64,000 bases of DNA from a virus (Duplodnaviria; Heunggongvirae; Uroviricota; Caudoviricetes): positions 1,823-65,822 of the IMG/VR virus record IMGVR_UViG_2687453454_000003, one strand, 5' to 3'. A program made the position numbers and the translations under genes. A model generated the notes under the pieces. It had not been told where the DNA came from. It ran no database searches and saw nothing but the letters and a program-made list of their open reading frames with translations. Below are positions 1 to 64,000 of this stretch, one piece after another (the stretch's first letter is position 1; each line of letters opens with the position of its first letter).

Positions 1-284
1 AGCGCGTCCTGTGCGCATATACGCCGATAATCAACACATCACCACCACTCTGTCTCATGTAGAGAACAGTTTTATGGTATCCCCCCGCCATCGTGTGCAT
101 ACTGGTCGGACGTAGTTGCAAAATTTTTTGCAACTGATACCCCTCGCGCGCGTACTTGTCTCGAAATTGGTGTTTTGCTGTGGCAGTGATATCAGAAAAA
201 TCTTCCTGTTTCACATAAAGCGGATATGCGCGTACTGTAACGGCCCCATCAACGGGGATCGGATTTGAAATCCCGACCCAAGCT

Positions 285-704
285 ATGTACCAAATGCCAT
301 GTCTTGGATATATGATGATTGCCATTCTAAACAAAGCTAAAGGGAGGGTTGGTGTGAATGCTCAGGCTGTCATCATGGTTTTCCTTGGTCTGATTGTCGC
401 AAAACTATATCCAGACTGGTGGAAAGGGGCATTAGCAACTGTCGCCATCTATTTGCTTTTATCCGTCGTTAAGCGATCGTTCGTTAAGACCGTAAATCAA
501 GCAAAACGTTTCTCATTTAAGAATTTAATAAACTATATTACTGGGCTTATTTTTTGCCTTTCAATTTTGATCGCCTCAGCTTTTTTGCCCGTATCAATAG
601 CTAATTTTTTTGGCGCACCATATGAGGTAGGTTATCTATTCTCTGTTTTTTGTCTTGTTCTTTCCCTTCTTTACCTATGGATGAGAGCAAAGAACAAAAA
701 TTAG
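285..704 (+). CDS. hypothetical small integral membrane protein, AT-rich
   Basis: ORF track; translation dominated by hydrophobic stretches (IMVFLGLIVAKL, IYLLLSVV, GLIFCLSILIASAFLPV, LFSVFCLVLSLLYLW); true start probably an internal Met; no family recognised. Confidence 0.3.
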   Translation: MYQMPCLGYMMIAILNKAKGRVGVNAQAVIMVFLGLIVAKLYPDWWKGALATVAIYLLLSVVKRSFVKTVNQAKRFSFKNLINYITGLIFCLSILIASAFLPVSIANFFGAPYEVGYLFSVFCLVLSLLYLWMRAKNKN

Positions 705-722
705 CCATCCATGGCTAACCAG

Positions 723-1700
723 TTATTGAGCTTCTTTTTGTGATGCCTGTGCGACTCTGGTGAGCGATTGTGTGACCGTACTGATCGCTCTGTCATATGC
801 TGTGCTACCTTTTGGCGTATTTGCCAGACGTAACAAGGCATTTCGTATAACAGGGCTTTCGTATGCCTTCGCTGCTCCGCCTACGGCACCAGCAGCAGGA
901 ACAACAAACGCAGCCGTTTTTAGCATCCCCGCTAATACTGCTGCGTTTATGATGCCACCACCAACTAACAATCCATAAAGCTGCTGACCATTTAAGTTTT
1001 GAACGTTCGCTTTTGCCGCGTGTCTTGTATCGTTGAGGTATTTAATAACGCCGTCCAGTTCCTTTCCATGTACGCCTTTAAAGAAAGTTGCTGATTGCTT
1101 CCTGTTCCGGTGTAACGCATTAATAAACTTCTCAACACTGATATTTCCAGACGGATCAGTCGCCTTATCTACAGCATTCTGAACTATGGCTGCTCGTGCG
1201 TTTTGCCTACCATTGTCATCCAGAAGCCTGTAAAGCTGAGAACGTTCTGATGGGCTTTGGCTAAAAACGAGTTTTGTTACATCCTCAGGCGTGGCCTTGC
1301 CGCTGGCTATTGCCTTTTGAACGCGCGTTCTTCCCATCATGTCATTGAATTTAGACCATGAGCGATCAACCCTTGCCATATTAATGGCTTCGTCTGCTCC
1401 AAGATTTTTGGCTACGGCTTTTTTCATATCCGCCGTATATGCCTTGTAGATAATATCGCTGGCTTTCTGGAGCGTATCTTTATCAACAGTGTCAGATGAC
1501 GCCATAAATCGCTTTCGAAGATCGGTTCTGTTTTCCCTCGCCAGACGCAGGTCATTTGGTCCGCTGGTGATATCGTCTTTAAATTGCTGCAAGACTTTTA
1601 CCGCGGCTCTATCCTGAGATTTGCCCGGGCGGCTTAACACGGCAATCTGATTGTCGATAGCTTTTACCGTGTTTGAGAGATCGACAGGGGTATCCCCCAT
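723..1700 (-). CDS. hypothetical protein (325 aa) with Gly/Ala-rich hydrophobic segment near C-terminus
   Basis: ORF track; last gene of a co-directional operon; segment LYGLLVGGGIINAAVLAGMLKTAAFVVPAAGAVGGAAKAY resembles a glycine-zipper membrane segment. Confidence 0.45.
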   Translation of the reverse strand: MGDTPVDLSNTVKAIDNQIAVLSRPGKSQDRAAVKVLQQFKDDITSGPNDLRLARENRTDLRKRFMASSDTVDKDTLQKASDIIYKAYTADMKKAVAKNLGADEAINMARVDRSWSKFNDMMGRTRVQKAIASGKATPEDVTKLVFSQSPSERSQLYRLLDDNGRQNARAAIVQNAVDKATDPSGNISVEKFINALHRNRKQSATFFKGVHGKELDGVIKYLNDTRHAAKANVQNLNGQQLYGLLVGGGIINAAVLAGMLKTAAFVVPAAGAVGGAAKAYESPVIRNALLRLANTPKGSTAYDRAISTVTQSLTRVAQASQKEAQ

Positions 1701-1849
1701 AGCGTCAATTATGCGGTTATATCGCTTTCCTGCTGCCTCAATGAATTTTTGTTGCCCTTTAGTCGCAGATTCATAAAGCTGTTTATCAGAAATGCCACCC
1801 AGACCATCGCTAAATGTTCTGACTAAATTTTCTCGTGCTTGTTGTTGAT

Positions 1850-2827
1850 TCAGCCGATTCTTACCGGTTCCAAAAAAAGAACTCTTTCGCCTAATGTCTG
1901 AGCCTGACTCTGCATAAAGGTTTTATCTTTCAGCATGTCACTGGTCATTAACGGCAGATTTCTTTCCGATGCAAAGTCGACAGCAGCCTTTGCTTCAGGC
2001 GACATATCACCACGAACAGCCCTCGAAACCGCACTCGCTGTATTTTCCAGCCCCTTACCAATACCACCAATGCCAGCAGAAATTACCGTTTGTAACGGAT
2101 CAATATCTTCTCCACCAGCAAGGCTGGTGGCTCCCTGTAGTGCTAAATCTGTAGCTGCTGATTTTCCTATGGCACCAAGCACCGTTCCAGCCCTGCCCAC
2201 TGGTGTAAACGCCAACGCATTAGCAAGAAACGAAGTCAGGTCTTGCGGTGATAAACCCGGCTTGTTCAGGGCATAATCACCTGATGGCAGAGAAACGATA
2301 GTATTCCCCTTCTCATCCTGCCTTAATGTCGCCCCCATTCCCTGAAGAATCTTTTCCTGAGACGCGTCAGAGCCGAAAAGTTGAGACCATCCAGCCTTTA
2401 GGGCATCCATGCTTAGTGAGTTCAATTCTGGGGCAGAGGTGACATTTTGCAGTCTCTCCATCTCTGGAGTCATTCGGCTTTCGCCTGTTATAGCATCGCG
2501 CATCGCAGCCCCAAGACTGGCTCCCTGTTCTGCTGAACGCTCAAGCCCCTCTCTTTGCTGAGTAGCTAACTTTGCATACCCTGACGCAAGAGAATTATCA
2601 GATGATGTATGTTGAATATTTTGAGTTGCTGATTGGGATCGGTCTATTTCATTCGTTGATGGTAGTGGATAGGCAGCATAAAAAGCCTGCTTAGCCTGCT
2701 CTACACTTTCTCCGGCTTGCGGGGCAACGACTTCATTGAAGTATTGCTCCTGAGCCTGCGCTTTTTGTTCTGGTGCTAACGCCTGATACTGTGGAGAGGC
2801 GATAACATCTTTCCATGCTTTAGCCAT
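1850..2827 (-). CDS. hypothetical protein (325 aa), Gly-rich internal segment
   Basis: ORF track; start codon overlaps stop of upstream 473-aa gene at 2827 (translational coupling); GxxxG-rich segment AGIGGIGKGLENTASAV. Confidence 0.45.
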   Translation of the reverse strand: MAKAWKDVIASPQYQALAPEQKAQAQEQYFNEVVAPQAGESVEQAKQAFYAAYPLPSTNEIDRSQSATQNIQHTSSDNSLASGYAKLATQQREGLERSAEQGASLGAAMRDAITGESRMTPEMERLQNVTSAPELNSLSMDALKAGWSQLFGSDASQEKILQGMGATLRQDEKGNTIVSLPSGDYALNKPGLSPQDLTSFLANALAFTPVGRAGTVLGAIGKSAATDLALQGATSLAGGEDIDPLQTVISAGIGGIGKGLENTASAVSRAVRGDMSPEAKAAVDFASERNLPLMTSDMLKDKTFMQSQAQTLGERVLFLEPVRIG

Positions 2828-4248
2828 TAATCACCCCATAGTGAAGAAAAGTTACTGCTGGCTGCTGGCTGTGATACCTGCTCAGATTGCGGCAATGTCT
2901 GCGACGAAGAAGAAGTTCCTCTGTCAACTGCTGAAATAACCCGCAAAGCATCATAAGCTCGACCAGAAGCAGCTTTCAGCGAATTGAACTGGTTTTCCAT
3001 CTTCCGGCGCTTGGTATCAATGGTTTTTGTGGAGTCGCCAGGCTGAGGGAAATACATTTGATAATATTTTGACATTTCAGCAGGTGCGATAGCTGCCCCT
3101 GTTTCCTGACGGAGTATTGCCATTATTGCGTCATTAGCATTAACAACGTATTGCTGCTCTGTTGGGCTGAGCGTTAAGTTAGCCAGCGTCCCATTACCCA
3201 AAGCATTATTAATGATCGCCACTCGCTGTGGGCTAAGCTGGTCTTTCAGTGTATCTATTGAATCAAGAGCATCCCTAACCCTGTATGCAAATCCAGCAGC
3301 TTTTTTAGCCCCTTCTGGCGACTTTTCCATGATCTTTTGGGCTGTTGGCAAAGCTATTGGACGAAACCCATCTCCAGATATTGGCTGGTTTAGTTTTCCC
3401 TGCTCTTCACTTCCGTCTGTGTAGTATTTTGTGACAGTGCCATCATCGTTTTCTCTAACACTCATTAATTTTTTGGCGTTTGTATTAATTCCAGCCGCTG
3501 CCGCAAATGCCGCCGCCCCCTCTGGATCCGCCTTTAACATTTGAGCGTACTGATTGTAATTCTGCATTGCTGCTGTTGGTGCATATGCTGACGTTAACGC
3601 ATTTGCTCGGCTAATATCCTGCCCTCTCGCCTGAAGTGCTTCGCCAGCCTGATTGCTGCGGATTGTCTCTGCCAACTTGCCACGCTCAATATCCCGACCT
3701 TCCATTTGATCTTTGATATCGAAATACTTCTCATGACCGAGAGAAAACAGTGCCATACTACCAGCAAGCCGCTGGAATCCCTGTGGATCATTAACATGCA
3801 TTTCGGCAACAGACTCAGGAGAAATTCCCAAGCGACGCATTTCATCTTCGTTATCTGCTATGAATTTTCCAAATGCCCCAGTTCCGAGCGAAGATGCGAT
3901 TTGAGCACTAGTCGCAAGATGACCAATAGAATTTCTCTGGTCGTCATCAATAAAGCCCATCCCTTTCTGAACGCTTTCAAATTCTTCTGGATACTCAGAA
4001 ATAAGACTGCGCATTTTGTTTCTGTCTCCAGACTCAAAAGCCCCGGCATATGCTTTCTGAAACTCTGCTTTACGCTGTTGTTGACGTGCCTGCTGATTAA
4101 TCTCAGCAACGCCTCTTAGCCCCTGTAGCGCCATTAAACCTACGTTTGGGTGCTGCTGATACTGCACAGGCTGAGGAACGGAAGAACGAGGAGCATTATC
4201 ATTTTGCGGTGCCATGCTAGGCAGCCCGCCAAGTTGCCATGTCGCCAT
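2827..4248 (-). CDS. hypothetical protein (473 aa)
   Basis: ORF track; ATGA-type overlap with both neighbours (4248 and 2827); no catalytic motif recognised. Confidence 0.5.
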   Translation of the reverse strand: MATWQLGGLPSMAPQNDNAPRSSVPQPVQYQQHPNVGLMALQGLRGVAEINQQARQQQRKAEFQKAYAGAFESGDRNKMRSLISEYPEEFESVQKGMGFIDDDQRNSIGHLATSAQIASSLGTGAFGKFIADNEDEMRRLGISPESVAEMHVNDPQGFQRLAGSMALFSLGHEKYFDIKDQMEGRDIERGKLAETIRSNQAGEALQARGQDISRANALTSAYAPTAAMQNYNQYAQMLKADPEGAAAFAAAAGINTNAKKLMSVRENDDGTVTKYYTDGSEEQGKLNQPISGDGFRPIALPTAQKIMEKSPEGAKKAAGFAYRVRDALDSIDTLKDQLSPQRVAIINNALGNGTLANLTLSPTEQQYVVNANDAIMAILRQETGAAIAPAEMSKYYQMYFPQPGDSTKTIDTKRRKMENQFNSLKAASGRAYDALRVISAVDRGTSSSSQTLPQSEQVSQPAASSNFSSLWGD

Positions 4249-4925
4249 TAGAATCCAAGCCCCCCAACAAGACCAATAAGCCCACCACCAATAGCCCCGG
4301 CGACATTACCTATACCCGGAACAACGGAACCAAGTTGCGCACCCGCTAAAGCGCCTGATGCCGCCCCACCAATACCACGCGCAAGACTGGATGGCTGCTG
4401 CGCCTGACCTGCACGAATAGCGCCAAGCCCCTGCAAGAGTTGCCCGGTATTATTGGCGTAGTTTTGCCCTGCTGTTGCCTGCCCTGATGCCGCATTCATC
4501 CCGACATTTAGCAGGTTTCCATAATTTTGCATTTGCCCACTGAGCCAATTGTTATAAAGCATGGGCGCAATGGAAGATAACTGGTTACTGGTAGCTGTTG
4601 AGCCAAGCCCCCCGGTAGCTTCTGCTGAGACAAGGTTCTGATAACGGGCCTGATCTGCCTGTGTTTTATATAAACCAGAACCAAAGAAATCATTCGCGGC
4701 TTTATTCTGCCCTTCCAGAGTCATCAGTCCTTGCAGTTGTTGTAAAGCAGGCAATCCGACTTCTGCATACGGCTTGAGATTATTCATCACCGTATTCCAC
4801 TGCTCGCGCTGCAAATCAATTGCCTGCTGCTGGGCCTTCGCCTGAGCTTTAGAGGCACCACCATCACCGCCTTTTTCGTATACGGCACGATTGAGATGTT
4901 TATGAGCTATATGGGTAATTAACAT
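4248..4925 (-). CDS. hypothetical protein (225 aa) with glycine-zipper C-terminal tail
   Basis: ORF track; C-terminus GIGGAASGALAGAQLGSVVPGIGNVAGAIGGGLIGLVGGLGF; overlaps upstream gene by 7 nt. Confidence 0.5.
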   Translation of the reverse strand: MLITHIAHKHLNRAVYEKGGDGGASKAQAKAQQQAIDLQREQWNTVMNNLKPYAEVGLPALQQLQGLMTLEGQNKAANDFFGSGLYKTQADQARYQNLVSAEATGGLGSTATSNQLSSIAPMLYNNWLSGQMQNYGNLLNVGMNAASGQATAGQNYANNTGQLLQGLGAIRAGQAQQPSSLARGIGGAASGALAGAQLGSVVPGIGNVAGAIGGGLIGLVGGLGF

Positions 4926-5380
4926 TCGCTGAATTCCTTATATTGTTGCCGAGTTAACTGATAAAGCGTTACGCCGACGGGTTTACCACATCTGATATAA
5001 GCATCATCAAGGTGACCAACACGGGTAGCGCCAAGCAAACGGATAATTGCCCGTCCATATTTCGTGGTGTCAGGAACCATAGTGATGCTGTTAAGGAATG
5101 GTGAGTTTTCGAGAAGCCATTTGCAGAATAATCGATGCCCTTGCAGTGCATATTCACCACGGAATCCGGGGTCGTACACCGCATGGCATTCAACAACGCT
5201 ATGCCAGAAGTTACGCACTTCATGAACGCCAGCCAGCACTAATCCTTCGTAGATGCCGAGATATACCGCATCAGGCTTGATGTAGTACGTGTGCCCCGGC
5301 TCAACAATATTTTCGGTATTGCCTGGCTCGTTAAGAAAGGCCTGTAATCGCACAGGGTTATCAATAAATTTTAGTTCCAT
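4919..5380 (-). CDS. hypothetical protein (153 aa)
   Basis: ORF track; first large gene of the 5380-to-723 operon; no family recognised. Confidence 0.45.
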   Translation of the reverse strand: MELKFIDNPVRLQAFLNEPGNTENIVEPGHTYYIKPDAVYLGIYEGLVLAGVHEVRNFWHSVVECHAVYDPGFRGEYALQGHRLFCKWLLENSPFLNSITMVPDTTKYGRAIIRLLGATRVGHLDDAYIRCGKPVGVTLYQLTRQQYKEFSEC

Positions 5381-5396
5381 GCGATGCCATCCATTT

Positions 5397-5558
5397 TCAC
5401 ATACAGCCTGCCAGCGCCTTATCTATTAACCCTCGTGCAATTTCATGCAGAGTTGGCGCTACTCCAATTCCTGATTTTTTACGCTGCTCTTCCTGAATTT
5501 TCTTTATCGCTTCCATTTGCTTCTCACTTATCAATACTGGCTTTACTGAAATAGCCAT
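5397..5558 (-). CDS. small ORF (53 aa) below the ORF-track cutoff, possible small DNA-binding/regulatory protein
   Basis: Hand translation MAISVKPVLISEKQMEAIKKIQEEQRKKSGIGVAPTLHEIARGLIDKALAGCM; ATG at 5558 preceded by SD-like AAGGGGGCG (RC of 5559-5570); ends 17 bp before the next gene. Confidence 0.35.
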   Translation of the reverse strand: MAISVKPVLISEKQMEAIKKIQEEQRKKSGIGVAPTLHEIARGLIDKALAGCM

Positions 5559-6006
5559 AACGCCCCCTTATAACTGTATAAAACAACAGTTATTATAGTT
5601 TCACAAATCGCAATATTCATCATCGTAATTGCAGAATATGAAACAAATAGCACAAAAAAATGCCACCGCTCAGTAGCTGGTGGCGTCGTTCTGTGTGTCA
5701 GGTTTTGACAGGTTTTTTATGGACTCTAAAAACTATATTTATGGTGTCGCATTACTCTTCACGGCAGGCGCTTTTCAGTTCTGCCCTTGCTTCTGGCTCC
5801 ATTGGTAATTTGATTCGCGATCAGCTATGCGGATGGTTTGCTGAACAGGCATAACAACTTCTCAGAGGCTGTTTTTTGAACTACGAAAATTTCGTAGTGC
5901 TCACTTTCAAAAACGTCACGCCCTTGTACACAGGATTTTACGAAAGTCTCGTAAAACACTCTCTGATGCCAGCCAGGTGTTGTGCGCATCAATTCAGTCA
6001 CATTGT

Positions 6007-6117
6007 GTTGGTTCAAAATACCGTGTTGTTGGTTCAGTGTTGGTTCAATAAAAAGAATAAAATCCTTATAAAACAATACCCTTTACAAATTGAACCAACT
6101 GAACCAACTGAACCAAC
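6007..6117. repeat. iteron cluster: three GTTGGTTCA copies (6007-6015, 6028-6036, 6039-6047) and three tandem inverted copies TGAACCAAC (6091-6099, 6100-6108, 6109-6117); putative satellite ori / primase-binding region
   Basis: Direct reading of sequence; lies immediately downstream of the primase-helicase gene, as for the P4 ori relative to alpha. Confidence 0.6.
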
Positions 6118-6142
6118 ACCTTTTCTACGCACATGAAGAAGC

Positions 6143-8902
6143 TCATTCTTCAGATGAGTTATAATCTCCTGGCTGGTAATTGAGTACATAAACGTTTATT
6201 TGTCGTCCCTGAATACGTGGTGATTTTCTTTGGTATCCACGACCGCTGTTTGGTGGGGTTAGCATCCCGGCTTTTTTCAACACTTCAGCAAACTGTTTTG
6301 CGTTGAAACCACATGCGATCTCCTTTTCAAATGTGGCCGGGAATGTGTAGAAAATCATTGGGCTTTCGTCATGTTCTCCACGCTGACGGTATCCGGCTAA
6401 ATCTTTGATGGGCAAATCTGCCGGGCTGTATGGAAATGGTGCAAAACGGCTAAGCCCATAGGCATTAAGAAATGCCTCCGTTTGTTCAATAATCTGCTGA
6501 TGTTCTTTGTTACCTGTGCCGAACTCGCGCAACCATGCGTTATAGCTGTGCTGTATCGCATCACGGCATGTCTGAGCATCCCAGCCTGTTACAACCTCGC
6601 CTAACAGCAATGCGGCCTCCAGAATGGCAAATCGCGCGGCTACACGGTGAACCTGCTCACCATAATCGGATGGGATCAGGTTTCTCCATCTGCTTTCGCA
6701 ATCACGAACGGTTTTAATAGCCTGTTGCTGGTGGTCTGCCAGCCATTTAATCCACTCACGCCCGGCTGCGCCGTGGTGATGCTGGTAAGCGTCTTTCAGT
6801 GCGTCTGCGTGCTGTTTTCCGTTCTGGTAATCGTGAAAGCGTACTGCTTTACTCAACGGAATATTCAGCAGTCGCACCAGTTGCCCGGCTTTGGTTTTTC
6901 GCCCGGAAGTAGCGATAAATGTTTCTAAATCCATTTCTCCGGTGCTGATTGCCACTGTACGCCAGCGTTTTAGATCCCGGTTTCCACCATCTTTAGCGCC
7001 TTGCAGTTTCCCTACACCGTTAAATAACGCATAGGCAGACTGTGAAACGCTGACAGGATCAGCGCCCTGACCAACTTCATCAAGCGGCATTAGTCCGTCA
7101 TTGTGGGCGGCGGCCTCATTTGCCAGCCCCAGCGCGGTTCCGTACCACGTCAGCCGCAGTAAATCAGGGTTGCCGTATAAGCTGCTCGCCACGTTTGCCG
7201 TGGTGGTCTTACCTGCGCTCGACTGCTCATAGAAATGAATGCCGAACCCGTCAGCGCCCACCAGCCCAATCAATGGCGCTGCCAGTGCTGCGCCGATCCC
7301 GGTCATCATTGAATAGTTACCAAAGGCCAGACGCGCCACGTTATCACGCCAGCTTTTCGCGCTCCCTGAGACGGTATATCCGGCTGCGGCTGAGCTTCTC
7401 CCGCTGAACAGCACAGGATTTTCAGGTGTTCCGATGATTTCCCCATCAGGCATGATGTACGCTCCGCATTGCCATCCAGTGGCATGAGCAACACGCCACA
7501 ATTCACGAGAGCCACTGCGTTGTAGCCAGTCTGCCAGTATTGCTCTGAGGCTGCTTTTGGTCGTGACATTTACCCCACCAGCTTTAAGTGTGCGCCATCC
7601 TTCACGTTCACCAATATCAGCCAGTGGAATGGCAGCGGTTGTCGGCGTTTCAGAACCAAACGACAGCCAGCGAAGAATGAGATACTGGTCTTTATCGTCT
7701 CTGCCAGTACCGATAACGCTTAACGGAGAACATAACCAGCTTTCGTTATTGATGATTTCTCCACTCTGGCTGTCAGCTCTCGGAGATACCCAATAAATAC
7801 CATCCTCGCGGCTTTCTATTCTTGGTTTCAGTGGGTCGGTATCCATAACCTTAAAATCGCTTCCCTCAATGGTCTGTGGCTCCTGTTTCACGCCATTACC
7901 CTGTGGTTGGTACATTGACTTATTGAACGCTTCTGTGGCGCATTTAATGCCGTGTTTTTGGTGGTAATCATTCCAGTCTGCTTTGTGATCTGTCGGGGGT
8001 AATGCCACCCATCCAGAAACAGATAAAGCTGCTTTTTCTGCTGCTATTCTCCCCGTGTTTTGTCTTCCTTCGCTGTGGTCGTTATCCGCAGCAATGATGA
8101 TTTGTGCTGAAGGAAATTTATCCCGCAGTACCTGGGCGACATATAACAGGTTCCCGGCATCAATCGCCGCCACTGTCAGCGCCTCTGGACGAATTAAATG
8201 GGCAGATAATGCCGTTGCCAGCCCTTCTGCGATTAAGATGCTCTGTGTTGTTTCTGGCGCGTTTATGGCGTGATATGCCCCCCGCTTTGCTGAACCTGTC
8301 AGGAGTCTTTTTTCACCATGTGATGTAATAGTCTGTGCTGCTGTGACTGCGCCGGATTTATCCACCAGCGCCAGCAACAGAGATCCATCGGGCAACACGG
8401 GGAATGTAAAATCACCTACCCCTTTCGCAACCAGATAATCAGATTTGCCGTTTACAGCCTTTCTGCGCATGTCATCAAACTGACGGGAAAACGTATCCCG
8501 TCTTTGTTGTTCGTCCTTCTCTGCCCTTTTCAGGCGCTCCTGTTCGCGTCGCTGGCGCTCGGTTTCCAGTTGTTCCCGTTTCTGGCTGGTGGCTTCTGGT
8601 GTTTCCGTTGTCCGGTAATCAATACCCAGAACATCAGCGGCAAGAAGCGCCGCCTCTGTTGTGTCGCAGTTATTTACGCGTTTAATTAAATCCAGCCCAT
8701 CACCAGCGCCGCACTGATTACAGATGAAGCTACCGCGCCCGTTGTCATCGAACCGGAATCGATCTTTGCCCCCACATGCAGGGCAGGGAGCATGACGGCG
8801 CGGAGAGTCAGGGACATTTATGTTCAGGCAGCCCAGCACATGAGGCCAGTTGTTTTCAGACGCACTGATAACCTGACGGATAAGATCAATGTTTCGCATC
8901 AC
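6143..8902 (-). CDS. P4 alpha-like primase-helicase (zinc-binding primase + D5/P-loop helicase domain)
   Basis: N-terminal Cys cluster PCPACGG...CNQCG (zinc-binding primase type), Toprim-like acidic region (IIIAADNDHSEG), C-terminal P-loop YEQSSAGKTT; 919 aa. Confidence 0.8.
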   Translation of the reverse strand: MMRNIDLIRQVISASENNWPHVLGCLNINVPDSPRRHAPCPACGGKDRFRFDDNGRGSFICNQCGAGDGLDLIKRVNNCDTTEAALLAADVLGIDYRTTETPEATSQKREQLETERQRREQERLKRAEKDEQQRRDTFSRQFDDMRRKAVNGKSDYLVAKGVGDFTFPVLPDGSLLLALVDKSGAVTAAQTITSHGEKRLLTGSAKRGAYHAINAPETTQSILIAEGLATALSAHLIRPEALTVAAIDAGNLLYVAQVLRDKFPSAQIIIAADNDHSEGRQNTGRIAAEKAALSVSGWVALPPTDHKADWNDYHQKHGIKCATEAFNKSMYQPQGNGVKQEPQTIEGSDFKVMDTDPLKPRIESREDGIYWVSPRADSQSGEIINNESWLCSPLSVIGTGRDDKDQYLILRWLSFGSETPTTAAIPLADIGEREGWRTLKAGGVNVTTKSSLRAILADWLQRSGSRELWRVAHATGWQCGAYIMPDGEIIGTPENPVLFSGRSSAAAGYTVSGSAKSWRDNVARLAFGNYSMMTGIGAALAAPLIGLVGADGFGIHFYEQSSAGKTTTANVASSLYGNPDLLRLTWYGTALGLANEAAAHNDGLMPLDEVGQGADPVSVSQSAYALFNGVGKLQGAKDGGNRDLKRWRTVAISTGEMDLETFIATSGRKTKAGQLVRLLNIPLSKAVRFHDYQNGKQHADALKDAYQHHHGAAGREWIKWLADHQQQAIKTVRDCESRWRNLIPSDYGEQVHRVAARFAILEAALLLGEVVTGWDAQTCRDAIQHSYNAWLREFGTGNKEHQQIIEQTEAFLNAYGLSRFAPFPYSPADLPIKDLAGYRQRGEHDESPMIFYTFPATFEKEIACGFNAKQFAEVLKKAGMLTPPNSGRGYQRKSPRIQGRQINVYVLNYQPGDYNSSEE

Positions 8903-9257
8903 CGTACCCCATGTGGTCTATAGCGTTTGCGATATGGCTAACCAGCATCTGCCACTTGGTTATTCCGTAATCAGTCAGCATGCCATCATTGTTTAGCCAC
9001 ATATCAAATTCAGCGGTTGTCGCAAGTTTCCACTTATCGCCGTGGACAGTCCTCATTGCTGGGTACATGAATGCGCAAATCAGATCACAAACATCTGACG
9101 GCTTCAGAGATGTAGTAATGGTGCGTCCCTCTGGCGTCTGAATTGCCATTTTCTCTTCACCAGTAGAATGAAGGTTATGAATCCACACAGCACCAGCAAT
9201 CTTTGCCACCTGCTCTCCGATTGCGGAGCTAAGCGCCATTTCTGCATTTTCACGCAT
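8886..9257 (-). CDS. hypothetical small protein
   Basis: ORF track; part of tightly packed co-directional array with overlapping start/stop codons; start uncertain. Confidence 0.35.
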   Translation of the reverse strand: MRENAEMALSSAIGEQVAKIAGAVWIHNLHSTGEEKMAIQTPEGRTITTSLKPSDVCDLICAFMYPAMRTVHGDKWKLATTAEFDMWLNNDGMLTDYGITKWQMLVSHIANAIDHMGYGDAKH

Positions 9258-9591
9258 GAGAACCTCCCGCTACAGTTGCGCCCATGTCATTAACCATGCT
9301 TTGCCATATCTCACGCCCGACGTCAGTCAATCCGTCCTTAGTGACGCAACGCTCAAGAAGCTCGATCCCCACGGTTTCCCACTGCGGGTAGAACACTTTC
9401 ATGGCTGCCAGTGTGTAGCTATCGATCAGGCTGCGAACGCCTTTTACTCCATTAACGATTTCCACACGTACGGCCTCGCCGTCCGCATCAACCATGAAAT
9501 AGTCCCCGCCGCTGGTGGAGGTAATGTGGTTATACAGTGCCGACGCATACTTATTTGCCAGCGCATTCAGTCGGAAATTTTTAGTAATCAT
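9250..9591 (-). CDS. hypothetical small protein
   Basis: ORF track; coupled to neighbours. Confidence 0.35.
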   Translation of the reverse strand: MITKNFRLNALANKYASALYNHITSTSGGDYFMVDADGEAVRVEIVNGVKGVRSLIDSYTLAAMKVFYPQWETVGIELLERCVTKDGLTDVGREIWQSMVNDMGATVAGGSHA

Positions 9592-9601
9592 GGCTCCATC
9601 C

Positions 9602-10204
9602 TCAGTGCGTCACTGGTTCCGCTGGCATGCCGTTTTCATTCAGTTCAGCTATAAAGCTGTTGTGAAGTTCAGCAAGCGTTTCACGACCAAATGGAGTCAG
9701 TGCTCCTTGTTCCACATCCATCATGGCTCTGTAGAAAATGATGGCGCGTTCTGTGCCAGACTCGATGCCAAAACGTTCTATCATCGCTCCCTCAATGTTG
9801 TTTGCCATAGCGAGGCGCTCTGCTACTGGATACAGCGGCATGGCGACGATGCCGTTGGAATAAACAGCCACTTCGGAAGGATTGCCAGTATCATCAATGA
9901 TGCTGACAGTGCCGTTTTCCTCTCTCATTTCCAGCATGAATACTGTTGCGATCAGCCATCTCCACATAATGACGTTATGCTGTGATGTGTAATCGAAATA
10001 TCCCTGGTTGCCGCCATCGGCAATAGCGAGATGTATTGACATACCTTCATCTGGTTTATCGTCATAATCCCCGGCATCCAGACGATTTACGGCATCAATA
10101 TATGAGACGGCCTCAACGCGTTCTGTCATGCCATCGTTGCTGCGGTACATGATGTTTACGCCGTCAGGCGTTGCTTCTGTATGGAAAGTTAAGAAATTAT
10201 TCAT
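9602..10204 (-). CDS. hypothetical protein (200 aa; start refined to internal Met MNNFLTF)
   Basis: ATG at 10202-10204 preceded by GAGG-like SD; the ORF-track start at 10309 would overlap the upstream gene by about 100 nt. Confidence 0.4.
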   Translation of the reverse strand: MNNFLTFHTEATPDGVNIMYRSNDGMTERVEAVSYIDAVNRLDAGDYDDKPDEGMSIHLAIADGGNQGYFDYTSQHNVIMWRWLIATVFMLEMREENGTVSIIDDTGNPSEVAVYSNGIVAMPLYPVAERLAMANNIEGAMIERFGIESGTERAIIFYRAMMDVEQGALTPFGRETLAELHNSFIAELNENGMPAEPVTH

Positions 10205-10418
10205 GTTTCGCCTCGCCTGAATGATTCTGTAACTCATATTTGCCCAACAATTCGTCCGCTTCCTGAATAGCTTCTGGTACGCCATTGAGCAGTGACATAA
10301 CCGCGCCAATCATTAACTTGTCTCTGTTGCTGGGGCTGGCCCCTTCAAGCCAGAACCCTAAAACAGTCTGAACCTGTTCGATGCGACATTGCGCTTCAAT
10401 GAGCTGGATGTTGGTCAT
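10197..10418 (-). CDS. hypothetical small protein (73 aa)
   Basis: ORF track; overlaps neighbours by a few nt. Confidence 0.35.
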   Translation of the reverse strand: MTNIQLIEAQCRIEQVQTVLGFWLEGASPSNRDKLMIGAVMSLLNGVPEAIQEADELLGKYELQNHSGEAKHE

Positions 10419-10678
10419 TTCGCACTCTCCACATCGATTAAACCGATATCTATCAGGGAGGTAACTTTTTGTAGCCAGCTATTGATTACTGTCGCCTGTT
10501 CCCCGCCCACCGAGGGAACAATCTCATTCATCACATGAACCAGACCTGTGCGCGCTCTGGTAAGCCGTTCAGTCGCGCAATCTGCGGGAGTGAATGTGTC
10601 TGGATATGGCTCTTCACGCCCCAGCAATGATTCAATTTCCAGCTCACACGGATGACGATAAATTAAGTTGATATTCAT
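10415..10678 (-). CDS. hypothetical small protein (87 aa)
   Basis: ORF track; ATGA-type overlaps at both ends. Confidence 0.35.
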   Translation of the reverse strand: MNINLIYRHPCELEIESLLGREEPYPDTFTPADCATERLTRARTGLVHVMNEIVPSVGGEQATVINSWLQKVTSLIDIGLIDVESAK

Positions 10679-10926
10679 TTTTCACCCCCAAGAATTACCA
10701 GCTCGGCACGGGCATCGTTAACCAAAGATGAGCACGCTTTAATCGCATCCACGACATCAGTAGCGTCCATTTCTTCAGCCGAAAGACTGACAGCAACCAG
10801 GACAGCCGCTGCTTGCTCGATTAATTGAAGTGCGGACGTAAGGCGAGGGGTATTAATTGAGTTATTCATTGGTTGCCCCCGTTTTTCCTGGCATTTCGCC
10901 ACCTTCCAGCAGGAAATGAACGTCAC
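10675..10926 (-). CDS. hypothetical small protein
   Basis: ORF track; true start may be the internal Met near 10867. Confidence 0.3.
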   Translation of the reverse strand: MTFISCWKVAKCQEKRGQPMNNSINTPRLTSALQLIEQAAAVLVAVSLSAEEMDATDVVDAIKACSSLVNDARAELVILGGEK

Positions 10927-11080
10927 GAACGGCGAGATCCAATATCGCGAGTAACGCCTTCAGTCTTTCGTCTCGTGAGGGAGAGTTGCTCACCAGAATG
11001 TCGTTAATCACTTCTGTCAGTGTGATGATCTGGCTTGTGCGTTCGAGGGGATCCATATGCACATCGTAGGTTTTAATCAT
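10862..11080 (-). CDS. hypothetical small protein (72 aa; C-terminal part of the 355-aa track ORF)
   Basis: ATG at 11078-11080 preceded by GGAGGTGG SD (RC of 11084-11091); the region upstream of it within the track ORF looks low-complexity. Confidence 0.35.
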   Translation of the reverse strand: MIKTYDVHMDPLERTSQIITLTEVINDILVSNSPSRDERLKALLAILDLAVRDVHFLLEGGEMPGKTGATNE

Positions 11081-11922
11081 GTGCCACCTCCATGCGGATA
11101 CGACCAGCAAAAAAGCAGATGTGATCGCGCACCAGAGAACGGCGAGCATCGCGTTCAGACTCGGCAGCAATATGATGAATTTTGGCGGTAATTGTCGGGC
11201 AATCGCGGCGAACTGCGGCGATAATCCAGATAAATTGCGGTTTTTGGGTAGGGGTAGTAGCCAGCATGTGGCAGCCTCCTTGTACTGGGAGTTCTTCCCA
11301 CCACCGGAGCTGCGAAACTCGCTGGTGGTGGACTGAACAGAGTTCGCAGTACCGGCGTACAAGGAAACCGGCCAGCCTTTCGGCTGCCCTGTCCAGCCCA
11401 CCATAATTTTGCAAGCGACGCGGATTATAACCGCATCACTGAAAAAAGTGTGAGTCTGGCTAACGGCACAAAAAAAGACGCTCGGCGCGTCATGTGTCGC
11501 CTCGTACATTTCCGGGCTGCGAAACCCGGCACCCGTTTTATGAGGTGCCTTATAACCATAAACCGTGTTGCCGCATAACGGCAAGCTCTTTTTTATGGAC
11601 TCCGAAAACTCACTATTGGAAGCACCAGATGCACAATACATCGCGCTCATTTCGTTAACGTCGCGCGTGTGGACGAAGGTTTTTGTGGAGTCACTACGCG
11701 AGCAGAGAAAGCCATCTACGACCAGAAATTCTCTGGCGCAGCCGCCGACCTTCTCAACGCTAACACCATCGACCGTAATTTCTGACATAGTTAAGGCATC
11801 CGCTCCCACCACCAGAAAATGATAAACTTTGCTTGTATCTGCTGTATTAATGCCAGACTTTGCTGTCATATTGCTGGATTTTGGCGACATACCAGCCAGT
11901 GAAAATATCTTCTTCTGGACGG

Positions 11923-12192
11923 TTAGCATTTGTTAACCTCCGCGAACTCCTTCATGAAGCGCGCCAGCGGTTGTACGCATGGCGATTGATACCCGTCGCG
12001 ATAAAACGTCACTCGGTTGTGAGACACGCTTTCGACAGTAACGAGTGCTCCGTGGGCATCCTTGTAGCGTTTTTGAGGTTGTGGTGTTCCTGTCGGCTTA
12101 AACATGGACCACCTCCAGACGCTTAGCGAGCCAGCGTTGCGACAGGCGGGTGAGTTCTCCTTTGCGCTGCTCATATTCCATGCCCATATCAA
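11923..12192 (-). CDS. hypothetical small protein (start uncertain)
   Basis: ORF track; overlaps the antirepressor-like gene, so the real start is probably an internal Met. Confidence 0.3.
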   Translation of the reverse strand: MIWAWNMSSAKENSPACRNAGSLSVWRWSMFKPTGTPQPQKRYKDAHGALVTVESVSHNRVTFYRDGYQSPCVQPLARFMKEFAEVNKC

Positions 12193-12931
12193 TTAACGTG
12201 ATATTGGTGCTTTCGAGATATGAGAGGTGCTCAAGTTGTTCTGCGTTCATATGGTCGCGAGGTTCGCCAGAATAGCCATTTATCCGCGCCCACTGCTTAG
12301 CAGTTAGCCCACCAAGAACGATACGAGAAATCATATTGCTCTCGTTTGTGTAGTGGTGTTGCTGCGTCGTTTTCCCCTGCTCGGCACGGGCCATATTCAG
12401 CGCATCGCACATTGGCTTAAAGTTGTTTGCGGCACTGATACGGGCTTTTAGCTGGCGACGATAGCGGGCGGCGATTTCAGGAACGCTACGCTGTAATTCT
12501 TCCTCGCACTGGATGAAATAACGGCGGATAGCGCGACCCTGATCATTGCGTTCGATCATTGCCAGTTCTTTCGCCATTCCGACACTTAACAGATAGTCTT
12601 TGCCGGGTCTGCCAGACTGCTTAATCTTTCTGTAAGCCGCGCCATTCGGGCTTTTCCCCAAATTTGGGGAAATAGTTTTATGGACTGAGTAATCGTGCCC
12701 AATGGTGAAGTCATATTCAGAGATGCGATCAGTGATCCATGTAGAGAAGTCTTTTCCCACGCCCAACGCTTTGTGTAACGCTTTTGCGCTAACAATATTG
12801 GTTTCACGCCCACCGATATGACCAGGAATAACCGGGACAATTGCGGCAAATTCATTACCGTTAATTGTGCTCAGAGAGGCGTTCAGATGAGGGGCGGCCT
12901 CAGAAATTAATCTGCTTTTTTCGATGTTCAT
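12098..12931 (-). CDS. phage antirepressor-like protein (Ant/KilAC-type C-terminal region)
   Basis: Segment YLLSVGMAKELAMIERNDQGRAIRRYFIQCEEEL recalls the AntA/KilAC antirepressor family; position downstream of AlpA. Confidence 0.45.
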   Translation of the reverse strand: MNIEKSRLISEAAPHLNASLSTINGNEFAAIVPVIPGHIGGRETNIVSAKALHKALGVGKDFSTWITDRISEYDFTIGHDYSVHKTISPNLGKSPNGAAYRKIKQSGRPGKDYLLSVGMAKELAMIERNDQGRAIRRYFIQCEEELQRSVPEIAARYRRQLKARISAANNFKPMCDALNMARAEQGKTTQQHHYTNESNMISRIVLGGLTAKQWARINGYSGEPRDHMNAEQLEHLSYLESTNITLIDMGMEYEQRKGELTRLSQRWLAKRLEVVHV

Positions 12932-12943
12932 TTTCAGTCTCCG

Positions 12944-13375
12944 TTAAGCGGCGTTAAACGCGTCCGGGTAGAGTTTCAGAATGTCGGCAATTTCCTGCTG
13001 AGAAAGTCCGTTGTGATCATTTATGTTCGCAAGATGGTTAATATGAGTGATCACTTTCAGAACATCACCACGGCAGGAGAAACGGTAGCGAAGGTGTGTT
13101 CCGATACCATCAGGATTCTTTTCGTCGATACGCTCCAGAGTGATTCCAAGCTGGCGTTCTAACTCTGTTGCATAGTTACGACCAGAAGACAGACGGCAGT
13201 AGCGAAGAATGTCATTTTCTGTCCATCCCTCTATACCAGTACGCAGCATATAGACTCTGGCACGATGCTTTTTCGGTGTGCGCTTTGGTGCTTGAAGGGA
13301 TTTTGTAAGGGGCGTAACATCAGATACGCGAATATCTGAATTAGCCGCCTGTAATGGGCGGTTTTTCTTATTCAT
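12944..13375 (-). CDS. hypothetical protein (143 aa)
   Basis: ORF track; start overlaps the AlpA stop (13375). Confidence 0.4.
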   Translation of the reverse strand: MNKKNRPLQAANSDIRVSDVTPLTKSLQAPKRTPKKHRARVYMLRTGIEGWTENDILRYCRLSSGRNYATELERQLGITLERIDEKNPDGIGTHLRYRFSCRGDVLKVITHINHLANINDHNGLSQQEIADILKLYPDAFNAA

Positions 13376-13572
13376 TACGCTACCTCGCCACGCGACTCAG
13401 CGATGCGCTGATTAATCCATTCTTCAATTTCACTTTCAATAAACGCAATTGATCGGCTTCCAATCTTTACAGATTGAGGGAATCGCTGTTCTTTGATGAG
13501 CCGATAAATCCACGCTTTGCTGTAACCAGTACGGCGTTGAACCTCAGAAAGACGAATAAATGATTGAGACAT
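13375..13572 (-). CDS. alpA: AlpA-family transcriptional regulator / excisionase-like HTH protein
   Basis: 65 aa; HTH IRLSEVQRRTGYSKAWIYRLIKEQRFPQ typical of the AlpA (prophage CP4-57 regulator) family; located near the integrase. Confidence 0.7.
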   Translation of the reverse strand: MSQSFIRLSEVQRRTGYSKAWIYRLIKEQRFPQSVKIGSRSIAFIESEIEEWINQRIAESRGEVA

Positions 13573-13769
13573 GTTTACTCCTATATTCTGTCATCTTCTT
13601 TAATGGACATCAGTAGACAGAAAGGAGATTAAACAAACCGGTGAATGGGTGATAGCGGATAAAAATAAAATATTTTTTTGAGAAGATTATCCGCTTTGAA
13701 ATACACAGTAGCGTATTCAAAGCGGAAATCGCGAAATTTACTTAAAACGTTTATGTAGGATTTTGCTTG

Positions 13770-14651
13770 CTATAAATCTCTACTCATTAAATCAGATATT
13801 TTTATCAAGCTCATTTCTCTGTCTTTGTTTACATAAAGCTGAAGCAAGCGGGTGTATCTCTCGCTTATAGATTCAAGTGCAAAAGGCTTTATTGATTCCT
13901 TAATAGCCTGCGTATCTTTCGGATCATCACTAAAAACCAAGGCAGAAATCATCGGATTGCTCACTTCCTTACCTGACTTCTCACCCCAAATCAGCAGATC
14001 AACAATAGGTATCACTCTATTAGATATCAACTTCTGAAGGGTCTTTAATCCAATCCTTTTCTGAGCGACATGCTCTCTCTCTGGTACTTTTAACTCTTTT
14101 CGCCATAGAGGTAGAAGGTGAGTCAGGCTGGTAATAATTTCGTCATCAGTGGCGTCATCTAAATCTATAGAAACGAGTATGATGTTAGGGGAACAATTAC
14201 TTAGGTTTCCAGTAACACTCGCAAGCATAGCGTTTGCCTTGAGGTAGCAATCCTCTTCGTCTCTTTTAAAAAAGCCTTGATCTATCGATGAGAAAGAGTA
14301 CATGGCCAGCTCTGAAAATGTTACTGGACTAACCCCCATAGCTGAAGATAATGAGGGAAGATCATCGTACTCATTTCTTAATGATGGGGCTTCATCATTT
14401 ACTTTGCGAATAAATTCTTCGACCTCTTCCTCTTCTTCATTGAGAATGGTTAGGTTAGGATCGCCCGAAAAAATCCTTTCATATTTTATATCGTACTCTT
14501 CTTTGAATATAGCAGTGTCATCTTTTGCATGACGCAATAAAAAATCGCGCCACTCTAATTCTTGAATCAAGTCCGGCAAGGTTAAATCATTTAAAAATTC
14601 ATAATTACTAATATCAAACCATGCTAAATCTTGTTTTTTGGCTCTCACCAT
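13770..14651 (-). CDS. hypothetical protein (293 aa), AT-rich int-proximal cargo gene
   Basis: ORF track; clearly lower GC than flanking int and alpA; acidic stretch EEEEEVEEF; occupies the int-to-alpA slot. Confidence 0.45.
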   Translation of the reverse strand: MVRAKKQDLAWFDISNYEFLNDLTLPDLIQELEWRDFLLRHAKDDTAIFKEEYDIKYERIFSGDPNLTILNEEEEEVEEFIRKVNDEAPSLRNEYDDLPSLSSAMGVSPVTFSELAMYSFSSIDQGFFKRDEEDCYLKANAMLASVTGNLSNCSPNIILVSIDLDDATDDEIITSLTHLLPLWRKELKVPEREHVAQKRIGLKTLQKLISNRVIPIVDLLIWGEKSGKEVSNPMISALVFSDDPKDTQAIKESIKPFALESISERYTRLLQLYVNKDREMSLIKISDLMSRDL

Positions 14652-14793
14652 ACGCCACCCCGCGCCCCTAATTCTGACGGCTATGCCAGCCCGTAGGGGT
14701 GTACGGGTTTTCGGGGATCAGCCTAGACATAGCCTATTCTTTGTTCGTCTACATAAGTCTACTACCATTGCTTAACACGGTCTATTCATACAG

Positions 14794-16008
14794 TTAAGCT
14801 CGTTTCCCAAACGAACCATGAACAACGTTCTCCTCCTTCTCCAGCGCATCCATATAGTCGGCATACCATTGAAGCATCTCCCGCCTTCCATCCAGATATT
14901 GCGCATGGTTGTATGTGCCACGAATTGAGTTCTTATCAACGTGAGCGAGCTGCGTTTCTATCCACGCGGTGTTATAGCCCTGCTCATGCAAAATCGTGCT
15001 CATAGTGTGCCGGAACCCATGACCAGTTACACGTCCAGCGTAGCCAATGCGCTTAAACACTTGGTTTATGCTGGCCTCACTCATTGTTTTCCTTGGATCA
15101 TTGCGCCCGGGAAACATAAGAGGGTAATTGCCTGTTATTTCTCTAATCTTCCCAATAAGCGAAAGAGCCTGATCAGACAATGGCACAATATGAGGCCGCC
15201 GCATTTTCATACGTGAAGCGGGTATCTCCCAGATAGCCTTGTTGAAATCAATTTCATCCCATAATGCGCCACGTAGTTCGCCAGTCCGCAAGCCGGTGAT
15301 AATCAGTAGACGAGCCGCCATAACAACCAATGCGCTTCCTGAGTAACTGGACAATGCCTTGAAAAAATCAGGTAATTCTTTAGCTGTAAGGAAAGGGTAA
15401 TGATTAGATTCATGGCCTTGCATCGCGCTAGTAAGGTCTGGTGCAGGGTTATACTCTGCGCGACCAGTGACTATTGCATAGCGGAAAACTTCCCCGCACC
15501 GCTGCCTCACTTTTTTGGCTTTTTCTGTAGCACCGCGCCCCTCGATGCGCCGCAGCACATTCAGAAGTTCAAGTGGTTTGATTTCGGCGATTGGTTTTTT
15601 GCCAATGTAAGGGAACACATCTTTGTTGAAGGCTTCGAGGATGTCTGAAGCATAACCAGCAGACCATTTTTTTAATTTGCTGCTGTGCCACTCAAGGGCA
15701 ATATCTTTGAAGGTGTTGTTTAACTGCGTTTCCCGGGCAATCTTTTCCTCTCGTTTCGCTTCCATCGGATCGATACCACCAGCGATACCTCTTTTCGCAT
15801 CTTCACGTTTTGCCCGAGCATCGGCTAGAGTAACCTCAGGATACACACCTAGTGCCAATAGCTTCTCTTTACCAGCTACACGATATTTAAGTCGCCAGTA
15901 TTTACCTCCATTAGGTTTTACCAAGAGATACAAACCGCCACCATCGGCCAGCTTGTAAGCCTTCTCTTTTGGCTTGGCTGTGTCTATTTGACGGGCATTG
16001 AGTTTCAC
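14794..16008 (-). CDS. int: tyrosine integrase, P4-type
   Basis: 404 aa; N-terminal arm-binding-like region (GGGLYLLVKPNGGKYWRLKYR), C-terminal catalytic region HGFRHT...YNHAQYL; start 166 bp from att repeat. Confidence 0.9.
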   Translation of the reverse strand: MKLNARQIDTAKPKEKAYKLADGGGLYLLVKPNGGKYWRLKYRVAGKEKLLALGVYPEVTLADARAKREDAKRGIAGGIDPMEAKREEKIARETQLNNTFKDIALEWHSSKLKKWSAGYASDILEAFNKDVFPYIGKKPIAEIKPLELLNVLRRIEGRGATEKAKKVRQRCGEVFRYAIVTGRAEYNPAPDLTSAMQGHESNHYPFLTAKELPDFFKALSSYSGSALVVMAARLLIITGLRTGELRGALWDEIDFNKAIWEIPASRMKMRRPHIVPLSDQALSLIGKIREITGNYPLMFPGRNDPRKTMSEASINQVFKRIGYAGRVTGHGFRHTMSTILHEQGYNTAWIETQLAHVDKNSIRGTYNHAQYLDGRREMLQWYADYMDALEKEENVVHGSFGKRA

Positions 16009-16173
16009 TTGGGGGTACCTCCACTAAACCGAACAGCAAATACCCCCATAAGTACCCCCATCTGACCGTAGATTTTGAGGGACTTTAGTAGACGTCAAAA
16101 GACGAACGGGGCTTTAATACACGGATTATAAGGGGTTTTGAAAGACTTTAGTAGACTTGGGGAGATGTTTGAA

Positions 16174-16219
16174 TGGTGCCGATAATAGGAGTCGAACCTA
16201 CGACCTTCGCATTACGAAT
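16174..16219. repeat. att site: 46-bp perfect direct repeat of the tRNA-Thr 3' end (attR of prophage A; tRNA-proximal att of element B)
   Basis: tggtgccgataataggagtcgaacctacgaccttcgcattacgaat is identical at 16174-16219 and 62557-62602; identity ends where the intact tRNA continues. Confidence 0.9.
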
Positions 16220-16642
16220 TATAAGAATCCGCTTCTAATTCAAAGCATTACCCCATCAACACTGCGCTCACACGCCCCACCACATCAAAACATGTAAAGC
16301 CTTGCAAGCCATTGTGAGGCCTTATGTGTCTCAGTTTTGTCCCACCTTGTATTATGACTTGCATAGCCACTGAAGATAAACGTGACGACAAACAGCGCAG
16401 CAGTCTTCTTTTCTTTCACACTTTCCCCAATCAGCATACATACCTTCTACCATAACTGTAGTGAATGTCTGTTATGAGCGAGGGGCGGAAGTTCGGAATG
16501 CATACTTACTTCGATGTGTGTTAAGCAATGGGGGCAGGTCGGCAATTTATTGTAAAAGCGATAACACTAACAGCATTAGTGAAGAGGCTAAAGATTTGTT
16601 TAGAACCCGCCCCCTTAAGAGGCGGTATTCTTGGCAAACATT

Positions 16643-19600
16643 TTATTTACTGTTTATCAATTGCAATAATGGGATCTCAGCTACATCACTAGGAATATAG
16701 GGGTCATCTTCTTTTAAATTAACCCCAATACAATCAACATCATTTAACCCAATTTCCCAAGCCCACCTAACATCTAACGTACTCATTTCTATCCCTAAAC
16801 TATCTCTTTGTGGATGCTCAGGAACAATATTTTTTAACATCGCATCACATCCAAGATAGAATTTTCCACAGGCCTGATACGCAGCAAGAAATCTTTCTAA
16901 ATTGACGTTACTATCAGGAGTCATCGTATTAATTCTACTGATCATTGTCATTCTTTTAGTTAATGGCGTTGTCATCATATTTTCAGATATCAGCACTCTA
17001 TAATGATTTGGGTTTTTAACTGAAATACCCTTGACAATACAAACCCGTAATCTGGCTTTACTATCTACCAAGCCTACTGATGATATAAGATCTTTAAAAA
17101 TATCCTCACCTATATTGGGGTGTTTAAATAATAGATATAACCCTGGATAACACGATTTTAATTGAGCGAAGCCTACTCCTTGCCAGCGTGTTCTATCCCA
17201 TAGACGAGGCTTGATTAGACTTTGTATTGAATAATCTTTATGCGTTATATTTTCGGAATTAAGTTCCTCTTCAGGCATTATTCCTTTACCAGGTGTTGGA
17301 ACATTTACATCCTCGATCTCCAACACTTTCGGAAATTCACTATCCCAGGGTTTATCTCTTAAAAGAGGGTAAGTTTTCTTTTCAGCACTGGTGGAATAAA
17401 TTTTCTTAATTTGTTGATCAATATCATTTCCAAGAACATTTTCAATAGCTTTGATACAGGCACCGAAACTAATTGCTCTGTCAAATGCAGCATCTTCGAA
17501 TATCATTCTTTCAATGTATTCTGTATTTTTTGTAAAAAATAACTCAGGGAGAAGATCAAATACTATTTTCTTGAATTCATTAGTAATTTTTTGTTGAGCA
17601 TCGACTCTAAATGAACTTGTTTCAAAACCATTGCAATTTATAGTAAGGTTTAGTTTTCCATTATTGCTATTTATTTCATGTGATAAGGAGAAGTCATCTT
17701 CATCATCTGCTATTACTTCAATAATTAAAAATGCTTCTTTCAGATGGATGTTATCAATCGTACAAGTTGCAAAAGCACTCTCTAAAAGCGCTAAGATACT
17801 AGTTGAAAACTCTATAAATGGTGACCGATTCGGAAAGTTAATTTCTATAGTGCATCCAAAAATAAAAGATGTATATATTCCTCGTTTATCATAGTTATCT
17901 TTTATTCCTTTACTATTGAATCCAGCATCAAAGTCACGTATTTCTTGCAAGAAATCATTATGATCTTTATCGGCAGTAACTTCATACTCATGTTCAAAAT
18001 TTTCAATATAACCTAAAGCATATTTAAGACATCCAGATGATACAAAAAGACCTAATCTATCGAGTTCATCGGGAATATTACTCTGTCGATTTATTCCATT
18101 TAGGTCAGTGTTCAAAATGAGTTGACTTATGTAAAAATCAACTTGCTGATTTTCTTTATCGCCGAACGAACTTTCACTGATATTTTGGTTAATTATTAAA
18201 AACAGTTCATACCATAAAAGAGCATGTGCTAATTTCCCTAGTTTTATTTCTGCCAGGCATAAACTATAATAAATCTCAGCCTGCTTTAATGATATCTCAT
18301 CATACTTCCAGTAGTTATCTGTAATCAAAGAAGCGGATAGAAGCAAGCATGAACGTGAACTCCATAGCAACCCAATGGATTCGTAAGCATAAGCAATAGC
18401 TTTTAATGCTAATATAAATTTATCTCGTGATTCCTCTTTATAGAGTGGTATAAATGATTTTCCTAAATACTTGATTGCCTGATAAGGGTGACCATTTTGA
18501 ATCCTCTTTATACCTCTTCGTAGATTTAATAATGCCCCTTTAACTTCACCACCTCTAACAGCAGATTGCTCAGTCATATAGTCTAATAAATTTTCATATG
18601 CATCTACCTCGAAAAAAATGTCATCCAGTTCGTTCAAAAGTTGGAAGTTCTTCTCAAAGGAATAGCCTATTAAATTCCCACTATTTTTAAAAATTTCATG
18701 TAACTCTTCAAATACAACCGAAGCATCTTCTACATCTGAAAACGTTGTCAATTTATAAATAGCTTTGTGAGTTCTCGCTGTGAGTGCATTACTGGGACGT
18801 GATTCATCGTCAGCTATCTCATCTAGTTTAGCAAGCATGTTACGTTCAATATTCTCAATATCGATTGTAGATGTTGCGTTGTTAAGTCTAATATAACTTT
18901 TATGAACGGTTACTAAATTTAAAACTTTCTCCCATTTTGAGGAATTAGTTGATGATGCAATACTTTCATATGCAAATTGAAGATTTTCTTCAAAGAGATT
19001 AAAATCTTCCATCCAAAAATGAGACTTCCAGGCATATTGATAATACGCATCTAGCAATTGTTGATTAGTCCCGAATTTCTTTGATATTTTTATAGCTCTT
19101 TCAAATAGACCTTGTGTTTCAATTAGTGGTTTCTCAAGTTCAGCGCTTAACTCTGCAATTTCTAAAAAAATATCCACCTGTTCATATGAAATTTCAGCAG
19201 GGTTTATTTTCTCTCTAATATACTCGGTTAACTCTTCATATTTTTTATGCTTTTTATAATCATTTTCTCCAAAAATAACTTCTCTTTTATATTGCGTTGG
19301 AACTGACAATGAATCAATGGCCAATTGCTCAAAATTATTTTTGTAAATTTGATCTAATAGCCAATTAATATCTAATATACGAACATCTATTCCAGTTTTT
19401 GTTTTTAGTGTATCCTCAACCTCTGAACGAATATTGGACTTTGCAGACTGGTTCGTTACGCAAAATACTTTAGCATACCCACGTTCTGTTTCTTTTATCT
19501 TAAGTACATCTTCATGGCATTTTTTCTTCCAGTCTTTACGTGTACTTACCGCAAAGGCCCAGCGTTCTCTATTTGATGCTTCATTAACGCCTTCGAACCA

Positions 19601-19894
19601 AAGAAGCTTATTCTGTTCTGAAACAGGGAATGTTTGTGTGTCAGTTTTACCATCCCCCCCTGCTACAGGGCCAGTTTGTTCAAGGAGATTAGGGCAAATT
19701 ATTTTTTCACATATTTTTTTTGCAAAATCTTCGAATTGTAGTTCTTGATTTCTTGTATTTAGCGTAGAGAGGAAGTGTTCCAGTACAACTCTGTCTAAAG
19801 TACCAGTCTCTCTGATTGTTGAATCAGAAAATTTTTCAGGGCGACGGCGCCTTAGAAATTCTTTAGATGAAAATTTGGTTTTCTGTACATTCAT
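16643..19894 (-). CDS. large hypothetical protein (1083 aa), AT-rich cargo; N-terminal domain of unknown type, central TPR-like helical repeats, C-terminal domain
   Basis: ORF track; ATG at 19894 preceded by AGAGGAG SD; much lower GC than the tail genes; no P-loop, HKD or HEPN motif found by eye; helical-repeat-like segments (AYYQYAWKSHFW, ALKAIAYAYESIGLLW, EIYYSLCLAEIKLGKLAHALLWY). Confidence 0.6.
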   Translation of the reverse strand: MNVQKTKFSSKEFLRRRRPEKFSDSTIRETGTLDRVVLEHFLSTLNTRNQELQFEDFAKKICEKIICPNLLEQTGPVAGGDGKTDTQTFPVSEQNKLLWFEGVNEASNRERWAFAVSTRKDWKKKCHEDVLKIKETERGYAKVFCVTNQSAKSNIRSEVEDTLKTKTGIDVRILDINWLLDQIYKNNFEQLAIDSLSVPTQYKREVIFGENDYKKHKKYEELTEYIREKINPAEISYEQVDIFLEIAELSAELEKPLIETQGLFERAIKISKKFGTNQQLLDAYYQYAWKSHFWMEDFNLFEENLQFAYESIASSTNSSKWEKVLNLVTVHKSYIRLNNATSTIDIENIERNMLAKLDEIADDESRPSNALTARTHKAIYKLTTFSDVEDASVVFEELHEIFKNSGNLIGYSFEKNFQLLNELDDIFFEVDAYENLLDYMTEQSAVRGGEVKGALLNLRRGIKRIQNGHPYQAIKYLGKSFIPLYKEESRDKFILALKAIAYAYESIGLLWSSRSCLLLSASLITDNYWKYDEISLKQAEIYYSLCLAEIKLGKLAHALLWYELFLIINQNISESSFGDKENQQVDFYISQLILNTDLNGINRQSNIPDELDRLGLFVSSGCLKYALGYIENFEHEYEVTADKDHNDFLQEIRDFDAGFNSKGIKDNYDKRGIYTSFIFGCTIEINFPNRSPFIEFSTSILALLESAFATCTIDNIHLKEAFLIIEVIADDEDDFSLSHEINSNNGKLNLTINCNGFETSSFRVDAQQKITNEFKKIVFDLLPELFFTKNTEYIERMIFEDAAFDRAISFGACIKAIENVLGNDIDQQIKKIYSTSAEKKTYPLLRDKPWDSEFPKVLEIEDVNVPTPGKGIMPEEELNSENITHKDYSIQSLIKPRLWDRTRWQGVGFAQLKSCYPGLYLLFKHPNIGEDIFKDLISSVGLVDSKARLRVCIVKGISVKNPNHYRVLISENMMTTPLTKRMTMISRINTMTPDSNVNLERFLAAYQACGKFYLGCDAMLKNIVPEHPQRDSLGIEMSTLDVRWAWEIGLNDVDCIGVNLKEDDPYIPSDVAEIPLLQLINSK

Positions 19895-19956
19895 GATTTT
19901 GACGCTCCTCTTGCTATCGACAATAAACCTTTGTATGCATCAACTAGATTTATTGT

Positions 19957-20300
19957 TCATACTGCCTTTTTTTGAAGAAAAAATTGCGGAAGTCTATTTC
20001 TAGACAAGCTATCTATGTATTCACTATACCACTGCATCATCTGTTGTCTCCCTTCCAAATACTGTGCATGATTGTAAGCCCCGAGAATAGCGTTCTTATC
20101 CACATGTGCAAGTTGTGTTTCGAAACATGCAGAGTTGAATCCTTCTTCGTGCAGAATGGTACTCATTGTGTGACGAAAACCATGCCCCGTCAGCCTTCCT
20201 TTTTATCCTAATAGCTCAATTACCTGATTAATGCTTTCCTTTGAGATCGGCTTAGTACGATCATCACGTCCAATGAATACTATCGGATAGATGCACCTAA
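19957..20300 (-). pseudogene. integrase gene fragment (C-terminal about 115 codons of a P4-type integrase, with in-frame stop)
   Basis: Translation ...IGRDDRTKPISKESINQVIELLG*KGRLTGHGFRHTMSTILHEEGFNSACFETQLAHVDKNAILGAYNHAQYLEGRQQMMQWY aligns with the C-terminus of the 14794-16008 integrase (PGRNDPRKTMSEASINQVFKRIGYAGRVTGHGFRHTMSTILHEQGYN...); TAA replaces the Tyr codon; no N-terminal part. Confidence 0.7.
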
Positions 20301-20526
20301 TCTTATAACATCGTGTTTTCTATGTCCGTTCCTGGCACATAGCAGTCCTAGAGACAGTGGCGTAAAGTCATGGAGGATCGGTGGGAGGAGGCGCTAATCC
20401 TTTCATACAAAAATATGTAAAATCAATAACGGCTGTAAATCATTCAATACTCGCACTATCGGAAGTTCACCAGCCAGCCGCAGCACGTTATTGCATACAA
20501 CGTGTATGCGGCGTATCTCAAAACGA

Positions 20527-21111
20527 TTACTCCATTACAGGGACAGCAGGCCACTCAATATCCGGTGCTACTGATGTATCAACACGGTTCAGCAATACCC
20601 GATACTTTTTCCAGGCTGCCAGCAACGAGATTTCTTCCTCCGTTGCGATTTCCAGATCTACAGCATCCTGAAGTGGCGCAATATGCTCACTGGCTACCTG
20701 CATCAGGCTGTTTTTTGTTTCTTCCGCCTCCCGGATCCGGAACAGTTTTTCTGCTTCTGCATCTTTCACCCAGGCTGTGCCGTTCCACTTCTGAAACTCC
20801 CCTTCCGGCGATAACCAGGTAACATTTTCCGGTAACGGACCGAGTTCAGAAATAAATAACTCGTCTCCTGACGCTACGTCATAAACCGTTTTACCCCGAT
20901 GGTCTTCAACGAGATGCCACGATGCCTCATCACTGTTGAAAACAGCCACAAAGCCAGCAGGAATATCTGGTGGTGCAATATCGGTACTGTTTGCTGGCAG
21001 ACCTGTATGAGGCGGAATATATGCATCACCTTCACCAATAAATTCATTAGTTCCGGCCAGCAGATTATAAATTGTTATGGTCCGTGGTTGTTCACTCATT
21101 CTGAATGCCAT
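20527..21111 (-). CDS. tfa: tail fiber assembly protein
   Basis: 194 aa immediately downstream of the side tail fiber gene with overlapping stop/start; Tfa-like size and context. Confidence 0.75.
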
Positions 21112-24100
21112 TATGCAAGCCTCACAATATAGTTAAATGCGATGTTTTTGACGGTGTTTTCCGCGTTACCAGCAGCGTTAACGGTGATGGTGTGTCCATG
21201 CGAACCAATCGCAACGGAGTGCGTATGAGCACCAATACCGACAGTATGTGCATGTGCGCCTGCGCTTGCAGCAGTGCCGGACAGCGAGTGGGTATGAGCA
21301 CCATCTGATGATGTCTTCCCTGCATTACGAGTCTGGCCACTACCGCTTGTTGTGCTCATAATCCCCGCGCTTAGATTTGAAATCGCGGTATAACCATTAG
21401 GGAAAATGCTCGTGTTCGTGCCACCAAATGCACCGGAACTCTTGTGTTGGTGCGCACCGGCACTATTTGCTGTCCCGCTAATACTATGGGTATGCGCACC
21501 AGTGTTATTCGTGGATTTAGTGCCGTAATCAAACGATGATGTGGTTTTCGTACCCAAATCCGTACTGGATACGCTGGCGCTGTGGGTGTGCGATTTAATG
21601 CCGTCCTGTTCCTGAGACAATACGGCACGACCACTGGCGGGCTTGCCCTTAATCGTCCAGCCACGCATATCAGGGATCACGCCTGACGGATAAGCGGCCG
21701 CAAGTTTCGGGTAAGCAGATTTGTCAAAAGTCTGCCCCTGCATCAGGGCATAACCAGACGGAACGGTATCTGATGGCCACGGGATTGGTGCGCCGACTGG
21801 GTAGCTTTCTGGTGGAAGATTTTTCGAGGTATAAACTTCTGCCCAGTCTTCCTCAAAACCATAACCGTCTCTTGAAGAACGGTAGAACAGACCACCATTT
21901 CTGTAATGCGCCTTCATCTGCAGGGTCCGGCAACTTCCGACTCCGGTATAGAAGTTAACCAGAATATAGCTGTCGCCAGAGCGGGTGACATTGTAAGCGC
22001 CTGATTCGGCATTCCAGGGAACGCCACCATCCGCATCGGCATATGTATCCGTTGCCCTTCTGGCAAAAGCAGCCACATGCGCGGCGGTTAAAGTGATATC
22101 AGTAGAACCATCAAATGGAACACCGGATATTTTTCTTGCAGTCTGAAGTTTTGTAGCAGTTGCAGCATTACCAGTAGTGTTCTGATTACCCGTAGTGTTT
22201 ACACCTGGAAGGTTAATATTTGCAGAACCGTCGAAAACAACTCCACCGATAGATCTTGCCGTCTGCAATTTCGTGGCTGTACTTGCATTACCATTCAATG
22301 AACCAGTTAATCCACCTGTAACAGACAACGGACCTGAAACTGTTCCTCCGGTTGTTGGCAGTGCTCCAATATCTGATGGTGTAGGTTTCTGATGTGTGCT
22401 ATACATCGTATAAACAACACCATCGGTAACGCTGGAAGGCTTACTCGCTGAATATGTTGGCGATGTATAAACAGAAACTGTCGCATTTGCAGTACAATCC
22501 CAATGGATATTTACACGAGTCGCATAATTGCCAATCTCAACGTAAATATCATATGTATCGCCGGATGTGTTGATCCAGGCGAAATTCGTTAATCCGACGG
22601 CTGTACGCTTCCACAAAGCCCCGGTAATTCCTTTGGGGTTTCCATTGCCTGCTCGTAGAACCAGTTCTGAAATGCCTGCCTGATGTGGGGAACCGACGTT
22701 GTAACCAGCGCCACCAATCAATGCGATGTAAACGATGGAACTCGCTTGTGGCATGGTAACCGTAGCCAGTTTGAACCACCCAGCCCCGCCAGAGAAAGAC
22801 ATCGTTACTGAATTTAAAGTACCAATATCTTTCGGCGTTAATGTTATATCCGCAGTCAGTGCTTTTCCGTTAACTTTTCGGTTAGATGGCACCCTGCTAT
22901 TCGCATTGTCATTGGCTGCTTTAACTGCTTTTGGCGTTGCGGCCAGCGATTCACTGGTGCTATCAACAGCACTGCTAAGTTTCACAACACCTTTAGTTGT
23001 AAGGCTTGCGTCTTCCATCGCAACTGCACCGGCAATCTCTTCAGCACGATCAGCAGCAGCTTCCGCACGGGTCGCAGCGGATTCAGCAGCAGTTTTGCTC
23101 TGAGATGCTGCCGTCGCACTGCCTGCCGCCTCTGTTGCTTTCGTGGATGCCGTCGTGGCGCTGCCCTTCGCTGCTGACGCCTGTCTGGTCGCCTCATCTT
23201 TTGAAGCAGACGCAGATGATGCCGATGACGCTGCCGAACTGGCGGACGATGCGGCTGCCGTTTTTGAGGATTCTGCACGGGTTTCCGACGCTTTCGCATT
23301 CGTTTCGGATGTCTTCGCTGCGGAAGCAGACCTCGCTGCTGCGCTGGTCTGTTCAGTGGCTTCGCCAGCCTTCGTTGTGGCTGTTGAAGCAGACGATGCG
23401 GCACTTTCTGCCGATTTTCCGGCGGCGGTGGCACTGGCTGAGGCCTGCCCGGCACTTGTTGACGCTGCACTGGCAGATAATGCAGCCGCTGTTTTTGAGC
23501 CTGCCGCAGCTGAGGCGCTCTGTCCCGCTGCCGTTTCAGAAGACCTGGCGTTCGTCTCGGACGTTTTTGCCGCCTTCGCAGAATTTGCTGCCGCCGTTGC
23601 CGAGGAAGCGGCACTACTGGCGCTCGAGGCTGCGCTCGTTTCTGATGATTTCGCTGCCTCTTTTGAGGCCGCCGCATCCCGGGCTGAGGTGGCAGCTTCT
23701 GACGCTTTCGTGGTCGCGGTGGATGCAGAAGTGGCTGCAGATTGTTGTGACGCTGCAGCATTCGTTTCTGACGTTTTCGCCGCACCAGCACTGGTAGCCG
23801 CCGCGCTTTTTGAGGACTCTGCAGCGGCAGCACTTTTTGATGCTTCAGTAGCCTTTGTTGATGCCGTTCCTGCGCTGGAAGACGCTGACTGAGCCGACGT
23901 CGCGGCCTGCCCGGCTGATGTGCTGGCTGCACGTGCTGAGCCTGCAGCATCAGCCGCATGGGTTGCCGCCTCACGGGCTGATGTGCCGGCATCGCTGGCT
24001 GACTTCTTCGCGGCTGCCGTGTTCTGTGCCACCGCGGACGCGTTACGCTCCACCTCTTCCACCATCAGTTCAAAACGGCGCAGTGCCTCAGGACGGGCAT

Positions 24101-24395
24101 CATCCTCCGTCATGGCACCGAGAAAATCATTCAGCGTACCGGGTCGGGAATCTTCATACACGGTGATGGTCCCGGCATGTGACGGCGGGAATCCTTCCAC
24201 CAACAGAATAACGCTGTACTGACCGTACTCAACGTCCATGCTGTAACGCCCGGCTTCATCCGGATTTTCTGAGGCCAGCGTGTTTACCACCACCGTGGTG
24301 CTGTTACGTTTTGCTTTCAGCTGGATTGTGCAGTTCTGTACCGGTTTTCCTGTGCCGTCTTTCAGTACACCTGAAATCTTTACTGCCATATTCAC
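21111..24395 (-). CDS. stf: side tail fiber protein (Stf-like) with long Ala/Ser/Thr-rich repeat region and C-terminal GAHTHS-type fiber repeats
   Basis: 1094 aa; N-terminus resembles lambda Stf; about 320 aa of low-complexity repeats (KTSETNA..., SASAA...); C-terminal repeats GAHTHS / GAHAHT / GSHGHT. Confidence 0.8.
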
Positions 24396-24453
24396 CCCAC
24401 AAAAAAGCCCGCCTGAACCGGCGGGCTGTCATAACACTGTGTTACCTGGCTAA

Positions 24454-25053
24454 TCAGAATTTATAACCGACCCCCATGATGAAACCGTCAGTGCGCCAGT
24501 CGCCACTGCCGGAGCCTTCATAAGCAATATCAATGGCCACGGATTCGGTCGGGTTAAACTGCACGCCAGCTCCCCACGCCAGAGACGTGTTGCTGTGGCG
24601 ACCGTCATCACTTCCGGTCAGCACGTCGTGCGTTTTCCCCTTGTTGTCAGTTACGCGGAGATAATCCCCGGAGAAAGTCGACACACGGCTGTAAGCCACA
24701 CCCGCCATCGCATACGCGCTGAACCATTCATTCACGCGCACAGACGGCCCCGCCATCACGCTGAACCAGCGGTTACGAACGGAATCTTCATGCCAGCGGG
24801 TATCGCTGTAACGGGTAAGCTGGCGATTCTTGTCTCCTGCATAGCTGAATGACGTCACCATCCCCAGTGTGTCCGTAAACTCATAACGGTATTTCACGTT
24901 AATCCCGTTCAGATCATCACTGCCGGGGACGTTCGTCGAGGCATGAAGATACCCCGCGCTCAGCGTGGACTGATGTTCAGACGCCCATGCAGGCGCACCG
25001 GATACGGCCAGACAAATGGCTGCGGACAAAATTGCTGCACAAACTTTACGCAT
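24454..25053 (-). CDS. lom: Lom/Ail-family outer membrane beta-barrel protein
   Basis: 199 aa; signal peptide [24 protein letters not shown]; C-terminal aromatic beta-strand ending GVGYKF; lambda lom position between J and stf. Confidence 0.85.
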
Positions 25054-25123
25054 AATTACCTCTCGCTTTTCTGCAATAAAAAAGGCGTCATTCCTGACGC
25101 CCTTTATTGGGGTTATAAATATT

Positions 25124-28100
25124 TCAACGAATACTGATGCCGGAAGCGGCTTTTTTGGTCACAATCACCGTACAGTCGGTGATATTGCCTGCCCCCTGAT
25201 TGCCTTTCTGGAAAATCTTAAACTCCAGAGTGACGCTTCCCCTGCCACTCGGCATATCAATAACTGCACTGTAACTACCGGGAATGGCCCCTTTAGTTTC
25301 TCTGGATGCGATTAATACGCCGTTTTTGCGAACTTCAAAACCATAACCCGTGTATCTTGTACCTCCCGGGTTATTACCACTTCCCGGATCGCTATACGCT
25401 ATTCCGTTAAAGATAATGGGCGGAATAATGATTTGACGGTCAAAGTTATGATCATCGCTGATGGTGACTGTAACCGTCCCGTTTGGTGTTTCCGTATTAC
25501 CCCACGTACCAGCCTGTTTCGGGAATGATTTGGATACAGCTTTAACGAAGTCACCTCTGACCTGAGTCGCCTCCAGCATGCCCTTAATCGTACAGTTTTC
25601 ATTTACCGTGACATTGTTGAGCGTCCCGGCGTTCGCATTCACACTGCCACTGATATCCGCATTTTTAGCGGTCAGCTTTCCGTCCGGTGTCAGGGAAAAT
25701 GCCGGCGGATTTCCACCGCTGGTAATGGTGGGAGCCGTCAGGCGTTTCAGGAACACGTCATTCATGAATATCTGATCACCCTGACCAACAAACATCGGTT
25801 TTGTGTTGCCATTTGCAGGATTAATCATCGCAATCCTGTCCGCCGCCAGCAGCACCTGACTCTGCATGCCGTCAGGGGTGTTCTCAATACCGGCACCGAT
25901 ACCCGCAATATAAAGGCGTCCGTCCTGCATCTGCTGCAGCTTCACTGCCCACATGCTGTTCAGGTTATTATTTGTATCAACCTGAACCTTCTGTATCTGC
26001 TGGATCGCTGCACTCTGGTCTTCCAGTTTCTTATTGACGGTCTGTGTTATTTCATTGCTGACATCCGTTATGGACGTCCTGATTTCAGTCAGGTCAGGCG
26101 CAAGCTGACCGTTATCAATCTGCGTCCACAGCTCCTGAGCCAGATGGGTTTTCCCTATCTCGCCTTTGAAAAAATCCAGATAGCCTGATGCATCATCACT
26201 CGGCTGACCGACAGCCTCCACGAATGCCGATTTGCCAACGGTGTTCACACTGCGAACGTAAAAATAATAATCATGGCCCGGTTTGATATTGATACTGGCG
26301 GCTATCCAGTACAGTGCCGTACCAAGATAACGCGCGCTGGTTTCAACCTGCCTGATATCCGCAATCCGTTTTTCCGAGAACCAGAACTCAAACTGTACCG
26401 TCGGGTCATAAACCGCAAGATGCGGCGTGGCGGTTATCTGAAAATAGCCCGGCGTCAGCTCAATCCGCGACGGCGCTGCCGGTGCGGCAATCCGGAACGA
26501 TACCGACGCCGGATCGCCCTGCTGCCCCCACGCATTTACTGCCCGGACTGTCAGCCTGTAGTTCCCCAGAGCCAGTTGTGTGAAGCGGTAAGTGGTTTCC
26601 GTCGTCCGGGCCGTGCTGACCAGCCGCTCACTGCCGTCATCCGCTGCCACGGTCAGGCGAAGCAGGAAGCTCACGCCCTTCACCACCTTCGGCGTGTCCC
26701 AGCGCGCCAGCACCTGATATTCCCCGCTGTCTGCGGTGACTTCGGCGGTCAGGTGCTGCACCGCTGGCGGCGTGACACCATTCACCGTGCCGCTCTGGTC
26801 GCCGTCAAAGTGCGCCCCGTTATCCACGATGGCTTCTTTTTCCGGTACATGCTGCACGGCAGTGATGGCATACGTGCCGTCATCGTTCTCACGGATACTC
26901 ACACAGCGGAACAGGCGCTGGCGCAGCGTCGGCAGCTTCAGCCCCCACACACTGTATTCTGCAACGCCGTCAGGAACCCGGTTCACTTTCACCTTAAGTC
27001 CGTCGGTGACGGACTGAACCTCCACGCTGACCGGATTACCACTTCCGTCAACCAGGCTTATCAGCGTGGTACCGGAGGATGGCAGCGTGATTTCACGGTC
27101 GAGCGTCAGCGTCCGGGTCTGGCTGTTCACCGCCAGCACGCGACCACCGGTGCTGATACCGGCATAGTCATCATCGCAGATTTCAATGACATCGCCCGGT
27201 ACATGGCGAAGCCCTTCAGCACCCACGCTGAAATCCACGGTCTGCGTCTCCAGCAGTTCCGTTTTAATCAGCCACAGCCCGGCGCGGTGTGCCTGCCCCC
27301 GGCTGGTACAGCCAAAGGCATCCATCTTCGTGACATTACGACCGTAACGGGCAATGGCCTGCGTATCTTCAACAAGCTCTGTCGCCGTCTCCCAGCCGTT
27401 GTCCGGGTCAATCCAGTTCACCTCAACGGCATTATGGCGGTCCTTCAGGGCGCTGAAGCTGTAGCGGAACGGCGCGCCATCATCCGGCATCACCACATTA
27501 CTGCGGTTATAGGTCCACACCTTATCCGACGGTCGGTCCTGCACGAACGTCAGCGTCTGCCCGTTCCATACCGGCATACAGCGCATCGCCGAGCAGAAAT
27601 CACTGAGCACATCCCACGCCTTGCGCTGTGTGGTCAGGTACGCATTACAGGTGATGCGCGGCTCCGTGCCGCCAAAGCCGTCCGGCACTGACTGGTCGCA
27701 GTACTGGCCGATGACATACAGCGCCCATTTGTCCACATCCGCCGCACCAAGACGTTTCCCCATGCCGTAGCGTGGATGGGTCAGCATATCCCACAGACAC
27801 CAGGCCATGTTATTGCTGTATGCTGGCTTAAACGTTCCGTCCCAGATACCGCTGTATTGCCGCGTCTGCGGGTTATAGTTCGACGGCACCTGCAGAATAC
27901 GCCCGCGCAGATGATAATTACGGCTCACCTGCTGGCTGCCGAACTGCTCCGAATCCACCTGTACGCCGACCAGTGCCGTGTTCGGGTAGCACTGTTTCAC
28001 ATCGATGATTTCGGTGTATGACGACCAGAGCGTTTTGTTCTGCAGCTGGTCTGTGGTGCTGTCCGGCGTCATCCTGCGCATCCGGATATTGAACGGGCGC

Positions 28101-28621
28101 GGCGGCAGGTTACCCACCACCACCGAGGCCAGATACTGTGAGGTGGTTTTGCCTTTAATGGTGATGTCTTTTTCCGTCACCCAGCCACCATTACGCTGTA
28201 TCTGAACCAGCAGGCGGACTTCCGACGGATTCCGGTCTCCCTTTGAGGTGGTTTCCACCAGTGCCTGCACACCGAAGGTAAAGCGCAGACGGTCGATGTT
28301 TGCCGACGTGATGGTCCGGGTAATCGGCGTGTCGTACTTCACTTCCGTACCCAGCACCGTCTCGGAGCCGGAGGATTCAAATCCCTCCGGCGGTGTCTGC
28401 TCCTGCTCACCGGCCCGGAACACCACCGTGACGCCGGATATATTGGTATTCCCCTCACTGTCCAGCACCGGCGTACTGTTCAGCAGCACGCTTTTTAATC
28501 CATCCACCGGACCTTCAACCGGCCCTTCGCTGATGGCATCGATCACACTCAGCAGCTGCGTGGACTTCAGGTTGTCCTTCGCTTCGCGCGGGGTATGCCC
28601 CTTACTGCTGCCTTTACCCAT
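25124..28621 (-). CDS. J: tail tip / host specificity protein J
   Basis: 1165 aa; position after I; lambda J-like N-terminus and fibronectin-like repeats. Confidence 0.9.
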
Positions 28622-28681
28622 TCGTCATGCTCCATAAACGATAAAACCGCCCGGAGGCGGTTTCACATAAAACATTTTGCA

Positions 28682-29323
28682 TCAGCGACCAATCACCACA
28701 ACCTGACCACCATCCCCTTCGTCTGCCGTGCTGATCTCCTGAGAAACCACGCGTGACCCCACGCGCATTTCACCGTACAGAACCGGCAGAACATTGCCCT
28801 GGGCAACCATGTTATCCAGTGAAGAAAAATAGGTATTCTGTTTGCCGTTATCCGTTGTCTGTGCGCGGGGGGTTTTGGGTTTAGGGGCCAGCATCTGTGC
28901 AACACCGCCAAGCGTCATACTGGCACCGAGAGAAAACAGCAGATTACTCGCCATAATTCCTACCCCCGGCATCCATATAGCAACCGCCATAACAGCCGCC
29001 CCAAGCACCACCTGAAACACACCGCCACTTTTAGCTCCCGCCAGACGCGGCACGATGTGGATCACGGCACCATTTGCCAGCGGCTCATTAAGACGGGCAG
29101 ATAATTCATTTTCGCCTGCATCACGCCCGGCAATGCGCACCTGATACCAGCCCTCATTCAGTTTCTGACGAAACACCGGGAGCTGTGTGGCCAGTGCCCG
29201 GATGGCTTCAGCCCCCGTTTTCACACGAAGGTCGATACGGCGACCAAATCGTTGCAAATCCCCGTAAAGGCAGATGCGTGCCATGCCCGGTGACGCCAGA
29301 GGGAGTGTGTGCGTCGCTGCCAT
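28682..29323 (-). CDS. I: tail assembly protein I
   Basis: 213 aa; lambda gpI-like size, position and hydrophobic middle segment. Confidence 0.8.
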   Translation of the reverse strand: MAATHTLPLASPGMARICLYGDLQRFGRRIDLRVKTGAEAIRALATQLPVFRQKLNEGWYQVRIAGRDAGENELSARLNEPLANGAVIHIVPRLAGAKSGGVFQVVLGAAVMAVAIWMPGVGIMASNLLFSLGASMTLGGVAQMLAPKPKTPRAQTTDNGKQNTYFSSLDNMVAQGNVLPVLYGEMRVGSRVVSQEISTADEGDGGQVVVIGR

Positions 29324-29964
29324 TTGTCGGTATACCTCTCTCGTTTACTCAGTTGTTCAGGAATATGGTGCAGCAGCTCGCCGTCGCCACAGTAAATGGC
29401 GGCATGATTCGGCACCGATGAACCAAAACAGCACAGCAGCACGTCGCCAGGCTGCGCCTCTGTCAGTGGGACACGGTAAAAACCCGTTGCCTCCATATTG
29501 TCAAGATAGAGATTCTGGCCGTGACGCCACCAGTCATCCCCGCGATGAAAATCCGGCATCTCAATTCCCGCCAGATGGTAAGCGTCCCGGAACAGCGTGT
29601 AACAGTCCGTCACCCCGTGCTCAAAGCGCCGCCCGGTAAGATGTGGCACACAGCGGAATTTATGAATCGCCCCCCGGCAGACCAGCCACCACGGCAAATC
29701 ACTCTGCACCTGCAGCCGCCGGTCGGCCTCACTCAGCCAGGGCAGACCACCGGGGTGGCTGTGGACCAGTGCCACAATCTCACCCTGCATCTCTGCCTGC
29801 AGCCAGTCTTCCGGCGACATACGGAAATACGCCTCCGGCTCACCGGAGATATTCACGCAGGGAAAATATCTTTCCCCCTCCGGTGTTCTCACCACGAAGC
29901 CGCACGACTCCGCTGGCGCACATCGCCGGGCGTGCGCCAGAATCGCTGATTCTGTCTGTGTCAT
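29221..29964 (-). CDS. K: tail assembly protein K (JAB/MPN + NlpC/P60 domains)
   Basis: 247 aa; HSHP zinc-metalloprotease-type motif (ALVHSHPGG) and Cys-containing NlpC/P60-like C-terminal half; lambda K position. Confidence 0.85.
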   Translation of the reverse strand: MTQTESAILAHARRCAPAESCGFVVRTPEGERYFPCVNISGEPEAYFRMSPEDWLQAEMQGEIVALVHSHPGGLPWLSEADRRLQVQSDLPWWLVCRGAIHKFRCVPHLTGRRFEHGVTDCYTLFRDAYHLAGIEMPDFHRGDDWWRHGQNLYLDNMEATGFYRVPLTEAQPGDVLLCCFGSSVPNHAAIYCGDGELLHHIPEQLSKRERYTDKWQRRTHSLWRHRAWHASAFTGICNDLVAVSTFV

Positions 29965-29969
29965 GGGAT

Positions 29970-30668
29970 TTACTGCGAAAGTTTGTTAATGGAAAGGAAG
30001 CCGCCAAAGTTGCCGACGTTATTGCGGAACTTACAGCCGCTCAGGCATTTGCTGCATTTATCCTTCGTGATATCGGACGTCGGCTGGTCATATTCATCCG
30101 CGACAGCCGGACCGTGATAACCGCACTCATCACCGCGATAGGTCCAGGTGCAGGTGTTGGCCAGCATGATACGTCCCGGAAAAACAGCGCCATCCGTTTC
30201 CGTCGGCGTGGACAGTACAAAAGAAGCACTGACCGCACTCAGTTCACTGCACTGCTCGATGCGCCAGCGGCTGATCACCTCCTGCTCCGGGTCGGCATCA
30301 CTGTTTCCGTTGACGAAGTTCACCGCATCCAGAAAACGGGCGTAAACCTTACGCCGGACCACCGTTCCGCCGACCAGACTCTGCAGATCTTCCGCCATAC
30401 CGGTGACCATGCCGTGCAGGTTAGAAACCGTCAGTGTCGGACGGGCAGCACTGCCCTTGCCGTTCAGTTCAAATCCTGTCCCCTGAATGGGGTATGCCTG
30501 ATACTGCCGCCCCTGCCAGGTGACCGGCTCACCTTTTTCGTTCTGCTCATTACAGAAAAAATAACGTTCACCACCGACCTCTGTCAGATCGATTTCCCAG
30601 AGCACCACCTGGGCTGACTGAGTGAGGCGTGTCGTCTCATGATGTGTTTCCTGTGGAATATCCTGCAT
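29970..30668 (-). CDS. L: minor tail protein L
   Basis: 232 aa; lambda gpL-like with C-terminal Cys cluster (CSKCLSGCKF). Confidence 0.85.
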   Translation of the reverse strand: MQDIPQETHHETTRLTQSAQVVLWEIDLTEVGGERYFFCNEQNEKGEPVTWQGRQYQAYPIQGTGFELNGKGSAARPTLTVSNLHGMVTGMAEDLQSLVGGTVVRRKVYARFLDAVNFVNGNSDADPEQEVISRWRIEQCSELSAVSASFVLSTPTETDGAVFPGRIMLANTCTWTYRGDECGYHGPAVADEYDQPTSDITKDKCSKCLSGCKFRNNVGNFGGFLSINKLSQ

Positions 30669-30677
30669 CAGAGCCTC

Positions 30678-31007
30678 CTATGCCACGACCTGTTCAAAAT
30701 CTGCCGTTATGGTTACCCACAGCGCCCCCACGCTTGCCGACCATTTACGACAAACCACCCTGATCGGCTTCCAGTCATAAGGTGGCGTCCACTGAAATGC
30801 GCGGACGCCACCGTGCCGTTCCAGAAAGGCTTTTAAAGATGGGTGTTCACATTTACGAACACGTATCGTCACGCTGTAAATCGACAACTGGTTATTCAGT
30901 CCCGCCGCACGACGCTGTTCATAACCATCGCCCAGCTTCACTGTCACCACTTTCGGCTCTGATACCACATTCATATCCGGGCGCACTTTCCAGTGAAACG
31001 TCTCCAT
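30678..31007 (-). CDS. M: minor tail protein M
   Basis: 109 aa; strongly lambda gpM-like (FxWKVxP..., GDGYxQR, HGGxxxFxWTPPYxW). Confidence 0.9.
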   Translation of the reverse strand: METFHWKVRPDMNVVSEPKVVTVKLGDGYEQRRAAGLNNQLSIYSVTIRVRKCEHPSLKAFLERHGGVRAFQWTPPYDWKPIRVVCRKWSASVGALWVTITADFEQVVA

Positions 31008-34000
31008 TACCGATATGCTCCACTTAACCGACCACCATCACGGGCCTGCTGTTGCATAAAGTCCGCTGCCGCTTTTTTCCCGAGGTCATAAACCACCTTC
31101 AGGGCAGCCGGACCTATCTGCCCGTTCGTGCCATCGTTATTGATCTCGATGTTGTACTGCGGGGCAAACATCGCCATACCTGAACCACCAATATCCGCCA
31201 CAACCCCCAGCTTACCGTCAGCACCACGACGCAGTGGCAGAATGGCTTCAGGTCCCGCTTCCCCCATCACACCCGCGCCTTTTGCAAAAGCAAAAAACGT
31301 CGGACGGTTAACCACCGTGCCACTGTAACGACTCAAATCAGCAGACTGATAAATCCCCCCATTGGCATTCAGGGAAAGGCTGCTGAGATCAAATCCCAGT
31401 ACACTGCCAATCCCTTTTATCGATTTCATCATGGTTGCCTGCGCCAGGATTTTCGCCATATCTGACAGCACAGAAGAGGTGAAGGATTTGAAATTGAGTT
31501 TGCCGGTAGTGACAAAAGTTGCCAGGCCATTTCCCATGTTGCTGAAGGCTGACGAGAACACCTGTTCTGCTGTTCCTGCCGTATTATCTGCATCCACGGT
31601 AAAATCCTGAAATGCACGCAGGACTCCGTTTTTCCAGTTACCCTGCACAACTTCAAGCTGTTGCCAGTAACGGCGATTCTCATTCAGTTGTCGGTTCAGG
31701 CTCTCCGTCAGCGCCTGCTCGGCCTTTCTGTAGTCATCCGTGTTATATGTTCCTTTCTGCTCACTATCCCGCCTCAACTGCTCCAGCTGTTGCTGGTATT
31801 TCTGGCGAAGACTCAGTTGTACCTGATATCGCTGCCGCTGCTGATCACCCATACCCACCGTGGCGATATCCAGGTCATGTTGCTGACGCTGAGCGCGCTC
31901 TTCTTCAGCCAGTTGACTGGTCAGCTGAATTGTTTTTTTCTTCAGCTCGTTGAGTGCCGTCTGTTTCTGAAGCTCCTGCTGTTTTACATCCAGCAGCGTC
32001 AGTGCCTGAATCAGTTCATCTTTACGGGCCAGCACACTCTTTTCATCTGCCGTCAGTTTTTTCCCGTCCAGGTCGCTGATGCGCTGCTGCAGAGCCAGAA
32101 GCTGTTTATGCGCTTCTGTCATCCTTTCCGTGGCAATGCCTGCTGACTGTCTGGCAGCAGCAATCTGTCCTTCCACCTGTGCCTGTTGCTGACTGTACTG
32201 CAGCAATAACCGGGTGGCCTCATCATTACGGGTTTCGCGTGTTTTTTTCTTACCGGATGCCAGGGCTTTCTCGTAACGTTCATTTTCACGTTGTATCGCC
32301 GCATCCCTGACAGCCTGATCGGCGTACTGCATGGCATTAATACGCGCAATTTCACGCTGATGTCGTGCAGCTTCCGTTTCATTCATCCGGTTCAGTGCAG
32401 CATTTTCAGCATTACGGCGTTTCTGTTGCTCCTGATAATTCCGCTCTGCCTGCTCTTTTGCATCCTGCAAATCCTTCTGGCGTTTTTTCTCCTGAAGCTC
32501 GTTAAGACGCTGCTGATCGTATTCAACCTGAGAAGATGATGCCGTCCAGGGGAGTCTTTTCGCCCGCGACACTTTCTCCTGTAAAGCGGCAATCTGTTCA
32601 TCCAGCGAGTCTTCACGACCAATATTCATGGCCGCATCCCAGAAACGACTCCATAAATCAGACAGATACTTCAGCGTACTGCCCAGCGCATTGAGGTTAT
32701 TATCAATATCCGCAGTACGCCGACCGGTTTCCTCTGCCAGTGCAGACATGGCTATCCGTGCAGCATCACTGGACCGTCCCTGATCCCCAAGGACACGTAT
32801 CTGCTCAAGCTGAGTGGCAGTAAGAAAATGCAGCTCATTGTCCAGAGCCTTCGCGGCATTTACAGGATCATCCTTCAGCCGCTTAAACTGATTTATGGTA
32901 TCGCTGACCGACTGGCCAACAGATCGCTCCATCTGTGCGGCAGCTCTCGCCACCATACCGATATCGTTTCCACGAAATGCACCACTCCCCACCACCTGAG
33001 CCAGCGCACCGGCTGCAGCATGTTGCGTGATACCATTCCCGGAAATAGCACGACTGAGCGTCCACAGCTGCCCGGCAGTGACTCCGGCATAATGCCCCGT
33101 CAGCGACAGCTGGCGGTTAAATTCTTCCCCCTCCTTCTGACCGTCATACCAGGCTTTACCCAGACCATAGACAGCCGCGGCAATACCGCCAATAACCCCG
33201 CCAAGCATCATGCCTTTCGGTGACATCAGTGTGTCTATCCACCCGGCACGGTTAGCCAGCGTTATTCCGGATCCCCTCAGCGCACCTAAATTTCCGCGGG
33301 CCAGTTCACCTATCAGAACGCCTATCTCCTGACGGGCCGCTGCACTTTTCAGACCCAGCGAATGCGTGGCTTTTCCTGCCTGCTCCATTTTGCGGATATA
33401 CACTTCTGCAGCACTGCTTACCCCCAGCTGGGCAGCCTTAGCACGAAGCAACTCAGAAGAAGAAAGATTCTGGCGGGTTGCCTGCTCTTTAAGCTGACGG
33501 ATAAACGCCACTTTCTGTCGGGTAGCCTCTTCCTCAGCCTGTGTAAGAACACGGGTTTTCGCCGTAACCTCAGAAATCAGCGCCAGATAATCCTGCTGAC
33601 CAATCCCGCCACTGCTTCTGGCCTGTCGGATCTGCTGCTGAATACGCTGTAATTCCTGCAGCCCCGCACTGGCCTGTTTCACACTGTCAATCTGACGATA
33701 AAACGCAGCAGCCGCTTTATCCTGAGCCTCCGCCAGAGCCATGGCCTGCGCCTGTTCCTCGCGCATTTTCTGGCTCAGCGCCTCCATGCGCTGGCGGGTT
33801 TTCTCCACCTCGCGGGCCATGCGTTCATGAGCCTGTGCGTTCTTCTCCACTGTCTGCGCATGGACGGATGCGGCTGTTGCAGCCGAAGACGCCGCCTGCG
33901 TTGTCTGCCGGGCGGCCTGAGTCTGACGCTCCATAAAACGCTGCATACGGGCAGAAGACCGTTCTGCATCGCTGGCTGCACCATTCAGAAGGTTTTTGAT

Positions 34001-34072
34001 ACGGGGAATTTCATTTTTAAACTCTGCCGCATCAATCCCCAAATCAATGACCAGGTTGGCTATCTGGTCCAT
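31007..34072 (-). CDS. H: tail tape measure protein H
   Basis: About 1020 aa, coiled-coil rich; start refined to MDQIANLVIDLGIDAAEF (lambda H begins similarly); ATGA overlap with M. Confidence 0.85.
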   Translation of the reverse strand: MDQIANLVIDLGIDAAEFKNEIPRIKNLLNGAASDAERSSARMQRFMERQTQAARQTTQAASSAATAASVHAQTVEKNAQAHERMAREVEKTRQRMEALSQKMREEQAQAMALAEAQDKAAAAFYRQIDSVKQASAGLQELQRIQQQIRQARSSGGIGQQDYLALISEVTAKTRVLTQAEEEATRQKVAFIRQLKEQATRQNLSSSELLRAKAAQLGVSSAAEVYIRKMEQAGKATHSLGLKSAAARQEIGVLIGELARGNLGALRGSGITLANRAGWIDTLMSPKGMMLGGVIGGIAAAVYGLGKAWYDGQKEGEEFNRQLSLTGHYAGVTAGQLWTLSRAISGNGITQHAAAGALAQVVGSGAFRGNDIGMVARAAAQMERSVGQSVSDTINQFKRLKDDPVNAAKALDNELHFLTATQLEQIRVLGDQGRSSDAARIAMSALAEETGRRTADIDNNLNALGSTLKYLSDLWSRFWDAAMNIGREDSLDEQIAALQEKVSRAKRLPWTASSSQVEYDQQRLNELQEKKRQKDLQDAKEQAERNYQEQQKRRNAENAALNRMNETEAARHQREIARINAMQYADQAVRDAAIQRENERYEKALASGKKKTRETRNDEATRLLLQYSQQQAQVEGQIAAARQSAGIATERMTEAHKQLLALQQRISDLDGKKLTADEKSVLARKDELIQALTLLDVKQQELQKQTALNELKKKTIQLTSQLAEEERAQRQQHDLDIATVGMGDQQRQRYQVQLSLRQKYQQQLEQLRRDSEQKGTYNTDDYRKAEQALTESLNRQLNENRRYWQQLEVVQGNWKNGVLRAFQDFTVDADNTAGTAEQVFSSAFSNMGNGLATFVTTGKLNFKSFTSSVLSDMAKILAQATMMKSIKGIGSVLGFDLSSLSLNANGGIYQSADLSRYSGTVVNRPTFFAFAKGAGVMGEAGPEAILPLRRGADGKLGVVADIGGSGMAMFAPQYNIEINNDGTNGQIGPAALKVVYDLGKKAAADFMQQQARDGGRLSGAYR

Positions 34073-34406
34073 AACGCACACCTCCGGAAATACCTTCCCC
34101 AAGATGCATCAGTTCTTCGTCCGTTCGCTCCGGTATCCCGTTCTCTTCCGGTAAAAGGCTGAAATCAGCCACCGCAGCATCACTGCTGCCGGACACCATT
34201 CTCACGATCAATGCCTTCAGCGAGGCAAACTGCGCATCCATCCACACATCACTGAAGCTCTGCATCCGGAAATAATCGCCCCACTCACCAAGCTCAGTGG
34301 CCGACATTTCCGACAGCATCCGCCGCCAGTCTGCCCGCCGGAACTCCCGGGCAAGCCGCATGACAAACTGCATTTCCCGCGTCAGGACTTTTCCGGCGTC
34401 AGCACC
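34044..34406 (-). CDS. T: tail assembly chaperone T frame (expressed as G-T fusion by -1 frameshift)
   Basis: ORF in the -1 frame relative to G, open from 34406 down to 34044, overlapping the G 3' end; lambda G/T arrangement. Confidence 0.7.
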   Translation of the reverse strand, partial: GADAGKVLTREMQFVMRLAREFRRADWRRMLSEMSATELGEWGDYFRMQSFSDVWMDAQFASLKALIVRMVSGSSDAAVADFSLLPEENGIPERTDEELMHLGEGISGGVRYGPDSQPGH

Positions 34407-34768
34407 TCATGCTCCAAATCCCCGGCATTATCAATGGCCCCCATACCGCTCAGCGACAGAACCATCTCCGCCCCCGCACCCAGGGCATCATACGACCATG
34501 TTGTAATAACGGATGCGTAAAGCGTCTCAACATCCTGAGACTGTTCCGCATTCCACAGTGAGCGGGAAACCAGCCAGGCATTGATATCCATCCCCATCCG
34601 CAGAAAAGCAATCTGTCGTTCAGCCTCCGGCAGTTCTCCCTCTTCGGCATCAAACTTTGCCGTTCGCTGCTGAACAAACGCCAGATATTCAATTCTCTGC
34701 AGCCCGGACAGCTCACTGAGCACCACGGACTGCTTTTCATAATTAAACGTGCCCTGTTTCAGAAACAT
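34382..34768 (-). CDS. G: tail assembly chaperone G
   Basis: Start refined to MFLKQGTF (lambda G begins MFLKTESF); SELSGLQRIEYLA motif as in lambda G. Confidence 0.8.
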   Translation of the reverse strand: MFLKQGTFNYEKQSVVLSELSGLQRIEYLAFVQQRTAKFDAEEGELPEAERQIAFLRMGMDINAWLVSRSLWNAEQSQDVETLYASVITTWSYDALGAGAEMVLSLSGMGAIDNAGDLEHEVLTPEKS

Positions 34769-34828
34769 CATGTTCTCCACCTGCAAAAAAGCCCCGGATA
34801 ACCGGGGCAAATGATGAGTATCGTCCTG

Positions 34829-35578
34829 TTAACCTGCGGCGCTGACAGCCACCGCAGCCACTGCCACAAAATCGCCGTCAGAAGTCATGCCCACAATGCT
34901 GACACTGCCCTGCTTCACGCCTTTCACCGTGGCCACAAGCCCGTTCAGGGTCACCGTGGCAGTCTGTGGATCTGTCGAATGCACACTGATCGCTTTGTCA
35001 CTGGCTCCGTCAGGTTTTACTGTAAAGGTCAGCGTGGTGGTTGCTCCCACTTTTACACTGGCAGATGCCGGTGCCACCGTCAGCCCGGTAACGCTCACGG
35101 TTTCAGTGCCTTCCTCTGCCAGATACGGACGCCCCACACCGCTGATTTTCACTGTGCGGGTCATCACGTCTTTTGAGGCAATGGTTTTACCCAGTGAGCT
35201 CAGCCAGCCACGGAAAACATCAACAGTGCCGTTGGGATATTTGATACGAAACGCGCAGACTTCACCGGAGTCGAACAACTGAACCAGTTTTTTCTGCCCG
35301 CTGTCACCCGGACGCCAGGCCAGCGTCGCCGAAGTATCACCGACGGATTTCTGCCCCTGGGTTGTCGTTTTCCAGTCTGCATCTTCATCATCGAGATAAG
35401 TGTCATCTTCTGCATCAGCGGTCATTTCGCCAGGTTGCAGATCCTTCACCATCGCAAGACGCAGCCAGTCAGTGTCCGATAAAGGGTTCGCAAACGCATC
35501 GCCCTTGCCGGTGTACATCCAGAACGTCGTTCCCGCACCTTTCGTTTTTGCCAGTGGATTTGGTGTGGTCATTGCCAC
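34829..35578 (-). CDS. V: major tail protein V (with C-terminal Ig-like domain)
   Basis: 249 aa; lambda gpV size and position; C-terminal Ig-like segment (VTGLTVAPASASVKVGATTTLTFTVKP). Confidence 0.85.
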   Translation of the reverse strand: MAMTTPNPLAKTKGAGTTFWMYTGKGDAFANPLSDTDWLRLAMVKDLQPGEMTADAEDDTYLDDEDADWKTTTQGQKSVGDTSATLAWRPGDSGQKKLVQLFDSGEVCAFRIKYPNGTVDVFRGWLSSLGKTIASKDVMTRTVKISGVGRPYLAEEGTETVSVTGLTVAPASASVKVGATTTLTFTVKPDGASDKAISVHSTDPQTATVTLNGLVATVKGVKQGSVSIVGMTSDGDFVAVAAVAVSAAG

Positions 35579-35583
35579 CTCCT

Positions 35584-35997
35584 TTAATTCGTGTACGTGA
35601 TCTGGTACGTGATTTCCGCCATCGCCCAGGTGGCCATCTCATTATCACGTTGATAGTTAAAACCGAGTGGGATCAGGGTGTCGATGAGTCCGGAAAGTGC
35701 CGGTATATCATTCAGAGCCGGGAAAATGGTGCTCTCCATCCACATATCCAGCTCTGAATCCGGTGCCTGTGCCCGGATGAAGACAGCAATATGCAGAACA
35801 GCCTGCCAGTCATCTTCATCCGTCATTTTTCCGGTGTACTGAGCATCACTCAGCCACACCGCCACGGCAGGCAGTTCCTGCGCATCAATAAATGCCGGAA
35901 GCCCGTCAAAAAACGTGGCGCTGTCTCCACACTGTTCCCGAAGGCGTGCCAGTACGGCCTGGCGGATTTGTGTATGTCGGTTCATCGGGTCAGCCAT
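35584..35997 (-). CDS. U: tail terminator protein U
   Basis: 137 aa; lambda gpU-like motifs (ATFFDG..., PAVAVWL, PDSELDMWMES). Confidence 0.85.
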   Translation of the reverse strand: MADPMNRHTQIRQAVLARLREQCGDSATFFDGLPAFIDAQELPAVAVWLSDAQYTGKMTDEDDWQAVLHIAVFIRAQAPDSELDMWMESTIFPALNDIPALSGLIDTLIPLGFNYQRDNEMATWAMAEITYQITYTN

Positions 35998-36560
35998 AAC
36001 CTCAGTTGTTGTTTCAGTGCATACCCCAGCTGTTTCGGCATTTCCGCAGCAATAATGCGGTCGCGGGCATCTTCAAATGCCTGTGTCAGCGGTCCGGACA
36101 GCGGGACTTTCACCACATCAATGGGGTAACGATTTTTGCCATCAATACGCCGCATCACATGCCAGCGACCATTCGCCAGTTGCTGAATAAACGCATCCCG
36201 GAAAAGATATTTACCCACCTTCAGCACACTGCCACGGTACTGCAGTTTTCCACCACGCCGGGCCAGTCTGACCCGGGCTGTCCCCAGCTTAATAGCGGGC
36301 AGATTGCCCCGGTTAACGCGGATCCTGGCCGTCATTTTTCCTGACGGACTGGCTTTAAACACCCGGACACGCTGACGTACCAGTTTCAGGGTGATCCCTT
36401 TCACCTGGTTATCTCCCGCAACGGTATTCCCGGCAACCTGCCGGGTGGCGACCGAGACCGCTTTCTGTGCCACACGGTTTATCGCCCATGCGCTGGCCTG
36501 TGGCACCATACGGGTATCAAGGCTGTTCAGATTACGGATGGCATTCTCAAGCCCCTTCAT
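35982..36560 (-). CDS. Z: tail completion protein Z
   Basis: 192 aa, same length as lambda gpZ; shared motifs (IKGLE, INRVA, GNLPAIKLG, FIQQLANGRWHVMRRIDGKNRYPIDVVK, LGYALKQQLR). Confidence 0.9.
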   Translation of the reverse strand: MKGLENAIRNLNSLDTRMVPQASAWAINRVAQKAVSVATRQVAGNTVAGDNQVKGITLKLVRQRVRVFKASPSGKMTARIRVNRGNLPAIKLGTARVRLARRGGKLQYRGSVLKVGKYLFRDAFIQQLANGRWHVMRRIDGKNRYPIDVVKVPLSGPLTQAFEDARDRIIAAEMPKQLGYALKQQLRLWLTR

Positions 36561-36571
36561 CCCACACCTCT

Positions 36572-36847
36572 TTACTCAATAAAGATCATTGGCTTACCGT
36601 TAAAACGTTCATGCCGTGTGACCGTCCATTGTTGTCCGTCATAAACAACGCGATCCCCGCGCCGTGGGCGGTATCCCGAAGAAAACACCACCAGAGAGAC
36701 CGCAGGTCCGGACAGAGCATTCAGCTCTGCCAGTGTTTCTCCCGGGATCACAGTCATATCGGCATCATTAATCGAGGCTGTCTTTCCCATCTTTCTGACC
36801 GTGATCGCATCCATACGCGCTGCCAGCCGGGAAAAGGGATCAGACAT
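36572..36847 (-). CDS. head-tail joining protein (FII-like)
   Basis: 91 aa immediately upstream of Z; RRGD...W.V.R motif as in lambda FII. Confidence 0.55.
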   Translation of the reverse strand: MSDPFSRLAARMDAITVRKMGKTASINDADMTVIPGETLAELNALSGPAVSLVVFSSGYRPRRGDRVVYDGQQWTVTRHERFNGKPMIFIE

Positions 36848-37163
36848 TGAGTTTTACCGGCACTTCTTCTGCACTGGTTCCGGCATCTGCCCAGACAACC
36901 CCGACCAGCGGATCAGAGCCGCTGTTAGTCAGCTGAACTTTTCCGGACTTCAGATAAACCTTCTTACCCGTTTTCATGTCATCCGTTTTCAGCTTAGGCA
37001 GCATAAACACACCTTCGGTCATGCCGTCGCCTGTTTCACCCTGTGGAATATCGGTCAGCGCCACCGCAAAAACATCACCCACCTGCACCAGATCTCCGCT
37101 GCTGATGGCTGCACTGGCAACAATCGCCACCGTTTTTCCTTCTTCTACAAAATTCTTTGCCAT
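36840..37163 (-). CDS. small head-associated protein (FI/decoration-like, uncertain)
   Basis: Start refined to MAKNFVEEG with GGAG SD; position between capsid gene and FII-like gene. Confidence 0.4.
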   Translation of the reverse strand: MAKNFVEEGKTVAIVASAAISSGDLVQVGDVFAVALTDIPQGETGDGMTEGVFMLPKLKTDDMKTGKKVYLKSGKVQLTNSGSDPLVGVVWADAGTSAEEVPVKLNV

Positions 37164-37249
37164 AACTGTCTCCGCACAGCCCCGTTCAGGGGCTGATTTC
37201 AGGTACAAAAAAAGCCCTTACGGGCCATCAGAGTTGTTGTCTGCGACGT

Positions 37250-39208
37250 TTACGCCGTACATTTCACCAGACCGCGGTGATCAACTGGCGCGACACCGGC
37301 GTCAATACGCACTTTCGTTGTCACGCCATCCACACTGAAGCCCTCCATCTGATCAATATATGGCGTATCCACACCGTTGAGATAAGCCACTTCAATCGTA
37401 TCGGAGCCTTTTGACGCAGCCAGGTAGAAGGTGGTCTGGCTGTTATCATCAAGACGAGGCTCTGCAATAACGGTCGCAAAATCTTTCACCGGGTTAATAA
37501 TACCGGCGTTAATGTCAGCCCCCTTGACACTTGAGGAGCGAATGACCTGGTTAGCAACAGACTCCATCGCCGTCGGTACCAGTACGAACGCAGGACGAAT
37601 ATTCAGATGACGCTCCCCCTCTTTCTGAACGCGCATCAACTGGCGGGCTTTATCCAGCGATGCCACGTCCATTGCAGCGCTCTCCAGTACGTTTGCATGT
37701 TTCGCTTTATCGAACAGACTTACATTATCTGTGGAGATTTTCGGGTTAGACGTCAGAATGGCATAAACCAGATCGGCAATAGTGGATTTCGCCGCACGGC
37801 CCAGTTTCATCGGGACATCGGTCAGCATATTCAGATCATCATTGATAATGGCCTGACGGGTGATACTGAACAGCTCGCCATAGGTCGCCAGTGCAATAGT
37901 GGCCTGTTTATCTCCGGTGGTGACGTATTTATATTCCACCCCTTCACGCACCTGACGCAGAGCACTGAAGCCACCCATACCCACACGATGGGCAATTTTA
38001 AAATCAGACAACTGACCTTTCCGCGTCCACTGTTCATAGGTTTCAGGGGCATCTTCCCAGCCCTGCAGAATGGCTTTGTTCGCAACATCCAGCAGAATAT
38101 TACCGAAGTCAGACGTACTGTGTGTGAACGCCGCACCGACCATCTGCATCGGGTTATAACTGGAAACCCCAATACCCCGTTCAGTCAGTGACATACGGGC
38201 ATATTCACGCAGGGTCATCCCGTTGTAGACATTATCACGTTCGGTTTTTTCAAATCCGGCACGCGCCATCAGCGCCTGGCGGATCCCGTCCCCCACAAAA
38301 TTACCGTTACCGGCATAAATATGAGCCGGGGTATTTTTATTGGATGGCGTGGACTCGCGCCCCATCTCGTTCAACAGCTTTTCGCGGGCCTGCTCCAGCG
38401 AACATTCAGGATCGGCAAAACACTGAGCCTGCAGCGTCTGATAACGCCCGCCAAACATGGCAAACAGATCATTAATACCGTTTACACGCGCTTTTTGCTC
38501 TGCCAGTACCTGCGCACGGATGCTGTTTTCATCCACCACGGGTGCTGCTGCCTGCACTGGCGTCCGGGAGGCTTCAGGTTCATTATCCTGTACGCGTGGA
38601 GCACTGTTGCGTGGCGGAGTAATCATGTTTCGAATGGATTCCGGCATCTTTTTAAATTCCTCTGTACGTTTTGACTGAATACATGCCATTGCCTTAACGG
38701 CTGGCGTTACCTGATCAGCAAATCCATGTGCCAGACATTCGGCACCGGACATCCAGGTCTCATCCGCCAGCATGGCAGCAATTTCATCGGTGGTTTTCCC
38801 GGTTTTCTGTGCATAAGCGGGTAACAGAACCGCCTCAACTTTATCGAGCAGGTCGGCATAGGTGCGCATGTCCTCCGCATCACCGCCCGTAAAGCCAAAT
38901 GGTTTATGAATCATCATGAAGGTGTTTTCCGGCATAATGACCGGGTTTCCCACCATCGCAATGACCGACGCCATTGACGCCGCCACACCGTCGACATAAA
39001 CGGTAATGGACGCACCATGTGTTTTCAGCGCATTAAAAATGGCGATGCCTTCAAAGACATCGCCACCCGGTGAATTAATATGGAGATTAATGTGGGTGAT
39101 ATCGCCCAGTGCATTCAGATCACTGATAAACTGCTTCGCTGTAACACCCCAGAAACCAATCTCGTCATAAATATAAATATCCGCGTCACTCTGGTGACCA
39201 GCCTGCAT
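37250..39208 (-). CDS. ClpP-like prohead protease fused to major capsid protein
   Basis: N-terminal half has ClpP/S14-type protease segments (INSPGGDVFEGIAIFNAL, AASMASVIAMVG, MIHKP); C-terminal about 350 aa capsid-like; start refined to MQAGHQ (39208) just after the portal stop. Confidence 0.75.
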   Translation of the reverse strand: MQAGHQSDADIYIYDEIGFWGVTAKQFISDLNALGDITHINLHINSPGGDVFEGIAIFNALKTHGASITVYVDGVAASMASVIAMVGNPVIMPENTFMMIHKPFGFTGGDAEDMRTYADLLDKVEAVLLPAYAQKTGKTTDEIAAMLADETWMSGAECLAHGFADQVTPAVKAMACIQSKRTEEFKKMPESIRNMITPPRNSAPRVQDNEPEASRTPVQAAAPVVDENSIRAQVLAEQKARVNGINDLFAMFGGRYQTLQAQCFADPECSLEQAREKLLNEMGRESTPSNKNTPAHIYAGNGNFVGDGIRQALMARAGFEKTERDNVYNGMTLREYARMSLTERGIGVSSYNPMQMVGAAFTHSTSDFGNILLDVANKAILQGWEDAPETYEQWTRKGQLSDFKIAHRVGMGGFSALRQVREGVEYKYVTTGDKQATIALATYGELFSITRQAIINDDLNMLTDVPMKLGRAAKSTIADLVYAILTSNPKISTDNVSLFDKAKHANVLESAAMDVASLDKARQLMRVQKEGERHLNIRPAFVLVPTAMESVANQVIRSSSVKGADINAGIINPVKDFATVIAEPRLDDNSQTTFYLAASKGSDTIEVAYLNGVDTPYIDQMEGFSVDGVTTKVRIDAGVAPVDHRGLVKCTA

Positions 39209-39221
39209 CCTGAACCAGGAA

Positions 39222-40730
39222 TTATTCTTCGGACTGGTCGTCGGTGTGCTGCGGCTCCTGTCGTTTCGTTGCGGCACTGCTGCCTCCTTTATCACTGGCC
39301 GGATCGGTATCAAATACCAGATCCAGTTTGCGGTTTTCATCAATTTCGGCCTTGCGCCGACGTTTGACATCATCCGGATTACGACCACCAGCACGTACCC
39401 AGTCTGATTCTGTCGCCGCTCCACCACGAATCTGGATTTTCCAGGCCTCAGCCTCCTTAACAGGGTCAATCCACGGCATCACCGGTCCGGAATACACCGC
39501 GGTATACAGTGAAGAACGGTCAAGATCGCGGGGTAGCCTGATAACACCGGATGCCACAGCCTGTTTCAGCCAGGCACGATACATCGGACGGGTGACGGCA
39601 CCAATAAACCAGTCCTGCAGGATCAGGTAGCCATCAGTGGATTCAACCAGCTCCTGACGCTGGGCGCTGTAAGTGCCGTTATAGTTGCGCGCTGTACTGG
39701 AAAAACTCAGACGACTGCCCGCCGCCACGGCACGCAACTGACCATTACGAAAAGTTTCAAGGTTAGGATTGGGGCGATCCGACTTCACCATTCCGATTTC
39801 TTCGCCGGGTTTCAGATCATCGTAAATAATGCCTGGCTGAATGGTAAGCTCGCGTTCCTTATCCTTGCTGCCATTACCATCCGCTTCATAGCTCTGCCCG
39901 TCGCCTTTCCGGATGTACATCCCCAGAGCAGCGGCGATCCTTGCTGCAGTCAGCTCAGAATCTTCATACTCTTTCAGGGCACTGAGGCGGATCAGCACAC
40001 CGGACAATAAAGACGTCCCGCGCATCTGGTGCAGACGGCGAACAAATTTAAGATGCAGCATTCGCTCTGCATCCACTTCTTTGGTTTCCATCTGCCGTCC
40101 GGATACGGGACGGCTTTTATACACCAGATATTTTTCGGGACGCCCCCAGTCATCAACAAACACGCCCTGATTCAGCCTGTTGCTCTCATCACTGGTCATG
40201 GGAATAAAGTCCGGCTCGAGCGCCTCCAGCCAGAAATGAACACCGGCAGAAGGCGTCAGGCTGTTTATGCGCCCGGAAACCATCTGGGCAAACACCTCAC
40301 CATCGCGCAGCCAGGTACGCAGCATCAGACGTTCCAGCATCGGACGGGTAAACTGCCCGGTGACTTCCGGGCTGACAGACCATTCACTCCATCGGGTGCG
40401 AATCTCCGCAGCCAGATCACGGGCAATGGCCCCATTGCGTAATACCGGATGTGGCTCGACAATAATCCCGTTTTTCCCCACCACCCGTTCTTCCAGCTTG
40501 TCAAATACACCAATGACCAGATCGTGGTTGTTATCAAGGTAACGGGCCTGCTCACGTAACGACACGGCCCCGTACTGGCTTAACTGGTCGGCAGTTCGGT
40601 TTTCCCGCCGGGCTTTGTGTGTCCGCGTCGTTTTTACGGCCTCATAAGCCTGGATCACCGCCCGGGAACGCAGCCTTGCCGCTTTCCATCCTGGTGAAAA
40701 AACGCCAATCACATCATCAAGAATTGCCAT
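39222..40730 (-). CDS. portal protein (lambda gpB family)
   Basis: About 500 aa; start refined to MAILDD (TGATG overlap with W stop); position between W and the protease-capsid gene. Confidence 0.8.
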   Translation of the reverse strand: MAILDDVIGVFSPGWKAARLRSRAVIQAYEAVKTTRTHKARRENRTADQLSQYGAVSLREQARYLDNNHDLVIGVFDKLEERVVGKNGIIVEPHPVLRNGAIARDLAAEIRTRWSEWSVSPEVTGQFTRPMLERLMLRTWLRDGEVFAQMVSGRINSLTPSAGVHFWLEALEPDFIPMTSDESNRLNQGVFVDDWGRPEKYLVYKSRPVSGRQMETKEVDAERMLHLKFVRRLHQMRGTSLLSGVLIRLSALKEYEDSELTAARIAAALGMYIRKGDGQSYEADGNGSKDKERELTIQPGIIYDDLKPGEEIGMVKSDRPNPNLETFRNGQLRAVAAGSRLSFSSTARNYNGTYSAQRQELVESTDGYLILQDWFIGAVTRPMYRAWLKQAVASGVIRLPRDLDRSSLYTAVYSGPVMPWIDPVKEAEAWKIQIRGGAATESDWVRAGGRNPDDVKRRRKAEIDENRKLDLVFDTDPASDKGGSSAATKRQEPQHTDDQSEE

Positions 40731-40948
40731 CAGAACCTCGCCAGCCGGTACCCGGGATGCCCCCGTCGTCGTGTAATCAGAGCCGCAAGGCGGCGCTCCC
40801 ACTCCTGCCGTCCCTGCCGGATCTCAGATAAGTTTTCCATGGTCATCTGCTGACCATTAAAGGTGACGGATTTTCCGTCCAGCACCGCCATTTCAGCTTC
40901 CGTATAACGCTGAATCATGGCTTCGATATCATTCTGGTTCATAACCAT
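40730..40948 (-). CDS. W: head-tail joining protein W-like
   Basis: 72 aa between terL and portal; C-terminal RRRG motif as in lambda gpW. Confidence 0.65.
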   Translation of the reverse strand: MVMNQNDIEAMIQRYTEAEMAVLDGKSVTFNGQQMTMENLSEIRQGRQEWERRLAALITRRRGHPGYRLARF

Positions 40949-43041
40949 CCTCCGGAAGTCAGCCAGGGGTTAACATCGTCAGTTACTGTTTTCTTCCGTT
41001 TTTGTTTTTTAACAGGCGTGGATACCGGTTCCGGTGTGGGTGACGGTTCGGTACTGTCCGGGACACACTCCAGCCAGGTTTCCCGGCTCGCCCACTCCGG
41101 TGCATCCGGCCAGCGGATCTTTTCGTATCCATGCAGAATGACCAGAGCCTCGGCATACACCATCAGGTCAAAAGCTTCGTTGGCACCGCGACCCGGCTTA
41201 CTCCATTTCCCGTCACTGCTCCGCTCTTCATACGTCAGTTCGTCGTAAAACCAGCTCCCCAGCCAGTCAGGGAAATGCACATAGCCGGGACCTGGCGAGT
41301 CACGCCATAACGCGTTATTCACCCGGTCTTTCAGGGCATCCGTCTGAAGAAGCCAGAGCGGCACATCACCTGCGGCCTGCGCCCGTCGGCCCGTTCGTCC
41401 GGTGTTATCAGGGAATGTACGGGTGATCAGTTTTGCGCGCCGGATGCTGTCGCCCTTAAACAGGTAAATACGTTTACCAAGGCCATCACGACGGCAACGA
41501 CGCCAGAATTTATAGGCATTATCAGTGACCCCGTCTTCACCGCCGGAGTCCACCGCCATTGCCATCAGTCGCATTTGTTGAGAAGGATCGGAGGCCAGCG
41601 GCCAGCTTTTATGAAAAACATCCGTCAGCAGGACATCCCAGTCTTCCGGATAGCTGGCCGGATCAATTCGCTGGCTCTCCCCGTCGCTGTCACCGCGCAA
41701 TGACTGCGTGATGTTGTAACGTTCAATAATCCAGCGTTCGCCACGGCTGCCATAGCCCGTTACCTGAACCACAAAACGGCGATGACGTCCCGCCTGCACA
41801 TCCACTGTCGCCACAAGGAAATTAACGCCATCCGGCACACTGCGGGAAGGAACTGGCTCTGCCCGCTGCTCAAGCAGTTCACTTTTTCGTTGCTCCATGC
41901 TGGCGCGGGGAAGATAAGGTAATCCCCAGTCGGTATTGATAACCGTCTTGAGTGTTTCTTCACTTCCGGTTGTCTCGTATTCCTGTTCTGCAGTAAGCAG
42001 TTTGTAAACGAGTTGCGAGAGTGTCTGGTAAGCAGCTGCCGGACCCTCCATCCAGAATGACGCAATACGTGAGCGTCGGGGATCACCATAACGACTACCA
42101 TCCGCATTGATGGATTCACCATCCCGCAACCAGACCCCACGTCCGTTCAGCTCACGTTTTTGTTCAGGCATAATCCGTCCTGAACAGGAAGGACACTGAA
42201 TATAAGCCGCCTCACTTGCCAGCACGGGATCGGCAATATCACGGAAACCAGCAACCACATCGCCGCAGGGCTGAAAATACTCACCACAGTGTGGACAGGG
42301 CCAGTACCAGCGACGGCGATCGCCACGGTTATAGAGCGACAGTATCCCCGTGGTTGGTGGAGCCTCATGCGGTGAAGTCCGTCGCCATTTCACATCCTTC
42401 ACATCCCTGCCGGGGGAACTCTCCACCAGCGTCATACCACTGGACATAAATGTTGTGGTACGTTTTGAGGCAAGAGAGAAAGCATCCCCCTCGCCATCAA
42501 TATCTTCCGGAAAACGGTCATAATCCGTCAGCGCGACGCATTTATAATCTGATGAGGACATGATATTGACTGACGGCCAGCCGATTTTCAGGTAGTTACC
42601 AGCAAGGAATGTTCTGTCATAAACGTTGTTGTCATTTTTGTTCGGACTCAGGCGACTGACCACTTCCGGGCTGACGCGAAACGTTCTGGCAAGTCGTTTT
42701 TTGGAGTGTTCGCGGGCTTTTTCCTCCGTCATCTGAATGATCAGCATATCCGCAGGATCGCAAATCACGTTGTAAATCACCCAGCCGTCAATCAGGCCGA
42801 TAGTCTTGCCGGTTCGTGCCGGGCCAACAAATATCACTGCGTCGTATTCACGCGAGGCCAGGCAGTTCATCGGCTCAATAACATACGGTGCCACCAGCGG
42901 ATCCCACGGGACTGAGTTCCCGGCCCCCATGGGCACCCGCATATATTGAGCAACGGCATCAGCAACCTGCATTCGTCTCGGTGCGCGAAGGATATAACCT
43001 GAATCGGTTCGTGCTGCCTTTGCGGTTTCCTGATTCAGCAT
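40939..43041 (-). CDS. terminase large subunit (GpA family)
   Basis: 700 aa; Walker A-like VGPARTGKT; Cys motif WPCPHCGEYFQPCGD matching the lambda gpA zinc-binding-like region. Confidence 0.9.
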   Translation of the reverse strand: MLNQETAKAARTDSGYILRAPRRMQVADAVAQYMRVPMGAGNSVPWDPLVAPYVIEPMNCLASREYDAVIFVGPARTGKTIGLIDGWVIYNVICDPADMLIIQMTEEKAREHSKKRLARTFRVSPEVVSRLSPNKNDNNVYDRTFLAGNYLKIGWPSVNIMSSSDYKCVALTDYDRFPEDIDGEGDAFSLASKRTTTFMSSGMTLVESSPGRDVKDVKWRRTSPHEAPPTTGILSLYNRGDRRRWYWPCPHCGEYFQPCGDVVAGFRDIADPVLASEAAYIQCPSCSGRIMPEQKRELNGRGVWLRDGESINADGSRYGDPRRSRIASFWMEGPAAAYQTLSQLVYKLLTAEQEYETTGSEETLKTVINTDWGLPYLPRASMEQRKSELLEQRAEPVPSRSVPDGVNFLVATVDVQAGRHRRFVVQVTGYGSRGERWIIERYNITQSLRGDSDGESQRIDPASYPEDWDVLLTDVFHKSWPLASDPSQQMRLMAMAVDSGGEDGVTDNAYKFWRRCRRDGLGKRIYLFKGDSIRRAKLITRTFPDNTGRTGRRAQAAGDVPLWLLQTDALKDRVNNALWRDSPGPGYVHFPDWLGSWFYDELTYEERSSDGKWSKPGRGANEAFDLMVYAEALVILHGYEKIRWPDAPEWASRETWLECVPDSTEPSPTPEPVSTPVKKQKRKKTVTDDVNPWLTSGGWL

Positions 43042-43535
43042 TACTCCTCCTGCTGTAATTCCTCCTCATCATCCGCACCTGCTTCGGTCACCCGCAGGGC
43101 TATCTGATCGCGCAGATCATCAATAATGGACTGAACACGGCTCACAGCGGCAGGCTGCAGACCGCAGTCACGTTCCAGAATATCCGGTAATGTCTCCAGC
43201 ACCTGCACGACCGCTTTTGCCCAGATGGCAAACTCCCGTCTGACATCACTGGCCGGAATGAGTTGCGCCGTTTCCTGTTCGAACTTAAGACGCTCACGTT
43301 CAGACTGATACCAGGCTTTGCGCTCATGCGCGTCCATTTCGCCTTCTGCAACCGGCGGTGGTAATGCCAGAAATGCCGACACAATATCAACCACCCGATA
43401 AAGCTTGAGGTTGCTTTCATGCCCCCCTGCAACGGGTAGATTTTGCAGCCTTGCCGCAGCAGTCTGGCGATGTACACCTGACAGTGCCGCCAGTTGACTG
43501 ATATTCAGCGTCAGATTTTTCAACTCTCGATCCAT
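43041..43535 (-). CDS. terminase small subunit (HTH DNA-binding)
   Basis: 164 aa immediately upstream of terL with ATGA overlap; N-terminal HTH LNISQLAALSGVHRQTAAARL; acidic C-terminus. Confidence 0.7.
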   Translation of the reverse strand: MDRELKNLTLNISQLAALSGVHRQTAAARLQNLPVAGGHESNLKLYRVVDIVSAFLALPPPVAEGEMDAHERKAWYQSERERLKFEQETAQLIPASDVRREFAIWAKAVVQVLETLPDILERDCGLQPAAVSRVQSIIDDLRDQIALRVTEAGADDEEELQQEE

Positions 43536-43892
43536 ACCCGCTCCAGAATGTTTTAAACATGCATCTTGCGAACAACTTTAGGCAAACGGTGTTAGTGATG
43601 AACAAAAAACAATCAAAATCGACACCATAAAAATAAAAACACTGTAATATCAATCCATTAAAGTATTGGTGATGACGAATGAAATTTCAAAAACTAGCCT
43701 TTTTCCGCGACGCTCCCGCCCCGTGGCAGGCCACCCCACCGGGAGGACCCGTCAGCCTGACAGCCATGACGAACGTCTGATACAGCGCCTTGCATGAATG
43801 GCATCGGGATAATCCAGAAAGGAATAGCATCGTGCCCACAAGAATCTGTGTGAGTATCCTGTTTCTTCCACCCCCGCACAGGACTGGCGAGC

Positions 43893-44069
43893 ATGAGCGA
43901 CAAACCCGCGAACCATAAACGCGGTAAAAACCCGGTGTGCATCGTTTTTGATTATTCCCGCACACTCTCGCAGAAGGAGTTCCCCGTCGGGCTACGGTCT
44001 CTGTTAATACGGGAATACGGCGACGATACAGCGCATGATGTGTCAGGCTTGAATACCTTTATCCGTTAA
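43893..44069 (+). CDS. small ORF (58 aa) opposite to the late operon, possible moron
   Basis: Hand translation MSDKPANHKRGKNPVCIVFDYSRTLSQKEFPVGLRSLLIREYGDDTAHDVSGLNTFIR; followed about 50 bp downstream by a terminator hairpin; weak SD. Confidence 0.3.
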   Translation: MSDKPANHKRGKNPVCIVFDYSRTLSQKEFPVGLRSLLIREYGDDTAHDVSGLNTFIR

Positions 44070-44118
44070 AAGGGATATCAGTTAAGCTATCCCGTGTAGG
44101 GTATAAGCCATTATCAAA

Positions 44119-44142
44119 GCCACTCTGTAGGGAGTGGCTTTT
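44119..44142 (+). terminator. rho-independent terminator-like hairpin
   Basis: GCCACTC-tgtagg-GAGTGGC followed by TTTT. Confidence 0.45.
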
Positions 44143-44350
44143 GTAATGGCAATAAAAAGCCCCGCGAATGCGAGGCTAAATCCTGGTATTTGTAATGACT
44201 GGCTCTTATCTCAACGCAGCCCCTTACCGCGCGCAAGATGCTCAATATCAAGCATCAGCAATGAGATGTTTAATCTGGATTCACTCCAGAAGTGATCACC
44301 ATCCTGTCTACAGAGCCAGATGTGAAGGATGATGAGTAAAATTATCGCTA

Positions 44351-44830
44351 TCATCGAAGGCATTGCGTCCTGATGTATTCCTGAAGCGTTCTCAGTGCTG
44401 TTTGGTCGCGGATAATTCCGTCCCGGATACCGAGAACGTTTCGTCCAGCAACTGGAGAGAGTTCGACGGTGGCATCATTGCCCATGCCGGAGGCGCTGGA
44501 GGTTTCGGCTGAGGATGGCACAGGGCATTTTCCTTTGACGAACACCCGACCACCATTATCAAGCTTGCGCCGAAGAGCATCATTTTCAGCTTTCGCATCA
44601 GCTAACTCCTTCGTGTATTTAGCATCGAGTGCATCAGCAGAACGCTGGCGCTGCTGCATGTCAGTAATGGTGGCGGTCGCCTGCTTCAGCTCACTGACTT
44701 TTTTATCTCGCTGTTCTTTGTAGGCGATGGCGTTATCACGGTAATGATTGACCGCCCACGACAGGCAGACGATGATGCAGATAACCAGAGCGGAGATAAT
44801 CGCGGTTACTCTGCTCATTGTTGCCCCCAC
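44351..44830 (-). CDS. Rz: i-spanin Rz
   Basis: 159 aa; N-terminal TM segment, coiled-coil middle; immediately after endolysin; contains embedded Rz1 frame. Confidence 0.8.
44392..44598 (-). CDS. Rz1: o-spanin Rz1 (lipoprotein embedded in Rz in an alternative frame)
   Basis: 68 aa; signal/lipobox-like [16 protein letters not shown]; proline-rich (PQPKPPAPP); fully nested in Rz. Confidence 0.7.
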
Positions 44831-45312
44831 AAACAGACTTCACGCTCAATCTCACGACGAGTCATCAGGCCTTTCCATTGCTTACCGCCAGCATATGTCC
44901 AGCGACGTAGCTGATCACATGCGCCTTTGATATCGCCCTGGTTTATTTTGCGAAGAAGCGTCGATGTTCTGAAATTGCCAGCACCCACGTTGTAGACGAA
45001 CGAGTACAGAGCGCCGCGCGTTGTTTCCGGTATATCGACTTTGATGTACGGGTTAATTTGTCTGGCAACCGTGGCAAGGTCTTTATTCAGGAGGGCTTTG
45101 CATTCTGCTTCGGTATACGTTTTACCGAGCATGATGTCTTTTCCGGTGTGTCCGTGACATACAGTCCATACGCCAACGATATCTTTGTATGGTATGTAGC
45201 TGACACCTTCCAGGCCATCGTCACCACTTGGGCCAGTGATTAACACTGATGCTATAGCAATTGCTCCGCCACCAATAGCAGCAGCAACTGCTTTTCGTAA
45301 TGATGGAGGCAT
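44815..45312 (-). CDS. R: SAR endolysin (phage 21 R-type lysozyme, GH24-like)
   Basis: 165 aa; N-terminal Gly/Ala-rich signal-anchor-release segment [20 protein letters not shown]; catalytic region with conserved lysozyme-like residues; follows holin. Confidence 0.85.
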
Positions 45313-45527
45313 TATTCACCTCTCGCAGCCTTGCGCTTATCTTCTTTAATCTTGAAATAAAGGTTTGTCAGGTACGTCAGCAGGCCAAATACCAGACTAC
45401 CCAGCACACCTATTGCCGCCCACTGTGAGGGCGTGACTTTATCGAGCAACTGTAAAAACCAGTACCCGGCACTACCTGCTGAGGTGCCATAGGCGACACC
45501 CGTTGTTAACTTATCCATGGATTTCAT
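45312..45527 (-). CDS. S: pinholin, phage 21 S-type, dual-start (MKSMDK)
   Basis: ATG at 45527 and 45518 (M-K-S-M) preceded by GAGGTG SD; about 70 aa with two TM segments ([16 protein letters not shown] and [17 protein letters not shown]); basic C-terminus [13 protein letters not shown]. Confidence 0.85.
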
Positions 45528-45594
45528 AACCCCACCTCGCAGATGCGGGTGCTGTGTAATGGAAATAAAAAGGCCACCTGACGTGGCCACCAGA

Positions 45595-46647
45595 TTATTT
45601 CCCCACCAGCTCGTTTATCTCTTTCACTGTCTGATTAAACCGCTCTGACTCAAGCTCAACACCTAAGGCCCGACGCCCCAGCGCCATTGCTGCTTTTATT
45701 GTGGAACCGGATCCCATAAAAAAATCAGCAACCAGATCACCTGGTCGACTACTGGCATTGATTATTTGCCTGAGCATATCCGCCGGTTTCTCACACGGAT
45801 GTTTACCCGGGTAGAACTGAACGGGTTTATGCATCCAGACATCGGTATAAGGCACGGAGACTGATACGGAGAAATAGCGCCGGAGAGATTTAAACTCATC
45901 CAGCAATTCAGAATATTTACGATTCAGTGAATCATAAGATGCCACCAGCTGGTGGTGCGGTTGTTCCAGTTGTTGTTCCTGAAACTTCTCTGCCGCTATA
46001 CGGGAAAACAGTGCCTGTAACTTCCGATAGTCAGCCTCATTCGGCAACTGCCACTGACTGGCACCAAACCAGTGGGAAACCATATTTTTCTTACCTGTGG
46101 CTTTGGCAATTTGTTTTGCCGTTATACCCAGTTCGGCACGAGCATCCCTGAAATACGATATCAGCGGTGCCATTATGTGCTGTTTGAGTTCCCTTTCTTT
46201 TGCTGCATAGCCGTCACTTTTGCCGCGATATGGCCCCTGGTAATGTTCAGCAAACAGAACTCGCTCTGTGGCAGGAAAATATGCACGCAGACTTTCTTTA
46301 TTACACCCATTCCAACGTCCGGACGGCTTCGCCCAGATGATATGGTTAAGCACGTTGAAACGTTCACGCATCATGATCTCAATATCAGATGCCAGGCGAT
46401 GCCCACAGAACAGGTAAAGGCTTCCGGCAGGTTTTAACACCCGCCAGAACTGGGCCAGACAGTGGTCCAGCCACTTAAGGTAATCTTCGTCCCCTTTCCA
46501 CTGATTGTCCCAGCCGTTGGGTTTCACCTTGAAGTACGGCGGATCGGTAACAATCAGGTCAATGGAATCATCAGGCAGGGACTGAATAAAATGCAGGCAA
46601 TCAGCGTTGATTAAATCAACACTGTTTATTTTTACAGTATTTTTCAT
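45595..46647 (-). CDS. DNA methyltransferase, DPPY-motif (N6-adenine or N4-cytosine), orphan
   Basis: 350 aa; catalytic motif IVTDPPYF near N-terminus and AdoMet-binding-like DFFMGSGST near C-terminus; no adjacent restriction gene. Confidence 0.8.
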
Positions 46648-46796
46648 GGATCAGTAAGCGTAACTCTGGTAGGCTCACTCTGCTTTTGCGCTAAAGCAGT
46701 GGGCCGTGGTTCGCTTGTGACCAGTAAGCATGAGCGAATGGCTGGCAGGTGCTACCAACACCCGCCAGCCGCCCATTTTCACAAATTAAAAGTCCT

Positions 46797-47015
46797 TCAT
46801 TGCTGAAGGCGTCTGTAACAGCCGAACTGGTAATCTGCCAGCCCCGCCATAACCAACTGGGTCAGTATTAACTGACAGCGTTCGCGTGAAAGATATGTGT
46901 TTTGTGCAATCTCCCCGACTGTTGCCGGTTCGATGCTTAATTCATTAAAAACAACTTTCGCCGTTTCTGTCATATCTTGCTGTTTTAGCATGTCTTTTTT
47001 CCTTCTGGTTAACAT
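46797..47015 (-). CDS. small winged-helix-like protein (72 aa), divergent from the large MPP-NTPase gene
   Basis: ORF track; HTH-like segment ATVGEIAQNTYLSRERCQLILTQLVMAGL; 236-bp divergent intergenic region to 47252. Confidence 0.4.
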   Translation of the reverse strand: MLTRRKKDMLKQQDMTETAKVVFNELSIEPATVGEIAQNTYLSRERCQLILTQLVMAGLADYQFGCYRRLQQ

Positions 47016-47110
47016 GACATACCAATAACTCTTGTCTAAAAAGCCAGCAAGATAAAAAGTCAGTATTCACGACCACCAGCGTGTTTACTGTACTGCACCA
47101 AGTTTACAGG

Positions 47111-47135
47111 TACAAAAAAACCGCTCAGCGGCGGG
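47111..47135 (-). terminator. weak terminator-like hairpin followed by T7 tract on the minus strand
   Basis: Minus strand reads CCGC-tga-GCGG then TTTTTTT; short stem, so weak. Confidence 0.3.
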
Positions 47136-47281
47136 TTTAAGTTGTGTGGCGAAGTAACCACTCTTAACACGATACAATACTTTTTGCGTACGCGTTAAGA
47201 TTTTTTTATAATTACTTACCTTTCTCACACCAAATGTAAAAGCAATATTTTTTGATAATCCTGTTGTTTAAAGGGAATAGC

Positions 47282-50200
47282 ATGAAATCAATTGTACACT
47301 TATCCGACTTACACTTATCAGACTCAAAAAAATATGGTTTTCACTGGAAGAAAGCCAAAGAACTGGTCACAGTATTAGTTAATGATATACATTCATTAAG
47401 TAAAGAAAACAACCTCCAGATAGATGCCATTTTTTTTACTGGGGATTTAACGTTTTCTGGAACCAAAGAGCAATTTCAACTATTTGATGAACATTTCCTC
47501 TCTCCACTTATTCAAAAGCTGAACATCAGTAAAAAAAACATTTTTATAACCCCAGGCAATCATGATGTGGACAGAAGTAAAGTTCATCCACTTGAAAAAC
47601 AACTGCGAACTGGTTCGGACGAAAATTTCATATCATCATACTTTGATATGATAAATAATGGAGAGTATTCATGGGAACGTCTCTACGAGTACTGTGAATA
47701 TAATAAAACAATATTAGATCATCATTCTGATGTTGAACAATCTGGACGCATGATTACATGCTTTAAAGTAACAAACAAATTATACGTCGTTAGCGTAAAT
47801 AGCGCATGGTTAGCTATGGATGATAATGATATTGGTAACTTACGAATTACCCAAAAGCAAATTGATTTTATCAATCGTGCCAAAATACCTTCTGATGCAA
47901 AAATAATATTATTATGCCATCATCCTTTAGATTGGTTGAATAAGAATGATCGTGACATTTTTTCAACATTTATTGAAAAAAAAGTTTCAATGTTCTTTTT
48001 TGGTCATATGCATGATTTTAAACAAAAACTAGAATCTAGTTTTTGTGAAAACATCACCCTCTTTTTGCAAGCAGGAACTTTGGATACTAGTGAAAATGTA
48101 TCAGGCTATTCATTAATAAATTTTAATAGTTCAAATGTCATATCAGACGGAAGAATTTTTTATAGAAAATATAATAAAGAAAAAACATGCTATGAACCAT
48201 GGGAAGAAAGAGGAAATGGTGGTGTTTTTGATTTCACCACTGAGAAAACTCTAACTTTTGACTCTGAAAAATTTGCAACATTATCTAATGAGATTCTAGA
48301 GAAAACTGATAAGGATTTATTAATTAACATTGGAATCTCTGATGAAAAGAAAAAAAGTCTAAGAACCCTATTTACTGAACCAAATTTCCTTGAATTTGCT
48401 CTTGGAGCCATGCCTTCTATGGAGATTAAGTCCACACAAGAATTACTAGAAGGACGAAACAACCTTGTGATTGTAGGAAACCATAGCTCAGGTAAAACAT
48501 CTCTTTTAAAATACTTATTCATTAAGAGTCTAGAAAAACAGGCCAGCAAAGACTTCAGTAACTTTGCATTTTTCTTAGATTTAAATGCAATTGAATTAAA
48601 TAGCTTAAATACAATTGTAAGCGCATTATGTACACAATATTTCAATGCAGATTCGACCACATCTTTTGAAGAAAAAATTAAAAAAATGTTACATGAGGGA
48701 AGATGTGTTATATATATTGATAATCTGGACAATATAAATACAAAAGAACAATGTGTAATTTCTGATTTTTTTATAAAATTCAAAGAATGTAGATTTATCG
48801 TAACTGCTGGCTATAATAATTCAGATCTGGTAGTTAAAATATTATCAGATGAAAGCAAAGCTAAATTTCATGCAATTGCTATAGGTTCATTACGCAGATC
48901 TAATGTTCGCGATATTGTATCAAGATGGCACGACACAACATCACAAAATATAATATATAAAGAAATCACGCGAACAATCAACAATTCGCAACTTCCTCAT
49001 AATTATTTTACATACTCAATGCTTTTAGCTATTTATGAAGTTGATCATGACGTTAAAGGAATATTAAGTGAGTCTGATATTATAGAAAACTTCATAGAAA
49101 TTTTGCTTCGTAAACATTTTATGGATACTCCGCCTAATAAGCCACAATTTAAAGAACTTCGACATTTTCTTGGATATTTAGGATTTACATTATTCAAAAA
49201 CAAATGTAATTTTATTTCAAATAATGAACTTCTGCAGACTGCAATAATTTTCAATAGAGATACCATGCATGATTATCAAGTAGAAGACTATATAAAACCA
49301 TTAAAAGAATGTGGAATATTGAAAGAAGAGCTATGTAATGTGATTTTCTCGCAGCCTTGCTTTTTATACTATTCCATCGCTTATTTCATGAAGCATAACG
49401 AAGAGCTAAAGAAAGAAATTTTATCCGATAATAATTACCTACATCTACATAAAGTTATTGAATACTATTCATCGCAGAACTCATCTAGTCTTGATTTATT
49501 ATACTTACTTAAAAAGAAGACTAATGCAATCAAATCTTCTTTATCTGAACGAATGCTCGAAGATAAGGGAATAAATATTGAAGATATAAAGATTGAAGAC
49601 TCTAATACTTTCTCTATTTTAGATATGGTATCAACCCAAGATGATTTCGAAAAAAAGATAGAATCACTCCGTGCAGATAGAGAAAAAGATGACGCGCGAC
49701 TAGATGAATTATCACCTTTATCTGATAAAGATAAAAAAGCTAATATATCAAATGTTAGAGCTGAAGGTAATAATAATCTGTTACATGATCTTATTAACAC
49801 TTTATCTCTTTATGCAAGGGTATTCCGTAGTACTGAATTATCTATGGAAAGAGAAAATATATTAAATATATTTAATGACCTTGTAAAGGGTTATGTTTTT
49901 TACATGAAAGCGTCACTAGTACTAATGGATGATTCATTTGTTCTTCCAGTAATACTCCCTGCATTAGAAAAGAAAATGCAAGAGGATAAATTAACCGATA
50001 ACGAAAGGCAACGAGTTTTTGAAATGTTTAAACTAGTATTGTCTTTAGTTCGCTCAATGATCCCAAATAACATACAGTTTATTATGAGCAATGACTTAAG
50101 CTCGAAAAAACCACGTATTGCAAACATTATTACTGAATCAAAAGACTCAAATAGCAATCCTGTAGAAAAGGCTATTTTAACTTTCACCTTAATGGATATT

Positions 50201-50434
50201 AAAGATGAAATGGTTATACAATTAGCTAACGATTTAGCAAAGATACAAAACAAAGTTGTTCAAGAATCTCTTTTCTTCAAGATTAATCAAATTATAACAA
50301 GTAACTATGATTTAAAAAGAACTGAAGAAGAAGCATTGAAAGAGTTAGCAAAAAACATTGGCATTAAAAGAAAATTAATTCTCACACCCAAGATTAGTGA
50401 TGCCTTTAATACGTTAAACCGCATAGGACATTAA
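47282..50434 (+). CDS. metallophosphoesterase (calcineurin-like) + P-loop NTPase (STAND/NACHT-like) fusion protein, about 1050 aa, AT-rich; candidate anti-phage defence gene
   Basis: Phosphoesterase motifs in order: HLSDLH, GDLTFSG, GNHD, HHP, GHMH; Walker A VIVGNHSSGKTSLL; Walker B-like RCVIYIDNLD; long helical C-terminal region; ATG at 47282 with AAGGG SD (track start 47252 is TTG). Confidence 0.75.
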   Translation: MKSIVHLSDLHLSDSKKYGFHWKKAKELVTVLVNDIHSLSKENNLQIDAIFFTGDLTFSGTKEQFQLFDEHFLSPLIQKLNISKKNIFITPGNHDVDRSKVHPLEKQLRTGSDENFISSYFDMINNGEYSWERLYEYCEYNKTILDHHSDVEQSGRMITCFKVTNKLYVVSVNSAWLAMDDNDIGNLRITQKQIDFINRAKIPSDAKIILLCHHPLDWLNKNDRDIFSTFIEKKVSMFFFGHMHDFKQKLESSFCENITLFLQAGTLDTSENVSGYSLINFNSSNVISDGRIFYRKYNKEKTCYEPWEERGNGGVFDFTTEKTLTFDSEKFATLSNEILEKTDKDLLINIGISDEKKKSLRTLFTEPNFLEFALGAMPSMEIKSTQELLEGRNNLVIVGNHSSGKTSLLKYLFIKSLEKQASKDFSNFAFFLDLNAIELNSLNTIVSALCTQYFNADSTTSFEEKIKKMLHEGRCVIYIDNLDNINTKEQCVISDFFIKFKECRFIVTAGYNNSDLVVKILSDESKAKFHAIAIGSLRRSNVRDIVSRWHDTTSQNIIYKEITRTINNSQLPHNYFTYSMLLAIYEVDHDVKGILSESDIIENFIEILLRKHFMDTPPNKPQFKELRHFLGYLGFTLFKNKCNFISNNELLQTAIIFNRDTMHDYQVEDYIKPLKECGILKEELCNVIFSQPCFLYYSIAYFMKHNEELKKEILSDNNYLHLHKVIEYYSSQNSSSLDLLYLLKKKTNAIKSSLSERMLEDKGINIEDIKIEDSNTFSILDMVSTQDDFEKKIESLRADREKDDARLDELSPLSDKDKKANISNVRAEGNNNLLHDLINTLSLYARVFRSTELSMERENILNIFNDLVKGYVFYMKASLVLMDDSFVLPVILPALEKKMQEDKLTDNERQRVFEMFKLVLSLVRSMIPNNIQFIMSNDLSSKKPRIANIITESKDSNSNPVEKAILTFTLMDIKDEMVIQLANDLAKIQNKVVQESLFFKINQIITSNYDLKRTEEEALKELAKNIGIKRKLILTPKISDAFNTLNRIGH

Positions 50435-50462
50435 AATGCCACTTTTTTGATATAATTAAAAA

Positions 50463-50480
50463 CCACCCGTAACAGGGTGG
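50463..50480. terminator. terminator-like hairpin downstream of the MPP-NTPase gene (bidirectional context)
   Basis: CCACCC-gtaaca-GGGTGG flanked by A-tract upstream and TTCTCT downstream. Confidence 0.4.
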
Positions 50481-50949
50481 TTCTCTACCTCTGCTGCAAT
50501 ATATCTCAAATAATTAAAACGAGCAGGAATTTACCTATCAAAAAACTTGACTACCGGAATTCGAATTTAAAACCCCATTAGTATTTTTAGGTTTTGTCAT
50601 TTTCAAATTAGCTTTCATACTACATGCCATAAAATATTGGGTAAGAAAAATGGTATTTAAATGATTCCAAGAAGTAGTTTTATCATAAAAATAATTAATT
50701 CTTTGTTTCTTATTCATGCACACTCCTTAGTAAAATATAGAAATAAAAGACAAATCACTTATAAATGTCATGTTAAAAAAAATTCTCATCATGATTATTG
50801 ATGAGTGATTTTATATTATCAAAAAATTATATTATTAACAACTCTTGTTTATTACTCAACCAATACCAAAATCATTAGCCACGCATATATATTTTCAAAC
50901 ATATAAAAACAACACACAATATAAAATCCAGCCACAAAAACTCGCACTT

Positions 50950-51309
50950 CTATTTTATGAAATAAAAACACCCTTCAATAAAACCTAAAGCAGTTTGCAA
51001 TTCCTTTCTAATCGTACCGTCCGAACATTTTCGCCTCTTCGCAATAGTTCTAAGCGAAATACCAATAACAAAATGAGCTATAATTAGCTCATATTCCTCT
51101 GGTTTATACTTACACAGGCGGGCAACACAGCCGTCTATCATGATGCCTTCATCATCATCACACTGAAGGCGTATTTTTTTACCATGAGGTAAAAGCCCCT
51201 TAAAGCCTGCTGCTATCGGCTGCCAGTCCACACCACTGTTATCTGCTGCAGCCCATGCTCCCCAGCGGTCCAAAACTTCATACATATCACGCATCAACTT
51301 TCTCCACAA
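50950..51309 (-). CDS. late-gene antiterminator Q (small phage-82/QuuD-type)
   Basis: 119 aa; LDRWGAWAA, IAAGFKGLL and Cys-rich CDDDEGIMIDGC motifs as recalled for small Q proteins; position after DUF968 and before the lysis region. Confidence 0.6.
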   Translation of the reverse strand: MWRKLMRDMYEVLDRWGAWAAADNSGVDWQPIAAGFKGLLPHGKKIRLQCDDDEGIMIDGCVARLCKYKPEEYELIIAHFVIGISLRTIAKRRKCSDGTIRKELQTALGFIEGCFYFIK

Positions 51310-51311
51310 AA

Positions 51312-52307
51312 TCAGGCCAGCACACCAATTGCCAGTGCACGATCGATAAAACGAAATATCAGCTCCAGCTGGGAGCCATACTTCTCTTCAAATGCCACGG
51401 TATCCGCATGCAGCTCGTCGTGATGCTTTCTGCACAAAGGCAACACAAAGAGGTCATGCGCTTTTGTACCCATTCCCCCCTGACCGTGGCCTATCAGGTG
51501 GTGGGGATCATCAGCGGGCTTTCCACAACATGCACACGGCTGTGTCTTAACCCAGCGCGTGTACTTCTCATTAACCCAGCGGCGACGTTTTGGGCGTAAC
51601 ATAAAAGACTCCGGCGACTCCGGATCCACTTTCAGCGCCAGCACCTTTTTTGCCTTATCCTGGATGATGCTGGTGGCAGGAACCGAAGGCACAAGGTCAC
51701 TTTCCCGGGTGACAGACGGCACAACAGGCTTTGGTAATCTCAGTGCCTTACGGGCTGCACTTTCCGGTAAGGCATCCGCTAGGTCATTACGAATCAGCCA
51801 CCAGCACAGTTCCGGCATTGTCACAACGTGACTATCATCAAAACCGAGATCCCGACGCACAACAGACAACACCCAGCGGGCACAGTTATCCGTTGCCATT
51901 GATTCCAGCCGTTCCGTGAACTGATCGCGCAGCTGGTTATCACAGTGCCAGCACAGACGGATTGCGCCCGGAGCGTGTCGCATTGTGGTCATGTTCTCGC
52001 TGTGCCAGTCGGAATGAGGCCACTGGCAGCCTTTTTCACGAAGTAACCAGCTTTCAAGACATTTCACGCCACCAGCACGACGGATCACTGCCTCATTGCG
52101 GAACACGGCCCGAACAGCAGGATCATCCGCCAGCGGTTGTGATGCCGCGGGAACGGCACCACTGGCGAAAGATGAATAACGTTCCGGCTCAGGCTCCAGC
52201 AGTACACGCCCCTGCATAAACAGGGGCATCAGCTCTGAACCTGGTCTGAACAATACGATCCCCATACGCGGGGCAATTTCAGGAGTCAGTAGTGCTCTCA
52301 CGGTCAC
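51312..52307 (-). CDS. DUF968-family prophage protein with C-terminal HNH-like Cys/His motif
   Basis: 331 aa; C-terminal CACCGKPADDPHHL...CRKHHDELH; common upstream of Q in lambdoid prophages. Confidence 0.7.
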   Translation of the reverse strand: MTVRALLTPEIAPRMGIVLFRPGSELMPLFMQGRVLLEPEPERYSSFASGAVPAASQPLADDPAVRAVFRNEAVIRRAGGVKCLESWLLREKGCQWPHSDWHSENMTTMRHAPGAIRLCWHCDNQLRDQFTERLESMATDNCARWVLSVVRRDLGFDDSHVVTMPELCWWLIRNDLADALPESAARKALRLPKPVVPSVTRESDLVPSVPATSIIQDKAKKVLALKVDPESPESFMLRPKRRRWVNEKYTRWVKTQPCACCGKPADDPHHLIGHGQGGMGTKAHDLFVLPLCRKHHDELHADTVAFEEKYGSQLELIFRFIDRALAIGVLA

Positions 52308-52308
52308 C

Positions 52309-53118
52309 TCAATGAACGGTATCGAGCAGCTTTAACAGCTCAGTGAATCGGGATTCGAAGAAATGCGGCTGCGTCTCGCGCGGATTTGCAGGACTGGTGA
52401 TGTTCTTGCCGAACATGCAGCCTTTCGCCGTCAGCGACCAGAATTTTTTGATGTTGTTAATCGCTGTACGGCTGTATCGTTCGCGCTGTTCGACGATCCC
52501 CAGCTTCGCCATCTGGTGATATGCCTGATTAGCCGTCAGGCGGATACCATACTGCTTCAGCAGTGCACTCAGTGACAGCGTGGGGCGGCTTGAGCCATCA
52601 GGCGCGTCAGCAGGAGCATCAATGGCATAACGCGGTGCCAGATTCGGTAAGCCAACAGCCTCCTGGAGTTTCTGACAGGCCCCAAGCACAGATGAGTTAG
52701 ACAGATTTAACTCCCGGCGCATAAAGTCCAGCAGAATCACGCCAGCCTGCATCTTGTCAGCAGCCTGTCCGGATAACTTTTCCGGCGCGCTGGTTACCAT
52801 ATCGAAAGTACGGATCACCTTCAGATGGAATGACGGGCTGATCCACATTGCATAGGCATACACCAGTTCCTTACAGACATACGTTCCCCGTTCATTTCCC
52901 CCATGAATCACACTCACCGGGTCAACACCCAAATTCTGGGTGTTGATTAATTCATGAACAAGATCAATAGTTTGTTGGCTGGAAAGAAACTTTCCTGGCT
53001 CCTTGGTTCTGGCATTTGCACCAGATGCTACTGCTGCGCGATGCAGATCGTTCAGGCTGTAACGCTCATAAGCATCACGACGAACTTCAATACCATCAAT
53101 GACCATCAGATTATTCAT
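52309..53118 (-). CDS. KilA-N domain antirepressor-like protein
   Basis: 269 aa; N-terminal region MVIDGIEVRRDAYERYSLNDLHRA consistent with KilA-N DNA-binding domain. Confidence 0.6.
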   Translation of the reverse strand: MNNLMVIDGIEVRRDAYERYSLNDLHRAAVASGANARTKEPGKFLSSQQTIDLVHELINTQNLGVDPVSVIHGGNERGTYVCKELVYAYAMWISPSFHLKVIRTFDMVTSAPEKLSGQAADKMQAGVILLDFMRRELNLSNSSVLGACQKLQEAVGLPNLAPRYAIDAPADAPDGSSRPTLSLSALLKQYGIRLTANQAYHQMAKLGIVEQRERYSRTAINNIKKFWSLTAKGCMFGKNITSPANPRETQPHFFESRFTELLKLLDTVH

Positions 53119-53137
53119 ACTTCGTTTCTCCTCTTAA

Positions 53138-53526
53138 TCAGGCAGCTGCACCCGCCGTTTTCTCGTACTTACTGATAGTGATCTCGACCTTTCCTTCCGG
53201 GATAACCGGTCCCCACTCCACCAGCATTCTTTTCACCTGACTGTCGTCTTCCCACACCCCGCGTGGGTCAGGGCGTCAAACAGCGCCTTGTTATAGTTGT
53301 CCAGATCGCGGATCCTGTTATCCGGAGGAAACAACACGATCTCCACTGAAGCAGGTGCCGACGTTGGTTTCGGCAGACGACGTAACTGCTCAACTATTGC
53401 TGCGCACGCCGCGCTCTGGAATTTTCGCCCCGCCGCGCTTATCAGGCTCTTACCAGCAAACGCCCCTTTGTTGGGGTGTCGCCAGTACGTGTTCACGCTG
53501 GGCGGAAAAGGCAGGATCAGCTTCAT
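53138..53526 (-). pseudogene. rusA: rusA (Holliday junction resolvase) disrupted by a frameshift in a G/C homopolymer
   Basis: N-terminal 97 codons (PFPPSVNTYWR...DLDNYNKALFDALTHAG) stop early; the RusA C-terminus continues in another frame (VWEDDSQVKRMLVEWGPVIPEGKVEITISKYE) to a TGA at 53138-53140; the frames meet at run CCCC 53257-53260. Confidence 0.7.
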
Positions 53527-53849
53527 ACTTTCAGGCCCCTCTCATGTAACCAGTGGGTTGCACGCAGCCTTGCGTTTTCCTCACCGGCAAGCAGTGAGCG
53601 GATAATCCCGACCGCCTCGCTGTCGTCGTCCTTCACCGCGGTATGAAGCGTGATGCCCCGGGCCACGCCACGCTTTATCGTGATGACGCCTTTTTTCTCC
53701 AGTGCGCGAAGATGCTCCACCGCTGCATTCACTGAACGGTATCCCAGCATGGTTGCCACCTCCTGATTGGTTGGCGGGAAGCCACGTTCTTTCTGATAAG
53801 AAATCAGCATATCCAGCACCTGCTGCTGGCATTGAGTTAACGTCGTCAT
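53523..53849 (-). CDS. LexA-N-terminal-like winged-helix DNA-binding protein
   Basis: 108 aa; LTQCQQQVLDMLISYQKERGFPPTNQEVATMLGYRSVNAAVEHLRALEKKGVI resembles the LexA DNA-binding domain; no peptidase domain. Confidence 0.5.
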   Translation of the reverse strand: MTTLTQCQQQVLDMLISYQKERGFPPTNQEVATMLGYRSVNAAVEHLRALEKKGVITIKRGVARGITLHTAVKDDDSEAVGIIRSLLAGEENARLRATHWLHERGLKV

Positions 53850-54499
53850 GCCGCCATCTCCCTGACCAGTTTTTCTGCCTGCTGGCGAACCTGCGCCAGA
53901 AAGGCCTCACCACATGCCTCAAGTTCATAGCGCCCGATGTAGCTGATTGCCGGTCCCTTCCAGGTCTTGTCGAAAACAGCAATAGCACCAGCGAAGAAAG
54001 CGCCTGTCGGCACCTGCTTCTCATCCTTCGGGATAAACCAGGCAGGCAGTTCAAAACCAATACGCCCGCGAATAAAAGCAATATGATCTGCATCTTCCGG
54101 CCACCACACTTCGCTGGTGGCAGCTTTGATCAGGAAAACATAGCGCCCGCCTTTATCACGCATGGCACTGGCATGCTTCATGATGTAACGCATGCCGGTG
54201 ATGTATTGCCCCTCATGCTGACTGGCGCGGCTGTATGGGGGATTACCAAAGGCAGCACCTTTAAGCTCCGCAAGGCGTTCTGACCAGTCATGCGCCAGCG
54301 CGTTGTCTTCCGCCGTGTAATACGCAGCACATTTGGCGTTATCACCGTCAGTAAACAGATCCAGAACAAACGGGCCAAACAGAGTGTTAATTCCCCAGAA
54401 AATGTTGTCCGGCGTGCGCCACTGATCGCCCACTTCCTTCAGTTCATGGGCTGGTTTGTTCCGCAGTTCCGCCAGCGCCTGGCAATATTTATTACTCAT
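53846..54499 (-). CDS. phage Dam-type N6-adenine DNA methyltransferase
   Basis: Catalytic motif FGNPPYS; start refined to MSNKYCQ (TAATG overlap with upstream gene; GTGGGGG SD). Confidence 0.8.
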   Translation of the reverse strand: MSNKYCQALAELRNKPAHELKEVGDQWRTPDNIFWGINTLFGPFVLDLFTDGDNAKCAAYYTAEDNALAHDWSERLAELKGAAFGNPPYSRASQHEGQYITGMRYIMKHASAMRDKGGRYVFLIKAATSEVWWPEDADHIAFIRGRIGFELPAWFIPKDEKQVPTGAFFAGAIAVFDKTWKGPAISYIGRYELEACGEAFLAQVRQQAEKLVREMAA

Positions 54500-54993
54500 T
54501 AAGCCCCCACGTAATTCCCTGAGAGATACCACTCTTCACCTGATGCAGCCCGCTTACTGCTTTTCCGTAAACACCGTTCACGACGCGCCAGAAAATTGTT
54601 TCGTTCTGGCTGGGAGTGGCTTTCACGGAATGCCGCCATCCACACCGTTGCAGCACGACGGTATAAGCCCCTGGACTCCAGTTCTTCCGCCTGGCGGGTC
54701 AGGCACAAAATCACCCGCGGGTCGTTAGTGCCGACATAGAAATTGCGCACAGGTCTGGTTTCACGAACTGGTTGTGGTTCCGGATCCTGCGCTCTCTCAG
54801 TCAGGCGCGGGAAATGTCTGTGTGTATCTCCTTCACAACGGTGAGCCACACGCCCACTCTGACGTAACTTGCTTGCTGACTGCAGAACGCGCTGCCGTGA
54901 GTAACCTGCAAAAGCATCCGCAATGTCTCCGGAAGTACAGCCCGGATGGGCTTCAATGAATTTCTGAACGTCATTCAAAAGACTCATGATCAC
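54499..54993 (-). CDS. hypothetical protein (164 aa)
   Basis: ORF track; downstream of the replication initiator; no family recognised. Confidence 0.4.
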   Translation of the reverse strand: MIMSLLNDVQKFIEAHPGCTSGDIADAFAGYSRQRVLQSASKLRQSGRVAHRCEGDTHRHFPRLTERAQDPEPQPVRETRPVRNFYVGTNDPRVILCLTRQAEELESRGLYRRAATVWMAAFRESHSQPERNNFLARRERCLRKSSKRAASGEEWYLSGNYVGA

Positions 54994-55931
54994 CCCCTGA
55001 ATCCTGCCGGGATCTGGCTGTAGTCCACGTTGTCGTAACTGGCTTTGAAGTACGGGTCTTCACGTTTTTCTGTGTGCGTGCTGACGGACGGCGATAAGCG
55101 CAGGGAAAGCTCATCCCATTTTTCCCGCAACTTCGACGGGCTGAGCACGTTACGGCACCAGAACGGATCGCGGCTGACGCGGCTGTACATCTCGCAGATT
55201 TGTTTGTGAGTACGACCATCCTGCACACACATCAGGCGAATTTCGTTTGCCCAGGCTGTCCAGTTCGGTTCTTTGGGACGAACCACCTCGCCGTCACATT
55301 CGGCGGCCTGCTCGTACAGGGCAATGATTTTTTTCCAGAGCCACTGTGCGCAGGTCAAATCATCCTGCGTTCCCCACTGGCGCTTTTTAGGGCTGAATAC
55401 AACCGCATCAGGATGGCGAGTTAAAAAATCCTGTTCAGCCGTCTGCGTGTCCGGTTGCGAAGCGTCCGGACGAGAAGGTTTTTTATCTGACGGATCATGT
55501 TTTGATTTTACTGACGGATCCCCGCCAGATTCTGACGGGTGAAAACCCGCTTTTTTGCCAGATTTCGACGCATCAAATTTTGACGTGTCAGATTTTGATA
55601 CGTCAGATTTTGACGGGTCAGAATCTGACAGTTGAGAAAATGCCGCTGCCTGAAGCTTCGCAACGTTAAGCTGATAAACATTCGACGCATTGCGGTTACC
55701 CTGGCGACGCGCCTTACGCGTTAACCAGCCTTCTGCTTCCAGCCGTGCGATAGCCGTTCTGACGGTACTCATCCCCGCGCCAATCTGACGGGCAATAGTT
55801 TCAATTGATGGCCAGCACACACCTTCGTCATTACTGAAATCAGCCAGGCGGGCCATAATTGCCACGCTGGATAATTTCATGCCTGACGCAGCGCAACCAT
55901 CCCATACATAGCCGGTTAATTTAGTGCTCAT
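54990..55931 (-). CDS. replication initiation protein (O-like, N-terminal winged-helix) containing ori iterons
   Basis: 313 aa; N-terminal HTH-like region; central repetitive Ser/Asp/Lys-rich linker encoded by the iteron DNA. Confidence 0.7.
   Translation of the reverse strand: MSTKLTGYVWDGCAASGMKLSSVAIMARLADFSNDEGVCWPSIETIARQIGAGMSTVRTAIARLEAEGWLTRKARRQGNRNASNVYQLNVAKLQAAAFSQLSDSDPSKSDVSKSDTSKFDASKSGKKAGFHPSESGGDPSVKSKHDPSDKKPSRPDASQPDTQTAEQDFLTRHPDAVVFSPKKRQWGTQDDLTCAQWLWKKIIALYEQAAECDGEVVRPKEPNWTAWANEIRLMCVQDGRTHKQICEMYSRVSRDPFWCRNVLSPSKLREKWDELSLRLSPSVSTHTEKREDPYFKASYDNVDYSQIPAGFRG
55509..55633. repeat. ori iterons: about 7 direct repeats with roughly 15-bp period (GATTTTGACGGGT-like)
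   Basis: ttttactgacggat, gattctgacgggt, gatttcgacgcat, aattttgacgtgt, gattttgatacgt, gattttgacgggt, gaatctgacagtt read directly; lies inside the replication gene as in lambda ori/O. Confidence 0.6.
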
Positions 55932-55940
55932 GACCGACCT

Positions 55941-56279
55941 CTATTTCCCTGAATTTACGACGAAACTGTTCGAGCGGGCTGAAGCACTCATGCTCATAGC
56001 CTTCACGGAGGTAGATAACCCGTTGTGTTTCCGGCTCCCAACGAATGACTCTGACGGGCACTCCGTAGTGATCTTTGAACCAGCGGTTAACTTATCGCAA
56101 AGGACTGTCTCCTTCTGCCGGTTGAAATCCCCCACAGCCCACTCAGCAAAGCTGTGGGTTACAATTTCCCTGTCACCTGGTACATTTACTGCATAGCAAT
56201 ACTCCACCTTCGCTTTTCCACCCGGTACAGGAAGCGCAATCAGTTGCGAGCGACGGTAGTGTGTTGTTAAACTGTTCAT
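55941..56279 (-). CDS. hypothetical protein (boundaries uncertain)
   Basis: ORF track only; C-terminal half looks low-complexity. Confidence 0.25.
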
Positions 56280-56833
56280 GCGTTAGTTTCTCCACAACCA
56301 GAAGCAATCGACGCCACGACGCCCGGAGCTGCACACTCGCGGGCGTCATTACTTTCTGAAACGCAAAAAATTTTGTAGACAAGTGCTGCATGCTCCTGCA
56401 GCTTCGAAATTGAGAGGTACAGCTCGTCGTTAATTGCTGTCTTCTCATGCGGTTCCACTACACCGTCTTCGATTGCCGAACGAATCTGTTTTGAATAACT
56501 GCCGATCTGTTCAATGACTTCCAGTAAACGCTGGTTAATATCGGCATTGTCCACATCCTCGACGTCAGGAAGAGACACAAAGACGCCATTTGCAGACTGC
56601 GCCACAGCGTCGGCAATGAAGTGAGTGCCACCAGCACGTTGTAAAATCATTGCCCATCCCAGCGGGAAAATCTGATCGCCATCGGCACGAAGGCGGTTAA
56701 ATAATGCGTTCTCTGTTACATCCAGCCACTCAGCAGCTTCAGCGTAACCCCCCGGCAACGCCGCGATAGTTTTTCTGACAGCTTTCACGTACCACTCAGG
56801 CTGTTTTTCCACTTTCCAGTGATGATTACCCAC
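56276..56833 (-). CDS. putative CII-like early regulatory protein
   Basis: 185 aa immediately downstream of cro with overlapping start; assignment by position and vague family recollection only. Confidence 0.4.
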
Positions 56834-57086
56834 GGCTTACCTCCTGTTCCTGTGGTTTAAACCCATTCTGGTTTTGGCTAGATTGAAAACGTGCCGGATA
56901 AAGAATCTGCATTTCGCTGATTTCACCCTTAAAAAAATTGGCCAGACGTTCTGCAAGATCGATAGATGGAATTTGTTCCAGTCTTTCAATACGACTCAGC
57001 GTCGCTGGATTGACCTGAACGCCAGCAGCAACATGCTGCAAAGTAAATCCGTGCGCCTTACGCACATTCCGTAATGGTGATTGCAT
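56826..57086 (-). CDS. cro: Cro-like HTH repressor (XRE family)
   Basis: 86 aa; HTH FTLQHVAAGVQVNPATLSRIERLEQIPSIDLAERLANFF; divergent from cI; GGAGG SD. Confidence 0.8.
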   Translation of the reverse strand: MQSPLRNVRKAHGFTLQHVAAGVQVNPATLSRIERLEQIPSIDLAERLANFFKGEISEMQILYPARFQSSQNQNGFKPQEQEVSRG

Positions 57087-57183
57087 ATAACCTCCACATA
57101 TTGCGTGATGAGCATATTATTTCACGCAAATATTTTGCGCAAGTTGATTTGCTTAACGCGCAATAAAGAAATGTAATAAACGC
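57087..57183. promoter_or_regulatory. OR-like operator/promoter region between cro and cI
   Basis: Dyads TTGCGTGA-N13-TCACGCAA (57101-57129), palindrome TTGCGCAA (57135-57142), and TTGCTTAACGCGCAA (57149-57163). Confidence 0.55.
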
Positions 57184-57876
57184 ATGAACATAGGAAACCG
57201 AGTCAGACAACTTCGCCAGGCGAAGAACATGAAAATCGCCGATCTCGCTGAAGCAATAGGAGTGGATGCGGCGAATATCTCACGCCTGGAAACAGGTAAG
57301 CAGAAACAATTCACTGAACAAGCCCTGAGTAATATTGCCAGGAGCTTAGGTGTTGATATTGCTGATCTCTTTACCTCAGACGTCAAAAGTAATACTGTAT
57401 GTAAAAACAGTATTAGTGAGGATGTTGCGCAGGTGAAGGATGTATTCCGTATTGAAATGCTGGATGTCAGTGCCAGTGCGGGAAATGGCCTTATCCAGGG
57501 CGGTGATGTCATTGATGTGATTCATGCCATTGAATACAGAACTGATAATGCTGTATCGATGTTTGGCGGACGGCCAGCCAATCACATTAAAGTTATCAAC
57601 GTTCGTGGGGACAGTATGTGTCCAACCATTGAGCCAGGAGATCTCATCTTCGTTGATGTCAGTATCAATCAGTTTGATGGAGATGGTATCTATGTATTTG
57701 GTTTTGATGATAAAATTTATGTCAAACGACTGCAAATGATACCTGACAAACTACTGGTGATTTCTGATAACCAGATTTACCGTGAATGGGGAATTACCAG
57801 CGAAAATGAACACCGGTTTATGGTCTTTGGAAAGGTCTTAATCAGCCAGTCACAAACCCTTAAGCGACACAATTAA
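57184..57876 (+). CDS. cI: CI-type prophage repressor (N-terminal HTH + C-terminal S24 LexA-like peptidase domain)
   Basis: 230 aa; HTH VRQLRQAKNMKIADLAEAIGVDAANISRLE; C-terminal autocleavage-domain features (VRGDSMCPTIEPGDLIFVD ... KRL). Confidence 0.9.
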   Translation: MNIGNRVRQLRQAKNMKIADLAEAIGVDAANISRLETGKQKQFTEQALSNIARSLGVDIADLFTSDVKSNTVCKNSISEDVAQVKDVFRIEMLDVSASAGNGLIQGGDVIDVIHAIEYRTDNAVSMFGGRPANHIKVINVRGDSMCPTIEPGDLIFVDVSINQFDGDGIYVFGFDDKIYVKRLQMIPDKLLVISDNQIYREWGITSENEHRFMVFGKVLISQSQTLKRHN

Positions 57877-57931
57877 CCCTTACCTCCTCATCAATTAGCC
57901 ACCCAAAGGTGGCTTTTCATCACCCTTTAAA

Positions 57932-57984
57932 TTGCATACCTCGCAACAAAAACACTTGCATAATGCGCAACTTCATTTTATCTT
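57932..57984 (+). promoter_or_regulatory. OL/pL-like region: two 15-bp TTGC-N7-GCAA dyads overlapping a candidate promoter
   Basis: TTGCATACCTCGCAA (57932-57946) and TTGCATAATGCGCAA (57956-57970); candidate -35 TTGCAT (57956-57961) and -10 TATCTT (57979-57984), 17-bp spacing. Confidence 0.45.
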
Positions 57985-58578
57985 TCTTTCCAGACAAACA
58001 AACAAGGTACTAACAAAATTTGGTTGTAACACGGCGTATGGCACATGCGTCGTTAGCGGTCTGGGGACGTTAAAGGGGACAATCCACTCCTTGCTCGGGC
58101 AAACAAACCAGGTAGCCGGAATGTGCAAGTCAATGATGATGCTGATAAGACGCCTAACCAGCGTGGCGATTCGGTTTGACGCCTGGGAAGAGACCAGGGT
58201 GCAACGATGAGGGCATTTATGGAGCCGCGACAAAGTGTGGTGCCGTAACTGGCTAAGTGCTCTCAGCGTTGTGGTAATCCGCGAAATGGCGCGGCGGTAA
58301 GTATGGCGGGGTTACTCTTTCCCCGTTGAGGACACCGGATTGTCAGGTTGACCATACGCCTGAGTGACAACCCCACCACAACAGCCACTGCTTTGGCGGT
58401 ACCAGCTTGTATCCTTGCTTCCGGCTGGTACCGTCCTTTTTACAAAACAGAGAAGAGCATCACCGGACGACGGGCTCATAACCCAATCCATCCGGGCGGC
58501 TGCCACCGCAGGTGTTCTTCTCTGTTTTGTGGAGAAACCAACCGACTTTGCAGGGTCGATATGATGAGGAGCAGCAAA

Positions 58579-58941
58579 ATGGCTAGCGAACGCAGTACTG
58601 ATGTGCAGGCATTTATCGGGGAGCTGGACGGCGGCGTATTTGAAACCAAAATCGGCGCAGTTCTCAGTGAAGTCGCTTCCGGTGTGATGAACACGAAAAC
58701 CAAAGGGAAGGTCTCACTCAACCTGGAAATCGAACCATTTGATGAGAACCGTGTGAAAATCAAACACAAACTCTCATATGTTCGCCCGACTAACCGCGGG
58801 AAAATTTCCGAAGAAGACACCACCGAAACGCCGATGTATGTCAATCGCGGTGGTCGCCTGACTATTCTGCAGGAAGACCAGGGACAATTACTGACTCTTG
58901 CCGGTGAACCTGACGGAAAACTCCGCGCAGCAGGTCATTAA
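58579..58941 (+). CDS. hypothetical early-left protein (120 aa)
   Basis: ATG at 58579 with AGGAG SD; upstream part of the track ORF (from 58348) judged non-coding. Confidence 0.4.
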   Translation: MASERSTDVQAFIGELDGGVFETKIGAVLSEVASGVMNTKTKGKVSLNLEIEPFDENRVKIKHKLSYVRPTNRGKISEEDTTETPMYVNRGGRLTILQEDQGQLLTLAGEPDGKLRAAGH

Positions 58942-59005
58942 TACGTTATTAATAAACTGATTATTTATCTCATCACTGAATATCTTTATATAGTGAGGAC
59001 TTATT

Positions 59006-59830
59006 ATGTCTCAGAACTTAGACGCAACCGCAATTAATCAAATCCATGCCCTTATTTCTGCTCAGGGTGTTAATGAAATTATCAGTAAGATTGGTGCCGA
59101 TGCTGTGGCATTGCCTGAGAATTTCCGCATTCATGATCTGGAAAAATTTAATTTAAATCGCTTCCGTTTCCGTGGTGCGCTTTCCACTGCCAGCATCGAT
59201 GACTTTACCCGTTATTCTAAAGATCTTGCAGATGAAGGCACCCGCTGCTTTATCGATGCTGATAATATGCGTGCCGTCAGTGTGCTTAACCTGGGTACTA
59301 TTGATGAACCAGGTCACGCAGATAACACCGCCACTCTCAAACTGAAAAAGACAGCACCGTTCTCTGCACTGTTGTCTGTTAACGGCGAGCGTAACTCCCA
59401 GAAGTCTCTGGCAGAATGGATTGAAGACTGGGCCGACTACCTTGTGGGCTTTGATGCTAATGGTGATGCCATTCAGGCAACAAAAGCGGCTGCGGCGGTC
59501 CGTAAAATCACGATTGAAGCAAACCAGACCGCTGATTTTGAAGATAATGACTTCAGCGGCAAACGCTCCCTGATGGAGTCTGTCGAAGCGAAGACCAAAG
59601 ACATTATGCCAGTGGCATTTGAGTTTAAATGCGTTCCGTTTGAAGGTCTGAAAGAACGTCCGTTTAAATTACGCCTCAGCATTATCACTGGCGATCGTCC
59701 GGTACTGGTTCTGCGCATTATTCAGCTGGAAGCGGTGCAGGAAGATATGGCTAACGAATTTCGTGATCTGCTTGTTGAGAAATTCAAGGACAGCAAAGTA
59801 GAAACCTTTATTGGGACTTTCACCGCCTGA
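59006..59830 (+). CDS. yfdQ: YfdQ-like protein (DUF2303-type)
   Basis: 274 aa, same length and gene-order context as recalled for E. coli CPS-53 yfdQ, preceding an HD-domain gene; assignment from memory. Confidence 0.5.
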
Positions 59831-59957
59831 TTTCATTACTGCAAATGCCCCTGCGGGGGCATTTATGGAAATGTAATTGACTCAATAATCGCCGGACGGT
59901 GAGGGCTTCCTTTTACCCGAATTCAGCGCGGTGCAGCGCATATACGTGGAGAACAAA

Positions 59958-60494
59958 ATGTCATTTATTAAAACTTTTTCCGGGAAGCATTTTTATTATG
60001 ACAGGATAAATAAAGACGACATCGATATTAACGATATCGCAGTTTCCCTTTCAAATATCTGTCGCTTTGCCGGTCATCTTTCGCACTTCTACAGCGTCGC
60101 CCAACATGCGGTTCTTTGCAGCCAGCTGGTGCCGCAGGAATTTGCTTTTGAAGCGTTAATGCATGATGCAACAGAAGCGTATTGCCAGGACATTCCCGCA
60201 CCACTGAAACGCCTTCTTCCTGACTATAAACAAATGGAAGAAAAAATAGACGCCGTAATCCGTGAGAAATACGGGTTACCCCCAGTTATGAGTACGCCCG
60301 TGAAATATGCCGATCTCATCATGCTGGCAACCGAACGCCGCGATCTCGGGCTTGATGATGGCTCTTTCTGGCCTGTACTGGAAGGTATCCCGGCAACAGA
60401 GATGTTCAACGTGATTCCACTGGCACCGGGCCATGCCTACGGGATGTTTATGGAACGCTTTAACGAGTTATCGGAGTTACGCAAATGCGCATGA
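59958..60494 (+). CDS. yfdR: HD-domain phosphohydrolase (YfdR-like 5'-deoxynucleotidase)
   Basis: 178 aa from the internal ATG at 59958; HD motif residues (H...HD...D: AQHAVLCSQ, MHDATEAY); size/order match to yfdR as recalled. Confidence 0.6.
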   Translation: MSFIKTFSGKHFYYDRINKDDIDINDIAVSLSNICRFAGHLSHFYSVAQHAVLCSQLVPQEFAFEALMHDATEAYCQDIPAPLKRLLPDYKQMEEKIDAVIREKYGLPPVMSTPVKYADLIMLATERRDLGLDDGSFWPVLEGIPATEMFNVIPLAPGHAYGMFMERFNELSELRKCA

Positions 60495-60847
60495 ATGTTT
60501 TCGAAATGGAAGGGTTTCTTCGTGGGAGATGTGTACCGCGAGATCTGAAAGTAAATGAAACAGATGCTGAATACCTGGTACGTAAATTCGATGCGCTTGA
60601 AGCTAAATGTGCAGCACAGGAAAACAAAGTAATACCAGTGTCAACTGAACTGCCACCAGCAAATGAAAGTGTTTTGTTATTCGATGCTAACGGAGAAGGC
60701 TGGCTAATTGGCTGGCGTTCTCTCTGGTACACCTGGGGACAAAAAGAAACCGGAGAATGGCAGTGGACATTTCAGGTCGGGGACCTTGAAAACGTCAATA
60801 TCACTCCCTGGGCAGTAATGCCAAAAGCACCGGAGGCTGGAGCATAA
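60485..60847 (+). CDS. YfdS-like hypothetical protein (120 aa)
   Basis: Size and order after the HD gene; overlaps upstream gene by 10 nt. Confidence 0.45.
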   Translation: MRMNVFEMEGFLRGRCVPRDLKVNETDAEYLVRKFDALEAKCAAQENKVIPVSTELPPANESVLLFDANGEGWLIGWRSLWYTWGQKETGEWQWTFQVGDLENVNITPWAVMPKAPEAGA

Positions 60848-61152
60848 TGACCACTTTTACCGACAAAGAACTGATTAAAGAAATTAAAGAGCGTATCAGC
60901 AGCCTTGACGTGCGAGACGATATTGAGCGCCGTGCTTATGAAATCGCACTCCTATCTCTAGAAGTAGAACCAGATGAACGCGAAGCTTATGAATTATTCA
61001 TGGAAAAGCGTTTCGGTGACTTAGTAGATCGTCGGAGAGCAAAAAACGGCGATAACGAATACATGGCATGGGATATGACTCTCGGTTGGATCGTCTGGCA
61101 GCAACGAGCTGGTATCCATTTTTCAACAATGTCACAGCAAGAGGTGAAATAA
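60847..61152 (+). CDS. YfdT-like hypothetical protein (101 aa)
   Basis: Size and order; ATGA-type coupling to the next gene. Confidence 0.45.
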   Translation: MTTFTDKELIKEIKERISSLDVRDDIERRAYEIALLSLEVEPDEREAYELFMEKRFGDLVDRRRAKNGDNEYMAWDMTLGWIVWQQRAGIHFSTMSQQEVK

Positions 61153-61502
61153 TGGAGCCATACAGCCTCACACTCGATGAGGCCTGTCATTTTCTCAAGA
61201 TATCCAGACCGACTGCCATTAACTGGATACGCACAGGGCGTCTTCAGGCAACACGCAAAGATCCCACTAAGAATAAATCTCCTTACCTCACAACACGACA
61301 AGCCTGCATTGCGGCTCTTCAGTCTCCGCTGCATACTGTCCAGGTGAGCGCGGGTGATGGCATAACAGAGGAAAGAAAATGTCACTCTTCCGCAGAGGTG
61401 AAATATGGTACGCCAGTTTCACATTGCCGAACGGTAAAAGATTTAAACAGTCTCTTGGAACAAAGGACAAAAGGCAGGCGACAGAACTCCATGACAAGCT
61501 AA
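61152..61502 (+). CDS. xis: excisionase-like HTH protein (Xis/AlpA-type)
   Basis: Start at internal ATG 61152; [29 protein letters not shown]; overlaps the int start, as xis-int commonly do; C-terminal extent uncertain. Confidence 0.5.
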
Positions 61503-62542
61503 AGGCTGAAGCATGGCGGGTCAGCAAACTTGGTGAAATACCTGATATAACGTTCGAGGAAGCGTGTGTCAGGTGGCTTGAAGAGAAAGCACATAAAAAA
61601 TCACTGGACGATGACAAAAGCCGGATCGGATTCTGGCTTCAACATTTCGCAGGAATGCAACTAAGAGACATTACTGAATCAAAAATTTATTCAGCAATGC
61701 AGAAAATGACGAACCGGCGTCATGAGGAAAACTGGAAACTTAGGGCAGAAGCATGCAGAAAAAAAGGGAAACCTGTTCCAGAATACACGCCAAAACCAGC
61801 GTCCGTTGCAACGAAGGCTACGCATCTTTCATTTATAAAGGCCCTACTAAGAGCCGCAGAGCGTGAATGGAAAATGCTGGATAAGGCACCAATTATTAAA
61901 GTGCCTCAACCAAAGAATAAACGGATCCGCTGGCTGGAGCCCCATGAAGCACAAAGGCTGATTGATGAATGTCCGGAGCCATTAAAGTCTGTTGTTGAAT
62001 TTGCACTGGCAACAGGCTTAAGACGCTCGAACATCATCAACCTTGAATGGCAACAAATAGATATGCAGCGCCGGGTGGCATGGATAAATCCGGAAGAGAG
62101 TAAATCAAACCGCGCAATCGGCGTTGCGCTGAATGATACTGCATGTCGCGTTTTGAAAAAACAAATCGGGAATCATCACCGTTGGGTATTTGTGTACAAG
62201 GAAAGCTGTACCAAACCAGACGGAACGAAAGCGCCAACAGTAAGGAAGATGCGGTATGACGCAAACACAGCCTGGAAAGCGGCGCTGAGACGGGCTGGTA
62301 TTGATGATTTCAGATTTCACGACTTGAGACACACCTGGGCAAGTTGGCTGGTTCAAGCCGGAGTCCCGTTGTCAGTGTTACAGGAAATGGGAGGCTGGGA
62401 GTCTATCGAAATGGTTCGTCGATATGCTCACCTTGCACCTAATCACCTTACCGAACACGCACGGCAAATAGACTCGATCCTGAACCCATCGGTCCCAAAT
62501 TTGTCCCAGTCAAAAAATAAGGAAGGTACTAATGACGTGTAA
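61379..62542 (+). CDS. int: tyrosine integrase of the lambdoid prophage
   Basis: 387 aa; N-terminus [31 protein letters not shown] typical of phage integrases; catalytic region [15 protein letters not shown]...VRRYAHL; ends 15 bp from the tRNA 3' end. Confidence 0.9.
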
Positions 62543-62556
62543 CTTATTGATTTAAA

Positions 62557-62632
62557 TGGTGCCGATAATAGGAGTCGAACCTACGACCTTCGCATTACGA
62601 ATGCGCTGCTCTACCAACTGAGCTATATCGGC
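62557..62632 (-). tRNA. thrW: tRNA-Thr (anticodon CGU), thrW-type; its 3' 46 nt form the attachment-site core
   Basis: RC reads GCCGATATAGCTCAGTTGGTAGAGCAGCGCATTCGTAATGCGAAGGTCGTAGGTTCGACTCCTATTATCGGCACCA: 7-bp acceptor stem, D-loop, anticodon loop uuCGUaa, T-loop GGTTCGACTCC, 3' CCA. Confidence 0.95.
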
Positions 62633-62746
62633 CCTGAAAGGACATGTTCACGAACGTGAATCACGGTGGGCAAGGTTAAAACTAACCGGGCGATGCGTCA
62701 ATGGCCTTGTGAATCAAATGGCTACTTTTGCATCACCCGGTTTTAT

Positions 62747-64000
62747 TTACGCACGAATGGTGTAATCACCAATGCCGATCCACTTGTAAGTGGTCAGTGC
62801 TTCCAGCCCCATTGGGCCACGCGCGTGGAGTTTTTGTGTGCTTACCGCCACTTCCGCACCCAGACCAAACTGGCCGCCGTCGGTAAAACGCGTAGAGGCG
62901 TTAACGTAAACAGCGGACGAATCCACTTCGTTAACAAAACGCTGGGCGTTGCGCATATCGCGGGTCAGGATCGCATCGGAGTGTTGTGTGCCGTGTTCAC
63001 GAATATGGGCGATGGCATCGTCAAGATCGCTGACGATTTTGACGTTCAAATCTAATGACAGAAACTCATCGTCATACTCTTCGGCTTTAACAGCAACCAC
63101 CTTCGCAGGGCCTGCCTGCAACTGCGCCAGTGCAGCTGCATCTGCGTGTAATGTCACGCCGCTTTCCGCCATTTGTTTGCTTAATGCGGGCAGGAAGCTA
63201 TCGGCGATGTTTTTATTCACCAGCAACGTTTCAACCGTATTACATGTGCTCGGACGCTGAGTTTTCGCGTTGACGATCACTTTTAATGCTTCAGCGATCT
63301 CTACACTTTCATCAACGTAAATATGGCATACGCCTATACCACCTGTGATCACCGGGATTGTCGACTGTTCACGGCACAGTTTATGCAAACCAGCGCCACC
63401 ACGCGGGATCAGCATGTCGATGTATTTATCCATACGCAGCATTTCACTGACCAGCGCACGGTCAGGATTATCAATCGCCTGCACGGCACCCGCCGGTAAG
63501 CCGCAGGATTTCAGGGCGTCCTGAATCACCGCCACCGTTGCAGCGTTAGTGCGACACGTTTCTTTGCCACCGCGCAGGATCACCGCATTACCGGTTTTCA
63601 GGCACAGCGAAGCGACATCAACCGTCACGTTCGGGCGCGCTTCATAAATCACGCCAATAACCCCCAGCGGTACGCGACGACGCTCAAGACGCAGGCCGCT
63701 GTCCAGTACGCCGCCATCGATTACCTGCCCCACCGGATCGGCGAGGTTGCACACCTGACGTACATCGTCGGCAATGCCTTTCAGCCGTGCGGGCGTCAGT
63801 GCCAGACGGTCAAGCATCGCTTCGCTAAGGCCATTGGCTCGCGCGTCAGCAACATCCTGGGCGTTAGCGTTGAGGATGATTTCGCTTTGTGCTTCCAGTT
63901 CATCGGCGATTTTTTCCAGCACGCGATTTTTTTCGCGGCTGGAGAGTTGCGCTAATTTATACGAGGCTTGCTTCGCGGCAATGCCCATTTGTTCCAGCAT
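62747..64000 (-). CDS. proA: gamma-glutamyl phosphate reductase
   Basis: 417-aa ORF beginning [20 protein letters not shown], matching the enterobacterial ProA N-terminus and length; start codon at the window edge (63998-64000); followed by thrW as in E. coli. Confidence 0.95.

Follow-up and report, generated by a model that had tools for sequence, protein, structure and literature searches.

Candidate CI/Cro operators flanking cI in an mEp460/SfII-like prophage of Escherichia coli: a 15-bp dyad common to the predicted OR and OL

Phage 434 provides a well-understood example of how a repressor and its Cro protein share operators: its sites (ACAA-N6-TTGT) have four conserved outer bases in each arm and a variable centre that receives no base-specific contact, and its repressor and Cro, both XRE-type helix-turn-helix (HTH) proteins, read the same sites. 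The operators of P22 are 18-bp sites, unrelated to the TTGC-N7-GCAA dyads that we describe here. The P22 C2 family includes the closest experimentally studied repressor to the CI of the present locus (∼43% identity to C2 of the P22-like ST160/ST104), with the same HTH and S24 architecture but a different recognition helix. The switches of 933W (Stx2) and HK022 show that lambdoid phages can depart from the lambda operator layout. In 933W, OL consists of two sites. Non-cooperative binding and unusual relative affinities are reported for this phage (PMC3317979). The mEp lambdoid phages have been sorted phenotypically into immunity groups (Kameyama 1999, as cited in PMC11893012). In the literature on ST64B, mEp460, the mEp immunity groups and the Shigella converting phages we found no description of operators; a search for the motif strings returned no paper containing them, and the searched literature yielded no binding, footprint or start-site data for this immunity type.

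The window analyzed here (the whole 64,000-nucleotide stretch of phage DNA) contains a divergent pair of immunity genes, cro and cI, separated by a spacer of 97 bp. The gene layout had been described correctly in the initial annotation: both open reading frames are confirmed, and both carry the appropriate Pfam domains (Table 1), with CI matching Peptidase_S24 (E=6e-19) as well as HTH_3/HTH_26. The locus is of the mEp460/SfII/ST64B immunity type, its CI being near-identical (99.6%) to the repressor of the named member mEp460. CI is also 97% identical to that of Stx2a_WGPS2, 97% and 84% identical to those of SfII and ST64B, respectively (local tblastn), and 83% identical to that of the ST64B-like phage F1055. 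At the DNA level, identity over the region is ∼95% with PhiR47_1 and mEp460, 94% with Stx2a-converting phages, 92.6% with Shigella phage SfII and ∼72% with Salmonella ST64B. The 1.8-kb region is represented over at least 80% of its length in 907 of 5,426 complete E. coli genomes (∼17%), and relatives of CI are encoded by more than 445 IMG/VR contigs, the best 80 of which are 99–100% identical. This immunity cassette is among the commonest in E. coli, and it is found also in Stx2a-converting phages, in the serotype-converting phage SfII and in ST64B.

Table 1. Features of the immunity region, in window coordinates.
Feature	Position	Strand	Basis or remark
CP76/CII-like (YmfL) protein gene, adjoins cro	56276-56833	-	
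cro-like gene, 86 aa, HTH_3	56826-57086	-	ORF; Pfam HTH_3 E=5.8e-10
Exchangeable immunity cassette (most of cro, OR, cI, terminator, OL/PL)	56862-58011	.	L176 break points
Candidate operator A (OR1-like) TTGCGTGATGAGCAT	57101-57115	.	dyad with 1 arm mismatch (GCAT)
Predicted PR	-35 TTGCGC 57142-57137; -10 TAATAT 57119-57114; 17 nt; start ∼57106	-	predicted from conservation
CGCAA half-site, core of the right arm of the 8-bp repeat	57125-57129	.	clade-specific
Candidate weak operator B (OR2-like) TTGCGCAAGTTGATT	57135-57149	.	TTGCGCAAGT conservation
Candidate operator C (OR3-like) TTGCTTAACGCGCAA	57149-57163	.	exact dyad
Predicted PRM	-35 TTGCTT 57149-57154; -10 TGTAAT 57172-57177; 17 nt; start ∼57184	+	predicted from conservation
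cI repressor gene, 230 aa, N-terminal XRE-type HTH and C-terminal LexA-like S24	57184-57876	+	Pfam
cI terminator, GCCACCCAAAGGTGGC then TTTT	57898-57917	+	sequence; SfII annotation at equivalent position
Candidate operator OL2 (distal) TTGCATACCTCGCAA	57932-57946	.	exact dyad
Candidate operator OL1 (promoter-proximal) TTGCATAATGCGCAA	57956-57970	.	exact dyad
Predicted PL	-35 TTGCAT 57956-57961; -10 TATCTT 57979-57984; 17 nt; start ∼57991	+	predicted from conservation

Three TTGC-N7-GCAA dyads had been reported around cI, one in the cro-cI spacer and two downstream of the gene, and their coordinates and sequences proved exact (sites C, OL2 and OL1). As an account of the OR/OL set the list was real in all three members but incomplete, since it overlooked a fourth conserved site at OR, site A. 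cI is thus flanked by several copies of one dyad with a common consensus, of which OR and OL each contain two full ones; sites A and C lie 48 bp apart, and OL1 and OL2 24 bp apart. Site C has better arms than site A, yet it overlaps the predicted PRM. Taken over the whole window, the loose pattern TTGC-N7-GCAA shows no enrichment: there are 5 matches where 2.83 are expected, and 18 of 100 shuffles reach 5. When one arm mismatch is allowed, however, the two intergenic regions flanking cI (221 bp) hold 4 matches against 0.12 expected, for which a post hoc Poisson estimate gives ∼1e-5. The clustering of the dyads is far beyond chance. Because the loose pattern is not significant window-wide, we built the argument for operators on clustering and conservation. 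The 64 kb contain three occurrences of the refined consensus TTGC-N6-CGCA(A/T), and these are precisely the three sites originally listed.

To follow the sites through evolution, we compared 91 related loci with CI identities of 66–100%, including relatives from Shigella, Citrobacter, Salmonella, Klebsiella, Buttiauxella, Trabulsiella and Pseudescherichia. Across these 91 loci the four positions (A, C, OL2 and OL1) are occupied by 42 distinct site variants, in which the information is concentrated in the arms: positions 1–4 (TTGC) and 12–14 (GCA) carry 1.7–2.0 bits and position 11 (C) 1.2 bits, position 15 is A or T, and the inner positions 5–10 carry only 0.2–0.9 bits. The arms are kept in the 10 distinct variants of OL2 and in the 13 of OL1, and the centre-to-centre distance between these two sites stays at 22–24 bp across relatives while the spacer sequence changes. 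In an alignment of the whole cro-cI spacer from 11 lineages, TTGC and GCAT of site A and TTGC and CGCAA of site C are invariant, with variable inner bases in both; the invariant columns, besides the start codons and the cro ribosome-binding site, are the arms of A and C, TTGCGCAAGT, the TTA of the PR -10 and TGTAAT. Invariant arms around a free centre are the pattern that would be expected of a site whose arms are contacted by protein and whose centre is not. The recognition helix of CI (AANISRLETGK in the window) conforms to (A/S/G)AN(I/V)SR(L/V)ETGKQK, which is unchanged in all relatives with these arms (CI 66–100%), and the related helix of Cro (PATLSRIER) is kept in relatives as xA(T/N)LSRIER.

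The dyads are arranged around three predicted promoters, PR, PRM and PL, whose geometry (a -35 element, a 17-nt spacer and a -10 element) is strictly conserved in all lineages; it is from this conservation that we infer the promoter assignments. The PR -10 is TAATAT or TAACAT in all relatives and always stands 17 nt from the -35; the PRM -10, TGTAAT, is invariant in 11 lineages and always 17 nt from the TTGC -35; and at PL the -10 variants TATCTT, TAATTT, TATCAT and TATGGT always follow a TTGCRY -35 by 17 nt. Site A, at roughly -9 to +6 of the predicted PR, overlaps the end of its -10 and its start. The left arm of site C coincides with the predicted PRM -35, which places the centre of the site at about -28 of that promoter, and the left arm of OL1 coincides with the predicted PL -35, the centres of OL1 and OL2 lying at about -28 and -52, respectively. 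The predicted PRM -10 lies 6–8 nt upstream of the cI ATG, and the predicted start (∼57184) is the ATG itself. No Shine-Dalgarno sequence precedes this codon; with the -10 so close to the ATG, the cI mRNA would be leaderless. A simple scan for the sigma-70 consensus did not call PR, PRM or PL, each of which matches ∼7 of 12 consensus positions, and called instead TCCACA-16-TATTAT on the plus strand (57093-57120). This call probably reflects the near-palindromic PR -10 together with the ribosome-binding site of cro: a Shine-Dalgarno sequence is missing from cI, and the TGTAAT that lies 6–8 nt before its ATG never varies.

Three adjacent operators about two helical turns apart, as in lambda, 434 and P22, were not found in the cro-cI spacer, which counts against a lambda-type reading; no canonical dyad lies midway between sites A and C. 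Between these two sites, the TTGCGCAAGT core (57135-57144) is invariant in all 11 lineages; it contains the predicted PR -35 (57137-57142), and it may form the left half of a weak third operator, candidate B. In the window, B has a left half-site only: its right arm reads TGATT here and NGC(A/T)T, a good arm, in the non-E. coli loci L006, L007, L009, L010 and L092. B overlaps site C by 1 bp, and its centre would fall at about -42 of the predicted PRM and about -35 of the predicted PR. If CI does bind B as a weak third site, the 1-base overlap would make occupancy of B and of C mutually exclusive: occupancy of B would activate PRM and repress PR, occupancy of C would repress PRM, and stable repression might require looping between OL and OR, not cooperativity between adjacent sites. 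That the logic of OR departs from that of lambda in such a way, with dyads on PR and on the PRM -35, 48 bp apart, and an invariant self-complementary TTGCGCAA core between them, is a conceivable but on balance unlikely outcome.

The initial annotation had also pointed to an inverted repeat with 8-bp arms in this spacer. The repeat is present (TTGCGTGA, 57101-57108, and TCACGCAA, 57122-57129), but it is not a conserved unit among relatives, and we rejected it as an operator for that reason. Its left arm corresponds to the left half of site A. The CGCAA half-site at the core of its right arm is confined to the E. coli, Shigella and Citrobacter (93% CI) loci; ST64B, F1055 and all relatives with 66–75% CI identity lack it, although these keep the 15-bp sites. 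A CGCAA-N5-TTGCG element at the OR midpoint was likewise rejected as OR2, being clade-specific and having its half-sites in the wrong orientation.

The repeat with 8-bp arms enters a different reading of OR, in which the units are two 29-bp TTGCG-N19-CGCAA repeats bound by a higher-order complex of CI or Cro, not by dimers on 15-bp dyads. The two units (57101-57129, which is the 8-bp-arm repeat, and 57135-57163) are separated by 5 bp and are symmetric about 57132, and a Citrobacter locus, L005, has undergone a double compensatory change that preserves the complementarity of the arms at 8/8 (TTGCGTCA ... TGACGCAA). It is because of this double change that we retain the reading at all, as an improbable one: the inner CGCAA of the first unit is missing from relatives (ST64B, F1055 and the 66–75% CI group) in which the 15-bp sites persist, SfII and L004 retain just 6/8 arm matches, and OL has 15-bp dyads only.

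It may also be asked whether these dyads are read by a repressor at all, or whether the TTGC motifs are mere -35 elements with incidental symmetry. Three of the TTGC arms are the predicted -35 hexamers, conserved 17 nt from -10-like hexamers, so that the conservation of TTGC at these three sites is explained partly by -35 function alone, and the lack of whole-window enrichment of the loose pattern is also in keeping with such a reading. We nevertheless consider it very improbable. The right arms, CGCA(A/T), lie in promoter spacers, which are unconstrained by sigma-70, and still vary no more than the left arms; OL2 and site A keep both arms despite having no plausible role as a -35; and heteroimmune cassettes carry other dyads at the same positions.

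The last point is illustrated by the heteroimmune locus L176, whose homology to the window stops at 56861 and restarts at 58012. Outside these break points, identity is 87% in the cII gene (up to 56861) and 90% in the PL leader (from 58012). Between them, L176 has an unrelated cro, cI and spacer, and ATGTAC...GTACAT dyads stand at the equivalent places. Because L176 keeps cII and the PL leader and has other dyads, the dyads go with cI and cro, not with cII or the host. In phage IdasGreatGrand, the CI protein (42% identical) has the helix SQAAIQKIETGK and is flanked by CAACC/GGTTG dyads, with no TTGC-N7-GCAA around it. Both the recognition helices and the dyads of L176 and IdasGreatGrand therefore differ from those of the window. 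The position of the dyads inside the exchanged cassette speaks strongly against a shared CII-like protein or host factor as their reader. That some other regulator than CI and Cro reads them (a CII/YmfL-like protein, an antirepressor-controlled factor or a host protein) is hardly credible: a CP76/CII-like gene does adjoin cro, but the cII-like gene remains 87% identical in L176 despite the different dyads, and the dyads are replaced precisely where cro and cI are, remain conserved in six host genera along with the CI helix, and bracket cI at the canonical OR/OL positions.

Together, these comparisons speak for two proposals of the initial annotation. The first, that the dyads are the CI/Cro operator set, is strongly supported: it agrees with the footprint, with the co-conservation of helix and arms, and with the occurrence of other dyads where the helix is another. 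The second, that they define the immunity specificity of the prophage, agrees with their position inside a cassette that is swapped together with cI and cro between heteroimmune phages. On this sequence evidence, an mEp460/SfII-like E. coli prophage very probably uses the 15-bp dyads TTGC-N6-CGCA(A/T) as the operators of a switch of the lambda type.

We infer binding of the dyads by CI and Cro, and the site preference of each protein, from the arrangement of sites and promoters. In the mechanism that we propose, dimers of CI, with its XRE-type HTH and LexA-like self-cleaving C-terminal domain, would bind the 15-bp dyads, and Cro dimers would probably bind the same ones. OL1 and OL2, 24 bp apart, would switch off the leftward early promoter PL by occupying its -35 and spacer, and site A, placed on the -10 and start of the cro promoter PR, would do the same there. 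Site C, over the PRM -35, would serve for negative autoregulation by CI, for shut-off of cI by Cro, or for both. The TTGCGCAAGT segment would act as the PR -35 and might double as the left half of the weak third site. Finally, RecA-stimulated self-cleavage of CI at Ala99-Gly100 would lead to prophage induction: Ala99-Gly100, Ser144 (GDSM) and Lys181 (VKRL) align with the catalytic residues of LexA (LexA Ser119 and Lys156), and CI should for this reason be cleavable in the SOS response. A search of solved structures revealed no close relative of CI or Cro; the N-terminal domain of CI gave a weak match (E=2e-4) to dh434, a designed 434-derived domain. Downstream of cI, the hairpin and T-run of the terminator are kept in relatives, with covarying stems.

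Beyond PL, the ∼590 nt that precede the first early-left gene (58579) are non-coding and strongly structured (z-score -4.8). SfII, SfV and SfIV are without N and cIII homologues (SfIV genome paper, PMC3851460), which fits the non-coding PL leader seen here. The leader holds a homologue of the published sRNA-17. The 5'-RACE primer of the sRNA-17 paper pairs with the plus strand at 58375-58393, an intrinsic terminator (∼58400-58441) marks the 3' end of this RNA, the fragment termed 'promoter' in that paper corresponds to 58018-58267, and its qRT-PCR amplicon begins at 58018. Given the mapped positions of the primer, the fragment and the 3' end, sRNA-17 probably arises by termination or processing, either of the PL transcript or of read-through from cI.

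The leader also contains a structured RNA of 107 nt (58431-58537): a stem of ∼24 bp closes the structure, which further comprises an inner domain that is conserved and a hairpin that varies. Across 19 diverse sequences, paired cells make up 96.4% of the total, compared with at most 53% in slid controls; 9 pairs show compensatory changes, and the G-U pairs indicate an RNA of the plus strand. This element is found after many different repressor types and is present in 2,491 of 5,426 complete E. coli genomes, where it has no RNA annotation. An Rfam scan of 56000-59500 gave nothing relevant and no match for the 107-nt RNA, and the putL RNA of HK022 shows no similarity to it.

The consensus TTGC-N6-CGCA(A/T) could be used to predict homoimmune prophages, to design reporters or repressor-controlled expression parts, and to search for host genes under the control of prophage CI. 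The general understanding of such switches is unchanged by these candidate operators: the interpretation of the dyads as an ordinary lambdoid operator set, belonging to a very common immunity type, is well supported by the comparative data.

It is instructive to compare this predicted switch with those described previously. As in lambda, cI and cro are divergent and ∼100 bp apart, the repressor combines an HTH with a LexA-like cleavable C-terminal domain, and repeated dyads lie on both sides of cI, overlapping PR, PRM and PL (all predicted here). Like the transcript from lambda PRM, that of cI is apparently leaderless, and cI has its own terminator just before OL/PL. Adjacent lambda operators are 23–24 bp apart, which matches the 24-bp spacing at OL in the window. 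In contrast to lambda, with its 17-bp operator, the candidate operators are 15-bp TTGC-N7-GCAA dyads, two full ones at each of OR and OL, those at OR being 48 bp apart; rexAB is lacking, as is an N gene downstream of PL, where the ∼590-nt non-coding leader is found instead; and the HTH of CI is of the XRE/434 type, unlike that of lambda CI. P22, too, has an N homologue (gene 24) after PL, whereas this phage type has none. HK022 CI has the C-terminal motif DGDGIYVF...VKRLQM in common with the CI described here, but its N-terminal domain is different, and so are the dyads around PL, which are of the GTAC type. Relative to 434, there is no close sequence relationship, and the differences extend to the arm sequence, to the length of the site (15 bp versus 14 bp) and to the recognition helix (AANISR versus QQSIEQ).

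The leader downstream of the predicted early-left promoter PL contains a structured RNA of 107 nt, in which a closing stem of ∼24 bp encloses a conserved inner domain and a variable hairpin (coordinates of all features are collected in the table). Among 19 diverse sequences, paired cells make up 96.4% of the total, compared with ≤53% in slid controls, and compensatory changes are found at 9 pairs; the G-U pairs in the element indicate that the RNA is made from the plus strand. The inner domain reads CGACGGGCUCAUAACCCAAUCCAYCC, although the invariance of this core is in part a product of the search pattern used. The element is present in at least 120 IMG/VR contigs, mostly downstream of repressor types other than that of the window, and in 2,491 of 5,426 complete E. 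coli genomes, none of which carries an RNA annotation at this position. It has no match in Rfam. As candidate functions, the RNA could supply an RNase III site, take part in antitermination or control translation in phages devoid of N.

Features of the immunity region and the early-left leader (window coordinates)
Feature	Position	Strand	Remarks
Promoter-like TCCACA-16-TATTAT	57093-57120	+	Consensus scan; overlaps operator site A and the cro ribosome-binding site
sRNA-17 homologue	∼58267-58441	+	Published RNA: PMC7719688; 5'-RACE primer match within it
Structured RNA, 107 nt	58431-58537	+	In PL leader; covariation and G-U pairs
Small hairpin	58543-58558	+	Stem CGAC/GUCG; loop UUUGCAGG
First early-left gene, YfdP-like	58579-58941		

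The same leader harbors a homologue of sRNA-17, a published RNA of E. coli K1 (PMC7719688). The antisense 5'-RACE primer of that study matches the window at 58375-58393, which places the homologue on the plus strand, with an intrinsic terminator (GGCGGTACCAGC...GCTGGTACCG, followed by a T-run) forming its 3' end. Internally, the homologue in the window departs from the published RNA, and it lacks the region targeted by the Northern probe. The predicted PL is upstream of both the fragment described as the sRNA-17 promoter (58018-58267) and the qRT-PCR amplicon, which begins at 58018; this indicates that sRNA-17 is probably a terminated or processed transcript of the PL leader or of cI read-through.

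At the opposite end of the immunity cassette, the CII/YmfL-like gene adjoining cro (56276-56833, minus strand; region 56000-56861) shows 65-95% DNA identity to phages of other immunity types. Because this region is common to phages of different immunity types, sequence comparison places the cassette boundary within the 3' end of cro, not in an intergenic position.

Within the right operator region OR, the consensus scan returned a single promoter-like call, on the plus strand. This call probably arises from the near-palindromic -10 element of the predicted cro promoter PR; alternatively, it could be a second cI promoter, repressed via site A. A few natural loci carry mutations in the operator arms (equivalents of 57101-57163 and 57956-57970): among the IMG/VR loci, site C contains TTGATT... 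in L060 and CGCAT in L026, site A of L060 contains ...GATCAT, and the left operator OL1 of L057 has CTGC. Such loci may represent prophages that are decaying or have mutant operators. The immunity region is also degraded in L007 (Pseudescherichia) and L008 (Klebsiella spallanzanii): cro is truncated or absent altogether, and of OL either a single site or nothing is left, while cI and the OR sites are retained. This pattern would fit prophages, domesticated or in decay, in which the repressor alone is kept.

No N-like ORF lies in the interval from the predicted PL to the start of the early-left genes (57991-58578), and the YfdP-like gene itself has no Pfam match. According to the SfIV genome paper (PMC3851460), N and cIII are missing from SfII, SfV and SfIV. 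Directly upstream of the ribosome-binding site of the YfdP-like gene lies the small hairpin, which the terminator scan flagged on the minus strand. In related loci the UGCAG(A) loop is retained on differing stems, of which GGCGGUUGCAGCCGCC and GCGCCUGUGCAGAGGCGC are examples; the hairpin resembles those of the boxB or translational-operator type.
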